Part shown: positions 1 through 40,612 of the stretch, one piece after another | Position numbering within the stretch: the first letter of the stretch is position 1 | Layout: every line of letters starts with the position of its first letter | Sequence record: MT446393.1 | Direction: 5' to 3' (one strand) | Length of the DNA stretch: 40,612 nucleotides | From: Escherichia virus TH16 | Made by a program: the position numbers and the translations under genes | Notes under the pieces: model-generated | Seen by the model: the letters and a program-made list of their open reading frames with translations, nothing else | The model's database searches: none | What the model was told of the DNA's origin: nothing

Positions 1-668
1 AATCGCCATCGTGGAAGTCGTAGTTTTTAGACTTGACATACTTCGTGCGAATGAGACCTGAAGACGTATTGAAGTCCACTCCTTTTACCATGACCTCGCC
101 ATCAATCATCAGGCCAGTGCCTTCGTATCCAGCCTGCTTCAGGAACCACAGCCAGTCGCTAGACTCGGTCTCCCAGAGGTCCTCTCGAGAAGTGTCCAGC
201 CAGCTCAGGGCCGGAAGTGACTTAGACTCACGGCTCAACCATTGGGTCTCACCAGTAGGGAAGACCGGGAGGTTCAACCGGACACCATCGTACTTCACTT
301 CAGCTTCCAGCGACCCAGCAGCTTCCAGAGCCTTCTTAACGCCAGACTCAGAGTAATCTACAGCGCGGTGCGGGTTAGTTTTAATAGTTGTCATTGTGTT
401 ATCTCCATGTGTCGAGTTGGTTAGCGAGACAGTTAAGGAAGCCTGTGGCAGTGTTGTACAGTACGTCTTCATCGCGGTGTGCGAAGATCTTAAGCGCGAA
501 GATGTTACCAGCTCGGTCCTCGACTTGAAGTCTCATGAACTCTTTCCGAAGATGCGCCTCGTACCAGTCCTGCTGTATCACGCAGAAGTCTAACTGATAT
601 AGTCGGTTACACGCTGCTTTGAAAGCGTTTAGGTTGCCACTGTAAAGTCTGCCCATAGCGTTATGCTC
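1..668. repeat. Window-terminal direct duplication; 1..668 is identical to 39945..40612 (circular or overlapping assembly)
   Basis: Identical ORFs in the track at offset 39944 (33..356 and 39977..40300; 399..656 and 40343..40600). Confidence 0.9.
399..656 (-). CDS. gp1.2: gp1.2-like inhibitor of host dGTP triphosphohydrolase (85 aa); second copy at 40343..40600
   Basis: Translation MGRLYSGNLNAFKAA... matches the remembered T7 gp1.2 N-terminus and length; ATG start checked. Confidence 0.75.
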   Translation of the reverse strand: MGRLYSGNLNAFKAACNRLYQLDFCVIQQDWYEAHLRKEFMRLQVEDRAGNIFALKIFAHRDEDVLYNTATGFLNCLANQLDTWR

Positions 669-840
669 CTACGAAGTATTTCTCTTGGTTTACCAGCGAG
701 TCTTTTCCTTCAGCGTTACGGAAAGCACCCTTGACACCACCGCCACGCTTGGTCTTGTTCAGCTTGCGACCCTTCGGAATGTAATCTTCAGTCTGCTGAC
801 GTTCACGGATGCGCTCGAAGTTGATAGTGTTCTGATACAT
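661..840 (-). CDS. gp1.1: gp1.1-like small basic protein (59 aa from the internal ATG)
   Basis: KGRKLNKTKR motif as in remembered T7 gp1.1; track ORF 661..906 begins with TTG, so the ATG at 840 (GGAG upstream) was chosen. Confidence 0.5.
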   Translation of the reverse strand: MYQNTINFERIRERQQTEDYIPKGRKLNKTKRGGGVKGAFRNAEGKDSLVNQEKYFVGA

Positions 841-892
841 GTGGTTAAATCTCCAGTAGTTTACGTTAGGTAGTAGCTTTGCTACAGGGTTA

Positions 893-932
893 ATCATGAA
901 GGCCAAGACTTTGAGTCATGACCTTGAGTCTA
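893..932 (-). promoter_or_regulatory. Conserved hairpin-forming element, candidate RNase III processing site (R1.1-like position)
   Basis: Shares the AAGGTCA...TGGCCTT stem with elements at 9879..9926 and 33349..33398; can pair as an 11/12-bp stem. Confidence 0.35.
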
Positions 933-953
933 ATCCTATAGTGATAGTTTAGG
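931..953 (-). promoter_or_regulatory. Phage RNAP promoter (phi1.1-like); minus-strand CCTAAACTATCACTATAGGATTA
   Basis: Matches the window-wide promoter consensus; predicted TSS near 936. Confidence 0.65.
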
Positions 954-1027
954 TTAACCTCTTCTGCGTTGGATTAAAGTGAATACTGCGAGTGCTCCCA
1001 GCCACAGGGCCAGTAACTGTAGGTCTG

Positions 1028-1228
1028 TCATTTGGTTGCCGCCTCTTTAAGAGCCTGTTCGTGTGCCCGCTCCACCTGCTTAACCAACCACTTGAATGGG
1101 ACGTTAAGTTGCTTTGACATCTCGGTAGGGATGACCGTGGTCTTCACCAGACCCTTGCCGTTGTGTTCTGTTACGGTCACGATTTGAGTCCCACCCTTAA
1201 CGCCAGTCTGCTTGTGTGCAAATTTCAT
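1028..1228 (-). CDS. Hypothetical protein (66 aa) immediately downstream of the RNAP gene
   Basis: ATG start with AGGAG RBS; tightly packed after the RNAP stop. Confidence 0.5.
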   Translation of the reverse strand: MKFAHKQTGVKGGTQIVTVTEHNGKGLVKTTVIPTEMSKQLNVPFKWLVKQVERAHEQALKEAATK

Positions 1229-1242
1229 AACTCTCTCTCCTG

Positions 1243-3924
1243 TTAAGCGAATGCAAAGTCTGAAGACAAGATGTCTTCGATATTCAGTTTACCTTTCTTC
1301 GGAAGCTCAGGCAACTTGTCGCGCTGACTCTCGTGAAGCTGGTATTCGAACTGCTCGTAGAAGTCCAGCAGCACATCGTTGTCGCGGTAGGTCTCGACCA
1401 TCGTCTCACGGACTCCACGGAACAGATACTCAGCGTCAGCCGGGATGGTCCCGAAGCTATCGTGAATCACTGCGAATGACACCACGCCATACTTGCGGTG
1501 CGTGTGGACTACAGTCTTGCGGAGGTGGCTACCATCTTGTGAGTGGACGAAGTTCGGGCTAATGCCTGACTCCTGCTTGTGCTTGTCCAGCTCTTTCTTC
1601 GTGCCTTTGTTGACTGTAGGCTGAAGGTTGAATGACCCTAAGAACATCAGGTTCAAACGTGTGGTATCCTTCTTGCGGTATTCCTGCCAGACCGGGAAAC
1701 CATCAGGTGTGACCCAGTGTACCGGAAGGCAAGGCTTCAGGATTTCGCCAGTCTTCTTGTCCTTCACTTCAGCAGCCAGCAGCTTGGCAGCGCCTTGAAG
1801 CCACTTCATCGCGTCTACCGCAGCAACTACGGTCACACTCACAGCCTCCCAGATCATCTTAGCCATGAAGCGAGACGCTTGGCTTGGCTCAGTGAACATA
1901 GCGCCAGACCCTGAGTCAATCGCTGGCATCACGATGTCCTCGTAAACTTGGTCTGCGAAGCCGTACTCTTTCGACCCGTAGGCCAGAGTCATGACTGAAC
2001 GCTTAGTGACCTTGCGTGACATACCGTAGGTCAGCCACTGACGGGCCAGCTCGCGTGTCCCCAGCTTGATACGCTCGGTAATCTCACCAGTTTTCTTGTC
2101 CTCGTGAGTCACCATCTCGTTGTCCGTACCGTTAACCAGCAGGACTTTAAGCTCCTCCTCAATTCGATCAGACACGATGCGGTAGATGTCTTGAACCTTA
2201 CCGGATGGCGTTAGGTTTACTGCATGTCCACCGATGTGGTCACGAAGCATCGCGCTGAAGTGCTGAATCCCAGAGCAGGACCCATCGAACGCTATCGGCA
2301 GCGAGCAGGAGTAAGACAGGCCGTGGTGCATTACGCCAGCATACTCGAAGCAGAACGCGAGGAAGCAGAACGGAGAGTCTACCTTACCCCACCACTCAAT
2401 GCTGTCCATCGGTGCCTTAGCAGCAGCCATGATGTTAGCGTGGTTGTCTTCCACCCACTTGATGCGCTCCTCGAAGGTGACTTTATCGACACCCGCACAG
2501 TTTGCACCGTGGACCTTCAGCCATTTAAAACCATCAGCACCAATAGGCTTGCCGACTGCCAGAGTCAGGAGACCCTTCTGCATGTCGTTACCCTGAGGGT
2601 TGAACATCGGTACAGCGTAGACGCGACCCCGCCAATCCATGTTGTATGGAAACCAGATGGCCTTGAACTGAGAGAACTTGTTCGCTTGGTTGACGATAAA
2701 GCTCAGTGACAATCTGCGTGACTGTCTGGCCTTCTCGCGGCGATAGATACCAGCAGCAGCCTTCTTCCATGCCTTGAGTTCTTCTTCAGTCTCACCCGCA
2801 TAGTCCTCAGGCTTCAGTGGTTCCATCTGAGGGATGTCATCAATAGGCGTGTTGTTCAGCTTCTCGACCATGTTCACCACGTCCAGAACCTTCTTGTTAA
2901 CTTTCCAAGGTGTATTCTGGATGATGTTCACAGCGTCATAGACTTCAGGCATGTACACGTCTTCGTAACGTGCTGCCGCAGACTTGGAACCTAAGCGAAT
3001 CAGCGGCAATGGTCTGCGACCTTTGGCCCAATACCCACCTCCTACGACACCAGTCCACGGCTTAGGTGGAACTACGCAAGGTTGATAGACTGGCGCGATA
3101 CCCGCAAGGCTGAAGCCACGTTGTGCCATCTTCTTGACCCAGAATTCTGACAGGTGGACCATCTCTACATCAGCCGCTGCATTGCCAGCACCATAACGCT
3201 TAAGCTCGACCAATTGTGTTGACTGGATGACAATCTCAAGCATCTTGATGCCAACGTGTACCGCCTCGGTAGGACTCCAAGTCCCCCACGCATCTTCCAG
3301 TTGACCTTGCTCCAGCATGGAGGCCTCAACCGCTTGCATGTAGGCTTTCTTGTAGGATGCCCCGGCTCGCTTGTTCAGGTTCTCAGCTATCGCCTTTTTG
3401 AAGTGCTCCTTCTCCTGATCACGGATTCGACCGAAGCGGATTTCATCCTCAAGTGTGCGACCTATCGCGGAGGCCATCGGTGTAATCGGTATCCCTTCAG
3501 GCTTGACCAGCTTGGAGAGAATGACCTTCAGTATGATAACCGCAGCAGACTCACAGGAGATGCGCATAGAGCGGTCCTTGACGGCCTTCTCTTCAGTGCT
3601 CAACATGGTGAACGCTACGCTAGGACGAGAGGTTGACAGCTTCCCGTCTTGACCTTCATGCCACTCCTTTACGGCTTGCGCAATCTTAGGGACCAGAGTC
3701 TGCATCAAAGGTTTGGCGACCTGATTGTCTGCCAGTTCCCCGCGCTCAGTCTGTCGCTCAAGGTTCTTGATGAAACGTCGCTCGCCTTCAGTGTATGCCT
3801 CATGCTCAAGCTGAAGCTGTTTGACTGCAAGGTCCTGCCCGTAGTGGTCAGCCAGCAGGTTAAACGGCTCAATGGCGTTTGACACATCAGAGAAGTCGTG
3901 TTTGTCAATAGAGATGACGCTCAT
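1243..3924 (-). CDS. gp1: Single-subunit DNA-dependent RNA polymerase (893 aa)
   Basis: Clear similarity to T7/T3 RNAP along the whole length (e.g. FPYNMDWRGRVYAV, ESGISPNFVHSQDGSHLRKTVV, C-terminal FAFA). Confidence 0.97.
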   Translation of the reverse strand: MSVISIDKHDFSDVSNAIEPFNLLADHYGQDLAVKQLQLEHEAYTEGERRFIKNLERQTERGELADNQVAKPLMQTLVPKIAQAVKEWHEGQDGKLSTSRPSVAFTMLSTEEKAVKDRSMRISCESAAVIILKVILSKLVKPEGIPITPMASAIGRTLEDEIRFGRIRDQEKEHFKKAIAENLNKRAGASYKKAYMQAVEASMLEQGQLEDAWGTWSPTEAVHVGIKMLEIVIQSTQLVELKRYGAGNAAADVEMVHLSEFWVKKMAQRGFSLAGIAPVYQPCVVPPKPWTGVVGGGYWAKGRRPLPLIRLGSKSAAARYEDVYMPEVYDAVNIIQNTPWKVNKKVLDVVNMVEKLNNTPIDDIPQMEPLKPEDYAGETEEELKAWKKAAAGIYRREKARQSRRLSLSFIVNQANKFSQFKAIWFPYNMDWRGRVYAVPMFNPQGNDMQKGLLTLAVGKPIGADGFKWLKVHGANCAGVDKVTFEERIKWVEDNHANIMAAAKAPMDSIEWWGKVDSPFCFLAFCFEYAGVMHHGLSYSCSLPIAFDGSCSGIQHFSAMLRDHIGGHAVNLTPSGKVQDIYRIVSDRIEEELKVLLVNGTDNEMVTHEDKKTGEITERIKLGTRELARQWLTYGMSRKVTKRSVMTLAYGSKEYGFADQVYEDIVMPAIDSGSGAMFTEPSQASRFMAKMIWEAVSVTVVAAVDAMKWLQGAAKLLAAEVKDKKTGEILKPCLPVHWVTPDGFPVWQEYRKKDTTRLNLMFLGSFNLQPTVNKGTKKELDKHKQESGISPNFVHSQDGSHLRKTVVHTHRKYGVVSFAVIHDSFGTIPADAEYLFRGVRETMVETYRDNDVLLDFYEQFEYQLHESQRDKLPELPKKGKLNIEDILSSDFAFA

Positions 3925-3993
3925 ACTTAAAGTCCTTGTTATTAGTCTTTCACTTAAAGTCTCTTCGGTCTTTCACTTGGAGTCTTAGACCTT

Positions 3994-4016
3994 GAGTCCT
4001 ATAGTGATAATTAAGT
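3994..4016 (-). promoter_or_regulatory. Degenerate phage-promoter-like site upstream of the RNAP gene
   Basis: Minus-strand ACTTAATTATCACTATAGGACTC; mismatches at -14, -11 and +3 to +6. Confidence 0.35.
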
Positions 4017-4021
4017 CAGGA

Positions 4022-4282
4022 TTACTTGCATATCAGCGGGTTAGCGTGGAGATGACTGAAGCCACCGTTGGTAGTGTGCTTGATTGTTGACCGTTGGTCT
4101 ATCGCCTTCCAGCCTGAGACCAGAAGTTTACCATCATCGGTGATTGGTCGTCCACCATACGCCAGACACACCAGCTCGGACTTATGGCCCTCTGCTCTCA
4201 GGCGGCGCTGGAGGAACATATCGCGCTGTACTTGCTCCATGCGGCTACGGCTTGATGATTTATGAGTGTATACGGTTTTCAT
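4022..4282 (-). CDS. Hypothetical early protein (86 aa)
   Basis: ATG start; stop overlaps the start of the upstream gene by 1 nt (TAATG). Confidence 0.5.
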   Translation of the reverse strand: MKTVYTHKSSSRSRMEQVQRDMFLQRRLRAEGHKSELVCLAYGGRPITDDGKLLVSGWKAIDQRSTIKHTTNGGFSHLHANPLICK

Positions 4283-4479
4283 TACAGTTTGCTCCCAAGA
4301 GTTGCGATGTCCCAGACGTTCGCTAAGTTGCGCATGAATCGTCCGTTAGGTTGACGTACAGTCCAGCGACCCAGACGTACATAGTTGAATTTGTAGACTT
4401 TACACGCCTTGTTGATGTCTCTCACCAGCACGTAGGCGATAAGTACATAGCCTATGGCTATCAATAGTGCAGATATCAT
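4282..4479 (-). CDS. Hypothetical early protein with an N-terminal hydrophobic helix (65 aa)
   Basis: ATG start; MISALLIAIGYVLIAYVLV hydrophobic N-terminus. Confidence 0.5.
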   Translation of the reverse strand: MISALLIAIGYVLIAYVLVRDINKACKVYKFNYVRLGRWTVRQPNGRFMRNLANVWDIATLGSKL

Positions 4480-4565
4480 AGCGATTTCCGTTTAATACAA
4501 TCGTATATCCCATAACCTATCATCCAGATAACTGGCGCTAGGCATACCCAATATCCCACACTCAT
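4476..4565 (-). CDS. Small hydrophobic peptide ORF (29 aa), not in the ORF track
   Basis: AGGAG RBS 6 nt upstream of ATG; stop overlaps the next ATG (ATGA); MSVGYWVCLAPVIWMIGYGIYDCIKRKSL. Confidence 0.3.
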   Translation of the reverse strand: MSVGYWVCLAPVIWMIGYGIYDCIKRKSL

Positions 4566-4632
4566 AGTTAACTCCTATTAATGCAAGTGGTAATCTTCGA
4601 GGCCACCTATCAGTTAGATGACCTCTCGTCTA

Positions 4633-4782
4633 TCACTCAGCGTGTAAGCTGTCGTGAATACGTTTGCGGCTACCGTAGACCACTTTCAATAGACGCATAG
4701 CCGCATCGTGGTTTAACCGCCCGGTCTTGACCAAAATCCGGGCGTTGGTGACGTGGTGCTGGCAGAGACCATAAGTTACCAT
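4633..4782 (-). CDS. Hypothetical early protein (49 aa from the internal ATG)
   Basis: Track ORF 4633..4827 begins with TTG; ATG at 4782 has a GAGG-type RBS. Confidence 0.4.
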   Translation of the reverse strand: MVTYGLCQHHVTNARILVKTGRLNHDAAMRLLKVVYGSRKRIHDSLHAE

Positions 4783-5300
4783 CTTGATGGCCTCACCTCT
4801 TGCAGCTTGGACACAAGGAAGAAGCAATCCACCAGTATCAACTTGCCATTCACGGCCCGTACATTGCGTGGGCTTATCTCAAACTGAATGTCAGACCCAA
4901 AGTTAGCGCAAGCATCCAGCGCCATCAGTACATCCATCAGACCTTCCCGCACAGTCTCAGTCTCAGACCTGTCGTGTGCAGCTTGGAATATCTCGTACCA
5001 CTTGTGATACAGGTCAGCAGGTCGAGAGAATCTCGGAGACCGTGAGAAGCAATCGCGCAGCACCTGATAGAGTTGCCACTGGTCATCATCTAAATGCGCC
5101 TTGAGTCCTCGTGTTGGTGGCATGTGGTCCATCTCATACGTGCCAACCTCAATCATCTTGACTTCAGGGAACAGTGGAGACTCAGGGAACCATCCCCATG
5201 CCATACACTCCTTTATTGGGTCAGAAGAGACCAGAAGTACACGCTTCCCGCAATCCTTCAGGTAGCACTTAGTGAACGCGCCTTTGCCTATCAGTTTCAT
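4776..5300 (-). CDS. gp0.7: gp0.7-like protein kinase, short form (174 aa) without the long C-terminal region of T7 gp0.7
   Basis: GKGAF glycine-rich segment and weak similarity to the remembered T7 gp0.7 kinase region; position before gene 1. Confidence 0.45.
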   Translation of the reverse strand: MKLIGKGAFTKCYLKDCGKRVLLVSSDPIKECMAWGWFPESPLFPEVKMIEVGTYEMDHMPPTRGLKAHLDDDQWQLYQVLRDCFSRSPRFSRPADLYHKWYEIFQAAHDRSETETVREGLMDVLMALDACANFGSDIQFEISPRNVRAVNGKLILVDCFFLVSKLQEVRPSRW

Positions 5301-5316
5301 GTTGTTATTCCTTGCG

Positions 5317-5505
5317 TTAGAATGGATTAGACCATGTGCTGTACTGGTGGTTGGAAATCATGCCAGACTTGCAGAGACTGTCTGTATAGTCATTCCAATA
5401 CTGCTGTTTAGCTATGTCGTCGCCTCTGAAAGTCTCAGGGAACTCGCGGAAAGTCTCACGACATTCAGCTATCACTTCCGCTTTGGTCATCTTACGATAC
5501 GCCAT
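5317..5505 (-). CDS. Hypothetical early protein (62 aa), second gene of the early operon
   Basis: ATG start with AGGA upstream; preceded by the conserved leader element. Confidence 0.5.
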   Translation of the reverse strand: MAYRKMTKAEVIAECRETFREFPETFRGDDIAKQQYWNDYTDSLCKSGMISNHQYSTWSNPF

Positions 5506-5513
5506 CTTGTTTA

Positions 5514-5573
5514 TCCTATAGTTAGTGACTATCAGTCAGGCCGCTATGAGTCTAACGACCTGTAGTTAATCAC
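5514..5573. repeat. Copy 1 of a ~60-bp duplicated early leader element (contains TGACT-ATC-AGTCA inverted repeat)
   Basis: 21 bp identical to 5764..5784 plus flanking similarity to 5755..5822. Confidence 0.6.
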
Positions 5574-5746
5574 TGGCAATTGAACGCGTGGTCCAGGCAC
5601 ATATTGAACTCTTCCTGCGCAAGCTCGCGGCTATCCCACTCAGTCTTAGACAATCCGTAGATTATCACATGCTTAGTGTGATTCTTACAGTCTTTAGCCG
5701 TATACCAGATTAAGCCAAGATCTTCGTTCATCGCTATGATTTTCAT
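5570..5746 (-). CDS. Hypothetical first early protein (58 aa) in the position of T7 gene 0.3; not in the ORF track
   Basis: ATG with AGGAG RBS; translation MKIIAMNEDLGLIWYTAKDCKNHTKHVIIYGLSKTEWDSRELAQEEFNMCLDHAFNCQ. Confidence 0.5.
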   Translation of the reverse strand: MKIIAMNEDLGLIWYTAKDCKNHTKHVIIYGLSKTEWDSRELAQEEFNMCLDHAFNCQ

Positions 5747-5754
5747 AATGTTAC

Positions 5755-5822
5755 TCCTACTTAAGTTAGTGACTATCAGTCAGGGCCTTCAGATGTAGAC
5801 TCAAAGACCCTGTAGTTAGTCG
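5755..5822. repeat. Copy 2 of the duplicated early leader element
   Basis: See 5514..5573. Confidence 0.6.
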
Positions 5823-5929
5823 CTATCGGCGCACATTAAGAGTTTATCCAGATTGTTAAAGAGCATTCCCTTCAGTCATATGACTTCAGGTAGACCATTT
5901 CAGTGTCGGTCATCACCGTTGTTTCGATG

Positions 5930-5966
5930 TGGTACATACTACTTTAAGTCGTTACTGCTTGTCAAC
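5930..5966 (-). promoter_or_regulatory. Host sigma70-type early promoter (T7 A3-like)
   Basis: Minus-strand TTGACA, 18-nt spacer, TAGTAT; flanks resemble the remembered T7 A2/A3 region. Confidence 0.5.
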
Positions 5967-6064
5967 CACTTTCTGTCATCTGCCTGTTGTTCGTATGACT
6001 TATCAGGCTGTCTACTTGACCGGGATGACCCGGCGTCTTCACTATCCGGTTGTTGCCGTGTCGT

Positions 6065-6107
6065 GTTGACGGAAGTTATTTAGCCATAGTCTAGACCTAT
6101 AGTCAAT
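6065..6107 (-). promoter_or_regulatory. Candidate host sigma70 promoter (T7 A1-like)
   Basis: Minus-strand TTGACT, 17-nt spacer, CTAAAT. Confidence 0.3.
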
Positions 6108-6329
6108 AGGTAATTTGAAATAATATTGATTAAGCTATCGTCGGCCCCATAGTGACTAAGAGGATATAGTCTTTGACTAACATGTATTAGACCTTAAGTC
6201 TATATCTTTGTGTCTATTAACTGTAGGTCTGTGACTGTAAGCTGTGAGTGTCTTATGGTTGTGACTGTAGGTTAGTGAGACTGTAGGTGTATGACGTAAT
6301 GTTATACTATAACACTATACAGATAGAGA

Positions 6330-6502
6330 CTCAGAGACAGACCCATAGTCCCAACCTATCGTCCAACCTCCAGCCATAGCCACTACCTATCGTCGACCTA
6401 ACGTCTTGACCATCGGTCCAACCCTATGATAGACTGGGGTAGGGCCTTTGGTCTGACTTAAAGAGGGCCTATGGGGAGACTTTAGGTTCTTGAACTGTGA
6501 GA
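6330..6502. repeat. Collapsed terminal-repeat region; physical genome left end near 6502 on the minus strand
   Basis: Minus strand from 6502 reads TCTCACAGTTCAAGAACCTAAAGTCTCCCCATAGG..., resembling remembered T7/T3 left ends; repeat extent is an estimate. Confidence 0.45.
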
Positions 6503-6739
6503 TGTGGTCTCAAACTTTTGGTCCAAAACTCATCGTCACTACTGTAGGCCTAAGCCACTGTAGGTCAAGGACCGTAGGTCAGGCGACACTAGGATAGACC
6601 AATAAGTAGGATGACCCTAAGTGAGCTTCTATTAAGGTGTTACCTAAAGTCCTTGACTACAGTAGCTAAGGTCAGTAGAGTAGCGTCAGCTATGAACTGA
6701 CCTTAGGTCTTACGCTCATGAATAGTTACCATGATTGCG

Positions 6740-6898
6740 TTAATTACACTGAGAGACCAGAGAACATACGAGAGTCTCGACCCACCCGACCCACTGACTT
6801 CCAGCAGTAACGCCAGCAGCAAGTAGAACAGCAGCAAGAAACCTGTATGTAGCTCGATTGGTCGCCAGAGCTTTAAGTACAGCTTTGGTCTTTGCCAT
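6740..6898 (-). CDS. gp19.5: gp19.5-like small hydrophobic protein (52 aa), not in the ORF track
   Basis: AGGAGG RBS; position after terminase; translation MAKTKAVLKALATNRATYRFLAAVLLAAGVTAGSQWVGWVETLVCSLVSQCN. Confidence 0.45.
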   Translation of the reverse strand: MAKTKAVLKALATNRATYRFLAAVLLAAGVTAGSQWVGWVETLVCSLVSQCN

Positions 6899-7078
6899 AT
6901 GCTACATACCTCCTGTATCTATGGTCGGTGACTATCTGTATTGGAGGGATTATGATTAATATCACCCTCCTTCCATCGGTGCAAGCCTTAGGTAAGAACT
7001 CGGAGTCTGCCTCCTAAGGTCTTGCATAAAGTCTGCATATGTATATTCACTACAGTAATACTATAAGTAACCGGGGGT

Positions 7079-7101
7079 CTTCCCTATAGTGATAGTTAAG
7101 T
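7079..7101 (-). promoter_or_regulatory. Phage RNAP promoter downstream of terminase, reading toward the genome end (phiOR-like)
   Basis: Minus-strand CTTAACTATCACTATAGGGAAGA. Confidence 0.6.
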
Positions 7102-7195
7102 CCAAACTTCTTGTAAAACAGTAGGTTAGACTGGTAGTAACTATAGGTTACTAACTGCGTATTCATGCAGCTTTCACCTATAGTTATTCATTCAG

Positions 7196-8962
7196 CTAGT
7201 GGAGCGTAACGTATGACCCTAGTCCAAGCTCGTCGTCCGTATCGTTAGTTACCCGGACCCCATTGTCCCAGAACTCAGTGTGGATGGACTCGAAGCCTTT
7301 CCGTGGGTTCTCCATCTGTTCCTCCAGCCACTCCTCAGTGACTTCACGTTCGCCTTTGTTGGCATCCTTCGCCATAGACTCAACGAAGAACTGTACACCG
7401 ATAGCCAGCGCATCAAGTCGGTCATCGTGTGCCAAGGCTCCACGCTCACGAGAGATACGGGTCATCTGGTAGAAGAGAGAGTAGATAGGGTTACGAACAC
7501 CGTCCTTATCAGAGGCCGACTGGTAGTCTTGGACGATAGCAGCAGCGTTAACGATAAGTCGGTGAGACCCCATGATAGGCTCCAGAACGTCACAGATGCG
7601 GAGTTCTTTCTGACCCTTACTCTTCACTTCAGTTACAGCAGCAGGATGGATACGGGCCGCTACAGGCTTGAATAACTCAAGGTACATACCATCACCGAAG
7701 TTACCCTCAATGACGTATTCGTTTACCTTCCACTTACGACCAATCTTAGCCAAGGCTTCTAGCGTAGAGTCCTCATAACCACCACGCATACCTCCAACTT
7801 CCATAGCGAAGATGTAGCCGTTGAGCTGATACAGTACCGCATAGCCAGTTTCATCCTTACCACGACCACTAGGGTCAATGACCAGAATCTTCTGGGTGTA
7901 CGAACTGAAGGCAGAACCTACAGTCTGATACGTGTGGTATGAGTCACCCATGAGTCCAACGTTAGGAACGTCCTCACGCTTGTTCTGAGGGTTTGGCAAC
8001 CATTGGTAGACCATTGGGCTGGACGCTGGGTCCAAGTCCGCTACGATAAGGTCACGGAGCTTCAGAGGGTACTTCTCAGCATCACTCAGGTTCGGGTTAA
8101 GCATGAACTGCAGAGCGAAGCCAGCTTTACCATAGGACAGCTCACGTTCCTTCAGGTCCGTATCATCGAATCGTACCTCATCGGTCGGACGCCAGTAGAA
8201 GGGCTCAGGGTCCTCTTCAAGCTCTGCCTGAAGCATCGGTGCCAGACGGTCGCCGTAAGACTGCCAGTCCTTCCTGTCGCGTGGATAACGAGCCGGCCAG
8301 ATAGTAGTGGTATATCCACGGCCTTCAAGCTCACGATACAGGGTCATCTCGTTCTGAGGAGTACCCAGATAGATGATTGTGCCTCCAGGCTTCAGGATAG
8401 CGTCGAACTCTTTAACAAGCTCTGACAGACGGTCTCGTGCAGCCTGAGTCGCTGAGTTGTTAGGAACCTCCACGTCATCTGCAATCAGGATGTCAGCACG
8501 ACTACCAGTCAACTGACCAGTGATACCAACGGACTTAACCGAAGGTGAGTGGTCTGGCTTGGCTGGCCCAACGTCGAAGCTGATAACCGCATCTCGCTGT
8601 CTCTGCTTAGGTTTGAGTTCCTGAAGCTGAGGCATGAGGTCGATGATTCGCTTGATGAAGATGGAGTTAGCATCTGCTCGTTCCTTTGAGGCCGACACAA
8701 TCATGAACTTCAAGTCTGGGTTGTTCCATAGTTTCCAGACCACGAAACCACAGGTCAGAAACGACTTGCCAATACCACGGAACGCCTGAAGGATGAAGCG
8801 GCGATTATCCCCAGCAGCCAGCTTCTTACACATATCTATCTGGCAGCGGGTTGGAACCGGAAGGCTAAGAGCTTTCCAGAGAACGAAGATGAAGAACACG
8901 AAGTCGTCCCTCATCCTTTGGGTCATTTCTGCCTGTCTTTCAGCGGGTGTTTTCTTAGACAT
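7196..8962 (-). CDS. gp19: Terminase large subunit / DNA maturase B (588 aa)
   Basis: Length and sequence similar to T7 gp19; ATG start and TAG stop checked. Confidence 0.95.
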
Positions 8963-9392
8963 ATAGTCCCTCCAACATTAGGTCCCGGACAGCGATAGCC
9001 TCCTCTAAAGTGGGACGTGTTGTGCGCATATAGGCATTCCCGCGTTTAACCTGAATCCTATAACCATTCTGGTGATGGGTAACGCACTTCACTCCCGTCT
9101 TAGAGTCATAATGGCTACCAGTGTTCCAAGTGTTCTCAGCAGCAGTAACGAGCCGTAAGTTACTTAAGGTGTTATTGCTAGGGTTCCTGTCGATGTGGTC
9201 TATTTGCATACCATGTGGTATAGGACCATTGGTTAGTTCCCATATCACACGATGCGCCCGCTTACTGCCTAGACTTCGTGTCTGTACTATCCAATATCCC
9301 ATCAGACTTAATGTCCCCACAGGCTTTCCAGTCCTAACGGAGCCCAGACCGGATGGACTAGCCGGGTCCACTTTGTAGTAATCACTTAACAC
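8955..9392 (-). CDS. HNH homing endonuclease with a C-terminal AP2-like domain (145 aa)
   Basis: HRVIWEL...[20 protein letters not shown]...EN HNH motif; GTG start with AAGGAGG RBS; paralog of 38895..39377. Confidence 0.8.
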
Positions 9393-9819
9393 CTTGGAGC
9401 CTCCTTATTGTGTCCTGAAGCGCCTTCTCCTTAAGGTCTGCCTCCTGAGTTATTCGGATAATACTTTTAGAAGTTTCTGGGTGTAGTTCGACTCTACCAT
9501 TAGGGAAGCATCTACTGACATCTGACTCGATGAGACCTGAGGTGTTGACTCGGACGCGCAGCCGCTTGTTATCGCGGTTAAGGTCAGCAATAATCCTATC
9601 AGTAGAGCCTTCCAGCGCGGACATCTTGTCTTGCCACTCGGCTGACACTTTGTCGAGTTCACCTTGGACAGCAGCCCGTTGATTCTCTCGTGCCTCAAGT
9701 TTCGTGATGTACTCATTGTTTACCTTCGCCTCCCACTTATTGTCTGCCACCCAGTAGCCTGAACAGAACAGGAGTCCTGCCACCAGCCAAGGTACGCATC
9801 TACGTAAAAGTTCGAGCAT
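9382..9819 (-). CDS. gp18.5: Rz-like i-spanin (145 aa)
   Basis: N-terminal transmembrane segment then a charged coiled-coil-like region; position after the small terminase. Confidence 0.7.
   Translation of the reverse strand: MLELLRRCVPWLVAGLLFCSGYWVADNKWEAKVNNEYITKLEARENQRAAVQGELDKVSAEWQDKMSALEGSTDRIIADLNRDNKRLRVRVNTSGLIESDVSRCFPNGRVELHPETSKSIIRITQEADLKEKALQDTIRRLQGVK
9450..9716 (-). CDS. gp18.7: Candidate Rz1-like o-spanin embedded in the +1 frame of Rz
   Basis: Embedded ORF with hydrophobic stretch then ...AITSGC lipobox-like cysteine; start uncertain because the n-region from the first ATG is unusually long. Confidence 0.35.
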   Translation of the reverse strand: MSTSRNLRHERINGLLSKVNSTKCQPSGKTRCPRWKALLIGLLLTLTAITSGCASESTPQVSSSQMSVDASLMVESNYTQKLLKVLSE

Positions 9820-9878
9820 AGTTGCCCTCCTCGTTTCTCAGAACCCACGTAGCGTCTCCGCCCGTAGTGTGTGTTAAC

Positions 9879-9926
9879 CATAAAGGCCACTACATATAGT
9901 AATGACCTTGAGTCTAACACTTAAGA
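9879..9926 (-). promoter_or_regulatory. Conserved hairpin element, candidate RNase III site (R18.5-like position)
   Basis: ATAAAGGCCAC...AATGACCTTGAGTCTA block shared with 33349..33398. Confidence 0.35.
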
Positions 9927-9929
9927 GAT

Positions 9930-10193
9930 TTATTGCACTCCATATCCAGTGTCATTATCTTCCGTAGCGGAGAGCACCTTATCGTACTCTGCGTTCAGTG
10001 CCTCCATATCAGCGAGCGTCTTCTCGTCAACAGACACCTTGCTTAGCACGAAGTTGTGACGAGCCAGTAGCTTCTCAATGGCGTTGTAAAGCTGAGGTGA
10101 ACGCTTAGTGTCATCCCGCAGGTCTTGCAGCATGAGTCGAGCACGTTCAGTATCTAGCATTAAGAGGAACTTCTCTAAGTCCATCTGCGTCAT
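9930..10193 (-). CDS. gp18: Terminase small subunit / DNA packaging protein A (87 aa)
   Basis: Similarity to T7 gp18 (LMLDTERARLMLQDL...SPQLYNAIEKLL). Confidence 0.8.
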   Translation of the reverse strand: MTQMDLEKFLLMLDTERARLMLQDLRDDTKRSPQLYNAIEKLLARHNFVLSKVSVDEKTLADMEALNAEYDKVLSATEDNDTGYGVQ

Positions 10194-10384
10194 GTTTTAC
10201 CACCTCCTTTAATCGTTTTGTAGACTAGCACACCAATCTGGGCAACGGTGTACGCGATAGCTGCAACGTAGAACCATTCGTTCAGTGTAAGTCCGAAGAA
10301 GAACCTACTGGCACCATCAGCCGCAGCGGTCCCGACGATAGGAGAGGCTTTAAGGACCTCATTCTTGAAGTCTAACTCAATCAT
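10190..10384 (-). CDS. gp17.5: Holin (64 aa)
   Basis: Similarity to T7 gp17.5 (FFFGLTLNEWFYVAAIAYTV). Confidence 0.85.
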   Translation of the reverse strand: MIELDFKNEVLKASPIVGTAAADGASRFFFGLTLNEWFYVAAIAYTVAQIGVLVYKTIKGGGKT

Positions 10385-10489
10385 AAAACCTCCAGTTTAA
10401 AGCGGGTCGTCCGTGACCCAAAGTTGTTACCATACGTTGGTCAGCGTGTAGATAGAGTAAAGAGATGGGAACCATCAGAGCCATTGATA

Positions 10490-13051
10490 TTAAATGGTTT
10501 TTACTTCCCATCGACGGTCATAATAGTGGCTGAATCCACAATACGTTAAAGTCATATGGACAACCGCCATTGACATAGAAGCAGTCGCGGTATCAACACG
10601 AATAAACGTTTTACCGCCCGCCACCATTTTACTTACGGTAATCCCATCAAGAGATTTATCCCCGGCATCCTTATTCGACCATAGAACACCAGAGGCTACG
10701 TTTGCTTCTGTTGACCCAGAAATACTAAACAATAACCGACCTCCTGCTTCGGTGCCCCTCAGCCCATTCTTATTTACGGGTATGATAGACATCTCCCCCG
10801 CCAGAAAGCACCCACCTTCAAATCTGCTTTCTTCTCCAACAGCGGTAAGAAGGATATCTACACAACGGTTCCACGGTAGGATGAACGACGCTGTCTCAGT
10901 TCGTACTTGTCTGAAATACGCTTCGCTGTTAACCGCTGCGGATGACATAAGCACCCCGTTATATGAATTTGCACCTTCAAGTGGCGCAGACCCGTAAACC
11001 CTGCCTCCGACGGATGAGCTTTTTACAAGTGTGTTAGAGTAGACAGCAGTGCCATCGGTGAGTTTGATGAATCTGAACATTTCGCCAAAATAGAACGAGT
11101 TACCGTATGCACCAACGTTAAGGCCGTCCACCTTATTTATCAATTGGATAGTATAATCGGATTTTACATACCCGGAATCCAATACAATACTACCTTTAGG
11201 CATGCGTGATTCATTCTTCGGCGGGGTTATAAATCTCAATACCCCAGTATTCATAGACGACTGAATCCAACACGACACGTTGCGAAACACGACTTTATAG
11301 GTATCGTCAGTTCCTTCGTATGCGGAAAAGTCTAACGCATCGACGCCGTTTATACCCTCTATCCCTAAACCATCGATCTCCAAGCTGCGGATATTACCCA
11401 TAAAAGAGTGAGGCTTGATACACCCGTCAGCAGCGATATTCGTCGATTTTATGTACACAATGGGTGCGCCTGATGCGGGCACTTCAGGGGCATATGTAGT
11501 ACGGTTAATCGCTGCGCCCCATAAATAGCCGTAGTCGCAGTGGTGCGCCCATATCGCTCTCATATCCAGCGAGGTGGAACCGGATACCGCAAAGCCATAG
11601 GTGCAATCGTAAGCATAAAGATTGCTGACAGTGCTTACGAAAGCAGCATTAGGGAACGCGAATTTGTAGTGATAGAACTCGACGTTATTTATGTCAAACA
11701 GCTTGCCTCCACCACCGTTTGTCCCGGGATCACTTATCAGTAAAGGGCACCCGGAATACGCGCTATCTGCGTTACGAAACGCGATGTTATTTACGTGCGG
11801 ATTGTGCGCCCATAGGGTTGAAATAAACCCGCCTTTCCCTGACGTGTAAATAATGCTCTGTCGTGGTTTGACTCCTCGTAAGTCTAAACTCTTGCCAGCC
11901 CATCTGTTTAAGCTAATATCAATCTGGGTGGTACCTATGTAGATTGGCTGTTCGATTAATAAAGGAATATTGTGCGCAATACTTGCGGTATACGCAGCCA
12001 GCATCGCGGCCCCGTCGTTATGGGTTCCGGAAAGGTCGGCAGCCCCCATGCTTGGCGCTTTAGGATATGGAGTTCCCTGAATGGTGCTGCCGTCGATATA
12101 TGGAGCATCCATCCATGCGCCAAACATTTTAGGGGTAATTCCCCGAACGTTTGATAAGTCCCTTTTCCAGCGCTTACCTCCACTAGTAATTATAACAACG
12201 CCATTATCATCATTAGTTGTGGAATCTGCTAAGTCCGCATAGAACCACCCACCACCAGAATCACCAGACTCATTGGGTGTAATTGATGTTGTATGTTTTT
12301 CTACAAAAATGCGCTGGCCATCAACATCAGGTTCAATAGTTCTTAATGTTGATATATCATCGCATTTGCCGATTAACTTAAATCCATCGCTTTTATTTAA
12401 TTGACTCCTTAATGAAGCATCACCAACACTAACCCACGCACCTAGTCCAATCCCACCGGAAGTTTCAGGAGTTGAACCAGCAGGAACGTTCTTTGGAAGC
12501 GTACCATCCCAGCGGTAATAATCACCATCCTCTTCCCATAGCAGGACCTCGTTCCATGTTGTAACGTTGAAGCCTTTCTCGAAGGAGCGACGGGTAATAT
12601 AGCCAATTCGACCAGCTTCCTTGATACTCGCAGCGATTCCTCGTGCTTCGTCCTCGCTATCCTTAGCGTTGCCAGCAGAGGTACCAGCAGCATCGGCATA
12701 TTCCTTCGCTAAGTCAACCGTTTGGTCTCGACCTTCTTCTGCAATATGGATAGCCTGAAGCTCTGCATTGGTCAGGTCACTAGCTGTCAACACTGAGCCA
12801 TTCCTGAAGTCTACCACTAAGTCAGTTCCAGTCTGACGGTGAATACGAACGATGTCGAAACCTGATTGGTCAACCAACATCTCAATCATCGTTGGATTAA
12901 GGAATCGGTAATCTCGACCAACTTCCAGTACACGGTTCATGGTAGGGTTAGAGCTATTCACCAGCGTAACAACAACAAACGTTCTGGCTAGGTAGTCGAA
13001 CTCAATCCTGTACTGAGTGTTTCCTGAAGGGAATTGTGTAATAGTGGACAT
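10490..13051 (-). CDS. gp17: Tail fibre / tailspike (853 aa): T7 gp17-like N-terminal adaptor with a large unrelated C-terminal region
   Basis: N-terminal ~150 aa align with T7 gp17 ([28 protein letters not shown]); the rest is Gly/Ser/Thr-rich and not T7-like. Confidence 0.9.
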
Positions 13052-13097
13052 TATGCCTCCTTTGTGATTTAAAGGGAGACCTATGGTAGCGCCTCCC

Positions 13098-13120
13098 GTT
13101 TCCTATAGTGATAGTTTAGT
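13098..13120 (-). promoter_or_regulatory. Phage RNAP promoter (phi17-like) overlapping the 3' end of gp16
   Basis: Minus-strand ACTAAACTATCACTATAGGAAAC. Confidence 0.7.
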
Positions 13121-16100
13121 CCTTGATGTGAATACCTTGCTCCTCAAACGTTCCAAGCAGCAACTTCTGGGTAATCGGGTCGTTCGGAACCAGTTCACGG
13201 AACGTGTTATACATCCCGGTCATGTAGTCCCGCTCATTGACACGAGTATCCGCCTTTAGGTATCCAGCCAAGTTATAAGCCGAAGCACCAACGTTAGCAG
13301 CATATCCAAAAGCTGGAACCTGCTCCAAGAAGTTACCAACGACATTCATCACAGGGTCACTTGTAGCCGCGCCATATGGGATAGCACGTTCAGGCTTCTC
13401 TGTAGGTGAACGAGGTAGGATAGACGAGCGGAGCAGCTTAGTGTCCTCATACCCAGCGATGCCACCTAGAATGTTAGCTACCCCAAGTGGGCCACCCAGA
13501 TGTGAACTACGGGACAGAGCCGCATATCCAATCATCATCGGGTCCAGAGCTTGCTTGAGGTATTCACGGTCTCTTCCATCCTGCATAGCGTAAGCCTTGA
13601 CGTGAGCCTGAGCCATGTAGTAGATACCAGCCAGACCCATAGACATCACGGTAGATAGAGCAGCATCCATCGCTCGGTTGTTCTTCGTGGAGTTATAGAA
13701 GGTACGCATGGTTCGCCCATTGATGGACTTGATGACGAAGTTCTTAAACTGAAGGACAGTCTTAGCGAGAGGACCATACGCCTTGGCGTCCATGTTTGAC
13801 AGCTTGTGGGGCCGGAGTAACGTTTCGTCAGCGATGGTGTCACCCATACGCCACAGGTCCATAGCCCTTGGGTCCTGACTGAACGCCTTCTTGTCCTTGA
13901 TGGTATACTTCCCGTCTGGACCACGAGTCACTGACTCACGGATTAATGACTTAATGCCCTTCCACTGCTCATCAGATATACCAGCGGTCTTCAGCCAGCG
14001 GTCATCGAACTTACGCTTACTACCAGTAAGGCTATGCTCAACGATGTCAGACAGGAAGCCTTGACGTCCAGCATCTAACAGGTAGTTGGTCGTACCATTG
14101 AGGACTTTAGTGAACGGAGAGCGTACTGCAAGTTCACCAGTGTAATACTTGGCAGTCCCCAGAGCTGTAGCTGCCCCGCGACCTAAGTCGCTATAGGAGC
14201 GCAGACGGTCAATGACGTCCTGTTTAGACGGGCGGATTGAGTCATCAAGTTCCTTACCGAAGAGAACATTGTGAAGGTCCTTAATCTCTGAGGCTCCTAC
14301 CTTCTTGTTACGGAAGGCTAGGTCACGGAACATCGGGACTCCATGAAGCAGTGCACGAACGTTACCACGAGCCAGCATACCGCCAATCTCCGTTAAGTTC
14401 TGAACACCCATGTAGGCATTCTTAGCGAAGAACGATAGGTCTGTCATTGTGCGCATCACGGTAGCGAAGGCCGCATCATCAGCACCATCACGTCGAGCAC
14501 GACCAGTTAGAATCTTCAAAGTGTCACGTAAGGTAGATACTTCACCTTTCAACTTACCGTCGTCCCCAGCCTTGTTCATCATGGTCTCAACCAAGTCCTT
14601 CATGTCCTTCGTGGTTTTGCCTGTACCAGCCATGATAGCAATGTCACCATTAACTCGACGGTTGTATGCCGGGACAATCTTGTCCATGTCCCACTCACGC
14701 AGGTTGTTGACACTGAAGGTCTGCCCATTAGGTAGGACGATTGACATATCGCTATCGAACAGGTTACGAGCCTCAAGGAAGCTGTTGTTCTCCAGACCAA
14801 CCAGACCGTTGATGTTCTCTTCCATTACGGATGAACGTTCGAACTGCTCGGTGTGGGAGATACCGTAAGCCTTATCGTTGGCGTACTTATCGACCGCAGC
14901 CGCAAGCCCCTCTGGAGTCAGCGTAGGGTCAGCCTCTAAGAGTGCCTCGTCCACGCGTTTCTTTACTTCAGGTCGAGACGCATAGCTGGTCAACCATGAC
15001 TTTTTGATGGCCTCCTGCAACGCCTCTGGACTCCCAAGCTCCTTGATGTACAGCTCCTTCATCTGTTTGCTATACACATGAGGGACGTAGGTTCCCTTGA
15101 AGCGGCTACCCGGAAAGATAGACTGAGCGTCTGGGCGACCAAACATAGACGGGTTCTCCATCATCTCACGCTTGGCGTCAAACTGGTTCTTCAGCAGGTC
15201 ATAGACTTTCAGTTCTCCCGGAGTCAGTTCAGCCTTCAGGTTTCCGCTACCATCTTCGATAGCCATAGACACACGCTGGTAGATGTCCTGACGGAATGCG
15301 CCGGAGTCTCGCCAGAATGCTGTCTGGAAGTACGGGTCCTTGAGCGCCTCAGTAACCGCATCGTCGATGTCGTTGTAGAACCGATGGTCCACAGCACGAA
15401 GTCTCTCGAATACGTCTGACGCAGTGGTCCCGATTTTACCTGAGGCACCGGACTGCATACCAGTCGGTGAACGCACTAAGTCAGCAGCGACTCCACGAAT
15501 CTCAGGGTTCTCGGACCGAAGCAGCTTCAGGCCAATCTCAGTCAGCCCACCAAGGTTCACACCAGCAGCCGCACGTTCAGGCTCAATCACTTCGTCAAAG
15601 ACTTGACGTGTCTTAGGGTTCAGAGGGTTCTCACCAATCAGGATTGAACCATCTTCCAGTCGTACACTACCCGGCTCGTTCGGAACGTCTGCGAACTTAA
15701 CACCTTGATGACTGAAGGTCTGCTCACCTTCCTGAATAGGGAGACGAGACAGGTCCTGACCATCAACGTTACGAGCGGTCTCGCGAGCTTCCAGACGTGT
15801 AGCTGGACCAGCAAACTCATTAGTGTTGCGACCTAAGGCTCTGCCTAATCCATCAGAGATAGCAGTCATACCACCACCGAAGAGAGCACCACCAAGGATA
15901 GCTTCAGCCACATGAGCATCACCACCAGCCACTGAGGTACGGGCCATCTCGGACACACCAGCCAGTGCTCCAGATTGAGAAGCCACGGTGAACATCTTGT
16001 TGACCAGCTTACCACCTTTACCCACCTGTCCAGCGATAGGAACGTAGGTTAGAGGATCCACACCAGCACCAATCACACCAGCGGCTAACTGAGCACCAGT

Positions 16101-17003
16101 CCCAGCCTTGGCCTTCTCTTGGTCCAACTTCTGGTTCTCAAGCGCCAAGTTAATAAGCTCGGTCAGGTTCTGAGGAGAGCCACCAGTAATGACTCCGTAA
16201 TACTGAGGCAGAACCCCAGCGTTACGAATCTGGTCCAGCTCCTCACGCGACCACTTATGGTTGTTCCAGCGGGTCGGGTTGAACACATCGCCAATGACAT
16301 CAAGTGAGTCCTCGGTCTGACCAGCGCGGATAGCCACGCCGACCATAGAGTTCTTCACTTCAGCTTCTGTAGCCGCACCGAAACCGAACCACGTAGAGCG
16401 GTCCTCTCGTTCCTGCATGGTCTCCCCAGTAGCTTTATAGAACATCTCACCGAACGATTCGTTGGGAGCTTCAGGTGCTTGACCCTCAATGTTTAGACCA
16501 GCAGCGGTCGGAAGGTTATCGCCAAGAGCTACTTTAGGTTTAGCCTTGAGTCCTTCCGTGAGTGCGTCAAATACGTTAGCGCTTACTGGTGGAGTCTTTG
16601 GGCTGATACCGTTTAGTGCTCTTGCGACTCCCTGTTGGTAGACTTCAGGGTCGTACCGGGATCCTGTCTCATGGAAGCTGATAGCTTGAGCCAGAGAAGA
16701 CAGGGTGTCAGGGTCCGATAGGTCTAGACTCTGGGTAGCTGGAATACCAGTTGCAGCCACCACTGAGTCAATATAAGCCTTAGTGTCGTTCTCGTTAGGA
16801 GGCGCCCATCGGTTGATAATCTTCTCGATGGAGTCATAACCTTGGCGACCGTAGGACAGCAGGTTTTTACCTAAAGCTCGGACGCCAGACTCTGGACTAT
16901 CGAAGGTGACGAATGCGCCATCATCTCCAGTCATTCCTTCCCATTGGTCCTTACTTACCCGGATGTTACCCGGATTGTTATTGCGAATACCACGAGTCGC
17001 CAT
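13116..17003 (-). CDS. gp16: Internal virion (core/ejection) protein D (about 1295 aa from the ATG)
   Basis: Long central and C-terminal similarity to T7 gp16 (LVRSPTGMQSGASGK, NYLLDA, AYGISH); track ORF begins with TTG at 17021, ATG at 17003 has AAGGAG RBS. Confidence 0.9.
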   Translation of the reverse strand: MATRGIRNNNPGNIRVSKDQWEGMTGDDGAFVTFDSPESGVRALGKNLLSYGRQGYDSIEKIINRWAPPNENDTKAYIDSVVAATGIPATQSLDLSDPDTLSSLAQAISFHETGSRYDPEVYQQGVARALNGISPKTPPVSANVFDALTEGLKAKPKVALGDNLPTAAGLNIEGQAPEAPNESFGEMFYKATGETMQEREDRSTWFGFGAATEAEVKNSMVGVAIRAGQTEDSLDVIGDVFNPTRWNNHKWSREELDQIRNAGVLPQYYGVITGGSPQNLTELINLALENQKLDQEKAKAGTGAQLAAGVIGAGVDPLTYVPIAGQVGKGGKLVNKMFTVASQSGALAGVSEMARTSVAGGDAHVAEAILGGALFGGGMTAISDGLGRALGRNTNEFAGPATRLEARETARNVDGQDLSRLPIQEGEQTFSHQGVKFADVPNEPGSVRLEDGSILIGENPLNPKTRQVFDEVIEPERAAAGVNLGGLTEIGLKLLRSENPEIRGVAADLVRSPTGMQSGASGKIGTTASDVFERLRAVDHRFYNDIDDAVTEALKDPYFQTAFWRDSGAFRQDIYQRVSMAIEDGSGNLKAELTPGELKVYDLLKNQFDAKREMMENPSMFGRPDAQSIFPGSRFKGTYVPHVYSKQMKELYIKELGSPEALQEAIKKSWLTSYASRPEVKKRVDEALLEADPTLTPEGLAAAVDKYANDKAYGISHTEQFERSSVMEENINGLVGLENNSFLEARNLFDSDMSIVLPNGQTFSVNNLREWDMDKIVPAYNRRVNGDIAIMAGTGKTTKDMKDLVETMMNKAGDDGKLKGEVSTLRDTLKILTGRARRDGADDAAFATVMRTMTDLSFFAKNAYMGVQNLTEIGGMLARGNVRALLHGVPMFRDLAFRNKKVGASEIKDLHNVLFGKELDDSIRPSKQDVIDRLRSYSDLGRGAATALGTAKYYTGELAVRSPFTKVLNGTTNYLLDAGRQGFLSDIVEHSLTGSKRKFDDRWLKTAGISDEQWKGIKSLIRESVTRGPDGKYTIKDKKAFSQDPRAMDLWRMGDTIADETLLRPHKLSNMDAKAYGPLAKTVLQFKNFVIKSINGRTMRTFYNSTKNNRAMDAALSTVMSMGLAGIYYMAQAHVKAYAMQDGRDREYLKQALDPMMIGYAALSRSSHLGGPLGVANILGGIAGYEDTKLLRSSILPRSPTEKPERAIPYGAATSDPVMNVVGNFLEQVPAFGYAANVGASAYNLAGYLKADTRVNERDYMTGMYNTFRELVPNDPITQKLLLGTFEEQGIHIKD

Positions 17004-17007
17004 TATG

Positions 17008-19290
17008 TTACTCCTTACCAATTAGTACGTTTGCGATACCCTCCAGTGAGACGTCATTATACATCCCACCGCGCTTCTCGATGTTGGCCTCTCGGTCAGC
17101 TCGACGTTTGTCACCAGCAGCTTTAGTCCCGACGATACGCGCTCGCTTGTTAGCGTCACGTTCTGCCTGAGCATATGCGGCATCTTGTGCCTTCTGCTGT
17201 TGTTCGCGGTAGAGTTTACCTACAAGTTCTTTATCGTAGCGAATACGAATAGTCCCTGTAGCGTCTTGGAGGAAGATAGAGCCATTCTGTTCAACAACGG
17301 ACAACTGAGAGTTTACTACCCAAGGGTTGGCCTTAATGAGCTGCTTACGAGCGGTGTCGATAATGTCTCGACCAACCTGCCACGACTCTGGGTTATCCCC
17401 AACCATAAGCTGGTGTTTGGACACCATGCCGATGGACTTACCGTCAGAACCTTCAGACTGGAACGTTACTGTGTTCTCATTCAGCCAGCGTTGAGTCTGC
17501 TGAGTTGCAGCGTCAGCGTTACCTGTACGATAGTACCATGAGTCCCAGACCTTACGAGCACTTGAGTCCAGAGACGTAGGAAGACGCGAAAGGTCCTTAT
17601 TCCGAGAGTCGTTCTTCAACTCCTGCCACGCCTTGTCTGACTCCATGCGCATCTCGCGGCTTTGACTTGCAGCTTGCTTATCAGCTTCAATCATCGTCTG
17701 AGGGTCCAGACCCATCTTGTCCATCTGGTCGAACGTAGAGAACAACTGAGCTTGGTCAGGATACAGAGCAGCAAAACTTGAAGGGTCCTGAGTGTAGGCA
17801 CGACGCAGGGACTCAAAGCGTTGCATCTTGTCTGGGTCGTACTGCCCACGGATGACCGCAGCTTGCCACTCACCAGCAGCGTCCTGAGTCAGCGTCTGGA
17901 AGGCATTACGGAACGGACCATTGTTAGTGTCAGCCCTTAACAATGCCACCTTCTGCGCGTCCTTAGCAGCCTCAGGGATGTCCATCTTGTCAATCTGCTG
18001 TAGCTTGGCAGACGCATAGTTGTTCATGTCAGAACGCTTGAACTCGCCTGTAGCATCTGAGACCGGAAGGTCCTCATAGTTGGTGGACACGTTGTCACCA
18101 GCCAGCCGTCGCTGATACACTTGGTCTATGACCAGTTGCTTGTTCTGGGTCTGGATTAACTTAGTGTTCTCCTTCGCCTGTTCAGCGGACTTACGCTTAA
18201 CCGCTTCCAGTAAGCTGGCTTCGGCATTAATAAGCATCTGACGCTGAGGCGTTAGTTCTTCACCCGGCTGAAGCAGGTTGTTCTGCTCCTTGAGTTTCTG
18301 AATCTGGGCCAGACCAATGGTTGGGTCATCCTGAAGAATCGCAGACTGAACGCCTAGCGCCAAGTCTTCCTGATACTTAGCCACCAGTTTATACTCAGTA
18401 CCTTGGGCCTCAACCATAGCAGCATTGAAGACGTCAGGTCCTACAATCTCTTCGATGGTAGCGTCAACACCGTTAAGGGTGATACGCTCGCCACGGACTT
18501 GCTGTAGGAAGTTTGAGCCTCCTGACTTCTGGATTGCGTCACGGACCGTCTGGGTGATAACCTCTCGTGCTCTCTGGTCCGAAGGTATAGCAGCAGTCGT
18601 CAGTCCATCCCGAAGGTAGGCCATGAAGGTCTTTCCAGACTCAGGCGAACGCATCAGGTCCCCATCGTTAAGGAACGAGTTCAGCTCAATACGAGTGTTC
18701 AACATTGCTGTCTCTTCAGACTGCTTGCTGAAATACTTATTGAAGGACCCGTAGATAGCGATGTTTCGGTCAGTGATGTTATCGTTGAATCCACGCTGGA
18801 AGAACTCGTCGGTAGGGTTAATACCCGCCTCTTCAGCATAGGACTTAGCGGCATCCTGAAGTCGCTGGTGGCGATATTCTTCCATCTCCTGACGTGTGCG
18901 GAACTCACCGTTCTGAATCTTAACGTTAATCTCGTCGTCTACAGCAAAGGCAGCATTACGACCAGTCTTGACTCGAAGTGCTTCCATAGCGTAAGGGTCA
19001 TCCTGATACAGCAATGTGCCGTTCTGGATAGCCTCACGTCTCTGCTGAGGTGTCAACTTACGGATAATCTCGTTAGACCGCTCGTCGGCCCGTGTCTTCT
19101 CCTCGTCTTTGAACTGCTTGTATAGTCCAGTCCCAGACTCAACGAAGTTGGTTAATGCACGAGCCAGACCGGAGTCACCAGTCGGAGCCTGAACGCTGGC
19201 TGCTTGATAGTTGACGGCGATAGTTTTACCCGGCGCTCTGCCGCGACCCATAGTCCGATTAGCCAGAGCCGATTCAATATTACTAGCCAT
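17008..19290 (-). CDS. gp15: Internal virion (core/ejection) protein C (760 aa)
   Basis: Size and position between gp14 and gp16. Confidence 0.8.
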   Translation of the reverse strand: MASNIESALANRTMGRGRAPGKTIAVNYQAASVQAPTGDSGLARALTNFVESGTGLYKQFKDEEKTRADERSNEIIRKLTPQQRREAIQNGTLLYQDDPYAMEALRVKTGRNAAFAVDDEINVKIQNGEFRTRQEMEEYRHQRLQDAAKSYAEEAGINPTDEFFQRGFNDNITDRNIAIYGSFNKYFSKQSEETAMLNTRIELNSFLNDGDLMRSPESGKTFMAYLRDGLTTAAIPSDQRAREVITQTVRDAIQKSGGSNFLQQVRGERITLNGVDATIEEIVGPDVFNAAMVEAQGTEYKLVAKYQEDLALGVQSAILQDDPTIGLAQIQKLKEQNNLLQPGEELTPQRQMLINAEASLLEAVKRKSAEQAKENTKLIQTQNKQLVIDQVYQRRLAGDNVSTNYEDLPVSDATGEFKRSDMNNYASAKLQQIDKMDIPEAAKDAQKVALLRADTNNGPFRNAFQTLTQDAAGEWQAAVIRGQYDPDKMQRFESLRRAYTQDPSSFAALYPDQAQLFSTFDQMDKMGLDPQTMIEADKQAASQSREMRMESDKAWQELKNDSRNKDLSRLPTSLDSSARKVWDSWYYRTGNADAATQQTQRWLNENTVTFQSEGSDGKSIGMVSKHQLMVGDNPESWQVGRDIIDTARKQLIKANPWVVNSQLSVVEQNGSIFLQDATGTIRIRYDKELVGKLYREQQQKAQDAAYAQAERDANKRARIVGTKAAGDKRRADREANIEKRGGMYNDVSLEGIANVLIGKE

Positions 19291-19301
19291 TAGTCCTCCT
19301 C

Positions 19302-19889
19302 TTAGCTATGACCTGTAGGTGTGCCTTTAGCAGCACTAATAGGTGCAGCACCACCAGAGCTTGTTGCCCCAGATATTGACTTACCAGCAGCATATCCCTG
19401 CATCCCGGCGCTAGCAACATTAAGTGCATGAGCCAGTGGGCTGGTCTTGATGATTTTACCTTGACCACGGATAGCAGACTTTGTGTTCTCAATGTTGGCG
19501 ATACGGTTCCCGAAGATAGCCGCATAGTCGCGGTTGTAACTTTCGGTAATCCCTGCTCGCTCCTTGACTGTATCTCCTGCGACCTGACGTTCAATCCTGT
19601 CCATAGAGTTACCTTCCAGACCGGACTCAGCCACCGCAGCTCGGACCATACCCTGATTGCGGATACCGTTGAGCGTGGTCTCTGTCAGTTCAGCCATCTG
19701 CTGCTCCTTCAGGTCTCTCTCCTGCATCCTCAGGTTGGCGTCAGAGTAGTTCATCTGCTTAACCATTCCCTGAGCCTGTCGGTTCTGAGCGTCAATTGCT
19801 GCACCTTCGGCCTTGGCCTGTTGTGATGCGGACATAGTGGCCCCTGCTACAGCCATGATACCCATGCCGATACTTACGGGTTCACACAT
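19302..19889 (-). CDS. gp14: Internal virion protein B (195 aa)
   Basis: Similarity to T7 gp14 (EGNSMDRIERQ, C-terminal KGTPTG). Confidence 0.85.
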   Translation of the reverse strand: MCEPVSIGMGIMAVAGATMSASQQAKAEGAAIDAQNRQAQGMVKQMNYSDANLRMQERDLKEQQMAELTETTLNGIRNQGMVRAAVAESGLEGNSMDRIERQVAGDTVKERAGITESYNRDYAAIFGNRIANIENTKSAIRGQGKIIKTSPLAHALNVASAGMQGYAAGKSISGATSSGGAAPISAAKGTPTGHS

Positions 19890-20344
19890 ACGTCCTCCTT
19901 AGAGATAGTGAATAATTGAAAACGCTCACCAGTTACCGGGCTGATAGTCCAATCCTCATGGAACTTAGCCCCAAGCAACTTCAAGAATTTAATGTGAGAC
20001 TTATTGCCTGACCACACGTAGTTCCAGATGGTCCCGTATTGGTCTAACATTAAGTCCCTGTACTCAGAGATACGCTTTATGAACTCTCGCTTCTCTTTAT
20101 GTCTCAGCTTATAGACAAGACCTGAAGTCAAGAACCATACGTTATCCCCTTGGTTTCCGCCATAGGCAAACACTTCGCCTACACCGTTCGTTAAAACCAC
20201 AGATGACGGAGATAGGTGCTTAAGCAGTCTTTCAGAGAGACCAACGGTTGACCCATAGTTTGCTTTGCACTCATTAACATCATCTGCTGAAAGATGCCAC
20301 AGAAAGTAGTGGACATCTGGCTCCGTAGCCTTGCGAATATACAT
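19874..20344 (-). CDS. gp13: Internal virion protein A (156 aa)
   Basis: Position after a phage promoter and before gp14; weak gp13-like motifs. Confidence 0.65.
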   Translation of the reverse strand: MYIRKATEPDVHYFLWHLSADDVNECKANYGSTVGLSERLLKHLSPSSVVLTNGVGEVFAYGGNQGDNVWFLTSGLVYKLRHKEKREFIKRISEYRDLMLDQYGTIWNYVWSGNKSHIKFLKLLGAKFHEDWTISPVTGERFQLFTISKEDVCVNP

Positions 20345-20373
20345 GAAGTCTCCTTATAACCTTAAGGGCCTAT

Positions 20374-20396
20374 AGTCCCTATAGTGATAGTTAAGG
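20374..20396 (-). promoter_or_regulatory. Phage RNAP promoter (phi13-like)
   Basis: Minus-strand CCTTAACTATCACTATAGGGACT. Confidence 0.7.
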
Positions 20397-20420
20397 TAAA
20401 TCTATAGACCCTTCAATAAG

Positions 20421-22778
20421 TTAGACGGAACGAGCTTTCTTAGCGTATGACGCCTCCCAGCCACACCCAACGATTGACACTGGGGTAGGATAGTCGGACT
20501 CTAAGGTTAGACTCGTGGTTAATGCGTTACCATTCATAGCGAAGCGATACTGCCCGTCACCAATGTTTGTAGTCCCGATGGTTTGCTGCCCAAGGGTGTA
20601 CCCGTTGAAGGTATTCACGAACTCCCGCTCACCGTTTCTGACAATGAGTCTCAGAGCGCCAGTGTCTTTGTAGTTGACCCAAGCCCGACGAAGTTGTAGA
20701 CGACCAGTGTCTTCAGACTGAGTGCCACTATCATCTTCAATCTTAATCAGGAACCGTGAGAACTTGTAGGACATCAGATAGGACCGTCCGATGAACACTG
20801 TGCGTCCTGACCAATCGCCGTTGAGGATAACCACAGTAGAGCTACTGGTCAAGTCCCCAAGGTCCACATAAGCACCCTGACTGTCAATCAGATAGTACCG
20901 ACCGGGAGACGGAGAGTTGCCACCATAAGCAGCACCAATGTCAACCGTAGTCTTATAGGTGTCAGAGTTGTATGAGCCATTTGGTATTACCATAGACACC
21001 TTGGAGTCAACGTGGAGTCTATACGGCTCTAATGGAAAGTCAGTTGCCTCCTTGATGAACTTAAGGTGCTCAAGGTCCACACCGCCTTGGTGCTGACGAA
21101 CAATGAACATGGTAGAGCCAATCGACGCAGACGCCAGAATCTTATCAGCTTTAGGGAACTCCCAGTGCGACCAAGAGGCTTGAAGTTGTACGCCGTCCTT
21201 AAACAAGAACTTGTAGATGTAGATTCTGTTGTATGCACCTGTAGAGTTGACGCAGATGTAGTTCTCAGTCCCTGTACCTTGAATGTCAAACACCCCGTTA
21301 GGGATATAGGACAGTACGTGGCCAGTAGTATCATCGGCATCCTTCACGTCAGACACATCTGCTACAGCGAAGTATCGCTTAATGCTGGTGAATGACCCAC
21401 GAGGCGCTGAGAAGAAGACTGAGCGTCCTACAGCGAACGGTCTGGCATTATCACCTAAGGCAAACTCTGAGCCTACATCAAGCTGGATAGACTTCGAGGT
21501 AAGGACCCCAGAGCTTGTCATCACGAACTGAACCTCATCCGACCAAAGTAGTAGCTGCTCGCTAAACGGAACGGCGTACTTAAGGATTGAGATACGAGGG
21601 TGACTTACAGCTACATCAATAGGGTCATCATCACTCAGTGTCGCCACACTCTTAGGGAAGAACGCAAAGTAGCTGGCTGAACGGCTCATAATTACGTTCT
21701 CACCCGACAAGAACCCAAGTCTGTTCCTGTAGAAGAACACATCATTAATCGCAGCATCCACGAAGCTAGGCATAGGGTTTGTGTCATCGTTACCAGAACC
21801 ACGCTTGGACCAATCCAGAGTTTTGAACTCAAAGGAGCCATCAGACTGTCTTACCAGAGCATGTGGCATTGTGGTGACATCGAACCCAGTGACAACTCCA
21901 GGCTCCACTGTCTCCTTCCACGTCTTAGTGTTGGAGTCATACATCACGTAGTATTCATCGGCGCTACTGTTTGTCTCACCTTGAATCTTAATGATATACC
22001 CATTAGGAGCTGCAAGAGGTAGTTTAGAGATTGTCTGCACAGTGTCTAGGACTGGGCTTATTAGCTGGTTAGCGTAGCCATCCTCCGTCTCCACTGAGTT
22101 AATGTCGGTCCCTGAAGGAGCTGTGATTAGCAGGAAGCCAGACCCAAGGTCAAACGTGAAGGTAGGATAGGCAGTAACAAGAAGGTCTCTCAGAGCTGCA
22201 CCAATGGCTTGAGCGTCCACCTTAGGTGGGTCATTCTCGGCATCATTACCTGCTGGTAGCTTATGCGAGACCTTAACTCCACCATTGATTCCAACCTTAA
22301 GGGTTCGACCATACTGTCCACCACGCAGGTTAATTAAAGCCCGTGCTTTGCGGTTATAACCAGAGTGTGACTTCTCGCTTCCACCTTTGACGACAACCTT
22401 ACGGTTAACGACGAACGTATAGTCTGCCACGGTAACGACACGGATGTCATCTCGCGGGTTGGAGGACTTAACGTAGTCTACCTCACCGGACACTGAGTAT
22501 TGATTGCCACTCAAGTCAACTACCTGAATGTTGGACCCATTGAACACTATGTAATACTGCTCATGCGCGTCACGGTTAATCAGGTGGAACTTAGGGTTGC
22601 TCCCAACGTCGATGCTAAGACGTCGTTTGAAGACTGTAGGTGGGCGCTTCTGGAGTCCATCACTCTCGGATGACCAGCAGTTAACCTGTGCCTCGCCTTG
22701 GTCTGAGAACCTCAGTATATCAGGCTGTTGGCTAATGCCACCTTTAAGGTTCTTGATTGATTGAGTAATTAGTGGCAT
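20421..22778 (-). CDS. gp12: Tail tubular protein B (785 aa)
   Basis: Size and position match T7 gp12. Confidence 0.9.
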   Translation of the reverse strand: MPLITQSIKNLKGGISQQPDILRFSDQGEAQVNCWSSESDGLQKRPPTVFKRRLSIDVGSNPKFHLINRDAHEQYYIVFNGSNIQVVDLSGNQYSVSGEVDYVKSSNPRDDIRVVTVADYTFVVNRKVVVKGGSEKSHSGYNRKARALINLRGGQYGRTLKVGINGGVKVSHKLPAGNDAENDPPKVDAQAIGAALRDLLVTAYPTFTFDLGSGFLLITAPSGTDINSVETEDGYANQLISPVLDTVQTISKLPLAAPNGYIIKIQGETNSSADEYYVMYDSNTKTWKETVEPGVVTGFDVTTMPHALVRQSDGSFEFKTLDWSKRGSGNDDTNPMPSFVDAAINDVFFYRNRLGFLSGENVIMSRSASYFAFFPKSVATLSDDDPIDVAVSHPRISILKYAVPFSEQLLLWSDEVQFVMTSSGVLTSKSIQLDVGSEFALGDNARPFAVGRSVFFSAPRGSFTSIKRYFAVADVSDVKDADDTTGHVLSYIPNGVFDIQGTGTENYICVNSTGAYNRIYIYKFLFKDGVQLQASWSHWEFPKADKILASASIGSTMFIVRQHQGGVDLEHLKFIKEATDFPLEPYRLHVDSKVSMVIPNGSYNSDTYKTTVDIGAAYGGNSPSPGRYYLIDSQGAYVDLGDLTSSSTVVILNGDWSGRTVFIGRSYLMSYKFSRFLIKIEDDSGTQSEDTGRLQLRRAWVNYKDTGALRLIVRNGEREFVNTFNGYTLGQQTIGTTNIGDGQYRFAMNGNALTTSLTLESDYPTPVSIVGCGWEASYAKKARSV

Positions 22779-22787
22779 AGGCCCTCC

Positions 22788-23015
22788 TTAAATCATACTC
22801 ATTAGGACATATCCTTCAGCGATGTCACCAACGTCAGCAATGTGGACAACCTTACGCGCTACCTGTTGTCCAGTATACCCGTTGTCCCACTCATTCAGGA
22901 TAAGCCAGTCGCCAACCTTAAAGTCCCGGTAGTTAAGTCTCAGCTCTGCTGTCTTTAGACCTAGCTGTACCGGACCAAAGTGCTGGCGGTGAATCTTCAG
23001 GTTGTGACTAGCCAT
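22788..23015 (-). CDS. DUF3850 / ASCH-like small protein (75 aa) inserted between gp11 and gp12
   Basis: KIHRQHF...LKTAELRLNYRDFKVGDWLILNEW pattern typical of DUF3850/ASCH-fold proteins; ATG overlaps the gp11 stop. Confidence 0.65.
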   Translation of the reverse strand: MASHNLKIHRQHFGPVQLGLKTAELRLNYRDFKVGDWLILNEWDNGYTGQQVARKVVHIADVGDIAEGYVLMSMI

Positions 23016-23581
23016 TAGTCCCTCCCGATGTCAGACATCATGTTGTAGCGACCAGTGTCCATCTCGTACTCCATAACCTGCTGATAGAGTTCTTCTTCCT
23101 GCTCACGAAGGTATAGCTCTGACTCTGGGCTACCGAAGAACTTAGCGTTGAACTCACGGCTAGCTTTAGTGACGATGTAGTCCCTGAAGACCACAGGCAT
23201 CTCAGAGAATGGTTTCATCTCCACAAGCTCTACCGTGATAGGGTCAGTGAAAGTGGTTGACTGAGTGGATAGGTCGTACAGGTATCCACCCATGTTGCTG
23301 TAGTAGCTGGTGGCCCCAGTGGTCATTACACGAAGGTATGATGGCAGGAATCTAATCCTATTGTCTTGGACATCAGGTGTCAGGACAGCAGCTTCGTTGA
23401 TGTTAAAGTTCCATCCTTTAGCTTGGACCTGACGATTGACACGATGCAGGATACGTTGAGCGTTCGAGACGTCAGCGTTTCCCTCGTCAAGCTGTAGGAC
23501 TGCTGGTTCACCGATAGCAGCTAGCATATCGTTGATGGCGTCTAAGTCATCGTTAGTATTCAGTGGAATGTATTGAGCCAT
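23015..23581 (-). CDS. gp11: Tail tubular protein A (188 aa)
   Basis: Similarity to T7 gp11 (AIGEPAV, KGWNFNI, YIVTKASREFN, MEYEMD); AAGGAGG RBS. Confidence 0.9.
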   Translation of the reverse strand: MAQYIPLNTNDDLDAINDMLAAIGEPAVLQLDEGNADVSNAQRILHRVNRQVQAKGWNFNINEAAVLTPDVQDNRIRFLPSYLRVMTTGATSYYSNMGGYLYDLSTQSTTFTDPITVELVEMKPFSEMPVVFRDYIVTKASREFNAKFFGSPESELYLREQEEELYQQVMEYEMDTGRYNMMSDIGRD

Positions 23582-23594
23582 AGGCCCTCCTTAA

Positions 23595-23632
23595 GCAAAA
23601 ACCCCTCAAGCACCCGAAGGCACCCAAGGGGT
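23595..23632 (-). terminator. T-phi-like intrinsic terminator between the capsid gene and gp11
   Basis: Minus-strand hairpin CCCCUUGGGUGCC-UUCG-GGUGCUUGAGGGG (with G-U pairs) followed by UUUUUG. Confidence 0.7.
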
Positions 23633-23637
23633 TTCAA

Positions 23638-23928
23638 TTAGTTTGTGAAAGATATGTTGAAGGAACGCACAGGCGAACCGTCATACCCAACAATCACCAG
23701 ACCTTCCACGCCAGAGGTGGCCTTGAAGTAGAGACTGTTGGTTCTACGGGAGTAGCTAACACCATCAGGCGTAGTCACCTCAAGCAGCGACCAATCGGTC
23801 ACATCTGAAAGCTCAGGGAAGTCAACCTTCAGGCTGGTCCCAACCGTAGAACTGTACGTCTCTAAGGTAGGACCCTCTGTAGAGAGGGCCTTAAAGGTCG
23901 TTAACCCCCCAGCGCCGCTGTGAAAACC
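23638..23928 (-). other. gp10B: Candidate programmed -1 frameshift region: slippery GGTTTTC (23922..23928) plus a 94-codon open -1 frame (10B-like capsid extension)
   Basis: Slippery heptamer 6 codons before the 10A stop; -1 frame has no stop for 94 codons and ends at TAA just upstream of the terminator. Confidence 0.6.
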
Positions 23929-24950
23929 AGTGCGCCTGCCGCTTCTGGACGCAGACCTCCGTGACCCATAGCGTACTTACCAACAATCAGGTCGCCCTGG
24001 GCATCGACGTCACGGTCACGTTCCAGCGCCAAGTCACGCAGCTTCACAGTACCCACAGCAGAACGGTGAGAGAACAGACCCACAACGTTGTCCATAGCAA
24101 CTTTAACGTCGCCAGCAGCAGTCGCCGGGAATGCGTGTTTCTGGCCGGAAGCGATAGTGATACCATCGTCACCACGGGTCTCACCAGCACCACCCTGTAC
24201 CAGATGCGGAACCTCAACAACAACGAAGCCCATCACGTTACGGATGTTACCAGTCTCTGGATCAATCAGCGCAGCATAGTTAGCAGCGTTCGGCATCAGA
24301 GCCGCGAGGATTGCAGAGTAGTTGTCCGGCGTGGTGTAGAAGTAACGGTCTCCAGCAGGAACGTAGTTGGAGGTCAGCTTCGCACGGGCAATGGTCAGTT
24401 GACCGATGATTGCTTCGCCCAGCTTAGCCGGAGTGTTCAGATCGGCTTTAGTACCAACTTCAAGTACTGACGCAGTGCCAAGACCGGCAATATTCTCGTT
24501 GGATGAAGCCGGGAGGTTACACAGGAGAGCCATTTCAGCCAGAACCGCACCATCAGCAGCGATAGCCAGAGCTTCACCCAACTGGTTGGAGTACTCGCCA
24601 GCCACGTCATAGTGGTTCATCGCGTCTTCAATGTCGAAAATCATCACATCGGCAGTCAGCAGACCATCAATGGTAATCACTTTCTCGGTATGTTTGATAC
24701 CTTTACGCTTATCGGACAGTCGCTCACCCGGAGCTAGATACACACCGGAGGTGCGACCCATGACCGGGAACTGAGCAGACTTACCGTTCTGAATGGTACG
24801 GACAATATGCTTGTCAGCAGTTACAGAGCGGCGAGTGAATGCGGTCAGGACTTCACCAGCAAATACCTTCAGGAACAACGCAAGAGCGTCGGAACTGGAT
24901 TTGCCTTTACCTTGGTCTGTACCAATTTTCTGACCCGGAACGTTTGCCAT
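23901..24950 (-). CDS. gp10A: Major capsid protein (349 aa)
   Basis: Strong similarity to T7 gp10A (KHTEKVITIDGLLTADV, ALMPNAANYAALIDPE, HRSAVGTVKLRDLALER). Confidence 0.97.
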   Translation of the reverse strand: MANVPGQKIGTDQGKGKSSSDALALFLKVFAGEVLTAFTRRSVTADKHIVRTIQNGKSAQFPVMGRTSGVYLAPGERLSDKRKGIKHTEKVITIDGLLTADVMIFDIEDAMNHYDVAGEYSNQLGEALAIAADGAVLAEMALLCNLPASSNENIAGLGTASVLEVGTKADLNTPAKLGEAIIGQLTIARAKLTSNYVPAGDRYFYTTPDNYSAILAALMPNAANYAALIDPETGNIRNVMGFVVVEVPHLVQGGAGETRGDDGITIASGQKHAFPATAAGDVKVAMDNVVGLFSHRSAVGTVKLRDLALERDRDVDAQGDLIVGKYAMGHGGLRPEAAGALVFTAALGG

Positions 24951-25064
24951 ATGATAATTCTCCTATTCAATTGAAAGATAAAGTTTATTACTTACTGTAT
25001 GCCCAATCCGTATGGACTGAAGTAATAGGGAAACATTGGGTCTCTTCCTTTCAGAGTCTCTTGG

Positions 25065-25087
25065 TCTCCCTATAGTGATAGTTTAGT
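25065..25087 (-). promoter_or_regulatory. Phage RNAP promoter (phi10-like)
   Basis: Minus-strand ACTAAACTATCACTATAGGGAGA; predicted TSS near 25070. Confidence 0.8.
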
Positions 25088-25088
25088 C

Positions 25089-25976
25089 CTACAGGCTTGA
25101 GGCGGCTACCTTAGCGCGAACTTCCATCGTGTACTTAGCGTCACGCAGGTATCGCGGGTCACTCATAGCCTTAATCATGTCAGCCTTGGAGCTGAATGCT
25201 TCGGTCTGAGGAGCCTTAGGTGCGACCACAGGTTTAGCCTGAGTGGTGATGGTACGCTGAGGTTTAACGCCTACAGCCTTACCCAGAGTCTTGCCAGCCA
25301 GATTCAGCAGAGCCTTGGTAGTCGCAATGTCCTTACGAACGATAGCAGCTTCCAGTGCTTCACGAGTTGACGGGTCGTTGGACTCAAGGTGTGACAGGAT
25401 GCGATTAAACTGTTCCGCACCACCAGCGTAGCGAACCACACCAGCAGCATACTGTTCAGCCAGAGCTTCCTGACCACGGACAAATGAATCTACGAAACGC
25501 TTGGTATAACCTGCTTCCTGCAACTTAGCGTAGGATGCGTCAGACAGCTTACCGTCCTTGGCGTATTCAGCCTTGATAGCGGTAATTTCATCAGCAGTTA
25601 CCTTGCCAGCTTCTACAGCAGAAGACACCATGTCGTCGAATGCAGCTTCGTTTTCATCCAGAGCGGTGACACTTTCGGTCAGCTCTTTCGGTGCATCGCC
25701 AAGTTCGACGAACTCAGGTTGCTCACCATCGGTCTCAGACTCTTCGTCATCTGACTCTGGGTCTTCTTCACCTTCAGTCTCTTCGACGTTTTCGTCTTCT
25801 TCTTCGGTCGCCTCTTCGTTTTCGGCTTCCAGTTGCTTGAAGGTAATAGCGTCATCGCCATCACGAACAGCTACGTCCTGTTCAAGCATAGACTTCTGGT
25901 GTTCGTTAAGGTCCTCAACGGAACCAGTGATTGCATTAGAGCTAACGCCGAACTCGGCATAAACTGATTGTGACAT
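25089..25976 (-). CDS. gp9: Capsid assembly (scaffolding) protein (295 aa from the ATG)
   Basis: Acidic; similarity to T7 gp9 (IKAMSDPRY); track ORF begins with GTG at 26012, ATG at 25976 has AAGGAG RBS. Confidence 0.85.
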   Translation of the reverse strand: MSQSVYAEFGVSSNAITGSVEDLNEHQKSMLEQDVAVRDGDDAITFKQLEAENEEATEEEDENVEETEGEEDPESDDEESETDGEQPEFVELGDAPKELTESVTALDENEAAFDDMVSSAVEAGKVTADEITAIKAEYAKDGKLSDASYAKLQEAGYTKRFVDSFVRGQEALAEQYAAGVVRYAGGAEQFNRILSHLESNDPSTREALEAAIVRKDIATTKALLNLAGKTLGKAVGVKPQRTITTQAKPVVAPKAPQTEAFSSKADMIKAMSDPRYLRDAKYTMEVRAKVAASSL

Positions 25977-26066
25977 TGAGTCATTCTCCTTTAAGTCGTT
26001 AATAGGTAACACAGCAACCTTCCCGCCAGTTACGGCTGGTTGTGCTTTCTCTCACCCAAGCTGTGT

Positions 26067-26089
26067 TGTTCCTATAGTGATAGTTTAGG
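26067..26089 (-). promoter_or_regulatory. Phage RNAP promoter (phi9-like) overlapping the gp8 stop
   Basis: Minus-strand consensus match ...CTAAACTATCACTATAGGAAC. Confidence 0.7.
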
Positions 26090-27653
26090 CTTGAGCCATG
26101 TCCTCACCAGCCCCCTGTCCTACAGCAGCACCCATGTTAGCACCAGCAGCAGACGCACCGTTGACCACAGCTCCTTGAGCGGATTGTTCAGCAATACGTT
26201 GCATCTTCTCGTCCTGAGTCAGCAGAAGACCAGCAGTATCAATGCCTAAGGCATTCAGCAGTCGCAGCTTCAGGGTCGGCAAGTTAATGTCTGGGTCCTG
26301 TTGCAGAGGCTGTAGACCTGTCATCATGTTGACTGCCTGAGTTAGCTTCTCCAAGTCCTGACCACGACCTAACGCTTCCAGACCAGTGGAGACAGTAGGC
26401 TCTACCGCTTCTTTCGGAAGGTCAGGAATCATGCCAGCAGACTGAAGTTGGTTCATCAGCACACGGACGATAGGTAACTGAAGCTCTTGGGATTGTACTG
26501 AGTACACACCACCTAAGGTCGCCTCCAGTTCGCCAGCAACATAACGAATCTCTTCAGCAGTGACCCGCTCGGCATTACGCTGAACGGCACTATTAAGAAG
26601 GAAGGCCCAGCCTAAACGTTGCTCGATAGCGTCAGCCACCGACTTTGCAATCGTAAAGTCCTGACCTTTCGTCAGTTGCAGGAAGTTGATGTCCTCGACG
26701 CGACCAGCCACGAACTCACCTGTAGCCGCCTTGTTCAGACGACGAGGTTGCGTGATACCGTTCGGGTTAACGAGGCCCACCACCTTGGAGGCTACCTTAG
26801 CCATTTTGGTGATAGCTTCTGTAATCGTCTCCAGCGAGTTCAGGTCTCCCAGATATTCCTCGCAATAAGAACGACCATAGTCTTCACCATCCAGTCGAAC
26901 CATTCGTACCGGGATGTATGGGCATGCAGTCAGTGGGTAGGAACCATCTGTCCCTGCTACCTCAATTCCTTCCACTTCCTCATATCGTAGATACTCGTCA
27001 TCCTGACGATAGATGTGCGTATACACTTCCAGCTCGGTGTCAGGCTCATAGTCTGCTGCGTTGAGTTGAGACTTCACGTCTTCCGGTAGAGCACTAAACG
27101 CTACCTTGTCGAGAGTCACAATCTGCAAGATATTACCGAAAGCATCACGTTGAACAACGTAGGACACTAAGCGGTACATTCGCATAGGACTGTAGGTTCC
27201 CTGTTCAGGCTCTGGAATGTAGAGCAGACAGTTACCGGAGACTATAAGCTGCTTCAGAGCTTCGAACAATGGCACACGGAAACTGTTGGTCTCCATGTAG
27301 GCCATCAACACACGCTCGACCATAGCAAGACCCTCGTCAACACGAGCAGCAGCCTCTGAGTCCTGACTCAAGGTCTTGGCCTCATATTCTGAGACTGTCA
27401 GTCGCATCCACGGTGACTGAGGGAATAACGCCAACATCAGCTTTGCAGCCAAGTTGTTCAAACAGCGAGCACCTACAGCTTGCCACGGCGTCACGTATTC
27501 CGTAGACGAGTTGTCGGACTCCTTAGGAAACAGTGACGGGATAGTGACAGCAGCACAGTTCTGAGCGCGTGTCTCATATGGCTGTCTACCGTTCTTCAGT
27601 CTATCATAGACTGCCTTCGCCCCTTCAGCAGCGAACCCTTCACGTTCAGCCAT
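26085..27653 (-). CDS. gp8: Head-to-tail connector (portal) protein (522 aa)
   Basis: Size and position match T7 gp8. Confidence 0.93.
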   Translation of the reverse strand: MAEREGFAAEGAKAVYDRLKNGRQPYETRAQNCAAVTIPSLFPKESDNSSTEYVTPWQAVGARCLNNLAAKLMLALFPQSPWMRLTVSEYEAKTLSQDSEAAARVDEGLAMVERVLMAYMETNSFRVPLFEALKQLIVSGNCLLYIPEPEQGTYSPMRMYRLVSYVVQRDAFGNILQIVTLDKVAFSALPEDVKSQLNAADYEPDTELEVYTHIYRQDDEYLRYEEVEGIEVAGTDGSYPLTACPYIPVRMVRLDGEDYGRSYCEEYLGDLNSLETITEAITKMAKVASKVVGLVNPNGITQPRRLNKAATGEFVAGRVEDINFLQLTKGQDFTIAKSVADAIEQRLGWAFLLNSAVQRNAERVTAEEIRYVAGELEATLGGVYSVQSQELQLPIVRVLMNQLQSAGMIPDLPKEAVEPTVSTGLEALGRGQDLEKLTQAVNMMTGLQPLQQDPDINLPTLKLRLLNALGIDTAGLLLTQDEKMQRIAEQSAQGAVVNGASAAGANMGAAVGQGAGEDMAQA

Positions 27654-27663
27654 TCGTCACCTC

Positions 27664-27912
27664 CTATATAGAAATACCGCCACCAGAGGTGCGAGAGACC
27701 TGAAGGCTACGCTTACCGGAACGCTTCACTTTCTTCTCGTCAGATGCGGTTGTTTCAGTATCCACATCCTCCACTTTGTCGTTCGGTACTTCCACTGGTG
27801 CTGCTGGGGTCTGAGCCTCAACAACCTTAGGCGCGTCATCAGAGCCAAGACCAACGGTCCCTAGCGTACTTTTCACCACTTTCTTGAATGCCTTACTGAT
27901 TGATTTACCCAC
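27664..27912 (-). CDS. gp7.3: gp7.3-like virion protein (82 aa)
   Basis: MGKSISKAFKK... and C-terminal SGGGISI resemble T7 gp7.3; GTG start with AAGGAG RBS. Confidence 0.75.
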   Translation of the reverse strand: MGKSISKAFKKVVKSTLGTVGLGSDDAPKVVEAQTPAAPVEVPNDKVEDVDTETTASDEKKVKRSGKRSLQVSRTSGGGISI

Positions 27913-28309
27913 GATTAATCTCCTTAGTTGTTACGATATCTACCGACCCGGAAACATGCTTGACACGAGAATACCAGCCAAGACCCCAACGCTTGCACTC
28001 TTCGTCTATGATGTGTCTGACAGTCTCAAGAACCTTGCGGGAGGACTGCGAGTCACGACGAATAGCGACGATTGAAAGGTCAAGACCGGGAGTCGGTCGG
28101 TGCCAAGATGCGGTAGCCAGCATGTAGAGATACGCTACTGGTTGACCTGAGACATCGTAGATTGTGTACTCTTCACCCGCGAACTCGTCAGCCATACGGT
28201 AAGTATGAGCCTTGAAGTCCTCGAATGACTTGAAGTTAGACTGCCCGTCTTCCCAGAGGCGACAAGCGCACATGTGGCGACCTTCGCGTGAGTTGAGATA
28301 TGGTAGCAT
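27905..28309 (-). CDS. gp7-position protein (134 aa)
   Basis: Position and size equivalent to T7 gp7; no sequence motif recognised. Confidence 0.45.
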   Translation of the reverse strand: MLPYLNSREGRHMCACRLWEDGQSNFKSFEDFKAHTYRMADEFAGEEYTIYDVSGQPVAYLYMLATASWHRPTPGLDLSIVAIRRDSQSSRKVLETVRHIIDEECKRWGLGWYSRVKHVSGSVDIVTTKEINRG

Positions 28310-28313
28310 TATC

Positions 28314-28538
28314 TTACCCCATGTTGACGCCAGAGGCTCGCATAGCGCGACTCACTGACGATTTATCTTTAGGTGCAGACTCCTTCTTAACCTTAAGGTC
28401 TTTGATACCTTTGGTCTCGTTTGTGTCCACATCCGATTCAGCCCCGATGTCAACTGACGCAACTTCCTCACTCAGAGGTGCTGGTTCAGGTGCTTGGACC
28501 GAAGGCTTCGGAGTGCTAATCTTTGGACTGAAACACAT
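28314..28538 (-). CDS. gp6.7: gp6.7-like protein (74 aa)
   Basis: MCFSPKI N-terminus as in T7 gp6.7. Confidence 0.7.
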   Translation of the reverse strand: MCFSPKISTPKPSVQAPEPAPLSEEVASVDIGAESDVDTNETKGIKDLKVKKESAPKDKSSVSRAMRASGVNMG

Positions 28539-28552
28539 AGTCCCTCCTACAG

Positions 28553-28825
28553 TTAATCAAACTGAACGGTATCTTTCAGCTCACGACGCATAGCAATCGC
28601 AGAGTCGAGAGTGTCAGAGCAATACTGGAGACCCTTGATGAACCCGGCAATGAACGCATCGCTGTAGCCTTGCTGCTTGAGGAGACTGATAGCTCCCATC
28701 TTCTCAGCGTAGCTTGCGTTGAACAATACGTGCAGGAACTGGATGGCAGACTGGGAGATGTTCGGGACATCGAGTCTTTCTTCCTGTAACTGCTTAACAA
28801 CGTTTTCAATAGCATTAATAGCCAT
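28553..28825 (-). CDS. Hypothetical protein (90 aa) in the gp6.5 position
   Basis: First gene downstream of the phi6.5-like promoter; ATG checked. Confidence 0.5.
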   Translation of the reverse strand: MAINAIENVVKQLQEERLDVPNISQSAIQFLHVLFNASYAEKMGAISLLKQQGYSDAFIAGFIKGLQYCSDTLDSAIAMRRELKDTVQFD

Positions 28826-28886
28826 CTTGAATCTCCTCTTTAAGTTAAGACTAAAGTCTATCTTATAGTCATATCTTAGGTCCTAA

Positions 28887-28909
28887 AGTCCCTATAGTGA
28901 TAGTTTAGT
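28887..28909 (-). promoter_or_regulatory. Phage RNAP promoter (phi6.5-like)
   Basis: Minus-strand ACTAAACTATCACTATAGGGACT. Confidence 0.75.
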
Positions 28910-29035
28910 GTTTCACCTATGGATGACTGTTGGATTGATAGGATATGACTATCGGTTAGACTCAGTGTTTAGGACGGTTGTTCGACCCGAACCACTTGTA
29001 CATGCAGTAAAGGGCCAGAAGTCCAGCCCAGTATA

Positions 29036-29905
29036 TTACATGGATGGTGTCCACAGGATGACCTCCTTGGACTTAGGGTCGTAGTCGGAGGCTCGACAAA
29101 TACGAGCTACCTGAGCTTGGACCAGAAGTTCCTCCTCGGTCATCCCAGCTTTAGCAGCCAGAGTCACCATGCAGTCCCACAGCGTCATGTCTTCACGCTT
29201 CGGATACTTCTTCCACTCCGTCTTAATCTGGCCTTTATTCTTGCCAGTCTTAAGCTCACGGCTCTCCTGCACGAAGTAGTACGGCTCGTCAAGGAACGCA
29301 CGAGTGGTGTCCTCACCCATCCCCGGAATGCCACCGTAGCCATCTGTAGTATCACCCTTGATGGTCTGCTCCATGTGCCAGTAGTCTGCCTCAGCAGTCG
29401 TATGACTTAGGATTTCACCAGTGGTTAACCAGAAGAACTCACAGTTCGGGATGGTCTTGAAGTCCTTATCACAGGACACTAGAACCGCATGGTCGCATCC
29501 GACAATCTGAGGTCTGGTCCCGATGATACCCATACAGTCATCACCCTCAAGCGTAGGACGCAGGAAGCTGTTGAACCGTGGGTCAGCCATCACTTCGGCT
29601 ACGAACTTCTTGTAACCTACAGGCTTGCGAGAACCTTTACGGTTGGCCTTATAGGTAGGCAGAACGTCCTTACGCCAGTTAGCGTCATCAGTGAAGCACA
29701 TCACAATCTTAGCGTATTTCCACGCCTTGCGCTTCTTAACGATTTCAGCGATGGTGTTCTCAAGGATACGACGAGCCTTGGCATGGTCGCAGATAAGGGT
29801 ATAAATATCATCACCCCAATCTGTCTCGTCCTCAGCAGCAGCCATAGATGAAAACACTAAGTAGTCACCATCCAGAACCAGAGCTATCTTCTTATTCGAA
29901 GTCAT
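29036..29905 (-). CDS. gp6: 5'-3' exonuclease (289 aa)
   Basis: Similarity to T7 gp6 (CDHAKARRILE, NWRK, YKANRK, CDKDFKTIPNC, LWDCM). Confidence 0.9.
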   Translation of the reverse strand: MTSNKKIALVLDGDYLVFSSMAAAEDETDWGDDIYTLICDHAKARRILENTIAEIVKKRKAWKYAKIVMCFTDDANWRKDVLPTYKANRKGSRKPVGYKKFVAEVMADPRFNSFLRPTLEGDDCMGIIGTRPQIVGCDHAVLVSCDKDFKTIPNCEFFWLTTGEILSHTTAEADYWHMEQTIKGDTTDGYGGIPGMGEDTTRAFLDEPYYFVQESRELKTGKNKGQIKTEWKKYPKREDMTLWDCMVTLAAKAGMTEEELLVQAQVARICRASDYDPKSKEVILWTPSM

Positions 29906-30344
29906 CGTCCAGACCTCCTGTAGCCATAGCGACCGTAGCTGGCATCAAGGAAACTTTCGGCTCCTCAATACGTTCGAGAGTCACCTCAGGCTTCAGCCAT
30001 TTGTGGGCGAACTCATGGGCCATGTCGTTGTCCTCTGAGTTTAGGTGTGACATCAGGCTCCAGAAGTTTGAAGAAATCTCACTCTCCTTCTCAACCTGGC
30101 GATATACTCCCCAGTCATTTACCTCTGAACCATGACTTTCACTCCACATACCACTGGCTACGATGGTAAGCCCGATGAATGGACGCCACTCATAGGCCTC
30201 AACTGGAGACTCGGCGTAGGACTCAACGTCCTTCTCAGTCAGGGTGAATGACCAAGAGGCGTAGAACTCATCGTACTTGCGGTGCTCCATATCACACTCG
30301 CCCATTTCAAGGATCAGCTCTTTCAGACTTTCAGGTATCTTCAT
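29892..30344 (-). CDS. Strongly acidic hypothetical protein (150 aa) in the position of T7 gp5.9
   Basis: Track ORF begins with GTG at 30398; ATG at 30344 has GGAGG RBS; about 32 Asp/Glu versus about 12 Lys/Arg. Confidence 0.55.
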   Translation of the reverse strand: MKIPESLKELILEMGECDMEHRKYDEFYASWSFTLTEKDVESYAESPVEAYEWRPFIGLTIVASGMWSESHGSEVNDWGVYRQVEKESEISSNFWSLMSHLNSEDNDMAHEFAHKWLKPEVTLERIEEPKVSLMPATVAMATGGLDDDFE

Positions 30345-30550
30345 AGACAGCCTCCATGTTGGTTCAGGAACTTGGTGCCAGCAGCGGTAATTTCCCACGC
30401 ACCGTTGTTACGCCCATCCATAGACAGGCAGCTTAGATGTCCACGACTCGCAGCCTCAGCCACAAGTGCAGCGTTGTTGCGCACATAGTTGGACTGGAAG
30501 GTCTTCGGGCAGGACTTAAGGGCCGCTAGGACCCGTAAGTATTCACTCAT
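30341..30550 (-). CDS. gp5.7: gp5.7-like protein (69 aa)
   Basis: Near-identical pattern to remembered T7 gp5.7 (MSEYL...AIKSCPKTFQSNYVRNNA.LVAEAASRGH). Confidence 0.85.
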   Translation of the reverse strand: MSEYLRVLAALKSCPKTFQSNYVRNNAALVAEAASRGHLSCLSMDGRNNGAWEITAAGTKFLNQHGGCL

Positions 30551-30831
30551 TGCTTGAACCCCACGCTGATATTAGAGATGGTGGCACCGTCTTCCGGCAG
30601 CTCATCTTTCAGCTTGGACGCCAGCACAGACTTCAGGTGCAGCTCAATGGCTGCTTCTACCCCGTGCTCTACGGCAGTCTCTACCAGCTTACGTGTCAGC
30701 CCATCCTGCTTCTCTCCAGCGATGTAACCCTTTGTCATCTCAACCAACTCCTGAGAGTAATACTCTACCTCATCTACCGTAAAGACAATCTTCAGGTCGA
30801 ACTTACAGGTCAGGCGTTTTGTCATAGCCAT
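30547..30831 (-). CDS. gp5.5: gp5.5-like protein (94 aa from the ATG)
   Basis: MAMTK start as in T7 gp5.5; AAGGAG RBS; track ORF begins upstream at 30888. Confidence 0.7.
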   Translation of the reverse strand: MAMTKRLTCKFDLKIVFTVDEVEYYSQELVEMTKGYIAGEKQDGLTRKLVETAVEHGVEAAIELHLKSVLASKLKDELPEDGATISNISVGFKQ

Positions 30832-31144
30832 TAGCTTTCTCCTTCTTAATAAGTTTGCGCTCACGGTTCGTCTTGATGACGTGATCACGCTTTGGAATAC
30901 ACTGTAGGTGTTCTACGTTACAGCACCCACGATTCAAACACAAATGGTCTATCTCATAGCCATCTGGTATAGGCCCACGCTTCTGTTCCCACACCCATCT
31001 GTGAAACATAAACGCCTTGCGTCCAGGCTTACGGGCAGAGCCTACCGTGTACCGAAAGTATCCATCATGGTTTCTACGATGTGATACACAGACGATACAT
31101 CCAGTAGGCATCTTATGGAAGCGTAAGGTTGCTACACCTCCCAT
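30803..31144 (-). CDS. HNH endonuclease (113 aa) directly after the DNA polymerase gene
   Basis: Cys-rich HNH core (CIVC ... IDHLCLNRGCCNVEHL ... RDH); AAGGAG RBS. Confidence 0.8.
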   Translation of the reverse strand: MGGVATLRFHKMPTGCIVCVSHRRNHDGYFRYTVGSARKPGRKAFMFHRWVWEQKRGPIPDGYEIDHLCLNRGCCNVEHLQCIPKRDHVIKTNRERKLIKKEKANGYDKTPDL

Positions 31145-31153
31145 CTTATCTCC

Positions 31154-33325
31154 TTAGTGACATTCGCGCCACGTAGGTCCTATCTTCCCCTCGGTGTCAA
31201 GCACACACTTGAACTGGTAGAACTCTCCAACCTCTCGCATTGTGGACTGCGCCACTCTAACGATGTCCTCGGCTATTTCCATAGTCCTTGCTGCAACCTG
31301 AACTTCGTCATGGACAAAAGCCATAATCGCAAAGTCACCATCCCAGCCATGCACGTAGCCTTTAGCTTCTAGGTTCCTCTCAAGCCAAGTGAACCACGTT
31401 TTACAGACTACCGCACCATCACCTTGAAGTAATGCGTTTAGTGCTGAGTGTGGAGACCGTATGTGGATACGGCGACCGTCAAGTCCACGCAACCAACGGC
31501 GTTTCCACTTAACGATGTTCTCTCCGTCCACCCACTTAGAGTCTGATATTAACGTATTACTAACAGCTTCCCTGAGGTCTTTGATGGCTGGTGTACCCTC
31601 AATGAATTTCTTCATGAGAGCTGAACCTTCCTTCTTACCGCCACCGACTATCAGTCCAATCTTAGCGGCCCCTGCACCATACAGGAACGCATAGATGAAC
31701 GTCTTAGCGTTGTTACGGAAAGCATCATGGTCGTGGTTCGACTTATCGCGTGGGACGTTAGGTGCTAACCCAGCGTTTACTGCGTTGGCCCAGTGGATGT
31801 CACCTTCGACCACAGTCTTCGCATAGGCACCACCGTCAAACGGAGCCGCTCGGTTCCCCAGACAACGAAGCTCAAGACCTGAGGCATCCACACCTACTTG
31901 AATCCAAGGGTCTGGCTTACCGTCATTCTTGTTCCAAGCTGCACCGAAAGCACCACGGCAAGTCTCACCATATGGAGCACCGTTAGCCGGGACTTGAGCC
32001 ATGTTTGGTGAATTATGAGTCGCACGTCCGGTTACTGCCCCACATGGGTTGATTGAACCGTGCATACGTCCGTCTGGACCTACAAGTTTCAACCATGCGT
32101 TCTTACCTTCAGCCGCCTGACCGATGCGCTTCTGGACTACCAGGTACTCACGGACCAGCTCTACGCAAGCCTGAGCCTCTGCGTCTGGCAACTTAACGTG
32201 TTCTAACGTCTCGTCATCGACTACAGGTTTACCGGTGTCAGTGAAGTCCACAGGCTCCCAACCACGCTCCATCAGGACTTTCGCTAAGTGGTCTCCGCTT
32301 CCCGGATTAAACTCAACGTAAGTGATAGGTGTGAACGGTGCTCCATCCATCGTGTCTCGTGAGTCGAACTCGCAAGGTTCAAGACCTAAGCGTTGAGCTT
32401 TGTTCTTCGGCTTCTTGAATACTGACCCGACCTTAGGATACACGACTCGTGGATACTTCGGAAGGTCCTTGCCTGTCCGTGGATGTCTGAAGAACTCCTT
32501 GCCTCCCTTTGGTGCGTACCAGCTACCGAAAGTCGAACGCAGCTTGTCCAGCAACTCTGCACGTTTGACGGTGAGTTCACGATATAAGCCTTCGACCATC
32601 TCGGTGTTCATCGGATAGCCGTTACGTTCCATCTTCGCACAGGTCCACGCAGCATCATGTTCCAGACGCAACGCATAAATCTGGTCGAAAGCGAACTGTT
32701 CAGACTGGAAGTAATACTTGTCAGTCAGGAACTTCTTGAACAACGCCAGTGTGACCACAACGTCTTGAACGTTATAGTCCAGCATCTCCTGAGACGGGAA
32801 CAACCATTCGTCACCCGACTTATATTCGATACCTTCCGCCTTGCACTTGGCAACGTAATCGTGTTTGTACTCACCTTTCATCTCACCGAGACGATAACCC
32901 CAAGCCTCAAGAGACTGACGTCCCATCATCTGAGGTGGCAGACGACCAGCTTTCACTGCGCCCATGTCTGAGAACTTAATGTTTGGATACATCAAGCGGC
33001 CCAGCACCAAGGTATCAATCATCTTGTGTTTCGGGAAGTTAAAACGTTTCCCAAAGTACATACGCTTCAGCTTGTCTATAGCCGGGACGTCATAGTTGAT
33101 ACCATTATGGAAGACAAGCATACCATCCGGTGATGCGGCAATCTCTTCCACCTTCTGCACATACTCTTTGAAGCCACCGACGATACCGACCATCGGAGCT
33201 ACCCCATACTTAAGGGTCTCATTCGACTCGGCGTTAATCAGGACCCCACAGTGAAACTGGGAGACTGTATCAAGGAGACCGTTGGTCTCGATGTCAGAAC
33301 CCCAGATACTATTAAGGTCAAACAT
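31154..33325 (-). CDS. gp5: DNA polymerase, family A (about 723 aa from the ATG)
   Basis: Similarity to T7 gp5 throughout (DIETNGLL, VFHNG.KYDVPA, KTFIYAFLYGAG, C-terminal GPTWRECH); GGAGGA RBS before the ATG at 33325. Confidence 0.95.
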   Translation of the reverse strand: MFDLNSIWGSDIETNGLLDTVSQFHCGVLINAESNETLKYGVAPMVGIVGGFKEYVQKVEEIAASPDGMLVFHNGINYDVPAIDKLKRMYFGKRFNFPKHKMIDTLVLGRLMYPNIKFSDMGAVKAGRLPPQMMGRQSLEAWGYRLGEMKGEYKHDYVAKCKAEGIEYKSGDEWLFPSQEMLDYNVQDVVVTLALFKKFLTDKYYFQSEQFAFDQIYALRLEHDAAWTCAKMERNGYPMNTEMVEGLYRELTVKRAELLDKLRSTFGSWYAPKGGKEFFRHPRTGKDLPKYPRVVYPKVGSVFKKPKNKAQRLGLEPCEFDSRDTMDGAPFTPITYVEFNPGSGDHLAKVLMERGWEPVDFTDTGKPVVDDETLEHVKLPDAEAQACVELVREYLVVQKRIGQAAEGKNAWLKLVGPDGRMHGSINPCGAVTGRATHNSPNMAQVPANGAPYGETCRGAFGAAWNKNDGKPDPWIQVGVDASGLELRCLGNRAAPFDGGAYAKTVVEGDIHWANAVNAGLAPNVPRDKSNHDHDAFRNNAKTFIYAFLYGAGAAKIGLIVGGGKKEGSALMKKFIEGTPAIKDLREAVSNTLISDSKWVDGENIVKWKRRWLRGLDGRRIHIRSPHSALNALLQGDGAVVCKTWFTWLERNLEAKGYVHGWDGDFAIMAFVHDEVQVAARTMEIAEDIVRVAQSTMREVGEFYQFKCVLDTEGKIGPTWRECH

Positions 33326-33348
33326 GGTTAATCCTCCGTTTAGTCTAA

Positions 33349-33398
33349 TCATAAAGGCCACTCGCTGTGAATGACCTTGAGTCTAGACCTAGAAGTCT
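33349..33398 (-). promoter_or_regulatory. Conserved hairpin element, candidate RNase III site (R4.7-like position upstream of the polymerase gene)
   Basis: Same conserved block as 9879..9926. Confidence 0.35.
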
Positions 33399-33552
33399 GT
33401 ACGCAAGAAGTGATACATAAACTTCCGGTTAGCTTTCTTCCATGCCTTAGAGTCGAACCTCTGGTCTCCCAGAATGTTGGACAGGCAGGTTGCTTCATCG
33501 CTCCACCATTTGTACATGAACCGATGGTAGCGAGCTTTAAGTTTCTTAAACA

Positions 33553-35311
<1,759 letters not shown>

Positions 35312-35318
35312 TCACTCC

Positions 35319-35414
35319 TTATCCAAGTTTACCGCAAAGGTATCCAATAAAACCTAACGTGAAAATGGCTAGCCCCGACAGAAATACCAGACCGTACCAA
35401 ACGTCTAACTCCAT
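35319..35414 (-). CDS. Small hydrophobic peptide ORF (31 aa) upstream of gp4, not in the ORF track
   Basis: AAGGAG RBS; the TAAGGAGTGACCAATG start context is duplicated at the gp4 start. Confidence 0.3.
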   Translation of the reverse strand: MELDVWYGLVFLSGLAIFTLGFIGYLCGKLG

Positions 35415-35464
35415 TGGTCACTCCTTAATCAATAATGCGAACAAAGGGACAAGACTCATGGTCT

Positions 35465-35487
35465 CATCCCTAAGGTGATAGTTTAGC
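35465..35487 (-). promoter_or_regulatory. Variant phage promoter (TAAGG in place of TATAG) upstream of gene 4
   Basis: Minus-strand CTAAACTATCACCTTAGGGATGA; two mismatches in the -4/-3 region. Confidence 0.4.
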
Positions 35488-35695
35488 TGAAGAAGACTTT
35501 CAGTTGCTCGGATTTCTTGTCAAGACCTTTGGCACGGAAACCAGCATCCAGAGACTTGATGCGTAGACTATCCGCTTCCGCAGCAGCCGCTTCCGCACCT
35601 TTAGCCGCAGCATCGGCGACTTTTCGTTCCACACTCGCAGCACGAGAGTAACCACGCACAACCAGACGACCCAGAAATTCGATAAACTTAATCAT
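35483..35695 (-). CDS. Hypothetical protein (70 aa) between lysozyme and gp4
   Basis: ATG start; Ala/Lys-rich helical sequence. Confidence 0.5.
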   Translation of the reverse strand: MIKFIEFLGRLVVRGYSRAASVERKVADAAAKGAEAAAAEADSLRIKSLDAGFRAKGLDKKSEQLKVFFS

Positions 35696-35709
35696 GTTAA
35701 TTCTCCTTA

Positions 35710-36168
35710 TTAGCCTCGGTCGGAAGTGACCAGTTCGTTAGTGTTCAGCCAGCGCTGCAAGTCAAAACTTGGGCAGGCCTTTGGTGCTACGTCGTGGTGA
35801 GCCTTGATGTCTGCCTGAGGATACAGGGACTTCAGGTCAGCCAGCTTGTTGCGCAGTGAGTTCATCTGGGCTCGAGTGAAGTTAGCTTCAAACTGACCCT
35901 TAGCGTTGATTCCACCTACAAGGCAGACGCCTACGGACTTGGAGTTCCAGTCCTTAACGTGTGACCCTACTACATTGACCGGGCGACCCTCTTGCACAGT
36001 GCCATCTCGCTTGATGATAAAGTGGTAGCCTACGTCCAGCCACCCCTGCTGCTTGTGCCACATGCGGATAGTGTCTACCCCGATGTCCTGAGACGGTTGG
36101 GTAGCACTACAGTGAACGAAGATAGCGTCAGTCCGGGACCGTGGTTTGAATTGAACCTTACTTACCAT
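35710..36168 (-). CDS. gp3.5: Lysozyme (N-acetylmuramoyl-L-alanine amidase) (152 aa)
   Basis: Near-identity to T7 lysozyme blocks (VQFK, TDAIFVHCSAT, WLDVGYHFIIKRDGTV, VAPKACPSFDL, NELVTSDRG). Confidence 0.95.
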   Translation of the reverse strand: MVSKVQFKPRSRTDAIFVHCSATQPSQDIGVDTIRMWHKQQGWLDVGYHFIIKRDGTVQEGRPVNVVGSHVKDWNSKSVGVCLVGGINAKGQFEANFTRAQMNSLRNKLADLKSLYPQADIKAHHDVAPKACPSFDLQRWLNTNELVTSDRG

Positions 36169-36628
36169 TGTACACCACCAGCTCTACTACGACCAGATTC
36201 AGATGTGACTGGAAGCGCTGTGCTTCAGTCGTGTGCATCTGGAGCAACTTATGGTTGAATACGTGAGAGTTGCTAATCTTCACGTACACTTCGTCAGGCT
36301 TACCGTGGACGATGAACGTCTGACCTACACCAATCTTGTTGATGGTCAGGACTTCACGTTTAACGGTGACAGGAGGGACACTTGAGGCTGGCAGGACTTG
36401 CGGTTTATCCTCTACGATTTCCTCAAGATTTTCTTTTAAAACCCACGCCCCCCACATACCGTCAGGCTGAGTGTCATAACCTGCTGCTCCGTGTTTATAG
36501 GAGCCACGCTCAGTGGATTCCACCAGAACAAATCCAGATGATGGTACAGGGTCTTTCTCACATTTCGTAACGATAGTACCTTTAGGCCACCCGTAGCCAC
36601 TAACCTTAAGTCTATATTTCTGAGTCAT
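36158..36628 (-). CDS. Orphan hypothetical protein (156 aa) between endonuclease I and lysozyme; no T7 counterpart
   Basis: ATG at 36628 with AAGGAG RBS (track start 36631 is GTG); no recognisable motif. Confidence 0.55.
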   Translation of the reverse strand: MTQKYRLKVSGYGWPKGTIVTKCEKDPVPSSGFVLVESTERGSYKHGAAGYDTQPDGMWGAWVLKENLEEIVEDKPQVLPASSVPPVTVKREVLTINKIGVGQTFIVHGKPDEVYVKISNSHVFNHKLLQMHTTEAQRFQSHLNLVVVELVVYNGK

Positions 36629-37080
36629 CACTTAACTCCTTTCTTCTTGGGGATGAGGATACCTGAAGGCAGACGTACAGTCGCCTCCCTCAGCCACTCA
36701 ACCGGGATAAACTTGTCGGCAAACTTAAAGCCGTTCTTTTCGCACCATGCACCATACGTGGTCGGAGATCCTTTGTATAGCTTGGAGCGGGAACTTGAGA
36801 ACACGAACCTAATGTCTAGCTCTGGGTGCTGTTCTCGTACCAGAAGGTGCTTCTTACGGTCATCACTATCGAAGATGCCTTTGGTCTCCACGATGATACC
36901 GTTAGGAAGGATAAAATCTGGTGTGTACTTGTGGTCGGAAGCCGGAATCACATAGTTGATATAATGGCTTTCGTACTCCGCTTTTACGCCGTTCTGTTCC
37001 AGCCACTGCTGGTTCTTGGCTTCAAGTCCAGAGCGGTAGGCACCCACAGAGTGCCCCCGTTTTGCAGACCATTGGGCCAT
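36628..37080 (-). CDS. gp3: Endonuclease I (Holliday junction resolvase) (150 aa)
   Basis: Similarity to T7 gp3 (YVIPAS.H.YTPDF.LPNGI.VETKG, DDRKKHLL.REQHPELDIR.VFSSSR.KLYKGSPT). Confidence 0.95.
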   Translation of the reverse strand: MAQWSAKRGHSVGAYRSGLEAKNQQWLEQNGVKAEYESHYINYVIPASDHKYTPDFILPNGIIVETKGIFDSDDRKKHLLVREQHPELDIRFVFSSSRSKLYKGSPTTYGAWCEKNGFKFADKFIPVEWLREATVRLPSGILIPKKKGVK

Positions 37081-37778
37081 TAGAAGTCGTAATCGCCACC
37101 AGAGTCGGAGTCGTCACCACCTTCGGAACCATCGTCACTGAAGTCATCAGACCCGAAGTCACCATCGGTTGACGCTTTGTATCCAGTGCCTAGGTCTTCA
37201 TCATCACCCCAGCCACCATCTCCACCAGCACCATCGCCTTTCCATTCCTTCAGTTCTACCAGAAGGCAGGACTCAAGCTGGAGCTTAACGCTTGCACCAG
37301 TCGCAGCGTTCCACTTGAACGGCAGGACTTTAAACTTGACCTTCAGCTTAGACCCTGAGCCAATATTCGGGACGTCACGGATGAGTTTAGCATCGGTGTC
37401 GTAGAACCGTAATACGATAGGCTCTGACTTACCATCCTTCAGGTAAGACGCAAAGCATTTGAACTTCAGGGTAACAGTACCGTCACCATTCTCAATCCAC
37501 GGCATGTCGCCTTCACGCGGCTCGATAGGCTTCTTGCCACGCTGAACCTGAGGCGGGTTCTTCTCGTGGTCTGCGAGTGCTTTCGCATACGCATCGTCGT
37601 GAATCTTCTGTAAGACATCAATCATCTTACGGACCTTCGGGTCTCTCAGGTCGAACGTCAGGTTAACCTTATGCTCACCACGCTCGTTAAACTTGGTGTC
37701 TGCTTTGTTCAGCCATGCGTAAGGCTCAACGATGCCAGCTACCGGAGTGGTGAAAGTCTTCAGTTGCTCTTTAGCCAT
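37080..37778 (-). CDS. gp2.5: Single-stranded DNA-binding protein (232 aa) with acidic C-terminal tail ending in F
   Basis: Length equal to T7 gp2.5; acidic tail ...DDSDSGGDYDF. Confidence 0.95.
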   Translation of the reverse strand: MAKEQLKTFTTPVAGIVEPYAWLNKADTKFNERGEHKVNLTFDLRDPKVRKMIDVLQKIHDDAYAKALADHEKNPPQVQRGKKPIEPREGDMPWIENGDGTVTLKFKCFASYLKDGKSEPIVLRFYDTDAKLIRDVPNIGSGSKLKVKFKVLPFKWNAATGASVKLQLESCLLVELKEWKGDGAGGDGGWGDDEDLGTGYKASTDGDFGSDDFSDDGSEGGDDSDSGGDYDF

Positions 37779-37818
37779 TGGTGTAAATCTCCTAATTTAA
37801 AAGTTACGAACTGGACGT

Positions 37819-37841
37819 CTGTCCTACAGTGATAGTTTAGG
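37819..37841 (-). promoter_or_regulatory. Phage RNAP promoter (phi2.5-like), TACAG variant
   Basis: Minus-strand CTAAACTATCACTGTAGGAC. Confidence 0.55.
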
Positions 37842-37995
37842 TCTCAGGACGAATCCGTCCGACCACAAACCCAGCGTCCTCATACTCTTGGGACTTCATG
37901 GTAGCCTCTTCAAGAGACTTTGCGTACACCGGAACCTCGAAGGACTGAACGCGCCCCTCAAGCTCCACGATGTATTTCTTTTCCTCAAGTCTCAT
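37837..37995 (-). CDS. gp2: gp2-like inhibitor of host RNA polymerase (52 aa from the ATG)
   Basis: [14 protein letters not shown]...GFVVGRIRP resembles remembered T7 Gp2; AAGGAG RBS; track ORF begins with GTG at 38058. Confidence 0.75.
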
Positions 37996-38073
37996 AGTCC
38001 TTTCTCCTTCCACATATGGTACATGGACAGGTAGTCCACATTCCCGGTTGATACCCACTGCCTAAAGCACCAG

Positions 38074-38514
38074 CTACTTGGAGTCATAGCACTTACCTTT
38101 ATGCAGGTCGAACAGCTCCTGATAGAAGGCTGCTTTGTTCAGGTCCTTCTCCATAGTCGCCAGCTCTGACTTCTTACCAGCCCGAAGTCGATACTTCAGG
38201 ACGTTACCCATGCAGAATCCACGGAACTCGCTGACAGTCATGGACCGGGCGATAATCTCAATGGACTCCACACCGTCAAAGACCTGATAGTGGGATGGCT
38301 TGCGCACACCATCATCACGGACTTCTGGTTTGTCCTGAGCATGATTGGTGATAATTAGTGCGAATTGACAATGTTTAACTGGTTCCATAATCCCCGGCCA
38401 TTTCACCTCTACTGAGTCCCCTGACGGACATACGCTAAGAACCTCACCATCACAGCGGCCAATAAATTGACTAAGTGGCCCAACGTATCGCACAACATCC
38501 CCGACCTTAATCAT
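38074..38514 (-). CDS. gp1.7: gp1.7-like protein (146 aa): conserved C-terminal domain with a different N-terminal region
   Basis: C-terminal KPSHYQVFDGVESIEIIARSMTVSEFRGFCMGNVLKYRLRAGKKSELA matches remembered T7 gp1.7. Confidence 0.7.
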   Translation of the reverse strand: MIKVGDVVRYVGPLSQFIGRCDGEVLSVCPSGDSVEVKWPGIMEPVKHCQFALIITNHAQDKPEVRDDGVRKPSHYQVFDGVESIEIIARSMTVSEFRGFCMGNVLKYRLRAGKKSELATMEKDLNKAAFYQELFDLHKGKCYDSK

Positions 38515-38767
38515 TGACCACCTCCTTCACGAACTCAACGAACAGACGAACGCGAGGCCATTTAGTGTAGACCACAGGTACGCTGGTCTCACGCTTCTGG
38601 CGAGCCTCTTCAGCTTTACCAGGAGTAATCAGAGCGTAGACTGTAGGTGATAGCTTAACGGCCTTCCCGAAGTAGCCCAGCTTCTCGTTGCGCTTAATGC
38701 AAGCGAACGGGTTGTGAGACAGGTGGAATGTACTGGTATAACGATTGAACATTAAGTTCTTAAACAT
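38507..38767 (-). CDS. Hypothetical protein (86 aa) in the gp1.5/1.6 position
   Basis: ATG with AAGGAGG RBS, first gene after the promoter at 38795..38817. Confidence 0.5.
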   Translation of the reverse strand: MFKNLMFNRYTSTFHLSHNPFACIKRNEKLGYFGKAVKLSPTVYALITPGKAEEARQKRETSVPVVYTKWPRVRLFVEFVKEVVND

Positions 38768-38794
38768 TGTCGGCCTCCTTAGGTCGAGTTATGG

Positions 38795-38817
38795 TTGTCC
38801 TATAGTGATAGCTTAGG
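38795..38817 (-). promoter_or_regulatory. Phage RNAP promoter (phi1.5/1.6-like)
   Basis: Minus-strand CCTAAGCTATCACTATAGGACAA. Confidence 0.65.
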
Positions 38818-38894
38818 GTCAGGATGGTGTCCAAGACGATAGCTTGCTATAACAAGCAAAGAAACCCAGCAGTCCGAAGACCACTGGGTTGACA

Positions 38895-39377
38895 TTATAA
38901 TGAATCTCTTAAGGCTACTGCCTCGGCTATGGTCTTGGCATAACGGACCACACGTTCTCCATTAGCAACCTTCTTGATGCAGTATAGCTCTCGGCCTTTC
39001 ACTTTGGAGATGTGACGCTCTCCCGTGGCGTTGGTTGACATCTGGCCTTTGTTCTGGTTGTTCTCTGAGTGAGTCACCAGACGCAGGTTTGAAAGCCTGT
39101 TGTTGGAAGGGTTCCTGTCAATGTGGTCAATCTCCATACCATCTGGTATTTGGCCATATGCAAGTTCCCATATTACCCGATGTACCTGTAGGTGTTTGCG
39201 TCCCCACGGTGTCCTTACGTTTATTGTCCAATAGCCAGAAGTCTTCTTACTACCGACCCTTCTCCCAGAGTTAAGTGCCAGCCCTGAGGCCGACCTTTCA
39301 TCAACCTTAAATCTTGACTGTAGGATTGTCCTCAGTCCCTCGCCATTGGTAGAATGACGGGTGTCGCAGACTTCCAT
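38895..39377 (-). CDS. HNH homing endonuclease with AP2-like domain (about 160 aa from the ATG); overlaps the 3' end of the ligase gene
   Basis: [41 protein letters not shown]; ATG at 39377 with GGAGGAG RBS (track start 39512 is TTG). Confidence 0.8.
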   Translation of the reverse strand: MEVCDTRHSTNGEGLRTILQSRFKVDERSASGLALNSGRRVGSKKTSGYWTINVRTPWGRKHLQVHRVIWELAYGQIPDGMEIDHIDRNPSNNRLSNLRLVTHSENNQNKGQMSTNATGERHISKVKGRELYCIKKVANGERVVRYAKTIAEAVALRDSL

Positions 39378-40338
39378 CTGGTGTCTCCTCCATGTAGGTG
39401 ATTTGACAAGCCCACCCATTGTAGTAATCAGGGTCTGACTTAACGTTATCTGTGAACTCGGACATAAGGGCGCGACTAATGTTAGTTGCGGAGACCTCCA
39501 TCCCGTTCTCAAGCATCACGTCAAATCCGATGACCATGCCCTCGTTGGCTAGGCCATCCGTACCCCACACAGGGCGCACAACATGACCGTCTGCCTCTTC
39601 GCTCGGCTTCATCTTCCACATGCCAGACTTCTTGCCACGCTTCCAGCGTCCAAGAGGGTCTTTAACTACCAGACCTTCTTGCCCATCTGCGCGCTTCTCT
39701 TCGTACAAATCCTGAAGAGACTCAAGGTCGTACACTGTATGACTCTCAGATAATACCCAGTCGATTTCCGGGAAGTATTTCTGGAGGAGAGGGACGATAG
39801 CTTCGGCCTTCAGGCGAGTGACGCTATGGATAGGGCCTTCGGCTTTCGGGTCGGTGATGACGTTAAGGTCCACGATACCGTAGACGACCACCTTGATATG
39901 GGCTCGGTCCAGCCTGAACTGAGTAGTCTTGGACTTGAGGTCCCAATCGCCATCGTGGAAGTCGTAGTTTTTAGACTTGACATACTTCGTGCGAATGAGA
40001 CCTGAAGACGTATTGAAGTCCACTCCTTTTACCATGACCTCGCCATCAATCATCAGGCCAGTGCCTTCGTATCCAGCCTGCTTCAGGAACCACAGCCAGT
40101 CGCTAGACTCGGTCTCCCAGAGGTCCTCTCGAGAAGTGTCCAGCCAGCTCAGGGCCGGAAGTGACTTAGACTCACGGCTCAACCATTGGGTCTCACCAGT
40201 AGGGAAGACCGGGAGGTTCAACCGGACACCATCGTACTTCACTTCAGCTTCCAGCGACCCAGCAGCTTCCAGAGCCTTCTTAACGCCAGACTCAGAGTAA
40301 TCTACAGCGCGGTGCGGGTTAGTTTTAATAGTTGTCAT
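39307..40338 (-). CDS. gp1.3: ATP-dependent DNA ligase (343 aa from the ATG); its 5' part is duplicated at 1..394
   Basis: KYDGVR adenylation motif and strong similarity to T7 ligase (MKPSEEADG, DGSLRHPSF..RGTEDNP); GGAG RBS before the ATG at 40338. Confidence 0.95.
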   Translation of the reverse strand: MTTIKTNPHRAVDYSESGVKKALEAAGSLEAEVKYDGVRLNLPVFPTGETQWLSRESKSLPALSWLDTSREDLWETESSDWLWFLKQAGYEGTGLMIDGEVMVKGVDFNTSSGLIRTKYVKSKNYDFHDGDWDLKSKTTQFRLDRAHIKVVVYGIVDLNVITDPKAEGPIHSVTRLKAEAIVPLLQKYFPEIDWVLSESHTVYDLESLQDLYEEKRADGQEGLVVKDPLGRWKRGKKSGMWKMKPSEEADGHVVRPVWGTDGLANEGMVIGFDVMLENGMEVSATNISRALMSEFTDNVKSDPDYYNGWACQITYMEETPDGSLRHPSFYQWRGTEDNPTVKI

Positions 40339-40612
40339 TGTGTTATCTCCATGTGTCGAGTTGGTTAGCGAGACAGTTAAGGAAGCCTGTGGCAGTGTTG
40401 TACAGTACGTCTTCATCGCGGTGTGCGAAGATCTTAAGCGCGAAGATGTTACCAGCTCGGTCCTCGACTTGAAGTCTCATGAACTCTTTCCGAAGATGCG
40501 CCTCGTACCAGTCCTGCTGTATCACGCAGAAGTCTAACTGATATAGTCGGTTACACGCTGCTTTGAAAGCGTTTAGGTTGCCACTGTAAAGTCTGCCCAT
40601 AGCGTTATGCTC

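Follow-up and report, generated by a model that had tools for sequence, protein, structure and literature searches.

What happens at the end of the major capsid protein gene of Escherichia virus TH16, where an open −1 frame runs on past the capsid stop from a sequence known from gene 10 of T7? Is this frame translated, by which route, and what would it add to the capsid? Judged from the whole stretch of DNA analysed here (40,612 nt, record MT446393.1; hereafter, the window), the most probable answer, to which we would give a probability of about 0.9, is the programmed −1 ribosomal frameshift of gene 10 of the T7-like phages, occurring in a Kayfunavirus-like genome and giving a 10B protein. The 10A/10B shift of T7 is a standard example of recoding, and finding it again adds little to biology: the frameshifted feature is real but ordinary, and it is already known, since it is annotated as joined to the capsid gene in the phages Peacock and CR8 and since the 10B protein of K1F has been used for display. 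What we add, namely unified annotations, a fold prediction and the description of a cassette structure, is modest.

The capsid gene end and the −1 frame

The structural genes of the window lie on the minus strand, and so do all the features that matter here:

24950..23901, minus strand: major capsid protein gene (gp10A homologue), 349 aa, from the ORF list and its translation
23979..23901, minus strand: overlap allowing −1 joining of the frames, from the −1 stop TAA 23979..23977 to the 0-frame stop TAA 23903..23901
23928..23922, minus strand: slippery heptamer G GTT TTC (0 frame CTG GTT TTC, Leu-Val-Phe341-343), from the sequence; the same as in T7 gene 10
23922..23863, minus strand: predicted disordered linker, extension codons 1–20 (HSGAGGLTTFKALSTEGPTL), AlphaFold2 pLDDT 45–53
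23890..23871, minus strand: local RNA hairpin GGCCCUCU-CUAC-AGAGGGUC, candidate stimulator, 32 nt 3' of the heptamer, −13.2 kcal/mol
23862..23641, minus strand: predicted seven-strand Ig-like beta-sandwich, extension codons 21–94 (74 residues; PHROG 7473), AlphaFold2
23640..23638, minus strand: −1 frame stop TAA (10B end), at the same place ahead of the terminator wherever the extension of a relative is intact
23635..23598, minus strand: Tphi-like intrinsic terminator hairpin and U-tail, with CCCC at 23631..23628; −25.2 kcal/mol, z = −3.2, terminator scan
23581..23015, minus strand: homologue of the T7 tail tubular protein A, the next gene after the capsid gene, from the ORF list

The 349-aa ORF (calculated mass 36.4 kDa) is a homologue of gp10A, matching the Pfam family PF21703 (Gp10A-like) with E = 1e-104 and sharing the C-terminal motif GHGGLRPEAAGA(L/V)VF with T7. 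Its region is 92–97% identical to many Kayfunavirus genomes (K1F-like, Studiervirinae); against gene 10 of K1F, the nucleotide identity of the capsid gene is 95%. The 3' end of the gene reads ...GCA CTG GTT TTC ACA GCG GCG CTG GGG GGT TAA on the minus strand, and the protein accordingly ends in ...GALVFTAALGG*.

Six sense codons (ACA GCG GCG CTG GGG GGT) separate the TTC of the heptamer from the 0-frame stop, TAA 23903..23901. This is the spacing claimed in an earlier sequence-only reading, whose coordinates (23638–23928) are right, the strand being minus. The heptamer is in the X XXY YYZ phase, a few codons 5' of the 10A stop and at the position homologous to that in T7; over all 40.6 kb of the window, the coding strand contains no other GGTTTTC. 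The same reading had equated it with the slippery sequence of the T7 10A/10B shift, and in NC_001604 it is indeed identical at the homologous Val-Phe: T7 has GTG GTT TTC AAA GTG GAG TAA, with three sense codons rather than six between site and stop, and its annotated joined 10B runs on as ...VVF|QSGVMLG... in the −1 frame, with which ...ALVF|HSGAGG... of the window aligns.

Beyond the heptamer, the −1 frame is open for exactly 94 codons, as had been claimed (HSGAGG...NISFTN, 23922..23641, minus strand; full sequence HSGAGGLTTFKALSTEGPTLETYSSTVGTSLKVDFPELSDVTDWSLLEVTTPDGVSYSRRTNSLYFKATSGVEGLVIVGYDGSPVRSFNISFTN), and then meets TAA. The nearest −1 frame stop upstream of the heptamer is the TAA at 23979..23977 on the minus strand, so the region in which the two frames can be joined measures 73 nt in the window; in three relatives (loci L003, L004 and L006) the overlap is just 31–40 nt, and the heptamer still lies inside it. 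Joining the frames at the heptamer gives a product of 437 aa and 45.9 kDa, in keeping with the minor species of about 46 kDa suggested earlier, whose residues 1–343 are common with 10A. Its predicted tryptic peptide across the fusion junction is YAMGHGGLRPEAAGALVFHSGAGGLTTFK, and VDFPELSDVTDWSLLEVTTPDGVSYSR is an example of a peptide sequence from the extension domain.

According to the frameshift reading, most ribosomes would stop at TAA 23903..23901 and release the 349-aa major capsid protein 10A, and a minority would slip back by one nucleotide on G GUU UUC (23928..23922). In the slip, tRNA-Phe would re-pair from UUC to UUU, and tRNA-Val, sitting on GUU, would re-pair just partly on GGU. 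Shifted ribosomes would then read 94 more codons in the −1 frame and stop at TAA 23640..23638, before the Tphi terminator. The product would be a minor capsid protein 10B made of residues 1–343 of 10A, a flexible linker of some 20 residues and an Ig-like beta-sandwich of about 74 residues; it would co-assemble in the shell, where some of the subunits would then carry an extra domain on the outside. Homology with T7, T3 and K1F leads us to infer a ribosomal shift with an efficiency in the region of 10% (the T7 frameshift product amounts to about 10%, as cited in PMC1635266), a 10B that is incorporated into virions and an additional domain that faces outward.

Alternatively, the −1 ORF might be a separate small gene, translated by internal initiation and not fused to the capsid protein. 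Many records annotate it in this way, as a 'minor capsid protein' or 'hypothetical protein' of 54–87 aa, and so does a published account of a Pectobacterium phage, in which it figures as a gene lying 3' of the capsid gene (PMC7693777). However, the −1 extension of the window contains no ATG, and its only start-like codons are GTG, the first of them at codon 41, within the predicted beta-sandwich and without an upstream Shine-Dalgarno-like sequence. The earlier description is correct in each of its elements; its statement that the frame has no start codon of its own holds for ATG and for any start yielding the whole domain. The GTG start that gene callers have chosen in relatives is GTT in the window, and the starts called in different relatives disagree with each other, hence the range of product lengths. 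Moreover, the frame stays open back to the heptamer in every locus, through a linker that is poorly conserved, and the synonymous sites of the heptamer are frozen. The lack of a usable start in the window, together with the frozen heptamer, makes independent initiation very unlikely.

A point in favour of a separate gene comes from relatives of the PE3-1 type (Escherichia phage PE3-1, loci L004 and L020). There, an ATG of the −1 frame shares a base with the capsid stop as TAATG (GGTTAATGACC), resulting in an 87-aa ORF with its own ATG; at this position the window has TAACG. In the PE3-1 lineage, termination–reinitiation could provide an extra route to the free domain.

Conservation of the slip site and of the extension

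We collected 51 distinct versions of the 17 codons for GHGGLRPE.AGA.VF.. from relatives and compared their codon usage. GTT TTC was unchanged in 50 of them, whereas the flanking Ala and Gly codons used three synonymous forms each; in the window capsid gene as a whole, GTT accounts for 13 of the 29 Val codons (45%). The sole exception was T3, which has GTG CTC CCA AAG at this place and shifts on C CCA AAG. GTT is preceded by G in most loci, by A in Pektosvirus and by C in two loci of Przondovirus. Since this first base of the heptamer varies, the conserved core is GUU UUC and re-pairing in the P site must be weak, so that the efficiency of the shift is not predictable. From these patterns we infer that slippage of tRNA-Phe in the A site, from UUC to UUU, would dominate. 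Such a mode of slippage agrees with a review in which the shift motif of T7 gene 10 opens with G_GU, classed there as intermediate between hexanucleotide and heptanucleotide sites (PMC5009743).

An identical 437-aa product would arise if the phage RNA polymerase added one U at the run of four U residues, that is, by transcriptional slippage. The site does contain a T4 run, the record of Citrobacter phage CR8 marks 'tttt' as a feature, and the sequence alone fits either route. We nevertheless find this route very improbable. Four U residues make a run far shorter than those known for efficient polymerase slippage. In the literature, the identical site of T7 is treated as one of ribosomal frameshifting (PMC5009743, PMC1635266).

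A tblastn search with the 94 extension residues matched 454 phage records. About 136 of these, from Kayfunavirus and its relatives (phages of Escherichia, Salmonella, Citrobacter, Enterobacter and others), were at least 60% identical, and about 318, chiefly Klebsiella Przondovirus (K11- and KP32-like) and Pectobacterium Pektosvirus, were 42–52% identical. We inspected about 70 loci from GenBank and IMG/VR, leaving out one frame-broken assembly (L005). In all those with an intact capsid gene, a homologous ORF was found in the −1 frame, open from the heptamer to a TAA located just 5' of the terminator. Five Studiervirinae genera have their extension in the −1 frame, without exception: Kayfunavirus, Przondovirus, Pektosvirus, Caroctavirus and Teseptimavirus (T7). 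Between the first four, the amino acid identity of the extension is 42–52%.

Compared with the window, the −1 frame of the relatives shows dN/dS values of 0.15–0.6, even where synonymous sites are saturated, and every indel in the extension is a multiple of three. These data support a frame that is under purifying selection and conserved as protein across genera. In several lineages, a −1 frame stop lies only 9–12 nt 5' of the heptamer, whence the short overlaps of 31–40 nt. Despite the poor conservation of the linker, a stop between heptamer and domain was absent in all lineages inspected. Stops close upstream but never between heptamer and domain are the pattern of a frame that is entered at the heptamer. 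The suggestion of a conserved −1 frameshift signal is therefore supported, both by GTT TTC in 50 of 51 segments and by the constraint on the −1 ORF, and the ORF and its slip site are conserved together.

Could the open frame nonetheless be a chance occurrence or a relic, yielding no useful amount of extended protein? At the base composition of the window, 94 or more open codons in a row would arise by chance with a probability of about 0.9%, no negligible figure for a single genome, and one relative (L022, below) carries a truncated extension. Yet the sequence is conserved at the protein level across genera whose synonymous divergence is saturated, with dN/dS below 1, the slip site is invariant, and a fold is confidently predicted for the extension. 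The coding constraint excludes a chance origin, and we regard a chance or relic frame of this kind as extremely unlikely.

In the truncated relative (IMGVR_UViG_2974604219_000001, locus L022, 1501..1790), the extension diverges past residue 53 into a hydrophobic tail, and gene 11 follows immediately, without the Tphi hairpin. This may be a natural loss of the distal half of the Ig-like domain and of the terminator, or an assembly artefact; if the loss is real, the domain may be dispensable. Another peculiarity concerns Przondovirus, in which the capsid 0 frame ends in the tandem stops TAA GCG TAA (columns 17–25 of alignment A2). The first of these varies (TAA, CAA or TCA) and the second is invariant, so that the length of 10A differs by two residues from one isolate to another.

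Predicted fold and relatives of the extension

Structure prediction of the extension, which the sequence-only reading had listed among its checks, was carried out with AlphaFold2 on an alignment of 21 sequences. The model comprises a disordered linker, whose amino acid sequence is poorly conserved between genera although its frame is open in every locus inspected, followed by a seven-strand beta-sandwich with a pLDDT of about 90 over residues 21–94. The predicted sandwich is Ig-like, as in other phage domains appended by frameshifting, and its best structural match was the Ig-like domain of lambda gpV. In BFVD, one entry alone matched the domain closely: a 76-aa 'minor capsid protein' from Pectobacterium phage PP81 that is a member of the same family as the extension.

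Sequence searches gave little information on the extension. PHROG 7473, labelled 'unknown function', matched the extension over residues 15–94. A Pfam search of the extension returned no family and only a sub-threshold match to Peptidase_M14; a sequence search of the PDB gave weak matches to carboxypeptidases only, the best with E = 0.0035 and 0.015 for the matched stretch. We take the PDB matches as due to chance and count the extension as having no solved relative by sequence. A word-indexed search of 5.8 billion proteins found only ORF fragments of 54–87 aa from the same locus. An exhaustive profile search of 1.84 billion representative proteins found short ORF fragments of the locus as well, plus weak matches to proteins with Ig-like repeats, and no in-frame fusion of the capsid protein with the domain was present among these 1.84 billion. 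As far as the databases searched show, the Ig-like domain is always reached through a frameshift.

The best of the weak profile matches was a protein with four BACON repeats, P0037 (Por-secretion-tail), with an hmmsearch E = 1e-11 summed over five stretches. When the extension profile was aligned to one BACON repeat of P0037, hhalign gave a probability of 71% and E = 3.6e-5. The window sequence has no direct Pfam match to BACON (PF13004 or PF19190), and neither the window nor three relatives matched Big_2 (PF02368) at E <= 1, whereas the extension of T3 matches Big_2 at 4e-10. Between the window and T3 extensions, hhalign returned a probability of 0.4%, that is, no sequence or profile similarity. 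We therefore read the extension as a predicted Ig-like domain in a sequence family of its own, possibly a distant relative of BACON.

Three kinds of 10B extension exist among the Studiervirinae. The T7/K1F type is about 50 residues long, is not Ig-like and follows the slip site G GTT TTC; the T3 type contains Big_2 and follows C CCA AAG; the window type, PHROG 7473, is predicted to be Ig-like and follows G GTT TTC.

With the 10A/10B pair of T7 (Teseptimavirus), the window shares a homologous capsid gene, the identical heptamer near the 3' end of that gene, at the corresponding Val-Phe, and a −1 ORF that ends just 5' of a Tphi terminator with CCCC. The extensions themselves are unrelated in sequence, and that of T7 is not Ig-like (PMC5009743); it has 57 residues after the shift, T7 10B being 53 residues longer than 10A, so that the window extension is longer than the T7 one, as the sequence-only reading had noted on the basis of a figure of about 53. 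We found no homology to the 10B tail of T7 and K1F (...EETLTP.Q.AARTRAAN...), from which the window extension differs in length and predicted structure. Hence the description of the product as 10B-like is apt for its mechanism and position but not for the extension itself, which is unrelated to T7 10B and predicted to be Ig-like.

K1F, the type species of Kayfunavirus, has the heptamer and the terminator of the window and a capsid gene 95% identical at the DNA level, but its extension is 48 residues long and of the T7 type (...EETLTPQQKAARTRAAN...). The alignment of the two genomes, at 95% identity, breaks off 7 nt past the heptamer and resumes at the last codon before the −1 stop, to continue through the terminator and gene 11. 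In between, 271 nt of the window (23914..23644, minus strand) face 130 nt of K1F (NC_007456 22175..22304, equivalent to L010 1176..1305), and no DNA is alignable between the two extensions. The identity on both sides of this unrelated stretch implies that the extension is a swappable cassette between slip site and terminator.

T3 (Teetrevirus) resembles the predicted arrangement in carrying a C-terminal Ig-like domain on a fraction of its capsid subunits, through a −1 shift at the end of gene 10. It differs in shifting on C CCA AAG, two codons further 3', in having a Big_2 domain dissimilar to that of the window in sequence and profile, and in a 10B stop that lies about 160 nt from Tphi. Atkins et al. 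count the T3 extension, unlike that of T7, as Ig-like, and remark that frameshifting is a frequent way of attaching Ig-like domains (PMC5009743). The 10B proteins of CR8 (Caroctavirus) and Peacock (Kayfunavirus) belong to the same extension family as the window, with the same heptamer and a joined −1 frameshift CDS, and differ from the window feature in essentially nothing.

More broadly, the predicted domain resembles a class of Ig-like domains on phage structural proteins that was reportedly delineated by Fraser et al. in 2006 and is said to include the C-terminal domain of lambda gpV, Hoc and the decoration protein of N4. The resemblance lies in the predicted seven-strand beta-sandwich, in its place at the C-terminus of a structural protein and in the frameshift through which it would be reached; the difference is that the window domain falls in no Pfam Ig family and has a weak profile link to BACON repeats. 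For phage Ig-like domains, weak glycan binding at the host surface or in mucus has been proposed. By analogy, and as a hypothesis only, the window domain might bind weakly to glycans of host or mucus surfaces.

RNA structures, annotation and practical consequences

The terminator downstream of the −1 frame is a hairpin of 17 bp whose sequence is the same in K1F and other relatives, and the homologous Tphi of T7 is annotated in NC_001604. The sequence-only reading had placed the TAA 7 nt before this hairpin, which is close to what we find: the G+C-rich core begins 6 nt past the TAA, and weak G-U and A-U pairs reach to within 2 nt of it. In T7, frameshifting is reported to be promoted in part by the CCCC of Tphi, which lies more than 200 nt 3' of the site (PMC5009743). 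The CCCC of the window (23631..23628) sits about 290 nt 3' of the slip site, inside the Tphi-like hairpin. We considered a pairing of this CCCC with the G-run near the capsid stop (GGGGGG, about 23910..23905) and dropped it, because close relatives lack the G-run.

No classical stimulator structure was found 5–9 nt 3' of the site, and Rfam returned no family for 23550..24050. The upstream GCAGGCG was rejected as a Shine-Dalgarno stimulator, as it is dictated by the Ala-Gly-Ala codons and varies among relatives. The hairpin at 23890..23871 is locally strong, falling among the most stable 0.25% of coding-strand windows of 30 nt; the surrounding 92-nt region is not significant (z = −1.5). As the equivalent regions of K1F, PP47 and T3 are not significant either, we do not claim this hairpin as part of the signal of the window.

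Hairpins of differing sequence are found 20–35 nt 3' of the site in Przondovirus, in CR8-type phages, where the hairpin is strong (z = −3.3), and in K1F. In Przondovirus (L006, L008, L009 and L031–L072; alignment A2, columns 27–69) the RNA hairpin has 18 bp, starts 20 nt 3' of the site (20–62 nt) within the linker-coding part of the extension, and has a folding energy of −21 to −31 kcal/mol (z = −4.1). Over 32 distinct sequences it is 98.8% paired. Two pairs show compensatory changes (A-U to G-C and C-G to U-A), accompanied by amino acid changes, and three pairs are altered on one side only, all of which represents few independent events. The Przondovirus hairpin may act as a stimulator of the shift, in which case its spacer is unusually long.

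These observations could be combined into a broader, and in our judgment rather doubtful, scenario. The segment from slip site to terminator would carry a BACON-like, glycan-binding Ig cassette, exchanged among T7-like phages of Enterobacterales and conferring an adherence to mucus or to host capsule or LPS that the short tail of K1F would not; the hairpins 20–35 nt 3' of the site, covarying in Przondovirus, would act as a long-spacer element that sets the 10B:10A ratio.

As to prior annotation, the record of Escherichia phage Peacock (about 94% identical) builds a 'minor capsid protein', equal in length to the fusion predicted here, from two pieces and cites CR8. The CR8 record joins 10B, with an extension 51% identical to that of the window, as 'predicted translation by a -1 internal frameshift' and places a misc_feature on tttt. 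It also states 'matches in mass spectrometry analysis' for 10B, in a note that does not specify extension peptides; the genome announcement of CR8 does not discuss the frameshift. Publications on K1F mention both the −1 frameshift and the minor capsid protein, and GFP and Ig-like adhesins have been displayed on its virions through the C-terminus of 10B (PMC6277420, PMC13370021); recently, BACON domains were displayed artificially on K1F 10B for adherence to epithelia (PMC13370021). Most other records keep the ORF apart from the capsid gene, as a small 'hypothetical protein' or 'minor capsid protein'.

The practical value of the present analysis thus lies in annotation, given that the ORF is kept as a separate gene in at least one paper and in the majority of the related GenBank records, of which there are several hundred. 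PHROG 7473, hitherto of 'unknown function', can be described as the capsid frameshift extension, a predicted Ig-like surface domain. For phage display or therapy engineering on K1F-like and KP32-like scaffolds, C-terminal insertions in 10B would be carried by an Ig-like domain that is already there in nature. What the capsids would display differs between natural isolates, and this could affect mucus adherence or pharmacokinetics.

Two minor observations concern the records and the surroundings of the gene. The labels given to the −1 ORF range over 'hypothetical protein', 'minor capsid protein' (for a 64–87-aa gene), 'XRE family transcriptional regulator', 'major head protein' or none, and a form joined with the capsid gene is confined to a few records (Peacock, CR8). 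Between the genes for tail tubular proteins A and B, the window carries a 75-aa ORF (22788..23015, minus strand) that matches Pfam DUF3850 (E = 1e-17) and ASCH (E = 3e-5). K1F and SH4 have no space for such an ORF between genes 11 and 12, and some Kayfunavirus relatives (PE3-1 and NS1) have it too.

Follow-up and report, generated by a model that had tools for sequence, protein, structure and literature searches.

A strongly acidic protein of the phage family phrog_4382 in the gene 5.9 position of a K1F-like Kayfunavirus, with a helix-loop-helix module shared with gp5.9-family proteins

The 150-aa acidic protein encoded in the gene 5.9 position of Escherichia virus TH16 is, by profile comparison, a full-length member of phrog_4382, a small, uncharacterised, phage-only acidic family. 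The match to the family profile was nearly full-length (E 2.2e-45, residues 1-130 against profile positions 6-129 of 130). By the same kind of comparison, the protein is not a homologue of gp5.9 (PF25708), but its residues 88-117 share homology with the module at the N-terminus of many, not all, PF25708 proteins. In this study, we analysed a window of 40,612 nt (record MT446393.1), whose first 668 bp are identical to its last 668 bp, and which is thus the whole genome, a complete one of a K1F-like Kayfunavirus. We propose that this acidic protein may stoichiometrically inhibit a DNA-binding enzyme or a defence of the host, a general mechanism for and against which we see the chances as balanced. 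RecBCD specifically as the target is a tentative assignment that we regard as rather doubtful.

The gene, its position and its acidic product

The original prediction had described a protein of 150 aa at 29892-30344, and translation of the minus-strand ORF 30344..29892, stop included, gave exactly this length. A mechanical ORF list placed the start at a GTG at 30398, giving 168 aa. The true start is the ATG at 30344, since it has a GGAGG 6 nt upstream and shares an ATGA with the gp5.7 stop (ATG at 30344-30342, stop at 30343-30341), and since the N-terminus reads MKIP or MNIP in all homologues. In three homologues that are 87-90% identical, the substitutions at codon positions 1/2/3 in the frame of this ORF were 31/28/89. 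Because the substitutions are concentrated on the third codon position, the ORF is a real coding gene. The features of the gene and its product are listed in Table 1.

Table 1. Features of the 150-aa protein gene and its surroundings (coordinates in the window)
Feature	Position	Strand	Basis
Complete CDS of the 150-aa acidic protein	29892..30344	-	stop codon 29892-29894; phrog_4382 match E 2e-45
Ribosome-binding site GGAGG	30351..30355	-	sequence read; 6 nt upstream of ATG
Residues 1-87, conserved alpha/beta core domain	30084..30344	-	AF2 pLDDT ~90; conserved columns
Residues 88-117, helix-loop-helix "SHLN module" NFWSLMSHLNSEDNDMAHEFAHKWL	29994..30083	-	hhalign; phrog_6163 match; AF2 helices 89-98, 103-116
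Residues 118-128, linker and predicted last beta-strand (VTLERI)	29961..29993	-	AF2 strand E120-125; family alignment
Residues 129-150, predicted disordered tail PKVSLMPATVAMATGGLDDDFE	29895..29960	-	pLDDT <50; specific to Kayfunavirus-like members
Variable cassette, without nucleotide homology to CLBP1	29910..30340	-	blastn breakpoints 30341 and 29909
Overlap with gene 6 translation-initiation region	29892..29909	-	encodes terminal D-D-F-E; conserved flank, outside variable cassette

Upstream of the gene lie a gp5.5-like gene (phrog_1452) and gp5.7 (phrog_1334), and downstream lies the gene 6 exonuclease (phrog_107, PF02739). The gene is translationally coupled between gp5.7 and gene 6. Since these two genes flank it, it occupies the T7 gene 5.9 position, and the phrog_1334 and phrog_107 neighbours thereby confirmed the slot that had been predicted. 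Searches of the complete genome with HMMs of the gp5.9 families found no second gp5.9-like ORF. Therefore, the 150-aa gene stands in for gp5.9 in this phage.

The protein contains 32 acidic residues (9 D and 23 E) and 12 basic residues (8 K and 4 R), so that the count of roughly 32 against 12 given in the original prediction was correct. It has a pI of 4.43 and a net charge of about -20, the most negative charge per residue among all coding-strand ORFs of at least 50 aa. Acidity was also found across phrog_4382: 158 members, down to about 20% identity, had a median net charge of -15 on about 113 aa and a median pI of 4.4, with 5.6 as the highest pI. Such family-wide acidity is what would be expected for an inhibitor of nucleic-acid-binding proteins.

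The C-terminal DDDFE, which had been singled out together with the charge, was indeed present (the protein ends in ...GGLDDDFE), but its reading as a functional signature did not stand. The gene 6 ATG lies at 29905-29903 on the minus strand, the ending is encoded by the overlap with the gene 6 ribosome site and start, and the alternative 78-aa alleles carry the same ending (...EDDDDFE); it is thus not a family feature. DDDFE was absent from the Przondovirus and Aarhusvirus homologues. A mimic of the acidic tail of SSB or gp2.5 was rejected for the same reasons, namely the gene 6 overlap, the occurrence on an unrelated 78-aa allele and the absence from other genera.

A phage-only family carried as a swappable cassette

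The family has neither a Pfam model nor a solved structural relative, and searches of Pfam, NCBIfam and the PDB by sequence gave no useful assignment, whether the query was the protein alone or a profile of 103 sequences. The conserved core domain was represented by only 41 clusters among 1.8 billion proteins, and the family was essentially missing from cellular genomes (185,579 species genomes). In the literature searched, we found no paper on the family and no experiment on any member; the text of the PhageMaP Bas63 paper (10.1101/2024.10.10.617714) does not mention bas63_0071, a member carried by the Felixounavirus Bas63 of the BASEL collection. Other examples are Klebsiella Przondovirus KMI1 gp21 and Citrobacter phage Moogle gp14. 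In Felixounavirus, a family member was near-universal (188 records at 80% identity or more). The family gene lies between nrdD and nrdG in Ounavirinae, in the replication-gene region near a family A DNA polymerase in phages of about 90 kb, and in the same gp5.9 slot in a divergent metagenomic T7-like contig. Erwinia phage Y2 gp59 was also seen as a possible distant member beside a gp5.9-like gene, with a Foldseek prob of 0.99 but an E of 0.036 and an hhalign value of 19%.

AF2 predicted a globular alpha/beta domain followed by a short helical hairpin. The core elements were H5-14, E16-21, E26-34, H37-43, H47-56, E59-68 and E72-86, with two conserved beta-hairpin turns, E20-H21-R22-K23-Y24 and G65-x-W67-x-x-S-x-G72. 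The hairpin motifs conserved in phrog_4382, (K/E)EHR(K/R)(Y/G)S.F(Y) and G.W.D(S/D).G, were both found in the protein, as M-E-H-R-K-Y-D-E-F-Y and G-M-W-S-E-S-H-G, and G15, R22, F27, G65, W67 and G72 are invariant in the family. The two module helices are 10 and 14 residues long and are ended by P119. In the family alignment, residues 118-128 fall where shorter members have the terminal strand that completes their fold. A fold search returned no significant match to any known structure, DNA mimics included.

The protein shares the core domain, the hairpin motifs and the acidity with its phrog_4382 relatives, whereas the SHLN module was present only in members from T7-like phages. Most members, among them the Felixounavirus forms and those of 105-117 aa, have no module but a beta-hairpin (VPExxIPAHxVxxW) in its place. 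A second difference is the disordered tail, which is added in Kayfunavirus members and is absent in the Przondovirus and Aarhusvirus homologues.

Comparison with Kayfunavirus CLBP1 by blastn showed that the flanks of the variable cassette are 94% and 88% identical. One breakpoint coincides with the gp5.7 stop and the other precedes the gene 6 ATG by 4 nt; CLBP1 carries a 78-aa gp5.9-family gene in place of the cassette and has no long protein. The long protein without a gp5.9 domain was found in the complete genomes of this phage, Klebsiella phage KMI1, Dickeya phage Mysterion and Citrobacter phage Moogle. Mutual exclusivity with gp5.9 held in five complete genomes examined but failed in the 88-kb phage L048, which carries a family member together with a PF25708 gp5.9-domain protein. 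Since both are present in L048, the core domain is not simply redundant with gp5.9, and the co-occurrence of the family with gp5.9-domain genes in larger phages tempers the assignment to RecBCD. Within Przondovirus, KMI1 has the long form, and RCIP0029, a small-form match, lists a 5.5-5.7 'fusion protein' among its annotated features. Kayfunavirus LS2 retains a frameshifted remnant of the gene, and a 91-aa in-frame deletion allele also exists. The gene is a swappable, polymorphic and dispensable cassette.

Relation to gp5.9 and the shared SHLN module

The original prediction stated that no similarity to gp5.9 is evident. This was true for gp5.9 of the T7/T3 type, but residues 88-117 matched other PF25708 proteins. 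PF25708 gave no match to the whole protein or to residues 85-150, even at E <= 10, while positive controls scored 27.8-71.2 bits against a gathering score of 24.5 bits. Likewise, hhalign against the T7/T3-type gp5.9 profile reached a Prob of only 0.2%, compared with 98.4% (E 6e-15) in the control alignment of the SHLN-type with the T7/T3-type profile. In contrast, residues 88-117 aligned over 30 columns with the N-terminal module of the SHLN-type gp5.9-family proteins (PF25708 / phrog_6163) with a Prob of 97.7% and an E of 1.4e-12, and phrog_6163 matched residues 89-115 (E 1.6e-4). The module has the pattern F..L..HLN.E.N..A..F, and the invariant F, L, H, N, E, N, A and F are identical in both families. 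It was the most conserved stretch in T7-like members, with a pairwise identity of 0.74 versus 0.46 for the core domain.

The SHLN-type proteins, all PF25708-positive, form a large module-bearing subgroup that includes the 78-aa protein in the same slot of sister Kayfunaviruses, as exemplified by CLB_P1 gp5.8. Other examples are Pseudomonas phage PPpW-4 ORF19 and Erwinia phage Pistou gp113, which is annotated as 'putative host recBCD nuclease inhibitor'. They share the homologous helix-loop-helix and the acidity with the 150-aa protein, and in Kayfunavirus also the slot and the DDDFE ending from the gene 6 overlap. In these proteins, the module is N-terminal and runs into a long helix and the GVDNW(D/S)GY motif that defines PF25708. 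The 150-aa protein carries the module as an insertion close to the C-terminus of an unrelated domain and lacks the PF25708 part: the GVDNW motif was not found in it, and the SHLN-type HMM aligned at positions 3-29 only. The long helix (about 30-40 residues) of a parallel coiled coil was also lacking, as the second helix has 14 residues versus 30 in CLB_P1 gp5.8 (H3-16, loop, H23-52).

T7 gp5.9 itself (PF25708; PDB 8b1r with RecBCD, 9gmb/9gmd with MukBEF) has the slot, the translational coupling and the strong acidity in common with the 150-aa protein, which is three times larger. It is a dimeric parallel coiled coil, and this coiled coil is the DNA mimic that inhibits RecBCD (PMC9836394), unlike the globular domain and hairpin predicted here.

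A MAFFT alignment equated FWSLMSHL with VWNDIQGYI of T7 gp5.9. This was rejected, because in Pfam and hhalign the gp5.9 domain comes after that motif, the SHLN. Acquisition of the module by a recent fusion or recombination was also rejected, since nucleotide similarity was weak (17 nt at 82%) and since core and module are joined even in members that are only about 30% identical (P0257, P0265).

Proposed function and competing explanations

The original prediction of a DNA-mimic anti-nuclease or other anti-defence protein was supported in part, through the position, size and charge of the protein and its family-wide acidity, whereas DNA mimicry and RecBCD as the target are possibilities only. 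In our proposal, the protein would be an accessory factor for host takeover or counter-defence. Small and very acidic, it would be a stoichiometric inhibitor, a decoy, of a machine with which the host handles DNA, and it would be expressed with the DNA-metabolism (class II) genes. The helix-loop-helix of residues 88-117 may be a docking or assembly element common to gp5.9-family proteins, and the acidic alpha/beta body of residues 1-87 may replace the acidic coiled coil of gp5.9 on the DNA-binding surface. That the protein is an inhibitor, what it targets and what the module does are all inferred. Lambda Gam, Ocr, ArdA and Ugi are likewise small, strongly negative, phage-encoded and expressed early or in the middle period. 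As the gene is an alternative cassette to gp5.9 in T7-like phages, the leading candidate target would be RecBCD or another DNA-end-processing nuclease.

Retron Ec48 (10.1101/2025.06.06.658234) and Sir2-HerA type III (PMC13434337) were previously reported to sense gp5.9. Sensing by these two systems may favour phages that exchange the inhibitor. T7 gene 5.9 was reported to be conditionally essential, and in the same study Bas63 was regarded by its investigators as having no RecBCD inhibitor and showed high recombination (10.1101/2024.10.10.617714). As Bas63 carries a family member, this speaks, weakly and indirectly, against RecBCD inhibition by the branch that lacks the module.

The target could instead be a host complex or defence apart from DNA-end processing, such as a MukBEF-type SMC, a restriction-like system or a sensor of gp5.9, with the slot being a recombination hotspot for accessory genes. 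We consider this unlikely, and it is a sub-case of the inhibitor explanation rather than its contradiction. MukBEF is a second target of gp5.9 (PMC7617805), and DNA mimics inhibit a broad spectrum (10.1101/2025.06.06.658234). The exact breakpoints of the cassette site favour this explanation, as does the gp5.9-domain gene that accompanies the family member in L048 and possibly adjoins it in Erwinia phage Y2. However, the complete T7-like genomes examined that carry a protein of the 150-aa type contained no other candidate RecBCD inhibitor, and the shared module ties the protein specifically to gp5.9-family proteins.

It is quite unlikely that the protein, instead of inhibiting a host protein, assists the DNA metabolism of the phage itself, as a partner or regulator of the DNA polymerase, of the gene 6 exonuclease or of recombination, or of nucleotide supply in Felix O1-like phages. 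The translational coupling to gene 6 would fit such a role, but gp5.9 is likewise coupled to gene 6 and is not its partner. The nrdD-nrdG location in Ounavirinae and the proximity to the family A DNA polymerase in the phages of about 90 kb also point in this direction; however, the lineages have no neighbour in common, with the exonuclease in T7-like phages, nrd genes in Ounavirinae and unknown genes elsewhere. Near-universality in Felixounavirus resembles a core gene more than an arms-race gene. Against this, the gene has decayed or been deleted in some Kayfunaviruses and replaced by a gp5.9-family gene in others, which would be unlikely for the cofactor of an essential enzyme, and the product is extremely acidic and has no nucleic-acid-binding features.

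The conserved turns EHRKY and GxWxDSxG could equally well form a ligand-binding site. A small-molecule binder, such as a sponge that soaks up an immune signalling nucleotide, or else a small enzyme, with the turns as its pocket and the charge and slot incidental, is nevertheless very improbable: the only residues conserved across the family are indeed polar or aromatic and lie at the two turns (K19, E20, H21, R22, S25, Y28, W67 and D69, besides glycines), which the AF2 strand order places probably at the same sheet edge, the size of 100-150 aa and the phage-only range resemble known sponges, and the gp5.9-domain gene alongside in L048 suggests a distinct function, but no structural or sequence similarity was found to Tad1, Tad2, Acb2 or to any fold that binds nucleotides, the conserved positions may serve the structure as turn glycines, core aromatics or salt bridges, and it would leave unexplained why the module shared with gp5.9-family proteins is the best-conserved part in T7-like members.

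A bolder form of the inhibitor proposal is that phrog_4382 would constitute a second class of inhibitors, without structural relation to the first and directed at RecBCD or other DNA-end machinery, with a new acidic alpha/beta fold. The 30-residue F..L..HLN.E.N..A..F hairpin would then be a portable docking module, grafted by phages either onto this fold or onto the gp5.9 coiled coil. We hold this to be improbable. If true, it would define an "anchor plus acidic body" design in which a swap of the body would allow escape from guards that sense gp5.9, such as retron Ec48 or Sir2-HerA. If the inhibitor reading is true, the family would add a new fold to the few inhibitors of RecBCD or DNA enzymes, together with a transferable recognition module. 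If it is false, the family still represents a gene that nearly all Felix O1-like phages carry.

Phages of the K1F-like (Kayfunavirus) and KP32-like (Przondovirus) groups are in wide use as candidates for therapy against E. coli K1 and Klebsiella. A recognisable gp5.9 is missing from many of these phages, and the family of the 150-aa protein is a concrete candidate for how they handle RecBCD and its guards. The slot holds a natural allelic series, consisting of T7-type gp5.9, T3-type gp5.9, the SHLN-type 78-aa protein and the 150-aa protein.

Sequence and context of the acidic gene

The window is a complete Kayfunavirus genome (K1F-like, a T7 relative) with its genes on the minus strand. Positions 1-668 were 100% identical to 39945-40612, indicating a complete genome of ~39,944 bp with duplicated ends; the 668-bp duplication reflects an overlap left by assembly or else a terminal repeat. 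Owing to these ends, an ORF starting with MKTYCTTLPQASLTV... was present twice. Over 20000-40612, GenBank MT350292 was 96% identical to the window and other Kayfunaviruses 92-94%.

The original prediction of a strongly acidic 150-aa protein in the gp5.9 position, between gp5.7 and the gene 6 exonuclease, was confirmed. The protein contains 32 acidic and 12 basic residues (pI 4.43) and is the most acidic of those encoded on the coding strand. Compared with three homologues (87-90% identical), substitutions at codon positions 1/2/3 numbered 31/28/89. These results indicate that the target is a real gene under selection.

Coordinates of the gene, its neighbours and the loci compared
Feature	Position	Strand	Details
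Target ORF	30344..29892	minus	150 aa
GGAGG	six bases upstream of target start codon	minus	
Target start/gp5.7 stop overlap			ATGA
Target 3' end/gene 6 exonuclease overlap	last 14 nt of target		gene 6 ATG at 29905
Upstream neighbours	30344-30831	minus	gp5.5-like gene (phrog_1452), gp5.7 (phrog_1334)
Downstream neighbours			exonuclease (phrog_107, PF02739), gene 6.5 (PF10911)
HNH homing-endonuclease gene	30803-31144	minus	PF13392, E 2e-18
Disordered tail	29895-29960		target residues 129-150
CLBP1 DNA polymerase region	L004 36-2502		OZ035730.1
LS2 remnant	L062 1150-1350		MN518894.2, ~180 nt
bas63_0071	L067 69-464		MZ501086.1
Y2 gp58/gp59	L057 2953-3595		vB_EamM-Y2
L048 (IMG/VR) pair	1211-1543 and 9980-10324		113-aa family member and 109-aa PF25708 protein

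The DNA of the sister phage Kayfunavirus CLBP1 was 94% identical through gp5.7 to base 30341, where identity was lost; it returned at 29909, four bases ahead of the gene 6 ATG. The target's D-D-F-E end thus comes from the conserved initiation region of gene 6, which also accounts for the ...EDDDDFE terminus of the 78-aa alternative alleles. Homologues from other genera lacked such an ending. The C-terminal DDDFE, singled out in the original prediction, was thus set aside as a by-product of gene overlap.

Both the long and the small allele occur in Przondovirus, and a divergent metagenomic T7-like contig also carries a long-family member in the slot. Kayfunavirus LS2 retains a frameshifted remnant in the gp5.9 slot, with the fragments EKDHRKYAE and GLWSDTYGSEVNHWDVYRQVQKETEMSSNFWS in different frames; this reflects either a pseudogene or an error in sequencing. 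The homologue P0028, encoded on a metagenomic contig of 39.8 kb, is a 91-aa in-frame deletion allele joining residues 1-52 to 112-150. The target gene is dispensable. The P0028 deletion takes out half the core domain and leaves only residues 112-117 (EFAHKW) of the SHLN module (residues 88-117).

The family and its shared module

Sequence searches of Pfam, NCBIfam and PDB gave no useful matches to the target. PHROGs assigned it to phrog_4382 (E 2e-45), an entry of unknown function. Homologues were 81-99% identical in Kayfunavirus, ~40% in Klebsiella Przondovirus (KMI1 gp21) and Dickeya Aarhusvirus (Mysterion), again in the gp5.7/gene 6 slot, and ~27% in Felix O1-like Ounavirinae, where the gene lies between nrdD and nrdG. 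Metagenomic phages of ~90 kb carry 105-117-aa forms. HMMER, run exhaustively against 1.8 billion representative proteins, returned only 41 clusters; nearly all are standalone and ~100-160 aa, the others being a handful of shorter fragments and a single weak match of 1124 aa. Scanning 185,579 genomes of cellular species gave one match, from a metagenome-assembled contig. Every named member is annotated "hypothetical protein". The family is uniformly acidic (median net charge -15, median pI 4.4), and only two motifs, EHR(K)YS.FY and G.W.DS.G, are conserved throughout.

About 190 Felixounavirus records contain a member. In the BASEL phage Bas63 it is bas63_0071 (HMM E 2e-33), two genes upstream of nrdG and five downstream of nrdD. 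As Bas63 is the model Felixounavirus of genome-wide knockout screens, fitness data on this relative should already exist.

The target structure was predicted with AlphaFold2 from a 103-sequence input. Residues 1-88 form a confident predicted alpha/beta domain (pLDDT about 90), followed by short helices at 89-98 and 103-116 (pLDDT about 76), a last predicted strand at 120-125 and a disordered tail. The tail contains a short hydrophobic motif, L-x-P-A-T-V/K-A-A/M, retained in homologues only ~50% identical (P0029, P0031, P0033, P0037), and possibly serves as a short linear motif for interaction.

In tblastn, target residues 88-127 resembled small phage proteins, some annotated as RecBCD inhibitors. 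Among these was CLB_P1 gp5.8 (78 aa), which fills exactly the target's slot in CLBP1. These small SHLN-type proteins are bona fide members of PF25708 (Phage_T7_Gp5_9). In profile-profile comparison, the long and small families matched (Prob 97.7%, E 1.4e-12), pairing target residues 88-117 with CLB_P1 gp5.8 residues 4-33. The small family matched T7/T3 gp5.9 through its C-terminal half only (Prob 98.4%, E 6e-15), and the long family had no profile-profile similarity to T7/T3 gp5.9. The absence of gp5.9 similarity claimed originally thus holds for T7/T3 gp5.9 but not for the module. These three results indicate that the N-terminal helix-loop-helix extension, F..L..HLN.E.N..A..F, is all that the target has in common with the small proteins. 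Bound to RecBCD, T7 gp5.9 mimics DNA through a coiled coil (PMC9836394), which the target lacks. In the AlphaFold2 model of CLB_P1 gp5.8, the module comprises helix 3-16, a loop and the onset of a 30-residue helix; the corresponding predicted helix of the target ends after 14 residues. Among T7-like members the module is the best-conserved part (pairwise identity 0.74; core domain, 0.46). In most of the rest of the family a beta-hairpin stands there instead, so the module represents an insertion within a single branch. The target is thus outside the gp5.9 family and belongs to an uncharacterised phage family with one module common to gp5.9-type proteins.

Relation to gp5.9 and putative function

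HMM scans of complete genomes detected the long protein without a gp5.9 domain in the window, KMI1, Mysterion and Moogle, and the reverse in CLBP1. One phage among 36 IMG/VR loci, the 88-kb L048, encodes a PF25708 protein (Pfam E 1e-16) alongside a family member. The PF25708 protein has an N-terminal gp5.9 domain and an uncharacterised C-terminal extension.

The evidence favours reading the target as an accessory, acidic, protein-type inhibitor of a host DNA-handling machine, substituting for gp5.9 in the slot. We give this general mechanism an even chance, and the original interpretation of an anti-nuclease or anti-defence role is partly supported. RecBCD is the leading candidate target, if a rather doubtful one, because of the slot, because the genome encodes no alternative candidate and because of the module held in common with gp5.9-family proteins. 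Since gp5.9 is sensed by retron Ec48 and Sir2-HerA type III (10.1101/2025.06.06.658234; PMC13434337), there is a plausible selective reason to exchange inhibitors.

Alternatively, the protein may act on a partner other than RecBCD. Bas63 was regarded from annotation as having no RecBCD inhibitor by the PhageMaP authors, who observed high recombination (10.1101/2024.10.10.617714); the text of that paper does not discuss bas63_0071. This remark and the L048 co-occurrence point to a possible different target for the core domain. The protein may also be a cofactor of phage DNA metabolism or, through its conserved hairpin turns, a ligand sponge or enzyme. The function of the target is putative, but inhibition of a host DNA-handling machine is a clear hypothesis that is easy to test, in phages of practical relevance.

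Erwinia phage Y2 encodes an SHLN-type protein, gp58, whose gene overlaps that of gp59; gp59 is acidic and 130 aa long, and its predicted structure is a borderline match to the target model (weak core-domain likeness), with weak sequence support. The second gene of this pair is absent from the related phage ST32. Pectobacterium phage PM1 has the same type of pair (PM1_033/034, L059), an SHLN-type gene overlapped by an acidic 130-aa gene.

Neighbouring genes and database records

The gp5.5-like and gp5.7 proteins of the window were matched by PHROGs (phrog_1452, phrog_1334, phrog_17900) and fell below Pfam detection, PF11247 (Phage_T7_55) included. The HNH homing-endonuclease gene lies between the DNA polymerase and gp5.5-like genes, a placement like that of gene 5.3 in T3-like phages. 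[quoted passage not shown]

The stated hosts of MT350292.1, OR786095.1 and GU169904.1 are doubtful. Typical Kayfunavirus sequence stands under the titles "Enterococcus phage EFA-1" and "Staphylococcus phage MBBL139", and typical Felixounavirus sequence under "Staphylococcus phage SA1"; the host names are probably wrong or the samples mixed.

Follow-up and report, generated by a model that had tools for sequence, protein, structure and literature searches.

Gene 3.2 of Escherichia virus TH16 joins a conserved C-terminal domain to an exchangeable N-terminal module

Introduction

Phages of the T7 group carry conserved, conditionally dispensable accessory proteins that interact with the host, among them gp0.3 (Ocr), gp1.2, gp4.5, gp5.5 and gp5.9. 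T7 itself has no gene between genes 3 (10257-10706) and 3.5 (10706-11161), which abut, as a preliminary description of the DNA studied here had pointed out. At the corresponding position K1F and EcoDS1 encode a protein named gp3.2, and CR44b one named gp3.01. A shorter gp3.2 of 74 aa, classed as PHROG 15211, is found in Cronobacter phage Dev2 and Citrobacter phage SH4 (PMC4925675). Upon searching the literature, we found no paper on the function of gp3.2, whose mentions are confined to annotation tables ("hypothetical protein" or "gp3.2").

Here, we analysed the gene at this position in Escherichia virus TH16 (MT446393.1), where "the window" denotes the whole stretch of 40,612 nucleotides. Comparing the gene with its relatives by sequence, predicted structure and selection statistics, we found a modular organisation and natural knockouts that, as far as could be found, are new to the searchable literature.

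Results

Gene 3.2 overlaps both of its neighbours

The window is T7-like, with every gene located on the minus strand. The preliminary description had placed a 156-aa open reading frame with a strong ribosome-binding site between endonuclease I and lysozyme, overlapping both, and each of these elements was borne out at the following positions:

36158..36628, minus strand: gene 3.2 (156 aa and a stop codon), orthologous to gp3.2 of K1F/EcoDS1
36636..36640, minus strand: ribosome-binding site AGGAG of gene 3.2, read from the sequence, 7 nt 5' of the ATG and within the 3' end of gene 3
36628..37080, minus strand: gene 3, endonuclease I, the upstream neighbour (Pfam Phage_endo_I, E 8.7e-82)
35710..36168, minus strand: gene 3.5, T7-type lysozyme/amidase, the downstream neighbour (Pfam Amidase_2, E 2.9e-16)
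36158..36168, minus strand: 11-nt overlap of the gene 3.2 stop with the gene 3.5 start (ATGGTAAGTAA)

The gene runs from an ATG at 36628-36626 to a stop at 36160-36158, and its start shares 1 nt with the endonuclease I TGA (36630-36628). The listing of open reading frames begins one codon earlier, with a GTG at 36631, whereas the ATG is the first codon in all gp3.2 homologues (MTQKY/MSKQF).

Eleven copies of a 23-nt phage-promoter-like motif (minus-strand core CCTAAACTATCACTATAGG) occur in the window. Two of the copies flank the region of interest:

37823..37845, minus strand: phage-RNA-polymerase promoter-like 23-mer, equivalent to phi2.5, before gene 2.5 and nearest upstream for genes 2.5-3-3.2-3.5-3.7; the CR44b and EcoDS1 records carry annotated promoters at sites equivalent to it
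35469..35491, minus strand: the 23-mer that comes next, also phage-promoter-like, downstream of gene 3.7

As these 23-mers lie on either side and none of the 11 copies falls within gene 3.2, genes 2.5, 3, 3.2, 3.5 and 3.7 form one promoter-to-promoter block. Between 35400 and 37400 we found no sigma-70-like promoter, and the sole terminator-like site there, within gene 3.5, was at chance level. The literature search returned no paper with transcript or proteome data for gp3.2.

Gene 3.2 belongs to a catalogued family fixed within its genus

The preliminary description had called the gene an orphan, which did not hold: K1F-like phages carry this frame as their standard gene 3.2, known as gp3.2 in K1F and EcoDS1, as gp3.01 in CR44b, as PHROG 16385, and from many annotated records. 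The full-length protein (residues 1-156) matched the profile phrog_16385 at E 1.7e-93, and residues 87-156 matched phrog_15211 at E 8e-40; both PHROGs are labelled "function unknown". The K1F, EcoDS1 and CR44b proteins, which are among the tblastn matches, are full-length orthologues with 73-81% amino-acid identity that share with the window protein the type-A N-terminal module, linker and C-terminal domain described below, as well as the position and both overlaps, and differ from it only allelically, mostly at the variable N-module positions. The closest gp3.2 record, that of EFA-1, is 98% identical, and the window region as a whole is 95.8% identical to MT350292 and ~90% identical to many Escherichia Kayfunavirus genomes. 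The former record (MT350292.1, locus L005, UNVERIFIED_ORG) is labelled "Enterococcus phage EFA-1" and is taxonomically a Kayfunavirus; as it is a typical enterobacterial Kayfunavirus, the Enterococcus host label is probably wrong.

By tblastn, gp3.2 was found in 219 phage records (54 of them with full-length matches), always between genes 3 and 3.5, and a collection of 5.8 billion proteins held 256 gp3.2 clusters. An exhaustive phmmer search of 1.8 billion representatives gave 16 matches, all from the gp3.2 family save one spurious repeat protein. That exception (P0133, 2174 aa, E 1.8e-8 at residues 4-29) was rejected as non-homologous, its score being inflated because a 26-residue stretch (EYRLRVAGYGGATGDIVLNW) recurs in its repeats and gave nine matched stretches. 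No gp3.2 relatives were found in 185,579 bacterial and archaeal genomes, and profile searches with the C- and N-terminal domains detected no distant homologues outside these phages.

We then queried with the last 150 nt of gene 3 fused directly to the gene 3.5 start, and took an even sample of rows from the whole ranking. At ≥86% identity, each of the 13 records in the sample gave a two-piece match with an insert of 225-490 nt, whereas the 15 full-length matches sampled at 65-69% identity, which came from other genera of Studiervirinae, were all contiguous, as in T7. Among the loci analysed in detail, gene 3.2 lay directly between genes 3 and 3.5 in 35 of 35, its start abutting or overlapping the end of gene 3 and its last 11 nt overlapping gene 3.5 unless an HNH gene was inserted; position and overlaps were the same in the two most divergent members (60% identity). 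Gene 3.2 is an insertion relative to T7 and a fixed feature within its own genus, in keeping with the earlier proposal of a clean accessory insertion in the class II region: it is an extra gene, set seamlessly between genes 3 and 3.5. The gp3.2 of the window is a further member of a family that is already catalogued and uncharacterised.

The statement that the protein has no recognisable motif likewise stood, as searches against Pfam, NCBIfam, PADLOC and the PDB sequences returned nothing for the whole protein, its isolated domains or six other gp3.2 architectures. Matches to Imm11 (E 0.04-0.08), DUF3158, the DM10-containing RIB72/CARP4, ETS, DruB and Cas6 were sub-threshold, short and mutually inconsistent, and we rejected them. 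PADLOC, covering known defence families, had no match for the window protein and gave weak, non-credible matches (E 0.002-0.003) for two other gp3.2 variants. Neither a nuclease motif nor a Pfam match pointed to an HNH or homing endonuclease identity. An "endonuclease VII" label on the homologue from Escherichia phage vB_EcoM_SHAK9454 is an artefact of an annotation shift; in that record (OR594184.1, locus L001), the annotation is displaced by 2,775 bp relative to the sequence.

A basic C-terminal domain is constant throughout the genus

Gene 3.2 has a two-module architecture that the preliminary description did not mention, in which a hypervariable, exchangeable N-terminal module precedes a very conserved C-terminal domain:

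36161..36364, minus strand: C-terminal domain of 68 aa, basic and conserved (residues 89-156; pN/pS 0.125, pI 9.5), the counterpart of PHROG 15211

Eighteen of its residues are invariant in both alignment A1 (91 sequences) and alignment A3 (22 sequences), namely R91, V101, G102, F105, P111, V114, Y115, V116, K117, I118, S119, S121, H122, F124, H132, T134, R138 and L143. They include an invariant core, VYVKIS-x-SH...H-x-T...R, at residues 114-138, with a polar cluster formed by S119, S121, H122, H132, T134 and R138 that leaves room for a possible catalytic or metal-binding role. The domain is basic in all architectures (pI 8.3-10.1). Two AF2 runs on the domain gave pLDDT values of 33-56 and hence no confident model.

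The 74-aa gp3.2 of Dev2 and SH4, which occupies the same site in the genome and is just as basic (pI 9.7-9.8), is homologous to residues 87-156 with 77-80% identity and, unlike the window protein, has neither N module nor linker. It consists of the C domain alone, so this domain is the autonomous core of the protein.

A papain-like peptidase of the NlpC/P60 type was considered for the domain and found to be unsupported by catalytic residues, Pfam and hhalign: there is not a single conserved Cys throughout the domain, and E113, which aligns by eye with the NlpC/P60 catalytic His, is Val in P0130 and P0131. A reading in which gp3.2 serves gp3.5, be it as a separately encoded cell-wall-binding or degenerate NlpC/P60-like amidase subunit or as a modulator of the lysozyme-RNA polymerase interaction, strikes us as distinctly improbable.

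The N-terminal module is an exchangeable cassette

Two further features precede the C domain:

36413..36628, minus strand: N-terminal module, residues 1-72, a predicted type-A SH3-like beta-barrel in a hypervariable cassette
36365..36412, minus strand: proline-rich linker, residues 73-88 (EDKPQVLPASSVPPVT; KPQVLPASSVPPVT), delimited from the alignments and predicted to be unstructured

Residues 1-72 were predicted at pLDDT >90 to form an SH3-like fold, a small barrel of five strands that can be superposed on SH3 domains. Its conserved Gly/Pro/Trp scaffold (GWPxGTIVTKC...QPDGMWGAWV) carries stretches that vary in the alignments, at residues 8-12, 28-34, 38-53 and 64-67, and mean column entropy was 1.16 bits in the N domain versus 0.22 bits in the C domain. 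The isolated N domain had no Pfam or NCBIfam match to SH3, SH3b or KOW families at E values up to 10, and a search of the predicted viral structures in BFVD gave no significant match. Sequence identity to SH3-like small barrels (eukaryotic SH3, the N-terminal barrel of Hpy99I [3fc3], the Xrn1 SH3-like domain, KorB-C and NusG/Spt5 KOW) was 4-25%. The predicted fold is a generic one and gives no pointer to the function of gp3.2.

In relatives, the same linker and C domain follow one or another of at least six modules (A, M, B, C, D and E) that are unrelated to each other, the linker marking the downstream boundary of the exchangeable cassette. Some gp3.2 proteins of 226-227 aa carry A and M in tandem, and the 74-aa forms of Dev2/SH4 and of many Salmonella, Klebsiella and Enterobacter phages have no N module; modules A, M and B were found at the gene 3.2 locus only. 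Profile comparisons between modules revealed no relation apart from a weak 17-column hairpin motif common to M and the C domain (10% probability), and we rejected the idea that the modules are diverged duplicates, as types A, M and B and the C domain have no profile similarity. No obvious link emerged between N-module diversity and host genus.

At the DNA level, identity to the window was for the most part 80-100% both in gene 3 and in the stretch that starts with the linker, versus 20-50% across the N module and 47-70% between type-A alleles, while synonymous divergence in the N module was about twice that of its flanks. This combination of low identity and raised synonymous divergence indicates old alleles that were shuffled between otherwise similar genomes.

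HNH_3 homing-endonuclease genes lie between genes 2.5 and 3 in loci L001, L013, L014, L025, L033 and L039, and between genes 3.2 and 3.5 in loci L002 and L035. Since such insertions occur on either side of gene 3/3.2, the region is a mobile-element hotspot and a possible cause of cassette exchange, and the HNH genes could have driven gene conversion at the N cassette.

Purifying selection acts on the protein

Nei-Gojobori statistics from 12 genomes put pN/pS at 0.39 in the N domain, 0.19 in the linker and 0.125 in the C domain; gene 3 had a value of 0.10 and gene 3.5 one of 0.13, so that constraint on the C domain is comparable to that on the essential neighbour genes. Synonymous divergence was 0.35-0.41 in the C domain versus 0.24-0.33 in the neighbours. 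As it is at least that of the neighbours, the conservation of the C domain acts on the protein, and a nucleotide-level element was rejected as its source, given normal synonymous divergence and no internal promoter. Gene 3.2 is a real protein-coding gene under purifying selection. The overall pN/pS of the N domain, at below 1, gives no signal of positive selection.

Natural variants have lost either half of the gene

In Escherichia virus TH20 (MT446394.1) and in an SRA assembly that matches it, 161 nt between two GTCAC repeats are deleted. This deletion shifts the frame and removes the C domain of gp3.2, and it keeps the last ~40 nt, with the gene 3.5 ribosome-binding site. Two SRA assemblies have a larger deletion of ~263 nt with the same right-hand limit; besides MT446394.1, the C-domain deletion loci are L039:3001-3306 and L040/L041:3001-3204. 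Conversely, P0123, P0136 and P0138 have lost the N module by in-frame deletion. In the complete genome ERR4457289 (Logan; L035:2501-2974), a +2 insertion at an AT repeat (codon 4-5) and a +1 insertion in a G run (around nt 175) scramble codons 5-59 and restore the frame for the C domain, although sequencing error is possible in this case. In the window, too, the alternative frame that this variant uses is open, giving a 54-aa open reading frame at 36436..36600 on the minus strand.

Since natural deletions or scrambling affect either half, gene 3.2 is dispensable, at least in some phage-host pairs. The accessory status proposed in the preliminary description was thereby upheld, with a cultured isolate, TH20, among the natural knockouts. 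Interruption of the frame in related genomes, which had been named as a refuting outcome, was confined to a few rare variants, and the rest are under strong purifying selection. Knockout and scrambled variants are a small minority of the gp3.2 protein clusters examined. Gene 3.2 is thus under selection yet non-essential.

Could the region then lack a protein function, being a translated spacer that carries ribosomes and the ribosome-binding site to gene 3.5, or a decaying remnant of a mobile element? The last ~40 nt before the gene 3.5 ATG, which contain that ribosome-binding site, are present in all deletion variants, the double-frameshift variant regains the reading frame, and homing endonuclease genes flank the locus in relatives, all of which such a reading would accommodate. 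It is nevertheless at odds with a C-domain pN/pS as low as 0.125 at normally diverging synonymous sites, with 18 positions that stay invariant in both alignments among members down to 60% identity, and with the direct coupling of gene 3 to gene 3.5 in T7 and other genera. Moreover, the out-of-frame deletion variants keep an intact gene 3.5 in complete genomes, including one cultured isolate. We consider this explanation highly improbable.

Discussion

We tentatively propose, with a probability of roughly one in three (about 0.35), that gp3.2 serves as an adaptor in host interaction, with no enzymatic activity, a working domain that stays constant and heads that can be exchanged. We favour this reading because the protein has no enzyme signature, its binding fold is small and generic, its constant domain also occurs alone and its hypervariable head is exchangeable, and because constraint and viable knockouts coexist in a gene confined to lytic phages. 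In such a scheme, gp3.2 would act on the host in the middle phase of infection as a binding or adaptor protein. The work would fall to the constant C domain, which would bind one conserved macromolecular partner and, in the 74-aa forms, suffice by itself. A second contact, one that varies with the host, would be added or tuned by the exchangeable N-terminal barrels and may serve, for example, to escape or neutralise variable host factors, defence systems among them.

We infer this role from the evolutionary pattern and from an analogy with the T7-group accessory proteins gp0.3, gp1.2, gp4.5, gp5.5 and gp5.9, which resemble gp3.2 in being small, early or middle, conserved, dispensable and devoid of enzymatic motifs. 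The likeness is one of analogy, as gp3.2 has no sequence or structural relation to them, and to our knowledge exchange of an N-terminal domain is not a feature of any of the five proteins.

A bolder version of the adaptor hypothesis would make gp3.2 a modular counter-defence or host-takeover protein of a new type, which we regard as rather unlikely. Here, a new-fold, His-bearing C domain would neutralise a conserved enterobacterial factor, while the N slot would serve as an arms-race cassette. Recombination would exchange unrelated small barrels there so that they match variable host factors, and the flanking homing endonucleases may stimulate these exchanges. The same cassette pattern could also have arisen from gene conversion driven by homing endonucleases, with no arms race involved, since HNH genes flank the gene 3.2 locus in relatives.

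Alternatively, gp3.2 might be a nucleic-acid-binding accessory of the DNA-metabolism genes. Its small basic C domain, perhaps together with the SH3-like barrel, would bind DNA or RNA and assist or restrain endonuclease I, gp2.5, recombination or replication, much as Sso7d, KOW domains and other small, basic beta-barrels bind DNA. Against this, neither sequence nor profile searches linked the protein to a DNA-binding family, the majority of N modules are acidic or neutral, the gene is dispensable and SH3-like folds are generic. Furthermore, other Studiervirinae use the same gene 3 and gene 2.5 machinery with no gp3.2. We regard this reading, too, as rather unlikely. The probability that remains goes to readings other than those named in this work.

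Gene 3.2 is one of the few differences between the genus and T7 in an otherwise collinear class II region. With its constant domain, N cassette and viable knockouts, it would be a tractable candidate for a host-interaction function. Kayfunaviruses are used in therapy and engineering, as with K1F and Salmonella Typhi phages, and gene 3.2 offers a dispensable locus that could be replaced in phage engineering.

Additional observations

Positions 1-668 of the window are an exact repeat of 39945-40612, which implies a unit genome of 39,944 bp; the repeated 668 bases appear to reflect terminal redundancy or overlapping ends of the assembly, and not additional sequence. Elsewhere, a 21-nt exact direct repeat (AGTTAGTGACTATCAGTCAGG) occurs at 5520-5540 and 5764-5784, 244 nt apart. 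In the record of Enterobacter phage IME278 (MW748991.1, L007:2563-2638), a pseudo-tRNA is annotated between genes 3.7 and 4. The window also encodes two HNH-type homing-endonuclease-like genes:

38895..39512, minus strand: HNH-type homing-endonuclease-like gene (Pfam HNH_3, E 3.6e-23)
8955..9392, minus strand: second HNH-type homing-endonuclease-like gene, just upstream (5') of the large open reading frame 7196..8962

These two genes share a 133-nt repeat at 71% identity and a common HRVIWEL... motif.

Follow-up and report, generated by a model that had tools for sequence, protein, structure and literature searches.

A probable HNH_3 homing endonuclease gene with a likely start inside the DNA ligase gene of a Kayfunavirus genome

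A reading frame that overlaps the 3' end of a conserved DNA ligase gene in a small lytic phage raises the questions of whether it is a gene at all, how it came to lie there, and where its translation begins. The window analyzed here is the whole stretch of 40,612 nt from Escherichia virus TH16 (MT446393.1). It is the genome of a K1F-like relative of T7 (genus Kayfunavirus), and its genes lie on the minus strand. By megablast, the ligase and terminase regions matched more than 200 Autographiviridae/Studiervirinae records, mostly Kayfunavirus. The phage RNA polymerase promoter core TATCACTATAGGA occurs 11 times in the window against 0.8 copies expected by chance, with one copy ahead of gene 1.6 (38798..38810, minus strand). 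The late region on the terminase side is approximately 97% identical to Kayfunavirus PDP21P1, AN17P1, and vB_EcoP-101118UKE1, whereas the best GenBank phage identity of the ligase region is only 83 to 89% (83.7% to PDP21P1); the early and late modules of the window genome thus form a mosaic. The ligase gene (39307..40416, minus strand) is the homologue of T7 gene 1.3 and encodes an ATP-dependent enzyme (Pfam DNA_ligase_A_M and DNA_ligase_C). Downstream of it lies the frame in question (38895..39377, minus strand; 160 aa from ATG 39377), which we consider to be probably a free-standing homing endonuclease gene of the I-HmuI/HNH_3 kind, the type A allele of the gene-1.45 slot, translated from an ATG within ligase.

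The frame at 38895..39377 is a real, intact gene under strong purifying selection. Outside the overlap with ligase, dN/dS between the window and phage RDN8.1 is 0.074 (dS 0.69; 85.6% nucleotide identity), and pairs of the type B allele described below give 0.075 to 0.12. The product scores 82 bits (2.3e-23) against Pfam HNH_3 (PF13392; curated cutoff of 24.8 bits) and matches PHROG 99 at 1.9e-39. By sequence, its closest solved relative is I-HmuI (1U3E; E 3.7e-6), and the same structure is the top PDB match of the modeled protein in Foldseek (1u3e; E 5.7e-4, probability 1.00). In an alignment of 52 homologous sequences, D84, H85, and N97 are invariant and N106 and N109 nearly so; all are present in the window protein. 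The AlphaFold model (pLDDT 88.9, with residues 1 to 8 below 50) predicts a beta-beta-alpha-metal nuclease core followed by a short C-terminal beta3-alpha module. Could the frame nevertheless be a decaying, untranslated remnant that lacks a start codon of its own? The window has no start codon past the ligase stop, and relatives carry scars and replacements at this site. Yet the 160-codon frame is intact with every catalytic residue in place, and the low dN/dS holds across the full divergence from RDN8.1, which also lacks a downstream ATG. We regard decay as highly improbable.

In the preliminary description, the product was labeled HNH-AP2. The HNH half of that label is borne out by HNH_3 matches in both window copies; the AP2 half finds only indirect support. 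PF00847 (AP2) is unmatched in either copy: no Pfam match to it was obtained at E ≤ 10 with either full protein or with the isolated C-terminal 56 residues. The C terminus of the model consists of strands at 123 to 125, 132 to 138, and 141 to 147, followed by a helix at 150 to 159. PF00847 is carried by 17 of 54 homologues, in which the same region aligns with the C-terminal strands and helix of the window protein. Foldseek matches to AP2 structures were local and nonsignificant (7et4, E 2.3; 3igm, E 1.8). Judging from the model, the C-terminal module is probably DNA binding and AP2-like, with its identity as an AP2 domain unproven.

How the gene came to lie between ligase and the next feature is seen by comparison with phages that lack it. 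In K1F, the ligase TAA is followed by 11 nt, a hairpin (AACCCAGTGGTCTT..GACTGCTGGGTT), a U-rich tail, and then the gene 1.6 promoter. Aligned to K1F, the window has an additional ∼410 nt, which fall exactly between the ligase stop and this hairpin. The inserted cassette extends approximately from 38897 to 39311 (minus strand), as estimated from the K1F alignment and the junctions of 31 loci. Its left edge falls between AAGA and TTTAAGGTTGAT, and its right edge falls between ...TTCATTATAA and TGTCAACCC. The left edge is pinned by Salmonella phage PRF-SP2, in which the ligase flank is of the empty type right up to the junction of AAGA with TTTAAGGTTGAT. An uninterrupted empty-site junction is absent anywhere in the window. 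The hairpin of the window (38863..38890, minus strand) was recovered in a terminator scan as an intrinsic terminator with a 12-bp stem, a UUCG loop, and a U tail (−19.2 kcal/mol, z −4.3); it starts 4 nt past the HNH stop codon and is kept in nearly all relatives. We take it to be the equivalent of the T7 early terminator TE, which lies just after gene 1.3. Because a promoter-core scan of the window found no phage promoter between ligase and the HNH gene, the latter is the last cistron of the ligase transcript and is cotranscribed with it.

We surveyed this slot in 36 loci including the window, namely, 26 IMG/VR contigs found by ligase-protein search, 9 GenBank phages, and 1 ENA contig, and classified each by how far the hairpin lies from the ligase stop, a distance that takes discrete values. 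The slot is empty (11 nt) in 19 loci (K1F, L007, L010, L012, and 15 others), to which L022 is added at 20 nt. A type A HNH gene (418 nt) is found in the window, in L005 (one amino acid difference), in RDN8.1, and in L036 (98% identical protein); in GenBank, RDN8.1 is the only full-length type A. Nine loci have a type B HNH gene (397 nt), among them PH1061 and CLB_P1, whose record annotates it as gp1.45. Between types A and B, the segment overlapping ligase is 74 to 94% identical and the last 48 nt 82 to 88% identical, versus 42 to 50% over the central 360 nt. In L008 and CR44b, internal deletion has left a 42-nt scar in which the gene's first 14 nt and last ∼25 nt survive. An unrelated small open reading frame (182 nt) is present in L017 and L024; its sequence starts with ATGAGCACGCAACTTTATG..., and its ATG and the TGA of ligase are merged as ATGA. 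Three distant loci (L028 to L030) have no recognizable hairpin. The slot is thus polymorphic among relatives, with discrete boundaries and empty, type A, type B, scar, and replaced states. The preliminary reading of a homing-endonuclease-type insertion therefore holds up: K1F and approximately 20 relatives proceed from TAA to the hairpin within 11 nt, precisely where the window has its additional sequence, and the overlapping arrangement is not one conserved in all relatives.

The replaced state is that of PRF-SP2 (OM867676.1; L034 1440-2420), in which the slot measures 824 nt and an AT-rich gene for a 244-aa DNA methyltransferase-like protein occupies the equivalent of window positions 38895..39311. 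Its product matches PHROG 757 (E 8e-88), with Pfam DNA_methylase at only 0.013. The insert lies within a decayed type A HNH remnant, of which the 5' TTTAAGGTTGAT and the last ∼78 nt survive, with in-frame stop codons. A similar insert is apparently also present in approximately 20 other Salmonella Typhi/Paratyphi Kayfunaviruses. The methyltransferase-like gene looks like anti-restriction cargo captured in a homing endonuclease slot.

The position of the start codon is the most unusual aspect of the gene. The last 23 ligase codons and the stop (39307..39377, minus strand) also encode HNH residues 1 to 24 in the +1 frame. ATG 39377 is preceded, at a distance of 7 nt, by the Shine-Dalgarno sequence GGAGGAG (39385..39391, minus strand), which falls in the ligase codons for M-E-E and is identical across all HNH-carrying loci; both it and the ATG are inside codons for the conserved ligase motif YMEETPDG. 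The family has an N-terminal strand motif, [FY]x[VY]D..S.SGL, which reads MFYVDETSRTGL (MFYVD...) in the homologue P0034 and RFKVDERSASGL in the window, and homologues start at or before the F/Y of [FY]xVD. In the window, this motif straddles the ligase stop: its F-K codons, TTT AAG, contain the ligase TAA, which by necessity places the start of the HNH protein within ligase. All 13 HNH-carrying loci have an ATG or GTG at the ligase position of ATG 39377, followed by an open frame; in a subgroup in which ligase has PSG for PDG, the ATG has become GTG, still a start codon. P0003, a metagenomic type B protein on a short contig, was called from the ligase-internal start.

Against this stands the reading that the overlap is an artifact of ORF calling, in which the nuclease would start past the ligase stop, either at a rare start codon or at the equivalent of the ATG in L036 and PH1061, and residues 1 to 24 would never be made. 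An ATG does follow the ligase stop closely in L036 (codon 28) and in PH1061 (codon 29), so a downstream start is possible in some genomes; gene callers and GenBank records all place the HNH start downstream of the ligase stop; and the first eight residues are those modeled with low confidence. However, no other ATG, GTG, or TTG lies in frame between 39377 and the conserved motif in the window, RDN8.1, or seven of the nine type B loci, and a start at codon 28 would cut off the F-K-V-D strand, which is conserved in the paralog and in distant homologues. We consider the artifact reading unlikely and, from the sequence, ATG 39377 by far the most likely start in the window genome. The 71-nt overlap in another frame that had been noted for this locus is real, given the lack of an alternative start before the motif, the strong ribosome-binding site, and the open frame in every carrier.

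Several properties of the ligase tail bear on how far it is shaped by the nuclease. An ATG at the equivalent position is present in 17 of 23 HNH-less relatives, most of which also have the Shine-Dalgarno sequence, and roughly half of all synonymous recodings of the ligase tail leave the +1 frame open; frame openness alone is therefore weak evidence. Presence of the start codon was rejected as a discriminator of carriers, since 13/13 carriers versus 17/23 noncarriers is not significant. Among carriers, the final 24 ligase codons show no reduction in synonymous divergence (0.41, against 0.42 upstream; ratio 0.97). The N-terminal leader is thus not visibly constrained, a point that also favors the artifact reading. 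The idea that the ligase tail is adapted to encode the N-terminal helix of the family was likewise rejected. On a position-specific matrix (PSSM) built from 49 homologues, the +1-frame peptide actually encoded placed in the top 3.7% of 200,000 synonymous variants of the last 13 ligase codons (6 to 7% among open frames), with a negative absolute score, a result that is suggestive at best. The fold of 39300..39430 is unremarkable (z −1.8), giving no sign of RNA structure masking the Shine-Dalgarno sequence or ATG. Residues ∼1 to 12 are probably a tolerated leader, as far as the model can tell.

Alternatively, ribosomes might shift into the +1 frame at the ligase stop codon (AUU UAA G read as UUU AAG), so that the nuclease is made as a fusion of ligase to ...KVDERSASGL. 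The HNH frame is indeed +1 relative to ligase, the shift would join the two exactly where the homologous region begins, and AAG-ATT-TAA-[GA]G is common to all carriers, versus AAG-AGC-TAA in empty sites. However, re-pairing of tRNA-Ile on UUU would be poor, the sequence has no prfB-like Shine-Dalgarno stimulator at a suitable distance, and the F-K of the protein motif explains conservation of TTT-AAG equally well. Homologues moreover have an N-terminal helix, and the product of the internal start has one too in the model. We know of no precedent and regard this route as extremely unlikely.

A start 71 nt inside ligase has consequences for annotation. In GenBank records EFA-1, phiHAO1-1, and SR04, the slot (∼500 nt) is left unannotated, and in others the gene is annotated in N-terminally truncated form (78 to 126 aa): RDN8.1 (243 nt), CHRF_30111 (234 nt), CLB_P1 (357 nt), and PH1061 (381 nt). 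These missing and truncated annotations are probably due to the position of the real start. Prodigal disallows same-strand overlaps above 60 nt, a setting that would explain them and perhaps also the downstream starts on which the artifact reading draws. Once the internal start is recognized, the complete nuclease with its first beta-strand is given back.

The ligase flank differs between occupied and empty sites. Carriers, scars, and the empty loci L010 and L012 end ligase with ...AATCCTACAGTCAAGATTTAA (TVKI*), the window allele reading ...NPTVKI*, versus ...AACCCGACCATTAAGAGCTAA (TIKS*) in K1F-type empty loci. Between carriers and K1F/L007, synonymous divergence rises from 0.44 in the preceding 100 ligase codons to 0.76 in the final 24, on a small sample of sites; by sequence, this rise would fit either co-conversion or target-site divergence. 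The IMG/VR loci L010 and L012 have an empty slot (TAA CTAAATGTCAACCC) yet carry the ligase tail …ACAGTCAAGATTTAA, ending TVKI*, that otherwise occurs only with an HNH gene or scar. The tie between flank allele and gene is thus not strict, and, should the target lie in this flank, the allele alone could not give immunity. L010 and L012 could represent the ancestral recipient allele or a product of partial conversion. On a larger scale, Kayfunavirus ligases have two C-terminal types, QITYMEETPDGS... and EVLFMERFPDGS..., as compared over the C-terminal 80 aa in L005 to L030. The two are approximately 50% identical over these 80 aa versus 65 to 80% over the whole protein, and all intact HNH carriers seen are of the first type, QITYMEETPDGS.... 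This pattern suggests mosaic exchange within the ligase gene.

A paralogous HNH_3 gene (8955..9392, minus strand; 73.8 bits) lies between the genes for the Rz spanin and the large terminase. It starts with GTG, 7 nt downstream of an AAGGAGG within the Rz 3' end, and it ends 8 nt into the terminase gene, its last codons supplying the terminase ribosome-binding site GGAGGG. We aligned the corresponding site of Ro45lw (L037) and of L038 and L039 to window positions 8950..9400. Ro45lw has a scar of ∼70 nt, consisting of the first 20 and last ∼50 nt, in which the Rz stop region and the start and ribosome-binding site of terminase persist. In an Enterobacter phage, the HNH allele is divergent but has the same last ∼75 nt; K1F has no trace of the element and a different terminase N terminus. 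These states parallel those of the ligase slot. The gene at 8955..9392 is a second, independent element of the same family that likewise starts inside the gene upstream. A third HNH_3 gene, absent from the preliminary description, lies directly downstream of the DNA polymerase gene (31154..33361); it occupies 30803..31144 (minus strand) and encodes a gp5.3-like protein of 113 aa that has a zf-His_Me_endon zinc loop and resembles gp5.3 of T7 and phiYeO3-12.

These nucleases might instead be domesticated parts of the phage life cycle, the terminase-adjacent copy, for instance, acting as a packaging HNH protein like HK97 gp74. In keeping with this, 8955..9392 adjoins the large terminase gene and supplies its ribosome-binding site, and the ligase-adjacent gene is under strong purifying selection. 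However, both genes are absent from K1F, and scars are found in CR44b, L008, and Ro45lw, all being or resembling viable isolates. The proteins also belong to the HNH_3/I-HmuI-like family rather than the short gp74 type, and T7-type packaging uses terminal repeats and needs no HNH protein. We assign domestication a very low probability. An indispensable role for 8955..9392 as terminase partner was rejected outright on its absence from K1F and the scar in Ro45lw.

The two window proteins are 44% identical over 144 aa (E 6e-35). At the DNA level, pairwise blastn gave a sole significant match, far beyond chance (E 1e-14), between 39098..39182 (minus strand) and 9170..9254, with 68 of 85 nt (80%) identical. 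The match encodes the catalytic core and contains the segments of ∼80% identity noted earlier (39110..39183 and 9181..9253), the resemblance between the two genes thus being confirmed. The further proposal that this stretch is a site for intragenomic recombination did not survive: identity is 80%, the longest exact run is 12 nt (39108..39119), and no sign of gene conversion was found. Gene conversion between the paralogs was rejected, since the ligase-adjacent allele is 73 to 79% identical to terminase-site paralogs of other phages and ∼80% to its own, and hence no closer to the copy in its own genome. In addition, crossing over between the copies, which lie ∼30 kb apart in direct orientation, would cost the phage most of its essential genes. 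Synonymous codons match only moderately across the 85-nt core, and the shared stretch reflects conservation of the catalytic core.

Under the reading of a free-standing homing endonuclease, translation would initiate at the out-of-frame ATG 39377, and ribosomes reading ligase would compete with this initiation, giving a low level of nuclease. In a mixed infection with an empty-site relative, the predicted enzyme, by analogy with its family and with T4 precedents, would nick or cut near the junction of ligase and terminator, and recombinational repair off the HNH-carrying genome would copy the gene together with the adjacent ligase 3' allele. More speculatively, the conserved GC-rich terminator hairpin just downstream might serve as an attractive half-site. 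We tentatively entertain, as a possibility short of an even chance, the further idea that the element has no translation signals of its own, is expressed from the Shine-Dalgarno sequence and ATG of ligase, and uses its short termini as homology arms by which alleles or cargo are swapped. These signals would be hard for ligase to lose, both being embedded in the codons of YMEETPDG. The portable arms would be the 5' TTTAAGGTTGA and the 3' ∼48 to 78 nt, and they would allow type A, type B, and even the methyltransferase-like gene of Salmonella Typhi phages to be exchanged into one slot. The same would hold at the Rz/terminase site, where the Rz stop and the ribosome-binding site of terminase are encoded by the ends of the element, which would for that reason survive deletion of the nuclease.

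K1F-type phages are engineered and used therapeutically, and active homing endonucleases can bias marker inheritance, a bias relevant to mixed infections and to recombineering near the ligase and terminase genes. At this locus, the empty site, the two alleles, the scars, and the cargo replacement also form a small natural series that could serve for following how such elements enter, persist in, and are lost from small lytic genomes. The current understanding of homing endonucleases is unchanged by these findings in the ligase slot. HNH homing endonuclease genes are recognized variable mobile elements in T7-like phages (PMC4925675), and the window gene is an allele of a known kind of element in a known variable slot. 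What distinguishes it are the apparently obligatory start within ligase, the systematic misannotation, and the series of slot states.

Compared with known systems, the nearest relatives are the gp1.45 genes of CLB_P1 and PH1061, a name that the CLB_P1 record takes from gp1.45 of Yersinia phage phiYeO3-12; a literature search for "gp1.45" found no paper using the term. These genes share with the window gene the slot, its boundaries, the ligase-internal ATG or GTG with its Shine-Dalgarno sequence, and the last ∼48 nt (82 to 88% identical), but they encode 153 rather than 160 aa and diverge over the central 360 nt. Type B is a distinct allele, probably with a different DNA specificity. I-HmuI of Bacillus phage SPO1 (1U3E) resembles the window protein in its N-terminal beta-hairpins and its beta-beta-alpha-metal core with D-H...N...N (91 columns, rmsd 3.2 Å). 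It differs in being intron encoded and in having a C-terminal helix-turn-helix DNA-binding domain, whereas the window protein comes from a free-standing gene, does without the first NUMOD4-like strand, and terminates in the short beta3-alpha module. Proteins combining HNH and AP2 domains are a described family, and their genes cluster beside essential genes such as terminase (PMC10448857). Members from ICP1 (IPA-HNH) and Xanthomonas phages Xp10 and Xop411 share with the window proteins an N-terminal HNH domain, a small C-terminal domain that is probably DNA binding in the window proteins too, and a location beside essential genes (PMC10448857, PMC2248197), but the window proteins have no Pfam AP2 score and a shorter C-terminal module that stops right after the helix. 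The free-standing homing endonucleases of T4-like phages (Seg and MobE) are intergenic and spread by cleaving the endonuclease-less allele, with co-conversion of the flanks (PMC2988022, PMC2790892). Like them, the window gene adjoins a conserved gene, is patchily present, and has a flank allele associated with it, though not strictly; the Seg proteins, unlike it, are GIY-YIG enzymes from a different phage lineage. To our knowledge, no Seg or MobE gene relies on a start codon placed 71 nt within the gene before it, as the window gene probably does.
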